A DNA stretch of 32,000 bases from Patescibacteria group bacterium (GTDB lineage Bacteria; Patescibacteriota; Patescibacteriia; 2-01-FULL-39-33): positions 60,001-92,000 of the forward strand of contig JBAZRV010000004.1 in assembly GCA_041662745.1 (NCBI GenBank). Direction: 5' to 3'. The translations under genes were made by a program, and so were the position numbers. The notes under the pieces were generated by a model that did not search any database, was not told the origin of the DNA, and was given only the letters and a program-made list of their open reading frames with translations. Of this stretch, positions 1 to 32,000 are shown piece after piece (positions within the stretch are counted from its first letter, which is position 1; every line of letters begins with the position of its first letter).

Positions 1-1552
1 CCACGGCAAATTCCGGCTTGCCCATTATGTCTTTGGCCCAATCACTGGTCTGCCCGCCTTTTTTCTCTATGGCTTTAATGAAATCATCTTTGGTTTTTAG
101 TCCGGTGCCCAGTTCAATGGTTTTCTGTTTGATTCGGCCCTCGGGGAATTCAGTGTAAATATGTTCCAGGTTTGAGGGCAATAGTTTGAAGATGTTGAGG
201 AATAATTCGCCGACATAGACCTTAATGTCTTTTTCTTGTTTAAGCGCTTGCTCTAATTCCTGTTTGTTGTGGATAATCTGGCTCGGTTTGCAGTCAAAAA
301 TTACGAGCATGTCGGCATTCTTGTCCCGTTGACCCCGCAGTTCTTTGATGCGCGGATCTTTCTGGTAGCCAAAGCCCTCAATCGGCGAATTTATTTCGTA
401 AAGGAAGATGAGATCTTCTTTGTCTAATGACTTACCTTGCCGGATTTTCTTATCCAGAGCGGTTAAGCGGCTCATGTCCTGCGATTTCTTCTCGTAGCTC
501 TCATGTCCGGGCAGAGTTCTGGCTTTATCTTGGGCGATATCCACTAAAGCCGGTTCAAGATTTTGTTCCGCATTAATACCCCCAATTTCAGCTATTTGAT
601 CATTCTGCATTCTGATGGCGATGCGGGGAATCTTAGGTTGGCCTTGATCATTATTGCTGTAATACACATAAAAATCGCCTTCTTTTAATTGCGCCTGGGC
701 CGTGCTTTCTCCGGCCGTGCACCAGCCCGTGCCGTGGCCTTGGAGTGACTGGCATAGTTTTTGGTAGTCGTCGCCTTGATCGTATTTGACCCATTGGCCC
801 TGGATATTTTCCTTTTGCTCTTGGCTGGCGGGGGTAACTTTTTCAATGGCATAGGCGTAAAGCTTGGCGAAATTGGCGCCTTCCAGTATTTTGCCCAGTT
901 CTGCATTGATTGGCGAAGACGCGTTATCCACACCATGCCGTTTATTGACAATATCCAAAACCAAAGCCAAGGCCTCGCGGTTAAGATCGGGAAAAACGCC
1001 CCGAGTGAATTGGCTGCGTTTTTTGAATTCGTGCTTCTGCTTATCAAATTCAGCCAGGCCAGTCACGGAACGAAGGGCAAAATACTTGAGCCAAGTCGGA
1101 TACATGGCATCTTCCGACGACAGGTAATCAAACCAGTTGCTTAAGCCGGCCTCCTGGTCTTTGACCGCGGATTCCAAAATCTGCTCCTGCATTTCCCGGG
1201 TTACTTCAATATCGCCATGGCCTTGTTCGCGGGCGACGCGCTTGTCCAAATCAAAAAAATTACCCGGTAAATCGTCAATGGTTTTATGGCGCAAGGGAAT
1301 GGCCGAATCTAGGATTTTATTCTTAAGGTAATCCAACCTGAATTCCCTAAGATTTTGGCCCTTGAGATATTCCTCTTCCGGCGTAGAAAAAATTTCCTCC
1401 AAACGATCCAGGTAAGTGCCAAGTCGGCCTTCCGGAGTATTAGCGACTTTTTCGCCGACACGGATTTTTTTGCGCGCTGAAGCAGACGCCACTTCTGGAG
1501 TTTTTTGCAGATCTTCAAATTTATTATGGAGAAAACGTTCTGGGGAGGGCAT
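1..1552 (-). CDS. Hypothetical protein, partial (3' end beyond the window edge; at least 517 aa)
   Basis: Absent from the ORF track because it has no in-window stop. Manual translation of the minus strand from the ATG (complement of 1550-1552) gives an open frame down to position 2: MPSPERFLHNKFEDLQKTPEV...QGHGTGWCTAGESTAQAQLKEGDFYVYYS...PRIAIRMQNDQIAEIGG... Track ORFs 685-1047(-) and 761-1144(+) are off-frame shadows. The start lies 6 nt after the glyQS stop. I do not recognise the family with confidence. Confidence 0.7.
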   Translation of the reverse strand, partial: MPSPERFLHNKFEDLQKTPEVASASARKKIRVGEKVANTPEGRLGTYLDRLEEIFSTPEEEYLKGQNLREFRLDYLKNKILDSAIPLRHKTIDDLPGNFFDLDKRVAREQGHGDIEVTREMQEQILESAVKDQEAGLSNWFDYLSSEDAMYPTWLKYFALRSVTGLAEFDKQKHEFKKRSQFTRGVFPDLNREALALVLDIVNKRHGVDNASSPINAELGKILEGANFAKLYAYAIEKVTPASQEQKENIQGQWVKYDQGDDYQKLCQSLQGHGTGWCTAGESTAQAQLKEGDFYVYYSNNDQGQPKIPRIAIRMQNDQIAEIGGINAEQNLEPALVDIAQDKARTLPGHESYEKKSQDMSRLTALDKKIRQGKSLDKEDLIFLYEINSPIEGFGYQKDPRIKELRGQRDKNADMLVIFDCKPSQIIHNKQELEQALKQEKDIKVYVGELFLNIFKLLPSNLEHIYTEFPEGRIKQKTIELGTGLKTKDDFIKAIEKKGGQTSDWAKDIMGKPEFAV

Positions 1553-1558
1553 ACGGAT

Positions 1559-2938
1559 TTAACTAATTTTCTCTTTAACCCACTCCTTCAACTCCTCTAC
1601 TTTAATAAGTTCTTGCTTCATGGTGTCGCGGTTACGGACAGTAACAGTACCTTTTTCCAAAGTGTCAAAATCAACCGTAATGCAGTAAGGCGTGCCGATT
1701 TCATCCTGCCGGCGATAGCGTTTGCCCACATTGCCGTTATCGTCAAACTCGCATTTGAATTCGCTTTTCAGGCTAGCAAAAATCTCCCGCGCCTTGGCCA
1801 CCAATTCCGACTTATTCTTAAGCAAGGGAAAAATCGCCACCTTAACCGGCGCGATCCTGGCCGGAAACTTCAACACCACGCGGACATCATCGCCTTCAAG
1901 TTTTTCTTCGGTATAAGCGGCAGAGAGAGCTACGAGCACTGAGCGATCCAAACCGAAAGTCGGTTCCAAAACATGAGGCAAATATTTCCGGCCGGCCTGC
2001 TGATCAAAATATTCCAAATTAGTGCCGGAAAATTTCTGATGCTGACTCAAGTCAAAATCACCGCGATGCGCCAGCCCGAACAACTCGGCGAAACCAAAAG
2101 GAAAGTTATATTCAATGTCCACGGTTTTGCGGGAGTAATGCGACAATTTCTCTTTGGGATGCTCGTAATGCTTCAAATCCTCTTTTTTGGCTCCCAGCTC
2201 AAGAGCAAATTCCTCCTGAGCCTTCAGCCACCCCTTGAACAACGGTTCCCATCTCTCTTCGGGAGAAATAAAATATTCTATTTCCATCTGCTCAAATTCG
2301 CGCACGCGAAAGATAAAATTACGCGCCACAATCTCATTGCGAAAGGCCTTGCCTATTTGGCCGATGCCAAACGGCACCTTCACTCGGCAAGAATCAACCA
2401 CATTCTTAAAGTCGGAAAAGATTGCGCCGGCCGTTTCCGGACGCAAGTAAACCGGCTCATCAATGCCGTTCATTTCCGTCTTAAACATCATATTGAAAAA
2501 TCGGGCTTCGGTCCAATCTTTCTTGCCGCAATTGGGACAGTTGATCTTTTCTTGGATGACCTTGGTCATTTCCTCCAGCTTGCCCTCTAAATCCTCCCCC
2601 AGGACTTCGCTGATTAAATTATCGGCCCGATAACGCATCTGGCAATTCTTGCAATCAACCATAGCGTCGTTAAAACCGCTCAAATGGCCGGACGCCTCCC
2701 AAAGCTTGGGGTGCAGCAGGATGGGCCCGTCAATACCCACCATATCCTCGCGTTCGGTAATAAATATTTTCCACCACAAAGCCTTAATGTTATTCTTAAG
2801 TTCCACGCCGTATGGCCCATAGGAGTAAGCGTTGGAAAAACCGCCGTAAATTTCGCACGCCGGAAAAATAAATCCCTTGCGCTTGCATAAAGACACGATT
2901 TTCTCCATTTTGTCGTTCTGTTGCTGTTTATTAGCCAT
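1559..2938 (-). CDS. glyQS: Glycine--tRNA ligase (homodimeric class II GlyQS type)
   Basis: 459-aa ORF with an ATG start. Sequence is typical of GlyRS (FIFPACEIYGG...YGPYGVELKNNI, RPETAGAIF, FRNEI, C-terminal anticodon-binding domain ...GKRYRRQDEIGTPYCITVD). Confidence 0.93.
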   Translation of the reverse strand: MANKQQQNDKMEKIVSLCKRKGFIFPACEIYGGFSNAYSYGPYGVELKNNIKALWWKIFITEREDMVGIDGPILLHPKLWEASGHLSGFNDAMVDCKNCQMRYRADNLISEVLGEDLEGKLEEMTKVIQEKINCPNCGKKDWTEARFFNMMFKTEMNGIDEPVYLRPETAGAIFSDFKNVVDSCRVKVPFGIGQIGKAFRNEIVARNFIFRVREFEQMEIEYFISPEERWEPLFKGWLKAQEEFALELGAKKEDLKHYEHPKEKLSHYSRKTVDIEYNFPFGFAELFGLAHRGDFDLSQHQKFSGTNLEYFDQQAGRKYLPHVLEPTFGLDRSVLVALSAAYTEEKLEGDDVRVVLKFPARIAPVKVAIFPLLKNKSELVAKAREIFASLKSEFKCEFDDNGNVGKRYRRQDEIGTPYCITVDFDTLEKGTVTVRNRDTMKQELIKVEELKEWVKEKIS

Positions 2939-3038
2939 AAAAAAATTATTTCGTAACTTACCCTGTTAAATCGGGTAAAACCAAAGCGCTAATCGCGCCC
3001 CTTAACCTGGTAAATCTTAACTAAAATCGCCGGTTTAG

Positions 3039-3644
3039 TCAAAAACCGGCTCGATCAGTTCCCCCGGCCACCCGGCCTCGCCGTTTCATAAGGTTATACT
3101 TGATCAACCACTCTATTTTGCGGGTTATAATTTCATCATCAATCTTCGCCAAGATTGTCTGGCCTACCAAATCCACCGGTGCCTGATAAACCGCTTGAGC
3201 GGCCGGAATAAAAGTATAATTCAAAAAATACTTGGAACAATAAACCAACAAATAAGAGTTGCGCGGCATAAAACTGATGATTAATCCGACTCCTACCGCC
3301 GCCGTTACCGTCGCCAAAGCCGCCTCGCCGGCCAAGTGCCGCCAAAAAAAACTTTTCTTGCTAACCGGCTTCACGCGCCTGGTCTGCACCCAAACCGAGG
3401 GACGCGTTGGCAGATGATTCTCCAATTCTTTGTCCAGATGCTGATGAAGGCCGGACAAAAACTCGGCCAAACGCTTGGGTTCGGCATACCATTCTTCACC
3501 GACTTTAAAAGCTTTGAGTTTGCCTTTTACCGCCAAATTCACCAAATACTGCCGGCGAACATTAAACTTTTTAGCGGCCTCCGACAGAGCCACTAATTCG
3601 GTCTGCAATGAATCAGTTAACTGTTGTTTTAATTCTTCAGTCAT
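3039..3644 (-). CDS. Membrane-anchored protein with N-terminal helix-turn-helix (excisionase/MerR-like) domain
   Basis: Track ORF 3039-3716 trimmed to the internal ATG at 3644 (MTEELKQQL...). The upstream part of the ORF overlaps the terminator of the preceding gene and a TGcTATAAT promoter. HTH-like segment LSEAAKKFNVRRQYLVNLAVKGKLKAFKVGEEWY. One hydrophobic helix, ALATVTAAVGVGLIISFM. Confidence 0.6.
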   Translation of the reverse strand: MTEELKQQLTDSLQTELVALSEAAKKFNVRRQYLVNLAVKGKLKAFKVGEEWYAEPKRLAEFLSGLHQHLDKELENHLPTRPSVWVQTRRVKPVSKKSFFWRHLAGEAALATVTAAVGVGLIISFMPRNSYLLVYCSKYFLNYTFIPAAQAVYQAPVDLVGQTILAKIDDEIITRKIEWLIKYNLMKRRGRVAGGTDRAGF

Positions 3645-3650
3645 GGCTGT

Positions 3651-3680
3651 ATTATAGCATAAACAATCCGACGCTGACAA
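3651..3680 (-). promoter_or_regulatory. Extended -10 promoter placing the TSS on the ATG of the 3039-3644 gene (leaderless)
   Basis: The minus strand reads TTGTCA (3680-3675), 18-nt spacer, TGcTATAAT (3659-3651). Only 6 nt separate the -10 from the ATG at 3644. Confidence 0.55.
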
Positions 3681-3710
3681 AACAAAAAGCCGCCCGGCAA
3701 GGGACGGCTT
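3675..3710 (-). terminator. Intrinsic terminator after the 3722-4264 gene
   Basis: Stem AAGCCG (3687-3692) / CGGCTT (3705-3710) is followed on the minus strand by TTTTTGTTTTGT. Confidence 0.7.
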
Positions 3711-3721
3711 AAACACAAAAA

Positions 3722-4264
3722 TTATTTGGTTGCTGTTTTTTGATCGCTGATGTATTTGCTGATAGCCTGAACCACGCGCGAATCCTTCTTCAGTTTTTCT
3801 GTTAAGAGAATCATGTCGCGGTTGATAACCATGCGATCGGAGGGCCCGTGGATTTCATTGCCTAATTTTATCAGGGTTAACTCCTGTTGCGATTGATCGC
3901 TGGCAGCGGTGGCGCTCTGTTGGGTTTGTTGCAACGGCTTGGTAACAACCTGCAGATAATAAATATCGGTCAGGGTCAAAGTCTTTCTGCCGACGGCGGT
4001 AACTTTGCCGAAGTAAACTTGACCGTTGCCTAAGAAGACCGCTTGCCAATCGGCTGACGAGACATGAGCAATGGGATCGCCGCCTAAAAGCGAACCGCCC
4101 CAACGCATAACCGCCCCGACCGCCAGAACCGCGATAATCAAAACAATGAGAATGCTGATGATTGATTTCCAAACGCCTCTTTTTCTGCGTCCGGCCATCG
4201 GCATTTCTGAGGGCAGACCCGCCTCAGGCATATCATCCATAGAACGAAATTTTGCGTAAGCCAT
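3722..4264 (-). CDS. Hypothetical single-pass membrane protein
   Basis: 180-aa ORF with an ATG start. SD-like GAGGAG lies 8 nt upstream. N-terminal TM helix WKSIISILIVLIIAVLAVGAVM is followed by a soluble domain. No family recognised. Confidence 0.6.
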   Translation of the reverse strand: MAYAKFRSMDDMPEAGLPSEMPMAGRRKRGVWKSIISILIVLIIAVLAVGAVMRWGGSLLGGDPIAHVSSADWQAVFLGNGQVYFGKVTAVGRKTLTLTDIYYLQVVTKPLQQTQQSATAASDQSQQELTLIKLGNEIHGPSDRMVINRDMILLTEKLKKDSRVVQAISKYISDQKTATK

Positions 4265-4331
4265 GTTATTTTCTCCTCAATGCGGCAAAATGGAGCCGCT
4301 TTAATTATTTATTATTTGATTAACTATAATC

Positions 4332-4359
4332 AGTATAGCAAAAATCTTAGCTCAATCAA
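4332..4359 (-). promoter_or_regulatory. Sigma70-type promoter for the 3722-4264 gene
   Basis: The minus strand reads TTGATT (4359-4354), 16-nt spacer, TATACT (4337-4332). Confidence 0.5.
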
Positions 4360-4373
4360 ACTTAAACCGAATG

Positions 4374-5411
4374 TTATTTGATTCTCCGATGCTCCAGGTA
4401 ATCACCCAAGCCCACGCCGATCGCCGTGGCTACCGGTACGGATAGTATGATACCCATTAATCCGCTTAATTTGAAGCCGATCATCATGACGATGATAGTA
4501 ATGACCGGATTAAGTCCGATCGCCTTGCGCATGATTTGCGGAGTAATAAAATAATTTTCTGCCTGCTGGACAATGATAAATAAAATCAAAACCGCTAATC
4601 CTAGCCAAGGCGACTGGGTAAAACCGATAAACACCGCCGGGACGCCGGCCATGAAGGGGCCGAGGTAAGGAATGATTTCGGTTAGGCCGGCGATAAGCGC
4701 CAACACCCAGGCATACTTTACCCCCAAAACCAATAATCCGACTAAAGACATGATAAAAATAATCAAACACAACAGAAGCTGGCCGCGCAACCATAAGCCG
4801 ATCTTCTCCTGCATGCGATCAATGAGATGATCAAAATAATCGCGGTGCTTGGCGGGCAAAAGATTTCGAGCCACTGTTTTCATTTGCCGATCATAAACCG
4901 CCAGATAGAAAGTCATGACCAGTATCACCAATAAGGAAAAAATTCCGCCAATAAAAGAAACAAGTCCGCCGACTAAGTTTGTCGCCAACGAGGTCAAGCC
5001 GGCCTGCATGGCCGATAAAGCGTCTTCAATATTCTGCTTCAAGCCGTGGCTTTGAGAAAATGACTCTACATTACTCCAGCCGGAAGAAATATTCTGCCAA
5101 TAAGTCGGAAAATCATCGGATAAATTTTTGATTTCCGAACTGATGGGATTAACCAACAACAAGAAGGCCATAAACACTGCCCATAATCCGATCAAATAAA
5201 TTATCAGGATCCCCAAAGAGCGCGGGACTTTATTTTTGGCAAACCAATCAACCCAGGGCTTGATGGCGGAAGCCAAGATTAAAGAAACGAAAACCATTAA
5301 TAGAATATCGCGGATATAAAATAGCAAAAGCAATGCCAAACAGACGACCGCTATTTTTAATAATGTGGACAGTTTAAAATCAATGCTGATTTTTTTGTTG
5401 CTGACTGGCAT
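4374..5411 (-). CDS. AI-2E family transporter (PerM/YhhT-like permease)
   Basis: Polytopic membrane protein whose C-terminal region is typical of the AI-2E family (...LTEIIPYLGPFMAGVPAVFIGF...ENYFITPQIM...NPVITIIVMMIG...). The start is assigned to ATG 5411 (MPVSNKK...). The track start at 5468 would overlap the smpB promoter region. Confidence 0.8.
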   Translation of the reverse strand: MPVSNKKISIDFKLSTLLKIAVVCLALLLLFYIRDILLMVFVSLILASAIKPWVDWFAKNKVPRSLGILIIYLIGLWAVFMAFLLLVNPISSEIKNLSDDFPTYWQNISSGWSNVESFSQSHGLKQNIEDALSAMQAGLTSLATNLVGGLVSFIGGIFSLLVILVMTFYLAVYDRQMKTVARNLLPAKHRDYFDHLIDRMQEKIGLWLRGQLLLCLIIFIMSLVGLLVLGVKYAWVLALIAGLTEIIPYLGPFMAGVPAVFIGFTQSPWLGLAVLILFIIVQQAENYFITPQIMRKAIGLNPVITIIVMMIGFKLSGLMGIILSVPVATAIGVGLGDYLEHRRIK

Positions 5412-5485
5412 GGGCGGGGTTGTAATATCCCTTGAATATATTATACTATGAAAGTACCAAGAGTGCAAAATTAATTATTTTAAAT

Positions 5486-5935
5486 ATGTCGGTGATCATC
5501 AAAAATAAAGAAGGATTGTTCGGCTATGAGATTATTGACACTTGGCGGGCCGGGGTTGTTTTATCCGGACCGGAAGTCAAGGCGGTAAAGTTAGGGCAAA
5601 TCAGCTTAAGGGGCAGTTTTGTTCAAATTGACAATAAAAACGAAGTTTGGTTGGTCAACTGCCATATTAGCCCTTACAAGCCGGCCAAAGGGCACCAAAC
5701 CGGCTATAATCCCGATAAAAGACGGAAACTTCTCTTAAATAAGAAGGAAATTGCCTCAATTATAGGCAAAAAAGCCCAAAAGGGGTTGACAATTATCCCC
5801 ATTTCAGTATATACTTATAAAAGATTAATCAAGGTGGAAATCGGACTGGCCCGCAGCCGAACCAAGTTGGACAAGCGAGAAGTCATCAAGAAACGCGAGC
5901 AAGAACGGGAAATTAGCAGAACGTTAAAAAAATAA
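5486..5935 (+). CDS. smpB: SsrA-binding protein SmpB
   Basis: Track ORF 5432-5935 trimmed to ATG 5486 (MSVIIKNKEG...). SmpB hallmarks are present: GYEIIDTWRAGVVLSGPEVKAVK, NCHISPY, RRKLLLNKKEI. The tmRNA gene follows immediately. Confidence 0.92.
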   Translation: MSVIIKNKEGLFGYEIIDTWRAGVVLSGPEVKAVKLGQISLRGSFVQIDNKNEVWLVNCHISPYKPAKGHQTGYNPDKRRKLLLNKKEIASIIGKKAQKGLTIIPISVYTYKRLIKVEIGLARSRTKLDKREVIKKREQEREISRTLKK

Positions 5936-5965
5936 ACTAAGTCAAAAGACTTTAGATTTAATTTT

Positions 5966-6349
5966 GGGGATGTTTTGCTTTGATAGAGATAATGTTTTCC
6001 TATTAGCAAACCGAGCATGACGGCAAACTCGTTAATCCGCCGTCACAGGCAAAATGCCAAAAACATCTTAGCTAAGGTCCAATCTGCTTTTAGCAGCCTG
6101 GCTTTGGCTCCTGTTCTCGCTTAATATCGAGAACCATCGCCGCGCCCATTCCCGGTAAGCGCCAAGCGGTGTTATATTATCGGGATCGCCAATGGCGTCG
6201 CCAGAGCGCTTTTGGTCAAACTTTTCTGGACCGCTTAAGAATTTTTTGCCGCTTTTTCAGTTCTTAAGTCAAAATTTAAAACGGCTAAGTTTGTATCACT
6301 TTAGGGGATAATTTATTTCTAGACAGGGGCTCATTACCCCTCATCTCCA
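5966..6349 (+). ncRNA. ssrA: tmRNA (transfer-messenger RNA), one-piece
   Basis: 5' GGGGATG (5966-5972) pairs with CATCTCC (6342-6348), giving a 7-bp acceptor stem with the G3:U70 alanine identity pair and discriminator A6349. T-arm AGGGG/CCCCT is at 6324-6341. A candidate tag frame runs from GCC 6056 to the TAA at 6122-6124 and encodes AKNILAKVQSAFSSLALAPVLA. The position directly after smpB fits. CCA is not encoded. Confidence 0.85.
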
Positions 6350-6356
6350 CATACAC

Positions 6357-6435
6357 AGCATATGGCTTATGGCATATGGCTTATGACAGTTTCTTCTGCT
6401 ATTTGCTATATGCTATATGCTATGTGCTATAAGCT
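6357..6435 (+). repeat. Long imperfect hairpin built from heptamer repeats, between ssrA and infC
   Basis: The 5' arm is (GCWTATG)x4 (AGCATATGGCTTATGGCATATGGCTTAT, 6357-6384). The 3' arm is (GCTATNT)x5 (6397-6435). Hand pairing of A6357-T6435 through G6389:T6403 gives about 29 pairs, of which about 7 are G:U, with 4 mismatches. G:U pairs only work in the plus-sense RNA. The hairpin ends 9 nt before the infC ATG. Confidence 0.7.
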
Positions 6436-6444
6436 AACAATACC

Positions 6445-7014
6445 ATGCGTAAATCATTCAGAGGACACCATCAAAAACCGGAAGGCCCCAAAGAATTCCG
6501 CATCAACGAAAAAATCTTTTCTCCGGAACTGATGATCATTGATGAAAACGGAGCCAATCTCGGAGCCATGAGCCGCGACCGAGCGCTTAGCGAAGCGCGC
6601 GAACGCGAACTTGATTTGGTTGAAGTTTCACCCAAAGCCAATCCGCCCATAGCAAAATTCATGGACTATGGCAGTTTCAAGTATCAACGGGAAAAACAAG
6701 AACGAAAGGCTAAGGCCAAACAAAAAACCACCGAAACCAAAACGGTCAAGATTTCACCGCGCATCGGCCAGCACGATCTGGAAGTCAGAGCGTCACAAGC
6801 CGCCGGGTTCCTAACCGCCGGCGACAAAGTCAAGATAGAACTGCAGCTTCGCGGCCGGGAAAACCAGCATACCGACTTAGCCAAAGAGAATATCCGCGAA
6901 CTGATTGAAGCCATCAAAATAAAACTGATTGGGGAAAAGGAAGATCGGCCGATCAAAATTGAATCCGATATCACCAAGCAGGGCGGACGATTATCCATGA
7001 CGATTACCTTGTAA
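6445..7014 (+). CDS. infC: Translation initiation factor IF-3
   Basis: 189-aa ORF with an ATG start. Contains RINEKIFSPELMIIDENGANLG, ELDLVEVSP...PPIAKFMDYGSFKYQ and C-domain KVKIELQLRGRE. Conserved infC-rpmI-rplT order. Confidence 0.93.
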   Translation: MRKSFRGHHQKPEGPKEFRINEKIFSPELMIIDENGANLGAMSRDRALSEARERELDLVEVSPKANPPIAKFMDYGSFKYQREKQERKAKAKQKTTETKTVKISPRIGQHDLEVRASQAAGFLTAGDKVKIELQLRGRENQHTDLAKENIRELIEAIKIKLIGEKEDRPIKIESDITKQGGRLSMTITL

Positions 7015-7075
7015 GGAATAACCAATAATCAAGCTACAATAATCAAATAATAAAAATTCAATTGGATATTTTTTT

Positions 7076-7103
7076 GGAAATTGAAAATTGGAAATTGAAA
7101 ATT
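7076..7103 (+). repeat. Exact tandem duplication GGAAATTGAAAATT x2 (two 7-nt half-units each)
   Basis: Unit 1 is 7076-7089 and unit 2 is 7090-7103, and they are identical. The repeat ends 8 nt before the rpmI ATG. No SD is present. Confidence 0.9.
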
Positions 7104-7111
7104 ATTTTTAT

Positions 7112-7312
7112 ATGCCTAAAATCAAGAGCAAGCAATCTATCGCTAAAAGATTTAAGATCACCAAAAAGAAAAAGGTCATTAAGCGCTCTACCGGCCAGGA
7201 TCATTTCAATGCCAGAGAAACCGGCAAGGCCAAGCGCGCCAAAAGATCAGACATCTCCCTAAAAGACAAACAGACAGCGGCGAACATCCGCCGACTTTTG
7301 CCGTATAATTAA
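7112..7312 (+). CDS. rpmI: 50S ribosomal protein L35
   Basis: Track ORF 7088-7312 trimmed to ATG 7112 (MPKIKSKQSIAKRFKITKKKKV...), a typical L35 N-terminus. Located between infC and rplT. Confidence 0.9.
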   Translation: MPKIKSKQSIAKRFKITKKKKVIKRSTGQDHFNARETGKAKRAKRSDISLKDKQTAANIRRLLPYN

Positions 7313-7331
7313 TTAATAACTAACAGTCCGC

Positions 7332-7407
7332 AAAGCCAAAGGCCTGAAAAGTCCAAAGTTTAAAAATATTATTTTCAACTTTCAACCTTACAGGCTTTAG
7401 AGGCTTT
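7332..7407 (+). repeat. Imperfect long hairpin in the rpmI-rplT spacer
   Basis: The 5' arm AAAGCCAAAGGCCTGAAAAGTCCAAAGTT (7332-7360) pairs with AACTTTCAACCTTACAGGCTTTAGAGGCTTT (7377-7407). I count about 24 pairs by hand, with internal loops and a 16-nt AT loop. TTTCAACTTT occurs twice in the 3' arm region. Confidence 0.6.
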
Positions 7408-7424
7408 CAACTTTATATTACCAT

Positions 7425-7769
7425 ATGCCTAGAGTAAAACGCGGCGTCATGCATGCCAAAAGACGAAAAAACCTATTAAAAACCACCAAGGGTTTTGAAC
7501 GTGGCCGCAAAAAATTAATCAAACTGGCCAAAACCGCCTCCCTTAAAGCCGGAGCTAACGCTTTGCGCGACAGACGCGCCAAGAAACGCACGACTCGCGC
7601 CCTCTGGCAAATCCAACTTAACGCGGCTGTCCGGGAACACGGCTTGTCTTATTCCAAATTCATCGCCGGCCTCAAGAAAGCCAAGATTGACCTGGATCGC
7701 AAGGTGCTGGCTCAACTGGCCCAGAAAAAACCTAAGATTTTTGCCAAGATTGTAGAAAAAGTTAAATAA
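7425..7769 (+). CDS. rplT: 50S ribosomal protein L20
   Basis: 114-aa ORF starting MPRVKRGVMHAKRRKNLLKTTKGF..., canonical L20. Confidence 0.95.
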   Translation: MPRVKRGVMHAKRRKNLLKTTKGFERGRKKLIKLAKTASLKAGANALRDRRAKKRTTRALWQIQLNAAVREHGLSYSKFIAGLKKAKIDLDRKVLAQLAQKKPKIFAKIVEKVK

Positions 7770-7778
7770 AAAAATAAG

Positions 7779-7810
7779 TCGCTCCGATATTGTATCGGGG
7801 CGATTTTTTT
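7779..7810 (+). terminator. Intrinsic terminator after rplT
   Basis: Stem TCGCTCCGAT (7779-7788) / ATCGGGGCGA (7794-7803) of 10 bp with one G:U, a 5-nt loop, then a T7 run (7804-7810). Confidence 0.85.
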
Positions 7811-7884
7811 ATTTTACTGTTTTTGGACTAAACTAAGCCGAATAATATAAAATTATTATCTAATTTTAGACAAAAATATCCATC

Positions 7885-7913
7885 TTGACATTCCTCAAAT
7901 AATACTATATAAT
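7885..7913 (+). promoter_or_regulatory. Perfect consensus sigma70 promoter upstream of rpsF
   Basis: TTGACA (7885-7890), 17-nt spacer, TATAAT (7908-7913), preceded by an AT-rich tract. The predicted TSS is near 7920, about 160 nt before the rpsF ATG. Confidence 0.8.
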
Positions 7914-7919
7914 ACCAGC

Positions 7920-8079
7920 ACAACTTAAACCTTTCCCATTCCCTTTTACGGGGCTCTTAAGCGCAAAACGATTTATCTCGCGACTTAAGAAAAGGCAGAT
8001 AACCACGATTCTTTAGGGATCCCGGGCTTGCCTTGGGATTTTTTTAAACGGCAAAATATTAATATAATTAATCCATACT
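7920..8079 (+). promoter_or_regulatory. Structured rpsF leader (or independent small RNA) ending in a terminator-like hairpin
   Basis: Hairpin CTTAAGCGC...GCGaCTTAAG at 7956-7989. A second stem, ATCCCGGG (8019-8026) / CTTGGGAT (8032-8039), is followed by a T run (8040-8045), 34 nt before the rpsF ATG. Confidence 0.5.
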
Positions 8080-8553
8080 ATGAACAATTACGAATTGCTC
8101 TACATCATCCCCAACCAGTACACTGATGATGAGGCCGCCAAGATCAAAGCCAAAATAGATGACATGCTTAAGGGCTTTGGCGCCATTATCGGACTGGAAG
8201 AAAACTTAGGCAAGAAAAAATTAGCCTATCCCATCAACCGCGTTGCCCATGGCTATTATTTACTAAACGAGTTTGAACTGGAAGACGCCGCCAAAATCAA
8301 AGAAATTAACAATTTCCTGCGCTTGGACAAAGAAATCCTGCGCGCGCAAATCGTCAGCAAAAAAAAGCTGACTCCCAAAGAAATTGAAAAACAAAAAAAG
8401 CGCGAGCAAGCGGCGGAAGCCAGACGCGCCGCCGGCGAAAAAAACGAGGAAAAAGCCAAACCGGCAGAAGCCAAAAAAGAAAGCAAGAAGGTGGACATTA
8501 AGAATTTGGACGAAAAATTGGATGAGATTTTAAAAACCGACGATTTAGTGTAA
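8080..8553 (+). CDS. rpsF: 30S ribosomal protein S6, with K/E-rich C-terminal extension
   Basis: MNNYELLYIIPNQYTDDEA...LGKKKLAYPINRVAHGYYLL is typical S6. About 60 extra C-terminal residues are rich in K/E/A. Conserved rpsF-ssb-rpsR order. Confidence 0.88.
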   Translation: MNNYELLYIIPNQYTDDEAAKIKAKIDDMLKGFGAIIGLEENLGKKKLAYPINRVAHGYYLLNEFELEDAAKIKEINNFLRLDKEILRAQIVSKKKLTPKEIEKQKKREQAAEARRAAGEKNEEKAKPAEAKKESKKVDIKNLDEKLDEILKTDDLV

Positions 8554-8560
8554 ACTTATA

Positions 8561-8667
8561 CCAGTTGATTAGTGATTAGCAGTTAGTTAGTAGTTGAATT
8601 AAACTATCAACTGATAACTGGCTGAATTAAACTATCAACTGACAACTATTTAACTAACAACTAACTA
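8561..8667 (+). repeat. GT-rich arm / AC-rich arm hairpin element with an internal 25-nt tandem repeat (rpsF-ssb spacer)
   Basis: The GT-rich arm is CCAGTTGATTAGTGATTAGCAGTTAGTTAGTAGTTGA (8561-8597). Hairpin 8580-8624 has AGTTGA 8592-8597 paired with TCAACT 8607-8612, plus 11 of 12 further pairs including 3 G:U. TGAATTAAACTATCAACTGA(T/C)AACT occurs in tandem at 8595-8619 and 8623-8647. The words TTAGTTAGTAGTT and AACTATCAACT are shared with the element at 9484-9535. Confidence 0.7.
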
Positions 8668-8673
8668 AATAGT

Positions 8674-9150
8674 ATGAACCTAAACAAAGCCATTATCATT
8701 GGCAATCTCACCGCCAATCCCGAAGTCAAAAAAACCGCTTCGGGCCAAACCATTGCCAATTTCTCCATCGCCACCAACCGCGTCTGGACCAACCAGCAAG
8801 GCGTCAAACAAGAGCAAGCTGAATTTCATTCTATTGTCGCTTTCGGGCGTCTGGCTGAAATCGTCGGCCAATACCTGGCCAAAGGCCGCTTATGCATGGT
8901 AGAGGGTCGCATCCAAACCCGCAACTGGGTGGATACCAACAACGTCAAGCATTGGAAAACGGAGATTGTCGCCGAAAACATCCAGCTGGGACCGCGCAGC
9001 GCCGCTTCCGCTAACGGCAGTTACAACCAAGAGAGACCCGGCAATTCCGGCTATGACGCCGCTCCGGCTTACGAGGTTGAACAAGTAACCGCCGCTCCCG
9101 TTGCCAACGACAATGAAGAAGAAATAAAAGTTGAAGACATTCCCTTCTAA
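8674..9150 (+). CDS. ssb: Single-stranded DNA-binding protein
   Basis: MNLNKAIIIGNLTANPEVKKTASGQTIANFSIATNR... forms the OB fold. A Gly/Pro/Asn-rich linker and the acidic tip EEEIKVEDIPF follow. Confidence 0.93.
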   Translation: MNLNKAIIIGNLTANPEVKKTASGQTIANFSIATNRVWTNQQGVKQEQAEFHSIVAFGRLAEIVGQYLAKGRLCMVEGRIQTRNWVDTNNVKHWKTEIVAENIQLGPRSAASANGSYNQERPGNSGYDAAPAYEVEQVTAAPVANDNEEEIKVEDIPF

Positions 9151-9180
9151 ATAAAAACAGACAAAAATTCTAAAATCCTT

Positions 9181-9226
9181 AAAGCTGAGGCCGTCATGAT
9201 GCTATGAATCTTGGGCTTCGGACTTT
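9181..9226 (+). repeat. Hairpin in the ssb-rpsR spacer
   Basis: AAAGCTGAGGCC (9181-9192) pairs with GGCTTCGGaCTTT (9214-9226). That gives 12 pairs including 2 G:U, with A9222 bulged and a 21-nt loop. Confidence 0.55.
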
Positions 9227-9241
9227 ACAGGTTATAACACT

Positions 9242-9484
9242 ATGATCCAAAATAAAAAAACCACCGGCGCCGCAACGCCGCAGAAGCGCTATTGCCATTT
9301 TTGCGTCCACAACGTCCGCGACATTGATTACAAAAACATCAATTTGTTGCGCCGTTTCATCTCTTCTTATTCCAAAATCGTACCGCGCAAAAGAAGCGGT
9401 GTCTGCGCTTTCCATCAACGCAAGTTGGCTAACGCCATCAAACGCGCCAGAATCATGGCCTTGTTGCCATTTGTTACAAAATAA
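9242..9484 (+). CDS. rpsR: 30S ribosomal protein S18
   Basis: 80-aa ORF containing ...YCHFCVHNVRDIDYKNINLLRRFISSYSKIVPRKRSGVCAFHQRKLANAIKRAR..., canonical S18. Confidence 0.93.
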   Translation: MIQNKKTTGAATPQKRYCHFCVHNVRDIDYKNINLLRRFISSYSKIVPRKRSGVCAFHQRKLANAIKRARIMALLPFVTK

Positions 9485-9535
9485 GTTAATTAGTTATTAG
9501 TTAGTAGTTTAACTATCAACTAACAACTAAAAACT
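9484..9535 (+). repeat. Near-perfect inverted repeat (GT-rich arm / AC-rich arm) in the rpsR-efp spacer
   Basis: The repeat is centred on T9510. Arms 9490-9509 and 9511-9530 give 17 Watson-Crick pairs, 1 G:U and 2 mismatches out of 20 positions. It shares TTAGTTAGTAGTT and AACTATCAACT with the 8561-8667 element. Confidence 0.75.
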
Positions 9536-9550
9536 ATCTACTGAACCCCT

Positions 9551-10120
9551 ATGTCAATTTCCACCTTAAACGATATTAAAAAAGGCGTGAGCGTTATTTA
9601 TAATGGCGAGCCCTATGTCGTCGTTGAAGCCAATTTCGTCAGAATGCAACAACGCAAACCGGTCATGCAAACCAAACTGCGCAACCTGCTTAACGGCAAG
9701 GTAGCCGAATACAGTTTCCATCAGGGCGAACGAGTTGATGAAGCCGATATGACCAGAAAAAAAGTAGATTATTTGTATAACGACGGCACCAGCTATTACT
9801 TCATGTCACAGGACGATTTTGAACAATTCGCCTTGTCCGGGGACAGCCTGAGCGATAAAATCGGCTATTTGAAAGAGGGCGACAAAGTAGACGCCCTGTA
9901 CTGGAACAACAATCCCGTGTCCGTTTCCCTGCCGCCCAAAGTTGAGTTCAAGGTTATTTCCGCTCCGGAAGGCGTCAAAGGCAACTCGGCTCAAGGCCGC
10001 GTCACCAAAACCGCCGAAATAGAAACCGGCCTCTCCGTCCAAGTCCCCTTATTCGTCAAAGAAGGCGACATAATCAGAATCAGCACCGATACCGGCGAAT
10101 ACGTGGAGCGAGTCAACTAA
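9551..10120 (+). CDS. efp: Elongation factor P
   Basis: 189-aa ORF aligned by eye to E. coli and B. subtilis EF-P (GEPYVVVEA...KLRNLLNG...YLYNDG...PPKVEFKV...EGVKGNSAQG..TKTAEIETG..VQVPLFV.EGD.I.I.T.TGEYVERV). The loop that normally reads KPGKG is divergent (see findings). Confidence 0.9.
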   Translation: MSISTLNDIKKGVSVIYNGEPYVVVEANFVRMQQRKPVMQTKLRNLLNGKVAEYSFHQGERVDEADMTRKKVDYLYNDGTSYYFMSQDDFEQFALSGDSLSDKIGYLKEGDKVDALYWNNNPVSVSLPPKVEFKVISAPEGVKGNSAQGRVTKTAEIETGLSVQVPLFVKEGDIIRISTDTGEYVERVN

Positions 10121-10133
10121 TTTAAAAATACTT

Positions 10134-10170
10134 AAAAAAACAACCCCGAGATAATCGGGGCTGTTTTTTT
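10134..10170. terminator. Bidirectional intrinsic terminator between convergent efp and recA
   Basis: Stem CCCCGA (10144-10149) / TCGGGG (10155-10160) is flanked by an A7 run upstream and a T7 run downstream. Confidence 0.85.
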
Positions 10171-10176
10171 ATAACT

Positions 10177-11265
10177 TCATTCTTTCATCGCCGGTTCGTC
10201 TTCATAGCCGTCGTTACCGGCCGGCGGCGGGGCAATACCCGCCTGCTCAGCTTCCCTGAGCTTTTTCACTTCTTCCAAAATCTGCTTCCTGATTATGGCT
10301 ATCAGCTTGGGATTGGCCTTAAGATAAGCCTTGGCATTCTCACGGCCCGTGCCCAGCTTCTCTTCACCGAAAGTATAAGTATTGCCGGCTTTGCTGACGA
10401 CACCCTTCTCCAGACCGACATCCAGCAGATCTCCGGAAACGGAAATGCCTTCGTTATACATAATATCAAATTCACAAGTCTGAAAGGGCGCGGCCACCTT
10501 ATTCTTAACCACCTTGACCTTGACGCGATTGCCGATATTCCTATCGCCTTGTTTGATTTGCGCGGCGCGGCGGACTTCAATGCGGACCGAAGAATAGAAC
10601 TTCAAAGCGGTACCGCCGGTAGTAGTCTCGGGATTGCCGAAAAACACGCCGATCTTCATGCGAGTCTGGTTGATGAAAATCAATACGGCTTTGGACTTGG
10701 AAATAGCGCCGGTCAGCTTCCTTAGCGCTTGGCTCATCAAACGCGCCTGCAAGCCCATATGCGAATCGCCCATGTCGCCCTCTATTTCCGCCTTAGGCAC
10801 CAAAGCCGCCACCGAATCCACCACCACCACATCAACGGCATTGGAACGAATCAGCGTCTCTACTATCTCTAAAGCCTGTTCGCCGGTATCGGGCTGGGAA
10901 ATAAACAACTCATCAACCTTCACGCCGATCTTTCTGGCATAATCAGGGTCCAAGGCATGCTCGGCGTCCACGAAGGCGGCTACACCGCCTAATTTCTGCA
11001 CCTCAGCCACGATGTGCTGGGCCAAGGTTGTCTTACCTGAGGCCTCCGGCCCGAACACCTCGACAATCCTGCCTCGAGGCACTCCGCCCACGCCCAAAGC
11101 GATGTCCAAGGACAAGGCGCCGGTAGATACGGCATCAACTTCCATGGCTCGGGCTTCCCCGAACTTCATAATCGCTCCGTCGCCAAAACGATCTTTAATC
11201 TGGCTAATTGCCGATTCTACGGCCTTAAACTTCTCATTCCCCTCCTCATTGGTCTTTTTAGGCAT
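10177..11265 (-). CDS. recA: Recombinase RecA
   Basis: 362-aa ORF with Walker [10 protein letters not shown], plus [22 protein letters not shown] and [11 protein letters not shown]. An unmistakable RecA. Confidence 0.97.
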
Positions 11266-11276
11266 AAATATAAAAA

Positions 11277-11912
11277 TTACTGGTTAATCTCGTTAAATAG
11301 CACGCGGATAGTCGCTTCCGATTGGCGGCTGTAACGCTTCTTCGCAGTTATTTTAATCAAATTCAAACCCTTTTGCAAGTCAACGGTAGTGGAAAAATTA
11401 CCTCCCGTATCCACGAACACCGCCTTATTGTTAATGACGATTTCCGCCTCGCGCGAAGACGTGCCCGCTACCTCCAATTGGCGATTGACCGTTATTAATC
11501 CGTCAGTCGGACGCGAAACGATTAATTGCGGCGGCCGAAAAATTTCATTGACGCGCCAAAGCAAAAAAGCCGACAGCGCAACGATGCCTATGATAACCAC
11601 TGCCCGGGAAATGAAATTGGACCAAACAAACAAATTTTTATTTTTCAACGATTTGTAAGATACGGTTTGCAACTTATCGGCGGCTTCCTGGCATAAGGGA
11701 TGATCCAAACCCAAATAATCGCAATAGGTTTTGAGAAACTTGGGCAAGTAGTCTTTACCCGGCAATAACCAGGGCTGATTGTGCTCTAGCGCCTCCAGAT
11801 ATTTGGTGGCGATCCTGGTTTCTCCCGACGCCTTAAGCAAACTCACGCCCCTTTTCAGGCGCGCTTCTTTCAAATTCTCTCCCAAATTTTCAATCAGGTT
11901 TTCTTCCGACAT
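11277..11912 (-). CDS. RodZ-like protein (N-terminal HTH, one TM helix, C-terminal beta-rich domain)
   Basis: Track ORF 11277-11957 trimmed to ATG 11912 ([25 protein letters not shown]...), because the ftsK terminator occupies 11934-11954. It has an XRE-type HTH and the TM helix [16 protein letters not shown]. Its position immediately upstream of recA parallels the Bacillus ymfM(rodZ)...recA neighbourhood. Confidence 0.6.
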
Positions 11913-11933
11913 AAAATAACCGCTTATAAAGCC

Positions 11934-11954
11934 AAAAACCTGCCGGCCGGCAGG
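11934..11954 (-). terminator. Intrinsic terminator after ftsK
   Basis: The perfect palindrome CCTGCCGG/CCGGCAGG (11939-11954) is followed on the minus strand by TTTTT (complement of 11934-11938). Confidence 0.8.
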
Positions 11955-12005
11955 CAAGCCCGTAATGTCTTTAGACCTTACGGACCTTCAACTTCTAATT
12001 TAAAA

Positions 12006-14822
12006 CTAAGCCCATTCATCATCATCAAAATAGTTCTTTGACGATTTTTCTGATGGTTTTTTATTTTTAATCTCTTCTGATTCCTCTGCTGTTTCTTCGG
12101 ATTCTTCCGGCATTTCCTCTGCCTCCTCTGCCGCCTCTGCTGTCGCCTCCGTCTCTTCCGAAACTTCCTCCGGAATTTCTACCGTTTCTTCCTCCGGAAA
12201 AATCTCCTCCGATTCGGCTGCCGTTATTCCTTTTTCTTTATTCTTTTTCGGCTTATCCTCCTGCGGCGCCGACTCAAATTCTTCCACCTCCGCGAATTTG
12301 GCTGCGGGCAATTCCTCCTCTTTTTCACCTCGCTCTTCCTGAGCAGAATAATTGTCTTCCGGCTCGTTTAGATCTTTCTCCACAAAAGACGGGATATCTT
12401 CTTCGGCTGAGTCCGCTATTTCCTCATCAGTTTCAAGCAACTCATCACTGTCATCCTCCGGCGGACGGAAGGCGGTAAAACCGGGTTCATCTTCGGCTTC
12501 AGCAGAATCCTCTTCAATGAAGGGATTATCATCTAACGGCCTTAATTCTCCAGTCAAGCCATGTTCGCGCGCGGCAAATTCCACCGGATCGGCTCCGCCC
12601 AGTTTATCCAAAAATACCTCTCGGGGCTTAGCGCCGTCAGCCGGACCGATCACGCCCCTCTCCTCCAACAGATCAAGAATCCTGGCTGCTCGAGCATAGC
12701 CTAATTTAAGGCGACGTTGCAACAACGAAGCCGAAGCCTTGCCGTTCTGCTTGATTACTTCTACCGCTTCGCCCAAAAGCGGTTCATCGTCGCTAGCAAA
12801 ACCGTTGTTGCCGCCGTTACTGCCGAAACTGCCGCCGGTTGCAGCCAAGCCCTCAACATAATCAGCCGAGCCCTGTTTCTTGATGTAACCGACCACATCA
12901 TTAATTTCATGATCGGACAAAAAGACGCCCTGGATGCGCTTGGCTTTGGCGAATTCCGCTCCCAAATACAGCATATCGCCGCGACCCACTAATTTTTCCG
13001 CTCCGGTACCGTCAAGGATGGTGCGCGAATCAATGGAAGAAGCGACGGCAAAAGAAATGCGCGTCGGAATATTAGCCTTAATCAAACCAGTAATAACCTC
13101 GGTAGACGGTCGTTGCGTGGCCAAAACCAAATGAATGCCCACGGCGCGGGCCATTTGCGCCAATCTCACAATGCCCGCCTCCATATCGTTGGGATTAGAG
13201 GCCATTAAATCAGCCAACTCATCAATAATGACTACGATGTAAGGCATCTTCTCGGCGTGTGTTTGGTTATAAGAAGCGATATTGCGGTTGCCGAATTTGG
13301 CCAAAAGCTCAAAACGCCTTTCCATTTCCGTAATCAGCCACTTTAAAGCGCTGACGGTTTTCTTAACGTCAGTTACAACCGGAGTAAGCAGATAAGGGAT
13401 ATTATTATACACCGGCATTTCTACGCGCTTGGGATCAATCAGAATAAATTTCAATTCATCAGGACTGTTCTGATACATCAGGGAGACGATAATGGAATTA
13501 ACGCAGACGGATTTGCCGCTGCCGGTCTGGCCGGCGATAAGCAAATGAGGCATGCGAGCCAAATCGGCGAATACCGGTTTGCCGGACACGTCCTTGCCCA
13601 AAGCCAAAAATAAATTATTACTCCGCTCCTTGAACTCCTTGCTGGCCAGCACCTCGCCCATAGTCACCTTGGCCGCAGTCTGGTTGGGTATTTCTATGCC
13701 CACCAAGGCCTTGCCGGGGATGGGCGCCTCAATGCGGATCGGATGGGCGGCCAACGCTAAAGCCAAATCGGCGTTAAGAGTAGTCAGGCGCGCCAGTTTA
13801 ATGCCGGCGGCCGGCCGCATAGTGTATTGGGTAACGGTCGGGCCAACGTTAACCTCGCCCATTTCCACAGCTACCCCGAAATTAGCCAACGTGCGCTTAA
13901 TAATCTCCTGGTTAGCCTTAATGTCGCCGGAGGTGGGCTTGCCTGACTTGGCGGATAGCAAACTCAGGGGCAAATCCAACCGGCCGAATTTACGGCGCTT
14001 GGCTTCCGGCGTAAATTCATCCTTAAGGCCGGAATCGGTCAATGGCTTATTGGTGAAATTAGGATTATCATCATCAATCGGCCCGGCCGCTTCATCCTCA
14101 TCTACGTCTTCCTGCTCAACCGATTCATCCATTGATTCTTCCTCATAATCTTCTTCGGCCGCCAAATTGGCCAGCTTGCGCTCGTTACGCTTAAGCCGAT
14201 AATAAAAATACCAATCCTTCAGTTTAGCGAAGATAAACTTAAATAATTTTAGCGGCCACATCAAACCGTAAAAGGAGGTTTCTAACGCCAATAAAATACC
14301 AACCAGTAATAAGGCGACCAAGACGACCAAAGCGCCCCAAAAACTCATCAGGCGCACCAAAGGCAAGGCGACAAGGGCGCCAAGATAACCGCCCCCCTGT
14401 CCCAACTTGGCCATCTCCAACGCCTGCCAAGAATCGTACTGCAAATGAAATAAACCGCACAAGCTGACAATCAAAAATAAGGCGCCCAAATAATTAATAA
14501 AACTAATAGGATACTTTTCCTCATAAAGCAAGAAAAAAATCAAAGCGGCCAAAAGCGCCGGTATCAGCCATTTAGCGCCGCCAAAGACTATGGACAGAAC
14601 ATAAGCCACCACCTGGCCTATCTGGCCGGATAAATCAAATAAACCCAAAATAGCCAGGGCGGCAAAAACAAACAGGAAAATAATGAATATCCCCTTTTTG
14701 GTTTCCGGCGACAAACTGCGCCAATAATCAAGAAAATTAAAACGTGGCGCCGCATAACGGCCACGGTTGGATCCTCCGCGATTCCAGAAAGCGCGGTTTT
14801 TTTTATGGTAGTGACGAGGCAT
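12006..14822 (-). CDS. ftsK: DNA translocase FtsK/SpoIIIE with a long acidic C-terminal tail
   Basis: 938 aa. It has N-terminal TM helices, an acidic linker, a motor domain (Walker A GQTGSGKSV, VVIIDELADLM, LATQRPS) and a gamma winged-helix (ASASLLQRRLKLGYARAARILDLLEERGVIGP). About 195 further residues are very rich in E/D. Confidence 0.93.
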   Translation of the reverse strand: MPRHYHKKNRAFWNRGGSNRGRYAAPRFNFLDYWRSLSPETKKGIFIIFLFVFAALAILGLFDLSGQIGQVVAYVLSIVFGGAKWLIPALLAALIFFLLYEEKYPISFINYLGALFLIVSLCGLFHLQYDSWQALEMAKLGQGGGYLGALVALPLVRLMSFWGALVVLVALLLVGILLALETSFYGLMWPLKLFKFIFAKLKDWYFYYRLKRNERKLANLAAEEDYEEESMDESVEQEDVDEDEAAGPIDDDNPNFTNKPLTDSGLKDEFTPEAKRRKFGRLDLPLSLLSAKSGKPTSGDIKANQEIIKRTLANFGVAVEMGEVNVGPTVTQYTMRPAAGIKLARLTTLNADLALALAAHPIRIEAPIPGKALVGIEIPNQTAAKVTMGEVLASKEFKERSNNLFLALGKDVSGKPVFADLARMPHLLIAGQTGSGKSVCVNSIIVSLMYQNSPDELKFILIDPKRVEMPVYNNIPYLLTPVVTDVKKTVSALKWLITEMERRFELLAKFGNRNIASYNQTHAEKMPYIVVIIDELADLMASNPNDMEAGIVRLAQMARAVGIHLVLATQRPSTEVITGLIKANIPTRISFAVASSIDSRTILDGTGAEKLVGRGDMLYLGAEFAKAKRIQGVFLSDHEINDVVGYIKKQGSADYVEGLAATGGSFGSNGGNNGFASDDEPLLGEAVEVIKQNGKASASLLQRRLKLGYARAARILDLLEERGVIGPADGAKPREVFLDKLGGADPVEFAAREHGLTGELRPLDDNPFIEEDSAEAEDEPGFTAFRPPEDDSDELLETDEEIADSAEEDIPSFVEKDLNEPEDNYSAQEERGEKEEELPAAKFAEVEEFESAPQEDKPKKNKEKGITAAESEEIFPEEETVEIPEEVSEETEATAEAAEEAEEMPEESEETAEESEEIKNKKPSEKSSKNYFDDDEWA

Positions 14823-14848
14823 GAAAATAGGGACGTTTCTTTTACTGG

Positions 14849-14857
14849 ATTATACCA
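14849..14857 (-). promoter_or_regulatory. Extended -10 promoter (TGGTATAAT) for ftsK
   Basis: The minus strand reads TGGTATAAT, 26 nt upstream of the ftsK ATG and just downstream of the preceding terminator. Confidence 0.6.
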
Positions 14858-14859
14858 TA

Positions 14860-14896
14860 AAAAGCGAAAAGACGCCAAGAAATCTTGGCGTCTTTT
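14860..14896 (-). terminator. Intrinsic terminator after the MerR/micro-ORF operon
   Basis: Perfect 13-bp stem AAAAGACGCCAAG (14867-14879) / CTTGGCGTCTTTT (14884-14896) with a 4-nt loop. On the minus strand it is followed by TTTTCGCTTTTT. Confidence 0.85.
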
Positions 14897-14928
14897 ACGG
14901 CCGGTCAAACGCTTTACTGGTGCAGAGG

Positions 14929-15042
14929 TTAAAGCGCCCAAACCGCCAATATCAAAAGAGGCACGACAAGCCAAATTAAATCAATCAGGGCCTTTCTCGG
15001 ATCCTTGCGTTTCTGGTAAATTTCAATGCTTAGGAAGGTCAT
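14929..15042 (-). CDS. 37-aa tail-anchored membrane micro-protein (hypothetical)
   Basis: The ATG at 15042 starts 2 nt after the MerR-family stop codon (15045-15047). The product is MTFLSIEIYQKRKDPRKALIDLIWLVVPLLILAVWAL, a polar N-terminus followed by one C-terminal hydrophobic helix. The terminator follows. No homology evidence is available. Confidence 0.45.
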   Translation of the reverse strand: MTFLSIEIYQKRKDPRKALIDLIWLVVPLLILAVWAL

Positions 15043-15044
15043 AA

Positions 15045-15290
15045 TCAACGGCGAAAATACTTTTTTATTTCCCTGATGGTCAGACGGCGAGAGGCCTGCA
15101 ATCGCTGGATTTCCTTCAGGCGTTTTAAGGCCCATGACCGGTCATACAGACGGTAACCGCCCGGCGATTGATCGGCGAATTTAAGCAACCCTTCCCGCGT
15201 ATAGTAATGGATGGTGGAGGGCAAAACTCTGGCCGCTTGGGCCAATTCTCCGATTTTTAACAACTCAGCCAACCGGCCGCTCTTGTCCAT
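15045..15290 (-). CDS. MerR-family HTH transcriptional regulator (short, 81 aa, no effector domain)
   Basis: LKIGELAQAARVLPSTIHYYTREGLL...GGYRLY is the classic MerR N-terminal HTH/wing signature. SD GGGGAG lies 8 nt upstream of the ATG. Confidence 0.8.
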   Translation of the reverse strand: MDKSGRLAELLKIGELAQAARVLPSTIHYYTREGLLKFADQSPGGYRLYDRSWALKRLKEIQRLQASRRLTIREIKKYFRR

Positions 15291-15373
15291 AATTATAGCT
15301 CCCCGCTGTCGCCGTTTCCGCCGTATTCAAACGTGGCGATCCAGCTTGACAGCCGAGAGTAACACTAACCATA

Positions 15374-15401
15374 AAGTATGAAGTATGAAGTAATAAGGTA
15401 T
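15374..15401. repeat. Heptamer tandem repeat AAGTATG AAGTATG AAGTAAT AAGGTAT
   Basis: Four consecutive 7-nt units, the first two identical. They lie in the predicted 5' UTR of the MerR-family gene. Confidence 0.8.
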
Positions 15402-15415
15402 ACTTTATAGTTGTT

Positions 15416-15444
15416 ATATTACAATAGTTTTTACCGCTTGGCAA
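15416..15444 (-). promoter_or_regulatory. Sigma70-type promoter for the MerR-family operon
   Basis: The minus strand reads TTGCCA (15444-15439), 17-nt spacer, TAATAT (15421-15416). This predicts a 5' UTR of roughly 110-120 nt. Confidence 0.6.
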
Positions 15445-15449
15445 GAGAC

Positions 15450-15462
15450 AGTTATCCACAGG
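15450..15462 (+). promoter_or_regulatory. 13-mer AGTTATCCACAGG containing a perfect DnaA-box consensus (copy 1)
   Basis: TTATCCACA is at 15452-15460, 7 nt upstream of the -35 of the MerR promoter. The identical 13-mer occurs at 23215-23227. Confidence 0.6.
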
Positions 15463-15501
15463 ACGAATAATTTATGTTTTAAACGACAAATAATGAATGA
15501 T

Positions 15502-15536
15502 AAAAAAACCGCTCCCCCCGAAGGAGAGCGATTTTT
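15502..15536 (-). terminator. Intrinsic terminator after rpoC
   Basis: Stem CGCTCcCC (15510-15517) / GGaGAGCG (15523-15530) has an A run on one side and a T run on the other. On the minus strand it follows the rpoC stop by about 25 nt and ends in T7. Confidence 0.85.
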
Positions 15537-15556
15537 ATAATAAATTTAATCTGAAC

Positions 15557-18500
15557 CTATAGTTTGCCGTAGACAAAGCCGGTGCCGGCCGGAATCTTGC
15601 GGCCGATGATAATGTTTTCTTTCGGTCCGGTCAAATCGTCGGTTTTGCCGGTAATGGCGGCATTAATTAACACTTTGGCTGTTTCCTGGAAAGAAGCGGA
15701 GGCCAGCCAAGAGCGAGTGGACAAGGAAACCTTAGTAATGCCCAGAAGCAGCTGTTCGTATTGAGCCAAATTTTTCTTTTGTTTCTTCAGTTCGCTATTG
15801 GCGTTAGCGACATCCACGTATTCCACCACTTCGCCCGGCATAAAGTCGGAATCGCCGGAATCAAGGACATAAACTTTGGAGAACATCTGACGTACGATCA
15901 CTTCAACATGCTTGTCGTTTATTTTCTGGCCTTGGCTGGAATAAATATGCTGGATTTCTTTCATGATATATTTCTTGGTGAAATCAGCTTCCTTCAATTT
16001 ATGCAATTGATGCAAATCAAGCGGCCCCTCGGTCAACTGATCGCCGGCTTCAACTTTGGAATTATCCTTGACCATGATAGACTTAACCGAAGCCACCAAA
16101 TATTCTTTAACCCCCAACTCATTGCCCAACAAAATCAAGGAACGCCCGTCAATCTTAACCGTGCCGGCAAACGGCGCAAAATATTTATTCTCGCCGTTCT
16201 CATACAAAACCTGGCCGTCTTTGACTTCATCGCCGTCCTTAACCTGAAGAACGACTTTCTTGCCTTTGGGTATGTTGATTTTCTTTTCTTTATCCTGATC
16301 AAAGGAGATTTCCAGAATTCTCTCTTTGCCCGAAGTCTTGATAACGGGCTGGCCGTCCTCGCCGATGATTTCGCGTTGGCGCGGTTCTTTGATGCGTACG
16401 ATGCCGGAAACGTCAGCGATAATCGCCTTATTTTTCGGCGTGCGAGCCTCAAAGATTTCTTCCACGCGCGGCAAACCTTGCGTGATATCGCTTTCCGAAG
16501 CCACACCGCCGGTATGGAAAGTTCTCATGGTCAGCTGAGTTCCGGGTTCACCCACGGATTCAGCGGCGATAACGCCTACGGCCACGCCCAGCTCTACCGG
16601 TTTATTATAAGCCAAATCGTAACCATAACATTTGGAGCAGACGCCGCGGACATTCTTACAAGTCATAACCGAACGATAGGTCGCCTCTTCAATCTCCGCC
16701 GAACCGATTTTGGCCGCCACTTCTTCGGTAACCATTTCCCCGGCCTTAGCTACGACTTTTTTGCCGGCGATCAAATCTTTGACCAAATAGCGTCCCAACA
16801 AGCGGTTAGCCAGCTTGTCGCCCATCACCTCGGACTCGGCCTTAGTTACGGTCAAACCGGAAGTATCATGGCAATCTTCGTTGTTAATGACTATATCTTG
16901 CGCCACATCCACCAAGCGGCGAGTCAAATAACCGGCTGAGGAAGTACGCAAAGCCGTATCGGACAAGCCTTTTCTGGCGCCATGGCTGGAAATAAAGAAT
17001 TCCAAAACATTAAAACCGCGTTTAAAATTATTTTTGACCGGCAGCTCAATAACTTCATAATTAGGATTGACCACCGGGCCCTTCATGCCGATCATCTGCG
17101 ATAATTGTCCCCAGGAACCGCGGGCGCCCGAATCAATCATGGATAAAATAGAATTGCCTTCGGTCATGCAATGTTTGACCTTCTCCAAAATCTGAGTATT
17201 AATGCGCAACCAATTCTCCACAATCTTTTCGTGGCGCTCATCCTCAGTCAAAAGGCCCATCATATACTGACCGTCAATCACATCAACTTCTTTATCTCCT
17301 TGCGCCACCAATTCGTCGCGTCCCTCCACATTAACCAAATCGGCAATACCGAAAGATTGGGCGGACAAAGTCAAATATTTGAAACCGGTGTCCTTCATGG
17401 CATCTAAAGTCTTGACAGTCGCCTCGGGACCGAATTGATAAAGCACATCGGCTAAGATCTTGGACAGATCCTTCTTGCCCACGCGCTTATTGATGAAATC
17501 AAACTCTGTCGGCAAAACCGAATTGAAAATAATGCGTCCGACGGAAGTCTCCAATAATTCTTTCTTGGAACGTTTGTCGGCTTTCCTGGTATATAAAACT
17601 TTAATCTTTGACTGCAAAGAAATAATCTTTTTATCAACGGCCAGAATCGCCTCATCCAAGGAAGAGAAGGCCCGAACCGGCTGACTTTCATCCAGCGTGG
17701 TCAGATAATAACAACCCCAAACAATATCCTGGTTAGGCGTAACGATCGGCTGGCCGCTGGCCGGCTTCAACAAGTTCTTGGAAGCCAGCATTCTTTCGGA
17801 CGCTTCTTTGTTGGCATCCTCGGAAAGCGGCACATGGACGGCCATTTGATCGCCGTCAAAATCAGCGTTGAAGGCGGCGCAAACCAAGGGATGGATTTGA
17901 ATGGCCAAGCCCTCAATCAAGATTGGCTTAAACGCCTGAATACCCAAACGATGCAAAGTCGGAGCGCGATTCAATAAAACATGGGCGCCCTTGACCACCT
18001 CCTCCAGAATATCCCAAACCTCATCATGTTTGGCATCAATATAGCGATTGGCGCTTCTGATATTATGCACAACGCCGCGCTCAATCAGTTTGGAAATAAT
18101 AAACGGCTTAAACAATTCCAAAGCCATAATCTTGGGAATACCGCACTGGTCCAAATGCAGCTTGGGACCGACGACGATAACCGAACGGCCGGAATAATCG
18201 ATGCGTTTGCCCAGCAAGTTCTGACGGAAACGGCCCTGCTTTCCTTTCAGGATATCAGCCAACGATTTAAGCATGCGTTTCTGGCCGGTAGAAGCCACCA
18301 CGGTCTTGCCATGGCGGGCGTTGTTATCAATCAAGGAATCAACCGCTTCCTGCAACATGCGCTTCTCGTTTCTGGTAATAACCTCGGGAGCATTAAGCTC
18401 CTGCAACTGTTTCAAGCGATTGTTGCGGTTAATGACGCGGCGATACAAATCATTCAGATCGGAAGTGGCGAAACGTCCGCCGTCAAGCGGCACCATCGGA

Positions 18501-19444
18501 CGCAAATCCGGCGGAATCACCGGAACGGCGGTCAAAACCATCCATTCGGGACGGAGATTATTCTTAATGAGATTATTAAAAAACTTTACGCGGCGGATCA
18601 GCTTGTCTTTCTTGGCGCCAACCGTAGCGGCGATTTGCTTATTCAATTCTTCCACGGTCTTAGCCAAATCAATGCGCGACATCAATTCGCGAATCGCTTC
18701 CGCACCGATGCCCGCTTCAAAAATATGCCCGTACTTCAGAGACAATTCATGAAAAACATGCTCGGAAATAATCTTTAGGGGGCGGATTTCTTTCAATTCA
18801 TTCTCCGCCATTAAGACGGTTTCCTCCAATTCTTTCAATTTTTCATCGCGCAGTTTGGTAAAATTTTCCAAAGCCTCGGACTTTTCCGCCTCAGAACTCC
18901 CAGCGGCGTTCAGTTGTCTGGCTTTATTATCATAATCGGACTCAATCTGCTTGCGATATTGCTTGTATTCGCCCCGCAGCTGTTCAAAAGTCTGATTCTT
19001 CAAGTCTTCATTAACATTGGTGATGATAAAATCGGCAAAATAAATAACTTTCTCCAGATTCTGAATAGACATGTCCAGCGCTAAGCCGATCTTGGACGGA
19101 ATGCCGCGCAAAAACCAAATATGAGAAACCGGCGACGCCAAATCAATATGGCCCATGCGTTCGCGGCGCACCACGGCGCGAGTCACTTCTACGCCGCACT
19201 TATCGCAGACAATGCCTTTATAGCGGATTTTCTTGTATTTGCCGCAATAACATTCCCAGTCCTTAATCGGACCAAAAATACGCTCGCAGAATAAGCCGTC
19301 TTTTTCCGGCTTCTGCGTACGGTAATTAATGGTTTCGGGACGCGTTACCTCGCCGTGCGACCAGGCATGGATATCCTCGGGCGATGCCATTTTTAACCTA
19401 ATGGAGTCAAAATGGATGTTGGGCACTTGTTCTTGATTGAACAT
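15557..19444 (-). CDS. rpoC: DNA-directed RNA polymerase subunit beta'
   Basis: 1295 aa. Contains the zinc motif [20 protein letters not shown], the catalytic [12 protein letters not shown], the trigger-loop region and [10 protein letters not shown]. Confidence 0.98.
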
Positions 19445-19472
19445 ATTATATTAGTAATTAGAAATAAAAAGA

Positions 19473-22400
19473 TTAAGCGTCTATTTCTTCGTCATCCTTC
19501 ATCATGCCGGATTCAATTTTATCATCAACATTCCTGATCGGCTTATTGTTTTCCAATAATTCCACATTAAGCGCCAAACCCTTAAGTTCGCGAATCAAAA
19601 CATTAAACGATTCCGGAATATATAAATTGGTAATAGGCTCGCCCTTGATGATGTTCTCGTAGGTCTTGCTGCGGCCGACTACGTCATCTGACTTAATAGT
19701 CAAAATTTCCTGCAAAGTCGCGGCCGCGCCGTAAGCTTCCAAGGCCCAAACTTCCATTTCACCGAATCTTTGTCCGCCGAATTGCGCCTTGCCGCCCAAA
19801 GGCTGTTGGGTGATAAGAGAATAAGGACCAATGGAACGGGCATGGATTTTATCTTCTACCAAATGATTCAACTTCAGCATATACACCATGCCGACGGTTG
19901 ATTTCTTGGCAAAAGATTCACCGGTGCGGCCGTCATATAATTGGATGCGGCCGTCTTCCGGATAGCCGGCAGCCTTGAGTTGTTCGCGAATATTGTCTTC
20001 AGTCGCGCCGTTGAAAACGTTAGTCGCCACTTTGTAGTTCAAAGCCTTGGCGGCCAAGCCCAAATGAGTTTCTAAAATCTGTCCCAAATTCATGCGGGAA
20101 ACGACGCCCAAAGGAGACAAAATAATATCAACCGGCGTTCCATCGGCCAAATGCGGCATATCTTCTACGGGCACTACTTTGGAAATAACGCCCTTATTGC
20201 CGTGACGGCCGGCCATCTTATCGCCGACTTGCACCTTGCGCAAAGAAGCGACGGTCACCTGGACCATCTTAATCATGCCGGCTGACATCTTATCGCCGTT
20301 TTCGCGGGAGAAAATCTTAATGTCAATCACTTTGCCGGAAGAGCCGTGTTCCAAATATAATGAAGAATCGCGGACGTCCCGGGCCTTTTCGCCGAAAATG
20401 GCGCGCAACAATTTTTCCTCGGCCGACAATTCAGTCTCGCCCTTAGGCGTAATCTTGCCGCACAGGATATCGCCGGATTTAACGGTGGCGCCGATACGCA
20501 CAATTCCTTCCTCGTCCAAATCCTTCAATTTTTCTTCGCTGATGTTGGGAATATCGGAAGTAACGATTTCCGGGCCCAGCTTGGTTTCGCGAACTTCGCA
20601 AGTATAATTTTCAATATGGATTGAAGAGTAGCGATCCTTCTGCACCAATTTCTCCGACAAAATAATCGCATCTTCATAGTTATAACCCTGCCACGGCATA
20701 AAAGCGACCAAAACATTCTGACCCAGGGACAGCTCTCCCTGATCAGTGCCGGGACCGTCAGCCAAAACATCGCCCTTCTTAACCTCCTGATCAATGGCGA
20801 CAATCGGTTTCTGATTAATGCAAGTGGAGGCGTTGGATCTGGTATATTTGGTCAAGCGGTAGGTATCAATCTTATTGTTTTTATTCAAAATTTCAATCTT
20901 GTCGCCATGCAGGCCGATGACTTTGCCGTCTTCTTTGGCTAAAGCCACGTGGCCGGAATCGCGGGCGGCGATGCGTTCTAATCCGGTGCCGACTAAAGGC
21001 GCTTGCGGCCTGACCACGCAGACGGCTTGGCGTTGCATGTTCGTACCCATCAAAGCGCGGACGGCGTCATCATGTTCCAAAAAAGGAATGCAAGAAGTGG
21101 CGATGGAAACGATCTGGTTGGATGACACATCCATGTAATCAACCTGGTTAGTGGGAGCGACAGTCGGGTTCAGCTTGACGCGAGCTTCCACCTTATCCGA
21201 TTTAAAGTATCCTTTTTCATCAAGTTCGGTATTGTACGGAGTAGTGGTGGAACGGGATTCTTCAAAAGCGTCAATATATCTTATTTCATTGGTCACGCGC
21301 GGTCTAACGCTGATTTTATTCAATTCAATATTTTCCGCCAAAGCTTTAGCGGCGTCTTTTCCGATTTCCTCTCCGGCTTTGACTATGATTGAACCGTTTG
21401 CGTCTCGCAAATCAACTTGAGCGATTTCGCCGACGGCGGTTTTTCCGTCATTAGCCAAAGTATGCGCCACCTTATAATAAGGGGCTTCAATAAAACCGTA
21501 TTCGTTAATGCGGCAATAACCGGCCAAATGACCGACCAAACCGATATTGGGACCTTCCGGGGTGGCGATAGGACAGATTCTGCCATAGTGAGTCGGATGC
21601 ACGTCGCGCACTTCAAAACCGGCGCGTTCACGGGACAAGCCGCCCGGACCGAGCGCGGAAATTCTGCGTTTGTGCTCCAGCTCGGCCAAGGGATTAACCT
21701 GGTCCATGAATTGCGACAGCTGCGAAGACATGAAAAACTCCTTGACCACCGACATTAGCGGTCGAGCATTGGTTAATTTAGACGGACTAAGAGTAGTGAC
21801 ATCCAAAGTGGACATGCGATCTTTGATGATCCTTTCCATTCTGGCCAGACCGATGCGGAATTTGGCTTGAACCAATTCGCCCACGGCTTTGACGCGACGA
21901 TTGCCCAAATGATCAATATCGTCAGCTCGTTCTTGGGTCAAGGTCAGACGCATGATTTCTTTCAGGATATTAATGATGTCCTCTCTTAAGAGAACTCTGC
22001 TTTCCTTGTTGATTTCACGGTCGCTCTCAAAGCGCTGATTCATTTTGTAACGGCCGACCGAACCGAAATCATAACGCGAAAAATTGAAAAACATGTTATC
22101 AATCAACTGCTTGGCGTTATCGGGCGCGGCCAAATCTCCGGGGCGGATACGCTTATAAACTTCAATCAAGCCCTCGGCTTCATTTTCCGAAGCGTCTTTT
22201 TTAATGGTCGCTTCAATAAATTCGCTGGCGCCGTCAAAATCGGTAAACTGACCAAGTATCTCTTCATTGCTGGAAAAACCGAAAGCGCGCAACAAAGCGG
22301 TTACGGCTACTTTTCTTTTGCGGTCAATTTTAACCCAGAGAACTTTGTTCAAGTCAGTCTCAAATTCCAGCCAAGAACCGCGGTTGGGAATAACCTTGGC

Positions 22401-22877
22401 GCCATATAATTTGCGATCAACGGCCGGGGTGGAGGTAAAGAAAACGCCGGCCGACCGGACCAGTTGAGAAACGACAACGCGTTCAATGCCATTGACGATG
22501 AACGTGCCGCGATCAGTCATTAAAGGATAGTCGCCCAAATAAATCTCCTGTTCCATGCTTTGGCCGGTCTTTTTGTTGACTAATTTAACATTAACGCGCA
22601 ACGGCGCTTCGTAGGTAATGTTTTTTTCCTTGGAGGCCACCTCGTCAAACTTGGGTTCATCCATGTAATAATTCATGAAATAAACTTCCAGGTCACGGCC
22701 GATAAAATCAGTGATGGGAGAGAATTCATCCAAAAGCTCGCGTAAGCCAACCTTCCAGAACCAGTCATAGGACCATTTCTGCAATTCAATCAAATCAGGC
22801 GCCTGAAACAAGTTTTTTGTCAGAGGCGCAAAATTAACCCGACCGTTAATCACGTTCAAATTATTTTTATTAGACAT
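19473..22877 (-). CDS. rpoB: DNA-directed RNA polymerase subunit beta
   Basis: 1134 aa. Contains the rifampicin-cluster region FMDQVNPLAELEHKRRISALGPGGL, plus GRHGNKGVISK and GGQRFGEMEVWALEAYGAA. Confidence 0.98.
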   Translation of the reverse strand: MSNKNNLNVINGRVNFAPLTKNLFQAPDLIELQKWSYDWFWKVGLRELLDEFSPITDFIGRDLEVYFMNYYMDEPKFDEVASKEKNITYEAPLRVNVKLVNKKTGQSMEQEIYLGDYPLMTDRGTFIVNGIERVVVSQLVRSAGVFFTSTPAVDRKLYGAKVIPNRGSWLEFETDLNKVLWVKIDRKRKVAVTALLRAFGFSSNEEILGQFTDFDGASEFIEATIKKDASENEAEGLIEVYKRIRPGDLAAPDNAKQLIDNMFFNFSRYDFGSVGRYKMNQRFESDREINKESRVLLREDIINILKEIMRLTLTQERADDIDHLGNRRVKAVGELVQAKFRIGLARMERIIKDRMSTLDVTTLSPSKLTNARPLMSVVKEFFMSSQLSQFMDQVNPLAELEHKRRISALGPGGLSRERAGFEVRDVHPTHYGRICPIATPEGPNIGLVGHLAGYCRINEYGFIEAPYYKVAHTLANDGKTAVGEIAQVDLRDANGSIIVKAGEEIGKDAAKALAENIELNKISVRPRVTNEIRYIDAFEESRSTTTPYNTELDEKGYFKSDKVEARVKLNPTVAPTNQVDYMDVSSNQIVSIATSCIPFLEHDDAVRALMGTNMQRQAVCVVRPQAPLVGTGLERIAARDSGHVALAKEDGKVIGLHGDKIEILNKNNKIDTYRLTKYTRSNASTCINQKPIVAIDQEVKKGDVLADGPGTDQGELSLGQNVLVAFMPWQGYNYEDAIILSEKLVQKDRYSSIHIENYTCEVRETKLGPEIVTSDIPNISEEKLKDLDEEGIVRIGATVKSGDILCGKITPKGETELSAEEKLLRAIFGEKARDVRDSSLYLEHGSSGKVIDIKIFSRENGDKMSAGMIKMVQVTVASLRKVQVGDKMAGRHGNKGVISKVVPVEDMPHLADGTPVDIILSPLGVVSRMNLGQILETHLGLAAKALNYKVATNVFNGATEDNIREQLKAAGYPEDGRIQLYDGRTGESFAKKSTVGMVYMLKLNHLVEDKIHARSIGPYSLITQQPLGGKAQFGGQRFGEMEVWALEAYGAAATLQEILTIKSDDVVGRSKTYENIIKGEPITNLYIPESFNVLIRELKGLALNVELLENNKPIRNVDDKIESGMMKDDEEIDA

Positions 22878-22886
22878 AAAAAAGCC

Positions 22887-22937
22887 CTCATTTCCCTTAT
22901 TTTAGCCAAATATTTGGCTATGAGCGTTAGAAATGAG
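22887..22937 (-). promoter_or_regulatory. Nested hairpin in the rpoB leader that covers the SD and is followed by a T run
   Basis: The outer stem is CTCATTTC (22887-22894) / GAAATGAG (22930-22937). The inner element is the perfect 18-nt palindrome TAGCCAAATATTTGGCTA (22903-22920). On the mRNA strand the 3' arm GAAATGAG runs into GGCTTTTTTATG, so the GAGGG SD is partly inside the stem. Confidence 0.6.
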
Positions 22938-23060
22938 TTCGATTATTTATTTATTGAGTTGTATTTTTAGAATAAGACACTAATTTTTACGGCTTATTAG
23001 TGTTCACGAGCACTCTAAATGACTTCTCCGCCCGTTAGCGGATAAAGATTCAATATAATT

Positions 23061-23089
23061 ATATTAACAGAAACGATAAAAGAAGTCAA
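23061..23089 (-). promoter_or_regulatory. Sigma70-type promoter for rpoB-rpoC
   Basis: The minus strand reads TTGACT (23089-23084), 17-nt spacer, TAATAT (23066-23061), preceded by an A tract. This predicts a leader of about 175 nt. Confidence 0.6.
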
Positions 23090-23214
23090 TAGTTTTTTGA
23101 CCACTTGAGCAAGATTTTATTATTTGTCAAATAATAATTAATTATTACCTAAATTTAGCCAATAACACATCAAAAATAACCAAAAATTAAAAACTATTGA
23201 TTAAAAATTATTTG

Positions 23215-23227
23215 AGTTATCCACAGG
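23215..23227 (+). promoter_or_regulatory. 13-mer AGTTATCCACAGG containing a perfect DnaA-box consensus (copy 2)
   Basis: TTATCCACA is at 23217-23225, 39 nt upstream of the -35 of the radical SAM promoter. It is identical to 15450-15462. Confidence 0.6.
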
Positions 23228-23264
23228 GTAATTACTAATCAACTCAATAGTCAAACCGCAATAG

Positions 23265-23293
23265 TTGATTTTTTTATCATTAACAACTATACT
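23265..23293 (+). promoter_or_regulatory. Sigma70-type promoter for the radical SAM gene
   Basis: TTGATT (23265-23270), 17-nt spacer, TATACT (23288-23293). The same hexamer pair is predicted at 4332-4359(-). Confidence 0.6.
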
Positions 23294-23363
23294 TATCAAT
23301 ACATTTTAGCAAAAAATGAGGCACCTTACAAAAAATTACATAAAAAAACCAAAGGAGTAAAAA

Positions 23364-25073
23364 ATGGACACGAAACTCTTGCGTCTGATCATACCCGCCT
23401 CTCCCCCGTTTAATCCTTATAAACGATTTTATGGCCGTACGACCGCCCTGGGAACGATCCTAACCGCCTCGGCGGCTAATAAAATACCGGGCTGGGAAGT
23501 TGAAGTGATTGACGAAAACAACTGCCATAATCTTCCTGCTTGGCTTAAGCTAACGGCAGACGGCCGGATTGATCATGGATTGCTGCAACAAGAACGGCCG
23601 GCCCAAATTGTCGCTCTCTGCGCTTCACTTAGTTCAACTATGCCTCGTGTCTTTGAGTTGGCTGGGATTTACCAATCATGCGGAGCGCTTACGGTGGCGG
23701 GGGGCTATCATGCAAGCGCTCTGCCGGAAGAAGCGCTTGATCATCATCTGGATATCATAATCATGAACGACGGAGAAAAAACTATTAGGCAAGTCATAAA
23801 TACTTATGACTCTTTATGCCAGGATGTTAATTATGGCTTGCATCTGACCTGCCGAGCGCAGGGGGCCTATAAAAACAACTGCTCGTCCCATTTTTATGAA
23901 TTGGAAGAAAAAATAAAAAACTATTGGCTTAAAGTGGACGGCATCGCTTTCCGGCATATTGATAAAACCATAATTAATCCGTCCGCCGATCAATCGCACA
24001 ATTGCCGATCGGCCTTATTGCCTAATTTCGGTTTGTTACGCTATGGCAAATTGGAAGTCTATCCGATTAATTGGCGCCGCGGCTGCTCGCTTAAATGCGA
24101 ATTCTGCGCCGTCAGAGAAAAACCCGGCAAGGAGTCAGCCCTTGATCTGTTTAAGGTTGTCCGGCATTGCCACGAAAAATTCGGCGCTGATAAATTTTTT
24201 ATCGTTGACGATCGCTTCGGCGGTAATCTGATAAACAAGACAGAACGCGCTGAACTGATCTCGGCCTTGAAACTGCTTATCGCCTACCAGAAAAAAATCA
24301 ACCGGCATTTTAGCTTTAGCGCTCAACTGGAACTCAACGCTTCCGGCGATACCGAGCTCCTCTTTTTGCTGCGCCAAGCGGGGGTAGATACCGTACGCCT
24401 AAGCTACGATTCGTCAATTATTGAGGCTCCAGAGTTTAATGATGGGACCTACCATCGGACGACTAAAGGCCAGACCATAAAATGGCGCACCATGGTTCAT
24501 TACACTCGGCAATGGCGCCAGGCGGGATTCCTTGTTCATGGCATGTTTATCTTTAACTATCCAAAAAAAACAGAGGCGATTGCCGATTGGCCTGATGGGG
24601 CGGAACGGCAGGGCCGGTTAAGCGCCGAAACAAAAAAGATTATTGAGCTTGTGGCCGAAGCCGAACAAGCTTACGGCTTAAGCAAATTGCCGACAATAAA
24701 AAACCGAGTCCGCGCCGTCAAGGAATTCATCAAATGGGCGGGAATAAACACAGTCCAAGTGGCTTTGGCCGTACCCTCGCCGGGGACTGCCTTGCGCGAC
24801 CGATTGGAAAAATCCGGACAGCTTTTCCCCGTAACAGCAATCGGCTGGGAATATTACGACGGGCAATTCCCGCTCTACCAACCGAGCAACTGCGAAGCGG
24901 AAGAAATGTGGCAAGGAGCCCAGGACATCATGTCCGGCTTTTACGGTTTGAGAAACTTTCTCCGCCAAGCTTCTTTCAACGGCTGGCCGTTCCGGCGAAA
25001 CCGGCTGAATGAATCCGTACGCCGTGATTTTTCAGCTAAACTAAAAAGAGCCAGAGCGGCTCTTAATCAGTAA
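23364..25073 (+). CDS. B12-binding-domain radical SAM protein (class B rSAM), function unknown
   Basis: 569 aa. An N-terminal Rossmann-like B12-binding-type domain (LRLIIPASPP...VAGGYHASALPEEAL) is followed by the rSAM cluster motif CSLKCEFC (CX3CX2C). SD AAAGGAG lies 7 nt upstream. It has its own promoter and terminator. No SPASM-type Cys cluster is present. Confidence 0.85.
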   Translation: MDTKLLRLIIPASPPFNPYKRFYGRTTALGTILTASAANKIPGWEVEVIDENNCHNLPAWLKLTADGRIDHGLLQQERPAQIVALCASLSSTMPRVFELAGIYQSCGALTVAGGYHASALPEEALDHHLDIIIMNDGEKTIRQVINTYDSLCQDVNYGLHLTCRAQGAYKNNCSSHFYELEEKIKNYWLKVDGIAFRHIDKTIINPSADQSHNCRSALLPNFGLLRYGKLEVYPINWRRGCSLKCEFCAVREKPGKESALDLFKVVRHCHEKFGADKFFIVDDRFGGNLINKTERAELISALKLLIAYQKKINRHFSFSAQLELNASGDTELLFLLRQAGVDTVRLSYDSSIIEAPEFNDGTYHRTTKGQTIKWRTMVHYTRQWRQAGFLVHGMFIFNYPKKTEAIADWPDGAERQGRLSAETKKIIELVAEAEQAYGLSKLPTIKNRVRAVKEFIKWAGINTVQVALAVPSPGTALRDRLEKSGQLFPVTAIGWEYYDGQFPLYQPSNCEAEEMWQGAQDIMSGFYGLRNFLRQASFNGWPFRRNRLNESVRRDFSAKLKRARAALNQ

Positions 25074-25080
25074 TCGCACT

Positions 25081-25389
25081 TTAGACCGTTCGTTTTAATG
25101 AACGGTTTTTATTTTGCCAAAATTCTTCAATCTGTTCGGCGACGATCGCCGGCTTGGCAGTATAAACAAACAGGAACTGCCGGGCGTTAACGCCGCGAAT
25201 CATTAACTTTAATCCCGCCTCAATCGCGGTTATTTTCATTCGACGCGGACCAGGCTCAATGGATTTTATTTCTCCGGTGACGATTTTTGCAACCAGCGGG
25301 TGGCGGTACAGGAATTTCACCAATTTATCCGCTTCGCCGATAACCGTTGAATGGCCCGAAGCGACTTTCTTTCCGGCGATATGAGGCAT
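25081..25389 (-). CDS. Small conserved hypothetical protein (102 aa)
   Basis: ATG start. The sequence MPHIAGKKVASGHSTVIGEADKLVKFL...KIVTGEIKSIEPGPRRMKITAIEAGLKLMIRGVNARQFLFVY looks like a real globular fold. It reminds me of DUF2103-type small proteins, but that is from memory and unverified. It is the last gene of the ruvA-mur operon. Confidence 0.6.
   Translation of the reverse strand: MPHIAGKKVASGHSTVIGEADKLVKFLYRHPLVAKIVTGEIKSIEPGPRRMKITAIEAGLKLMIRGVNARQFLFVYTAKPAIVAEQIEEFWQNKNRSLKRTV
25085..25115 (+). terminator. Intrinsic terminator after the radical SAM gene
   Basis: Stem ACCGTTC (25085-25091) / GAACGGT (25100-25106) is followed by TTTTTATTTT. It overlaps the last codons of the convergent 25081-25389 ORF. 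Confidence 0.8.
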
Positions 25390-25429
25390 AATTAATTAAT
25401 AGAAGAAAATAATAAATTGTGGGGATCTT

Positions 25430-26749
25430 TTAGAAGCCGAAAAACTGTTTAAGCAGTTCTCTAACCACTTCCCGTTCATCCCATTTTAATTTAAGGCCGT
25501 TAGCGACGCAAATCACCTGTTCCGAACCTTTGCCGGTCAAAAGCACTAGATCGCCGGCTTGCGCCCGGCTTAAAGCAAACTTAATGGCCTCGCGCCGATC
25601 CAAAATCCTGAATAAATTATCGCCTTCAATCTTGCCGATAGCCTTGGCGCCTGCCGCCACTTGATCAATAATCATCTGGGGATCATCGTCGTAGGGATCT
25701 TCATCGGTTACTATGCAAACATCGGCATTTTGCGCCGACAATTCGCCCAAGACAGATCGACGGCTAACATCCCGGCCGCCGCCGCAAGACCCGAAAACAT
25801 GGATTATCTTATTGCCCGAGTCAACCAACTGATGCTCCCTGATAGTGGCGAACAATTGCCGCATTGATTCCGGTTCGGGAGCATAATCAACCAAAACCTT
25901 AAACGGCTGGCCGGCAATGATAAATTCCATCCGGCCCGGCACGCCGCCGACTTGCTCTAATGCTTGACGGCATTGCTCCAACGATATTCCCTGCGATTGC
26001 GCCACGGCCAGCGCCGCCAGAGAATTATAAATATTGAACTTGCCAAACAATTTAAGATCAAACTTTTCCTCTCCGACGGTAAAGCTGACGCCATTGGGCC
26101 GATAGGAAATGTTTTCCGCTTTAAGCTGATTGCCATCGGCTAAACCAAAAACAATCTTTTTATCAACTTGAAAATCCAAAAATTCTTTGGCCTGCCGATC
26201 ATCGCCGTTAACAACTATGGCTTTGGCAATCTTTCGGCCGCCAATCGCCTTAACCGGCGCATCCGCCAAATGCTTGAACAACTTTAATTTGGCTTTTTTA
26301 TAATTGTCAAAGCCGCCATGCGCTTCAATATGTTCGGGCGTCAGATTGGTAAAAACGCAAACATCATAATGAATCCCCAGGTGGCGGTATTGCTCAATGC
26401 CCTGGGAGGAAGTTTCAATCACCGCGTAACGGCAGCCGGCCGCGACCATCTGCCTAAGGAGTTTCTGCAAGGCGAATCGTCCCAACATGGTCATCTTTTT
26501 ATCGTTCAGCCATTCCTTATCGGCAAGCTTAAACAAAGTCGTGGAAGCGGCGCCGACCCTGTAACCGGCTTTCTCCAGGATTTCAGCGATCAGGCTGACC
26601 GTGCTGGACTTGCCGTTAGTGCCGGTCACGCCGATGACAACCATTTTTTCCGACGGCCGGCCGTAAATAATATCAGCCAAAACCGCCAACAATTTATGGT
26701 AGGCGGCCAGCCAAACGGCAGGAATTAATTTTTTTATTTCAGTTAACAT
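25430..26749 (-). CDS. Mur ligase family protein, MurE-like
   Basis: Track ORF trimmed to ATG 26749 (MLTEIKKLIP...), 11 nt after the ruvA stop. It has the P-loop GVTGTNGKSST, plus ETSSQG, TNLTPEHIEAHG and GRME. The C-terminal domain reads TDEDPYDDDP where MurE usually has DNPR. Confidence 0.8.
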   Translation of the reverse strand: MLTEIKKLIPAVWLAAYHKLLAVLADIIYGRPSEKMVVIGVTGTNGKSSTVSLIAEILEKAGYRVGAASTTLFKLADKEWLNDKKMTMLGRFALQKLLRQMVAAGCRYAVIETSSQGIEQYRHLGIHYDVCVFTNLTPEHIEAHGGFDNYKKAKLKLFKHLADAPVKAIGGRKIAKAIVVNGDDRQAKEFLDFQVDKKIVFGLADGNQLKAENISYRPNGVSFTVGEEKFDLKLFGKFNIYNSLAALAVAQSQGISLEQCRQALEQVGGVPGRMEFIIAGQPFKVLVDYAPEPESMRQLFATIREHQLVDSGNKIIHVFGSCGGGRDVSRRSVLGELSAQNADVCIVTDEDPYDDDPQMIIDQVAAGAKAIGKIEGDNLFRILDRREAIKFALSRAQAGDLVLLTGKGSEQVICVANGLKLKWDEREVVRELLKQFFGF

Positions 26750-26760
26750 AAAATTACGCC

Positions 26761-27342
26761 TTACCTTCCTAAAATCTTTAACGCTTCTTTGATTTTCTCG
26801 CCCGCATCCGGCGACTGGCATTGGCCAAGCGCCTCGCGCGCCTGACCGGTTGAATAACCCAAAGACACCAGGGCCTCCAAAGCATCGCCGAAACCGTCAT
26901 TCCAAGAGGCGGCGACTCCAGCCATGTTCCCGCCCAATTTATCCTTAAGACCTATTACGATCTTTTCCGCCGTCTTGGGTCCGATGCCGGAAACCTTGGC
27001 TAAAATCTCGTGATTGCCGCTCTGCACGGCGGTTACGATATCGTCAATCTTGGCTTTGCGCAAAATATCCAAAGCGCTTCTCGGGCCGATGCCGGATAAA
27101 GATAATAATAATTCAAAAAATTCCAATTCTTCTTGGGTGGCAAAACCGTACAAATCCAATACGCTTTCGGCTACTTGCGTATAAATAAAAACTTCCGCCG
27201 TCTGCCCGATAGCAAAATCGTTCAATAATCGATCCAAAACATAAACTTTGTAGCCGACTCCGCCGACATCAATCACAACAAAATTTTCCTTTTTCAGTTG
27301 CTGGGATTTTAAGCGGATTTGGCCCTTAAGATAAGCAATCAT
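26761..27342 (-). CDS. ruvA: Holliday junction DNA helicase subunit RuvA
   Basis: The track ORF starts at a TTG (27354). I prefer ATG 27342, giving MIAYLKGQIRLK..., the canonical RuvA N-terminus. HhH motifs (LLSLSGIGPRSA, LAKVSGIGPKTAEKI) and domain III are present. Confidence 0.92.
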   Translation of the reverse strand: MIAYLKGQIRLKSQQLKKENFVVIDVGGVGYKVYVLDRLLNDFAIGQTAEVFIYTQVAESVLDLYGFATQEELEFFELLLSLSGIGPRSALDILRKAKIDDIVTAVQSGNHEILAKVSGIGPKTAEKIVIGLKDKLGGNMAGVAASWNDGFGDALEALVSLGYSTGQAREALGQCQSPDAGEKIKEALKILGR

Positions 27343-27347
27343 AAAGC

Positions 27348-27376
27348 TTGACAAAAATTGTTTACCTCACTATAAT
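27348..27376 (+). promoter_or_regulatory. Perfect consensus sigma70 promoter for the Cys-rich mini-operon
   Basis: TTGACA (27348-27353), 17-nt spacer, TATAAT (27371-27376). Confidence 0.8.
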
Positions 27377-27400
27377 ACAGCAAAACAGAACATTTTACAA
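27372..27400 (-). promoter_or_regulatory. Candidate ruvA promoter, overlapping the plus-strand promoter back-to-back
   Basis: The minus strand reads TTGTAA (27400-27395), 17-nt spacer, TATTAT (27377-27372). Its -10 overlaps the plus-strand TATAAT. Confidence 0.5.
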
Positions 27401-27433
27401 CTCGCTCGAACCAGACAATAAAGGAGGTTGCTT

Positions 27434-27643
27434 ATGCCTGATACCTGCCGGCATGTCCCGGAATTCGCGACAAGAGACGAGAAGGTTTGCCGATTGTGCG
27501 GCAAGGAGCTTGGAAAACATGAACCGCTTACGCCGGAAAAAATAACCGCATTGCTGGGAGCGGAAATGCCGGCGCAAAAAAGATTCGTCATTACCGGCGG
27601 CCTCGGATGCTTCCTATTGTCTCTGCTGAAAAAAACAGGCTGA
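27434..27643 (+). CDS. 69-aa zinc-ribbon-like micro-protein with C-terminal hydrophobic anchor
   Basis: SD AAGGAGG (27421-27427) lies 6 nt before the ATG. The product is MPDTCRHVPEFATRDEKVCRLCGKELGKHEPLTPEKITALLGAEMPAQKRFVITGGLGCFLLSLLKKTG, with CxH...CxxC ligands and a C-terminal TM-like segment. Confidence 0.6.
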   Translation: MPDTCRHVPEFATRDEKVCRLCGKELGKHEPLTPEKITALLGAEMPAQKRFVITGGLGCFLLSLLKKTG

Positions 27644-27663
27644 TAAAGTGGGGGGAGAATCAT

Positions 27664-27864
27664 ATGCCTCAAGGCAAAGAAGGGCAACCACATCAGCACC
27701 ATTGGGAGGCGGTTGATTTTGATAATATGGCGGATGACCGCATTAAATGCGCGGTCTGCGGATTAACTAAAGTTTGCGAACACAACGCCGGTGAATTCAT
27801 TGAGAATCCCAGCGGCTGCTGCTTTTGCAGGCTCTGTGGCCGCTTCCGCGGATTGGCCCATTGA
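27664..27864 (+). CDS. 66-aa Cys/His-rich micro-protein, paralogous motif to the preceding gene
   Basis: SD GGGGGAG (27651-27657) lies 6 nt before the ATG. The product is MPQGKEGQPHQHHWEAVDFDNMADDRIKCAVCGLTKVCEHNAGEFIENPSGCCFCRLCGRFRGLAH. It shares C-x-H-x(2,3)-EF-x(n)-CRLCG-x3-G-x(1,2)-H with the upstream protein. Confidence 0.6.
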   Translation: MPQGKEGQPHQHHWEAVDFDNMADDRIKCAVCGLTKVCEHNAGEFIENPSGCCFCRLCGRFRGLAH

Positions 27865-27886
27865 TCGGCCAGACAAAAAGTACAAC

Positions 27887-27922
27887 AAAAGCTGTCGAAA
27901 ATTTTCGACAGCTTTTTATTTT
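27887..27922. terminator. Bidirectional intrinsic terminator (Cys-rich operon / NIF3-like gene)
   Basis: A perfect 12-bp palindromic stem AGCTGTCGAAAA/TTTTCGACAGCT (27890-27913) is flanked by an A run upstream and TTTTTATTTTT downstream. Confidence 0.85.
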
Positions 27923-27924
27923 TC

Positions 27925-28860
27925 CTATCGCTTTACTCTGATTAGTCCGGAAAATGCTGCGACTTCCACGCCCTGCCCTTCCAATTCATCCAAAAACAGA
28001 TTAACGCCCAGGGAATCGGAAGACATATGCCCGGCAATCACCACATTGACATGATGCTTCTGCGCCTCTTTCTTATGTTCTTCGCTCATATGCATGCCGA
28101 CAATCGTACCGATGCCGGCGTGCGCCATCTTTTCATAAATATCCTTGGAATTGGAAGTGCCGCCGGTGATTTCCGTCAAAACAATTTTACCGCAATAGTT
28201 GTCCTCGCTGCCGGCAAAAATTTTCGGTCCGGTTTTCTTCTTGGCCGCCAATTGATATTCGGGAATTTCTTTCAGCAATTTCATCAATTCGCCGACCGTC
28301 TCCAATTCCACCGCTTCCACCCTGTCTTTCAAGAATTTAGCCGCCAAATTATCGCAAGGGGTATGCAGGCAGACTAAATTAATATCCAACAATCGCGCCG
28401 CATCCACCGGACGCTGATGGTTGGCCGGCGAAACGCCTCGCGCCACTTCAGACACCCTTTCTTTAGTGATGGCCTGCGCCACATTAATTGGCACGCCGTA
28501 CTGCGCCAGCACCTCGGCCTGCAGGTGCATGACATCGCCCAGATCGGCCAGGGCTTCGCCTTCCGGATGATGGGCGATAACCGTATCATAACCCAACTGC
28601 TTGGCCAAGATCAACTCCGGCGTTTCAATATCAATGCCACACAGGATTTTTTTCACCTCCCGGCCGTTATCGTACAGAATCCTGCTATCGGCATAAGGAT
28701 TAACGAGTTTCTCCGCATCAAAATCTTCTTTCTGTTCCTCGTTCAGCTTATCAAACTTTTCCTTAGTCTTGGCTAAGTTTTTTCTCACTCTCTCGCCGCC
28801 GCGCAAATCCGCCTCAATCCCCAGTTTGACAGCCAGATTATAAATGTCTTTAAGCAACAT
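27925..28860 (-). CDS. NIF3-like (YbgI/YqfO family) dinuclear metal centre protein
   Basis: Track ORF trimmed to ATG 28860 (MLLKDIYNLAV...). It has the IAHHPEG motif, and C-terminal VVIAGHMSSDSLG aligns with the GHxxxE-type motif of the family. The family assignment is from memory. Confidence 0.65.
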   Translation of the reverse strand: MLLKDIYNLAVKLGIEADLRGGERVRKNLAKTKEKFDKLNEEQKEDFDAEKLVNPYADSRILYDNGREVKKILCGIDIETPELILAKQLGYDTVIAHHPEGEALADLGDVMHLQAEVLAQYGVPINVAQAITKERVSEVARGVSPANHQRPVDAARLLDINLVCLHTPCDNLAAKFLKDRVEAVELETVGELMKLLKEIPEYQLAAKKKTGPKIFAGSEDNYCGKIVLTEITGGTSNSKDIYEKMAHAGIGTIVGMHMSEEHKKEAQKHHVNVVIAGHMSSDSLGVNLFLDELEGQGVEVAAFSGLIRVKR

Positions 28861-28912
28861 AAAATTAAGATTAAAATTATTAATTAATCTAACCATTAAT
28901 TGGAAAAAAAGT

Positions 28913-28953
28913 CAAACAAAAATCATCCCAGGCTTCTGACGGCCGGGGATGAT
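28913..28953 (-). terminator. Intrinsic terminator after the 28967-30010 membrane-protein gene
   Basis: Stem ATCATCCC-a-GGC (28922-28933) / GCC-g-GGGATGAT (28942-28953) is followed on the minus strand by TTTTGTTTGACTTTTTTT. Confidence 0.8.
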
Positions 28954-28966
28954 AGGAAAATAAAAT

Positions 28967-30010
28967 TTATATTTCCTTGCCCATGATCACTTGGGGCAAT
29001 TCACGGAAATCCTGCACCACTCTTTCCAGCTTGCTGGTTTCTTCGTTGCCCACCAAGCGATCAAACAGCACTGTCCAGCCGGCCCACTGAAAGGTGGTAA
29101 TCAGTCCGGTAACTGCAAAGATTATTAGCAATATGGCGATCAAGCAAACAAGGGAAATAATCATTTTTATCCAAAAAGCTAAAAATGGAAAATATAACGG
29201 GATCACCACGACCGAGACGGCAACAAAAACCAAAACCAAGAAGGTAACAATAAAGGCGGCAACCATATAAGCCAAAAACATAAACAAAGCCATCTCCAAA
29301 GAAATCAGCCAATTGGCCCTGAATAACTCCCAAGCGGAAACCAAAGCGGTTTTCATTTTTTGCTTCTTAAGCAAAATGAAAAAAATCTGATACTTGATTA
29401 CAAAAGAAATTATCAAAGCCAAAATCACAAAAATCAAAAAAGACAAAATATAAATCACTACGCCCCAGGCGCCCAGGCCGGAAATCAAGCCTGCTTGCCA
29501 GCCCAATAAAGAGAACAAGGCAAACAAAACCAGTTTCAGCAAAACCACTGCGCCAAAAACCGGCCAAAAGTTGGCCCAGGCAAACTGCAAGGCCTCTTTC
29601 AGTAAGGGTTTCTTGTTGCGGTTATGCAAGGCAATATTGCGGATAAGCCCGGATTGGCATAAAACAGCAACGGCGATGACGGCAAAAATTATAATCAAAG
29701 AAATTAACAGGATCAGCAGGGCAACACCCAAAAGAAGAGCGCTGGACGGCCAAGCCGCCTGAAAAGCCGACCAACTCAATGCGGCGCCGCCGGCCACAGC
29801 CGTGGCCGCGCCCTCCTGGAAACCGCTGACCACTGAGCTGACGATATTGGTTGAGGAATTATTGAAAAAAGCGCGGGAGATTATTTCATATTCGCCGCCG
29901 GACGAAATCAAAACGGCAACAAGTCCCAGCCACCAAAGCTTTTTATAGCTCCAGGTTATTTCCCAGGCCCGTTTCAAGACAGGACGATAAAGATAATTGG
30001 TTGTTTGCAT
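28967..30010 (-). CDS. Polytopic membrane protein, hypothetical
   Basis: 347 aa with an ATG start and at least 6 long hydrophobic segments. An extended -10, TGCTATAAT (complement of 30038-30046), lies 27 nt upstream. No family recognised with confidence. Confidence 0.7.
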   Translation of the reverse strand: MQTTNYLYRPVLKRAWEITWSYKKLWWLGLVAVLISSGGEYEIISRAFFNNSSTNIVSSVVSGFQEGAATAVAGGAALSWSAFQAAWPSSALLLGVALLILLISLIIIFAVIAVAVLCQSGLIRNIALHNRNKKPLLKEALQFAWANFWPVFGAVVLLKLVLFALFSLLGWQAGLISGLGAWGVVIYILSFLIFVILALIISFVIKYQIFFILLKKQKMKTALVSAWELFRANWLISLEMALFMFLAYMVAAFIVTFLVLVFVAVSVVVIPLYFPFLAFWIKMIISLVCLIAILLIIFAVTGLITTFQWAGWTVLFDRLVGNEETSKLERVVQDFRELPQVIMGKEI

Positions 30011-30075
30011 ATATTTGATTAAATTGCTTACTTATATATTATAGCATAAAAAAACACTAAGACAAGAAGCAAATA

Positions 30076-30107
30076 TAAAAACCGCCGCAATCAGCGACGG
30101 TTTTTTA
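30076..30107 (-). terminator. Intrinsic terminator after ftsH
   Basis: Stem ACCGCCGC (30081-30088) / GCGACGGT (30094-30101) pairs at 7 of 8 positions and has A and T runs on either side. Confidence 0.75.
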
Positions 30108-30120
30108 AAAAATGTCTTCA

Positions 30121-31932
30121 TTAAACGAATAACTTTTCAAATTCTTCCGACTCTATGGTTTCCTTTTCTATCAGCGTATTGGCGATCTTATCCAGATACT
30201 CCCGTTTCTCGGTAACGACTTTTAAGGCCAGCTTGGCGGCCTCGTCCAGCAAACGGCTAATCTCTTTATCAATTTCTTCAGCGGTTCGGTCGGAATAATC
30301 GCGCTCCTCGTGCAGCTCCCGGCCCAAAAAAATCAATTCTTCGCGTTCGCCGAAAGTCCGCAGTCCCAGTTTTTCGCTCATGCCGAAGTCCGAGATTAAA
30401 CGGCGCGCCAGCTTGGTGGCCTGGCGCAGATCATTCTGATCGCCGGTAGTCACTTCGTTGAATACTTCTTCTTCAGCGATACGGCCGGCCAGCATTACCG
30501 CCAAATCCTCTAGGAACTCACTCTTCGTATGAAGTTTTTTATCTTCTAATGGTAACTTTAAGGTATAACCGGCGGCGGAACCGCGGGCGATGATAGAAAC
30601 TTTTCTGACCGGATCGGTGTTAGGCAACTCATGAGCGACCAAGGCATGACCGGCTTCATGATAAGCCGTAATCTTTTTCTCCTTATCATTCAAAATATGG
30701 CTCTTGCGTTCCGGACCAAGCAAAACCTTGTCAATGCAGGATAAAATATCATTTTGGATTACCGATTTCTGATTGGTTAGGGCGGCTTTAATGGCTGCTT
30801 CGTTCAAGAGATTCATTAAGTCGGCGCCGGAAAATCCCGGCGTGCGTTCCGCCACTTGGCGCAAATCCACATCCTTGGCCAAGGGTTTCTTCTTGGCGTG
30901 GACTTTCATGATGGCTTCGCGATCATTGATGTCGGGCAAATCCAGAGTGACTCGGCGATCAAACCGGCCGGGCCGCAACAAGGCGGCGTCAAGGACATCG
31001 GGACGGTTGGTGGCGGCCATGACAATTACGTTGTCTGACGGTTCAAAACCGTCCATCTCGGTTAAAATCTGATTCAGGGTCTGTTCGCGTTCATCGTGCG
31101 ATCCGCCCAAACCGGCTCCGCGTTGGCGGCCGACAGCGTCAATCTCATCAATGAAGATAATGCATGGCGAATGTTTTTTGGCTTTCTTAAACAGGTCGCG
31201 GACGCGGGATGCGCCCACGCCGACAAACATCTCCACGAACTCCGAACCGGAGATGGAAAAAAACGGCACGTTGGCTTCGCCGGCTACAGCCTTGGCCAGC
31301 AAGGTCTTGCCGGTGCCGGGAGAGCCCAACAGCAGAACGCCCTTGGGAATAGTGGCGCCCATGGCCAAAAACTTTTTCGGGCTTTTCAGAAAATCCACAA
31401 CTTCCAATAATTCCTGCTTGGCCTCTTTAACGCCGGCCACGTCCTTGAAGGTAATCTTATTGTCTTTGTCCGGATTAAATTGCCGCGCGCCGCTTTGGCC
31501 GAAAGACATGGCTTTATTATTGGCGCCCGAAGCGGATTTTAGCATAAACCAGAAAAAGGCCAAAATTATAATGGCCGGAATAACGATAGGCAAAAGCGTG
31601 GCCAGCCAAAATTTCCAACCGGCTTCGTTCTTAATATTAATGGCGACTTGGCGAATCTTTTCCGGCGCCACATTATAGTTTTTCAGCATGGCGCTTAGGG
31701 ACTCCTCGGTCTCTTTCTGCACCATTAACTTGCTGCCGTCAGTCAGGATAACGGTTAAAGTATTGGACTCCACATCAATTGATTTGACGGTGTCACTTTC
31801 AATCGCGCTGACCAAAGTGGTAAAATCCGCTTCCTTGGGTTGACTTTGCTGGACTTGCAAGAAAGAAAAAACCACTAAGATGACGATAAAAATTCCGATA
31901 TAAATCAGGGTGTTTTTGGAAATATTTTTCAT
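30121..31932 (-). CDS. ftsH: ATP-dependent zinc metalloprotease FtsH
   Basis: Track ORF trimmed to ATG 31932 ([11 protein letters not shown]...). It has two TM helices, the AAA module ([28 protein letters not shown]) and the zinc motif HEAGHAL. Confidence 0.97.
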
Positions 31933-31968
31933 AGGTTGTGAATAATTTGCTATAATTAACTTAGACGA

Positions 31969-31997
31969 ATCATAACACATAACTATGGCTAAGTCAA
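31969..31997 (-). promoter_or_regulatory. Sigma70-type promoter for ftsH
   Basis: The minus strand reads TTGACT (31997-31992), 17-nt spacer, TATGAT (31974-31969). Confidence 0.55.
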
Positions 31998-32000
31998 ACA

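Follow-up and report, generated by a model that had tools for sequence, protein, structure and literature searches.

Between the minus-strand genes ruvA (26761-27354) and NIF3/DUF34 (27925-28896), the stretch of DNA analysed here (32,000 nucleotides, hereafter the window) carries on its plus strand a two-gene unit whose products, A and B, appear to belong to an undescribed family of zinc-knuckle micro-proteins. Our preferred reading, held with about even confidence, is that this is a strongly promoted operon and that A and B likely form one small binding or adaptor complex. NCBI annotates the pair as hypothetical proteins WC668_03565 and WC668_03570. The features of the unit are listed below, with both Shine-Dalgarno elements read directly from the sequence.

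27348-27376, plus strand: sigma-70-type promoter of the unit (TTGACA, 17-nt spacer, TATAAT), 12/12 match to consensus
27372-27400, minus strand: putative ruvA promoter (TTGTAA, 17-nt spacer, TATTAT), 9/12 match, function presumed
27387-27590, plus strand: cassette that differs between strains and spans the 5' UTR plus the N-terminal two-thirds of A, replaced in the co-occurring strain L005
27423-27427, plus strand: Shine-Dalgarno element of gene A, GGAGG, 6 nt 5' of the ATG at 27434, kept in L010
27434-27643, plus strand: gene A, 69 aa, MPDTC...KKTG (NCBI MFA6228239.1, hypothetical protein)
27446-27502, plus strand: knuckle of A, C5-R-H7-x11-C19-x2-C22-G, one predicted CHCC zinc site
27527-27565, plus strand: motif LTPEKITALLGAE of A, consensus L-x-P-x-E-x-x-x-LLGAE
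27584-27628, plus strand: C-terminal hydrophobic segment FVITGGLGCFLLSLL of A, 15 residues with KR and KK flanks
27650-27657, plus strand: Shine-Dalgarno element of gene B, GGGGGGAG, 6 nt 5' of the ATG at 27664
27664-27864, plus strand: gene B, 66 aa, MPQGK...GLAH (NCBI MFA6228240.1)
27691-27762, plus strand: first knuckle of B, H10-Q-H12-x16-C29-x2-C32-G, with H12, C29 and C32 invariant, a predicted zinc site
27775-27840, plus strand: second knuckle of B, C38-E-H40-x14-C55-x2-C58-G, with extra Cys 52/53 and the C-terminal GLAH close by
27887-27916, both strands: terminator hairpin, a perfect palindrome with T-runs on each strand

The preliminary description of this region, made from the letters alone, had seen a self-contained transcription unit in which a perfect promoter, two short genes each led by a Shine-Dalgarno element and starting Met-Pro, and a palindromic terminator lie on the plus strand amid minus-strand housekeeping genes, and all of these were found as placed. 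Perfect TTGACA-17-TATAAT sites occur twice in the 32 kb, against none expected from shuffles, and the other one lies 5' of the ribosomal protein S6/SSB genes. Patescibacteria genomes are highly reduced, and a unit with a promoter of ribosomal-operon strength is therefore unlikely to be idle. Both promoter hexamers are kept in L010 (a second Candidatus Buchananbacteria species), L005 and L028, and gene B of L010 has GGGAGG at the equivalent Shine-Dalgarno site. The hairpin folds at -19.2 kcal/mol (z-score -6.45) and its 31-nt core is identical in the window, L010 and L023 despite differing flanks; it is predicted to be a bidirectional intrinsic terminator, serving the unit from one side and the convergent NIF3 gene from the other. 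A LexA-box reading of the "CGAAC" in the 5' UTR was dropped because the second half-site is absent.

Both A and B are genuine protein-coding genes under purifying selection. That neither ORF might be conserved in relatives had been allowed for in the preliminary description; in L010 both are conserved in synteny (A 68% and B 65% identical, the latter with 7/7 Cys retained), together with the promoter, Shine-Dalgarno elements and hairpin, and all Cys/His ligands are kept. Against L010, dN/dS is 0.30 in gene A and 0.26 in gene B (0.11 for B against L005), compared with 0.06 for RuvA. The sense frame of gene A has a pN/pS of 0.39, the lowest among the six frames (Fisher p = 2e-4). An 85-aa JGI call of gene B starting at 27607 was rejected as an over-extension, as the L010 orthologue permits no upstream extension.

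The element that A and B share is a recurring knuckle, C-x-H-x(11-16)-C-x2-C-G, of which A has a single copy and B has two. Of the CHCC domain originally proposed for each protein, the single knuckle of A stands, while B has two rather than one. The "His-rich N-terminus plus extra CxxC" of B, first taken for a separate add-on, corresponds to B's own first knuckle, in which position 10 is His in the window and Cys in most homologues (P0010, P0011, P0013, P0014, P0016 and P0018). Columns invariant across the eight B sequences are H12, C29, C32, C38, H40, C55, C58 and G59, joined within the second knuckle by G63. Smith-Waterman alignment recovers the pairing first made by eye (CRH-VPEF...CRLCG against CEHNAGEF...CRLCG), and BLASTP of A against B aligned the CRLCG nonapeptide alone. 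Out of 5000 shuffles in each case, 80-211 matched the alignment score when whole sequences were shuffled and 10-26 when the domains alone were, so the pairwise similarity is weak and modestly above chance (p ~0.02). The family consensus is Cx[LIV]CG, within which the "EF" and exact "CRLCG" identities are lineage-specific coincidences; thus the CHCC-type C-x-H...C-x2-C-G part of the proposed shared motif was retained and these two identities were given up as family features. A search with the knuckle pattern over 222 kb in six frames gave no matches beyond the unit.

The knuckles of both proteins probably bind zinc. In B the ligands could pair unit by unit, or C29/C32/C38/H40 could make one compact site. 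An AlphaFold2 model of B from the eight-sequence alignment is all-beta (pLDDT 76), with the CxxC motifs at hairpin turns.

All four A-like proteins that have a knuckle (window, L010 and the remoter L023 and L028) keep the ligands C5, H7, C19 and C22 of A, and LLGAE is invariant in 5/5 A-like proteins. The motif that contains it reappears as LSPEETAELLGSE within the A-B fusion P0016; P0007, P0008 and P0013 have LLQP/ILDP where A has LLGA. The hydrophobic segment is the most conserved portion of A, and it is missing from P0016. It had been described as a membrane anchor: a conserved stretch is indeed there, and its length falls short of a standard transmembrane helix. The 15-residue core has a Kyte-Doolittle mean of 2.2, and the 19-mer value is 1.27 against the usual cut-off of 1.6 for that criterion. 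The Hessa sum is a borderline -0.85 (-0.85 to +2.2 across orthologues), and the L010 segment contains Pro. The tail is thus a marginal transmembrane candidate, because of its 15 residues, its 19-mer value and its Hessa sum.

Gene A also varies between strains. The window and L005 share 99.64% identity over 5828 nt, cannot be aligned for the next 200 nt or so, and then share 97.2% identity. The A allele of L005 lacks the knuckle. The zinc-knuckle first described in A, with its four ligands shared by the window, L010, L023 and L028, is therefore missing from a near-identical strain, and it is dispensable or optional. The GC content of the unit is near that of its flanks. A diversity-generating retroelement was ruled out as the source of the L005 difference, since the segment is unalignable with indels and does not show adenine-specific substitutions. 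The locus offers a clean example of strain-level cassette replacement within a micro-protein gene.

Relatives of the pair were found solely by exhaustive HMMER search and by synteny. The exhaustive phmmer search with B over 1.84 billion representatives gave seven true homologues (P0009, P0010, P0011, P0013, P0014, P0016 and P0018), and the long matches P0017 (C2H2) and P0019 (BED) were set aside as hits to zinc-finger repeats of a generic kind. When 5.8 billion proteins were searched by word index with A, B and a five-sequence A-family profile, the inputs alone came back; a metagenome scan with B returned the identical sequence only, and a scan of viral contigs found no relatives. From these searches the family appears to be small, undescribed, clade-restricted and fast-changing. 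In L023, L027 and L028, A-like genes stand immediately 5' of B-like genes, separated by 3 nt or overlapping them by 4-8 nt. Three of the B relatives are fusions in which A-like parts are N-terminal to the B domain: P0016 combines A-like knuckles, the LLGAE-type motif and a B domain, and P0013 joins a B domain to an acidic A-like N-terminus. In P0011 there are four knuckles. Since other lineages fuse A and B into one polypeptide, the two proteins most likely function jointly. Across relatives the distribution is patchy and the architecture plastic: L008 and L009 lack B, L029 lacks A, and L006 and L007 have ruvA and lack the unit. The acidic ORFs of L008 and L009 are taken as equivalents of A based on their position and on the P0013 fusion; hhalign of knuckle-type A against them gave a non-significant E = 0.24.

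We infer an A:B complex, a function for the tail and any regulatory role from these patterns, as follows. A and B would be made from a single transcript and most likely form one complex, which would sooner be a small binding or adaptor module, stabilised by zinc, than an enzyme. B would be its soluble member, two knuckles in tandem that provide two predicted zinc sites, with a conserved G-L-A-H at the C-terminus. A would be the modular partner, in which an optional lone knuckle with one predicted zinc site is combined with a conserved L-x-P-E-x-I-x-x-LLGAE helix motif and a short, likewise conserved hydrophobic GG-x-G tail, which may tether the complex to the membrane or lie packed on B. The repeat unit, about 25 residues long, would have zinc-ribbon-like beta-hairpin character. 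The unit would be expressed back-to-back with ruvA via overlapping divergent promoters.

The neighbourhood of ruvA bears on this last step and on a different function for the proteins. In the window, the -35 hexamer of the unit begins 6 nt from the ruvA ATG (27342, minus strand), and the putative ruvA -10 hexamer overlaps that of the unit on the opposite strand. The unit is divergent to ruvA in 7/7 readable contexts, though the outer neighbours differ, and the position is kept even in lineages whose RuvA is as low as 58-70% identical. The unit is ancestral to the clade and not a recent insertion, so the insertion into a run of housekeeping genes that was first envisaged does not hold as a recent event. 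At 2.3 kb from the unit, in conserved synteny, is a gene for a B12-binding radical-SAM protein, with three opposite-strand genes between.

The pair, or B alone, may instead be a small nucleic-acid-binding regulator of the shared divergent promoters, controlling itself and ruvA, or may act with RuvA on DNA. The constant divergent position and the overlapping -10 hexamers suit this idea, as does a minus-strand -35-like motif inside the 5' UTR of the unit, TTGTCA/TTGTAA (TTTGACAAC/TTTTACAAC on the plus strand), which is kept in 9/9 related intergenic regions. Zinc ribbons of the CHC2 type, that of DnaG among them, are DNA-binding, and several B homologues have Lys-rich N-terminal tails (e.g., MAKKKTVKK and MPQNKKKQGRKGK). 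But the B of the window is not basic, neither a DNA-binding family match nor a palindromic operator beyond the promoter hexamers was seen, ruvA occurs without the unit in two relatives, and the adjacency could be mere inherited synteny within one narrow clade. We therefore regard a regulator of this kind as unlikely. A more far-reaching version, in which a highly expressed, hitherto unrecognised modular zinc-knuckle system is coupled mechanistically to ruvA via the overlapping promoters, possibly acts directly on recombination and carries a swappable, strain-polymorphic N-terminal A cassette, is in our assessment quite unlikely; if true, it would add a novel type of small-protein regulator for recombination or repair, or a strain-specific recognition module, to the ultra-small Patescibacteria.

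The strain variation of A raises the question of a toxin-antitoxin or other conflict module under diversifying pressure. Two tiny neighbouring genes behind a very strong promoter, a cassette swapped between 99.6%-identical strains from the same sample, and the patchy distribution and plastic architecture would all fit such a module. Its chromosomal position, however, is stable, with conserved housekeeping context, no mobile-element features and GC close to that of the flanks. PADLOC, Pfam and NCBIfam gave no match, the PHROGs matches were weak and of unknown function only, and viral contigs held no relatives. The preliminary description had offered a toxin-immunity pair beside an anti-factor pair and a metal-handling module as possible functions; the natural A-B fusions argue against toxin-immunity, as a toxin joined to its own antidote would be strange. 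A conflict module is thus improbable.

A similar judgement applies to A as a bacteriocin- or RiPP-like precursor, in which a double-glycine-type leader would be cut before E44 to free a cationic hydrophobic 25-residue tail, with B as helper or immunity protein. The motif of A resembles LSXXELXXIXGG by eye, this being the double-glycine leader consensus of class II bacteriocins (PMC1538908); the stretch that follows the motif is short, hydrophobic and cationic, and no other part of A is better conserved; the N-terminal region of A is variable; and the radical-SAM gene is syntenic. Against this, NCBIfam and Pfam leader and bacteriocin models gave no match even at E <= 10, and no C39-peptidase ABC transporter or, apart from the radical-SAM gene, other maturase is present in the 32 kb or in syntenic loci. 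In the 32 kb, all ORFs of at least 500 aa are FtsK, RpoB, RpoC, radical SAM and FtsH. The motif is internal in P0016 and P0013 and followed by the B domain and not by a hydrophobic core, LLGA is replaced in three relatives, and the three intervening opposite-strand genes separate the radical-SAM gene from the unit. A precursor peptide is distinctly improbable.

Finally, the antisense 110-aa ORF (27370-27702), which the preliminary description had kept in reserve as the possible real gene, or a non-coding RNA, is very improbable as the true feature: the antisense frame is open in the window, in L005 and (without a start codon) in L010, and its pN/pS is reduced to a mirrored 0.51, but it has no Shine-Dalgarno element and no homologues, L010 offers no start codon yielding at least 30 aa, Rfam has no family for the region (sole match E = 0.59, well under the gathering score), and it is the sense frames that hold their Cys/His columns, starts and Shine-Dalgarno elements down to ~35-50% identity and fuse in frame elsewhere.

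By this analysis two orphan hypothetical proteins become members of a defined family: its diagnostic repeat is C-x-H...C-x2-C-G, it includes natural A-B fusions, and ruvA is its constant neighbour in the genome. Micro-proteins are systematically under-annotated. Should the link to ruvA prove functional, it would suggest lineage-specific control of recombination in organisms not yet culturable alone; if not, the pair would be one further small zinc-binding family.

That the pair could not be matched to a described family is borne out by Pfam and NCBIfam, which gave no match at or near curated cut-offs for A, B and eight homologues (best E-values 0.03-0.3), and by PADLOC, which gave none. A PDB sequence search found nothing significant, a B-box match (2dq5, E = 0.44) being dismissed as noise, and a literature search found nothing on the A/B zinc-knuckle family. 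PHROGs phrog_7696 and phrog_6094 matched the B domain of four family members weakly and recurrently (E 1e-3 to 0.5, sub-threshold), but the B of the window has no such match, nor does the family have relatives on viral contigs. Because Foldseek searches of the PDB and viral fold searches gave no match at E < 0.1, the term "zinc-ribbon-like" rests on the ligand pattern and the predicted strands.

Among known systems, generic zinc-ribbon and rubredoxin-knuckle proteins (Zn_Ribbon_1, Zn_ribbon_3, Trm112p-like) likewise have two ligand pairs per unit, and four Cys/His ligands arranged as two knuckles are conserved in homologues of A and B. As in these proteins, which often act as adaptors or bind nucleic acid or protein, the predicted fold is very small and all-beta, with CxxC at a predicted beta-hairpin turn. 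Unlike in them, the first knuckle is C-x-H and not CxxC, the units are in tandem, and the His is followed by a conserved aromatic residue and CxxC by Gly. The zinc finger of DnaG-type CHC2 (PF01807), C-x2-H-x17-C-x2-C with a zinc-ribbon fold, shares with A and B the ligand order Cys, His, Cys, Cys and a similar spacing to CxxC, a likeness of pattern only; the A/B spacing is C-x-H-x11-16-C-x2-C, there is no primase context, and PF01807 is absent from the Pfam matches even at E <= 10. With ZAS anti-sigma factors (zf-HC2, often membrane-tethered), which answer to the anti-factor idea of the preliminary description, A has in common an N-terminal Cys/His motif and a C-terminal hydrophobic segment, but H-x3-C-x2-C and a zf-HC2 match are absent, the A knuckle is dispensable in L005, and no sigma-factor gene was found in the neighbourhood of the unit. 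As for double-glycine leaders, L-[ST]-P-E-x-[IT]-x-x-L-L-G-[AS] of A overlays their consensus by eye and a short cationic hydrophobic segment comes next; the lack of a model match and of a C39-ABC exporter, and the internal place of the motif in A-B fusions, set A apart from them.

Tandem knuckles also occur in two secreted proteins, P0015 (464 aa, a putative HExxH metalloprotease with 5-7 repeats) and P0012 (1001 aa). These differ from B in being long, in having signal peptides, in coming from other organisms and in often having Ala for the first Cys, and they too belong to no described family. Their repeat, [C/A]-x-H-x-[YFW]-G-x-W...C-x2-C-G-x-T-x-T, aligns gapless and in register with both B knuckles (pairwise BLASTP, E = 2e-6 to 3e-7), and it is plausible that the B knuckles are homologous to it.

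The unit is best read as a highly expressed operon encoding two putatively cooperating micro-proteins, A and B, which carry predicted zinc-binding knuckles (C-x-H...C-x2-C-G). Its elements and bordering genes are as follows:

26761-27354, minus strand: ruvA, bordering the unit on one side
27348-27376, plus strand: promoter TTGACA-17-TATAAT, perfect consensus
27400-27372, minus strand: promoter-like TTGTAA-17-TATTAT, its -10 overlapping the -10 of the unit
27434-27643, plus strand: gene A, ATG at 27434, 69 aa, GGAGG 6 nt upstream of the ATG
27664-27864, plus strand: gene B, ATG at 27664, 66 aa, GGGGGGAG 6 nt upstream of the ATG
27887-27916, both strands: terminator hairpin, a perfect palindrome with T-runs on both strands
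Adjoining the unit on the side away from ruvA, minus strand: NIF3/DUF34 gene

The perfect promoter, the two genes led by Shine-Dalgarno sequences and the palindromic terminator all lie where the preliminary description had placed them, and its picture of a plus-strand unit amid minus-strand housekeeping genes is borne out by the annotation of both flanks, which hold more such genes (Mur ligase, FtsH, RpoB/C, FtsK, RecA). The observation is confirmed, while its interpretation is partly supported. The true start of ruvA is probably the ATG at 27342. The 32-kb window has two perfect TTGACA-17-TATAAT sites, with none expected by chance; the second (7885-7913) precedes the genes for ribosomal protein S6 and SSB (8080-9150). 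The source is a Patescibacteria MAG, identical DNA occurs in four further assemblies, and A and B already have NCBI entries as hypothetical proteins (WC668_03565, WC668_03570). The hairpin folds at -19.2 kcal/mol (z = -6.45). The window (27887-27917), the sister species Candidatus Buchananbacteria (L010, 4415-4444) and L023 (868-898) share an identical 31-nt terminator palindrome, AAAAGCTGTCGAAAATTTTCGACAGCTTTTT. The A proteins of these three lineages are only 54-68% identical and the L023 flanks are unrelated to the others; the palindrome is better conserved than the A and B genes, and it seems to move along with the unit.

Elsewhere in the window are a plus-strand tmRNA gene (5966-6352; Rfam RF00023, 110.5 bits, E = 1.3e-42) and, at 23364-25389, genes for a B12-binding radical-SAM protein (569 aa, plus strand) and for a 102-aa DUF2103 protein described as 'predicted metal-binding'. 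Their distance from the unit is 2-4 kb. The radical-SAM gene keeps its position in L001, L005, L021, L022 and L024, DUF2103 in all but L024, and no evidence ties either of them to A or B. A 347-aa multi-pass membrane protein of no Pfam family (28967-30010, minus strand) keeps its place beside FtsH throughout the related loci; in L024 and L009, which lack the NIF3 gene there, it directly adjoins the unit.

In every locus with visible context (the window, its near-identical strain L005, L010/L021/L022, L024, L026, L028 and L029) the unit is divergent from ruvA, with varying genes beyond it and RuvA identities as low as 58-70%. The start of the unit's -35 hexamer and the ruvA start codon are 6 nt apart, and the conserved TTTGACAAC/TTTTACAAC element in its 5' UTR is, on the minus strand, a -35-like TTGTCA/TTGTAA kept across all related intergenic regions compared with the window (L005, L008, L009, L010, L024, L026, L028 and L029), followed after 17 nt by a -10-like hexamer. 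This site is probably the ruvA promoter. Because the divergent -10 hexamers overlap in the window, simultaneous occupancy of the two by RNA polymerase would be impossible. The preliminary description had taken the unit for an insertion; a recent one is contradicted by the position conserved across lineages and by a GC content near that of the flanks. Since the ruvA-divergent position is kept, the unit is ancestral to the clade and has a control region in common with ruvA. The arrangement might also suit a DNA-binding regulator of ruvA, a role we consider unlikely for A and B; two relatives (L006 and L007) have ruvA and lack the unit, and any regulatory function or functional link with ruvA is putative. 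What the sequences best support is an undescribed, modular family of one clade only, linked to the promoter region of ruvA.

The unit is plastic between strains and lineages. Across a 5.8 kb flank the co-occurring strain L005 (same sample, ERZ27249449) matches the window at 99.64% identity. A stretch of about 200 nt that takes in the 5' UTR plus two-thirds of A from its N-terminus (window 27387-27590, L005 5829-5984) is then unalignable, and identity downstream of the replaced segment is 97.2% (2.8% divergence through the rest of the unit). The replacement looks like a recombination-imported allele. The L005 A protein (57 aa) has no knuckle; LLGAE and the hydrophobic tail are still there, encoded with many synonymous changes. 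The knuckle of A is thus dispensable, and the C-terminal half is the conserved core of the protein. L029 lacks A, L023 has a second B-like gene, and L008 and L009 (RuvA about 70% identical) lack the B domain. At the unit's position the latter two have only a 63-67-aa acidic ORF (L009 4728-4919 and L008 337-540, both minus strand; P0007, P0008) with a PLTxxEAIxLLxPDE motif, a hydrophobic stretch, a Pro-rich end, no Cys and no B gene beside it. A recent loss of B seems likely in these lineages, because their close relative L024 encodes the acidic ORF fused to a B domain (P0013). For all this turnover, a conflict module is very unlikely; viral contigs contained no relative.

Word-indexed searches returned nothing beyond the queries, while an exhaustive phmmer search with B of 1.84 billion representatives gave 11 matches, seven of them convincing (P0009, P0010, P0011, P0013, P0014, P0016 and P0018). 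In their alignment H12, C29, C32, C38, H40, G51, C55, C58, G59 and G63 are invariant, and position 10 is Cys in most members and His in the window and sister species; B thus comprises two tandem (C/H)-x-H-x(11-16)-C-x2-C-G units. The C-terminal knuckle proposed earlier stands, but not as the only one, the His-rich N-terminus and extra CxxC being the first unit. A has a single unit, C5-x-H7-x11-C19-x2-C22-G. P0011 and P0016 have four copies each, a 121-aa L027 neighbour two and a 40-aa L029 ORF one; a regular expression for the unit matched nothing else in six frames of 222 kb of related DNA. Additional family members inside the operon unit of other lineages are the second B-like gene after B in L023 (552-857, plus), the L029 ORF downstream of B (1451-1573, plus) and the L027 protein (23-388, plus) upstream of a four-knuckle protein. 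The by-eye alignment of A with B was reproduced by Smith-Waterman, but its score is modest, being reached by about 2% of whole-sequence shuffles; A and B may be called paralogous as sharers of a repeat module, on the family pattern and not the pairwise score. 'EF' and exact 'CRLCG' are not family-wide (consensus Cx[LIV]CG). The 'EF' after C-x-H is 'ES' in both proteins of the sister species (A 4699-4908, B 4465-4677, both minus), whereas L023 once more has F/F; with just four lineages to compare, the parallel shift of the two proteins could reflect contact or gene conversion.

An A-like gene immediately precedes a B-like gene in L023, L027 and L028, the genes lying 3 nt apart or overlapping by 4-8 nt, and three B homologues are fusion proteins. 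P0016 has A-type knuckles, then LSPEETAELLGSE, equivalent to A's LTPEKITALLGAE motif (hhalign against the A profile, E = 3e-4), then a B domain. P0013 joins to its B domain an acidic A-like N-terminus that stands alone at the same position in L008/L009. Such fusions are classically taken as evidence that two proteins are physical or functional partners. Adjacency and natural fusions argue that A and B belong together, and we infer an A:B complex. A's C-terminal hydrophobic segment, FVITGGLGCFLLSLL, is conserved, but its 15 residues, a Kyte-Doolittle 19-mer value of 1.27 against the usual 1.6, and a Hessa-scale sum of -0.85 to +2.2 across orthologues, with Pro inside the segment in the sister species, make the anchor proposed earlier only possible; the tail, altogether absent from P0016, could pack against B instead. 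A bacteriocin-like precursor is most improbable; double-glycine leaders (PMC1538908) are among the nearest patterns, and the resemblance of A to them is by eye, Pfam and NCBIfam giving no match to leader models.

A and B are real genes. The complete unit occupies the same position in the sister species (RuvA 90-91% identical): the two promoter hexamers, a Shine-Dalgarno sequence before each of the two ORFs, the ORFs themselves and the terminator hairpin. Identity to the window proteins is 68% for A and 65% for B, with all Cys and key His kept, and dN/dS is 0.30 for A, 0.26 for B and 0.06 for RuvA. Among the six frames of gene A, pN/pS is lowest in the annotated one (0.39, p = 2e-4). The preliminary description had allowed that an antisense 110-aa ORF might be the real gene; it has no usable start codon in the sister species, and its signal is mirrored and weaker. 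The 85-aa call by JGI over-extends B, as shown by a stop just upstream in the relative. That the unit is non-coding or antisense is scarcely credible; Rfam has no family across the region.

AlphaFold2 modelled B (eight-sequence alignment) as all-beta, with six short strands, CxxC at hairpin turns and pLDDT 76, a model that would suit a pair of zinc-ribbon-like units. Sequence searches against Pfam, NCBIfam, PADLOC and PDB yielded no family for A or B, just as the preliminary description could match none; Foldseek of the B model against PDB and viral models gave no significant match, and PHROGs only weak recurrent matches to families of unknown function. A and B make up a new family of a familiar protein kind with some unusual genetics, and their function has candidate readings only. 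Among the nearest known patterns, they fall outside both the DnaG CHC2 finger and the ZAS anti-sigma factors. B aligns in register (E = 2e-6 to 3e-7) with tandem repeats of P0015, a long, putatively secreted HExxH protein. P0015 (464 aa) and P0012 (1001 aa), both from the representative search, have signal peptides and 5-7 tandem repeat copies, one of them also a HEIGH metalloprotease-like motif. Their repeat, [C/A]-x-H-x-[YFW]-G-x-W...C-x2-C-G-x-T, covered by no Pfam family, is in register with both B knuckles, and because of this alignment the knuckle may be a more widespread, still undescribed repeat.
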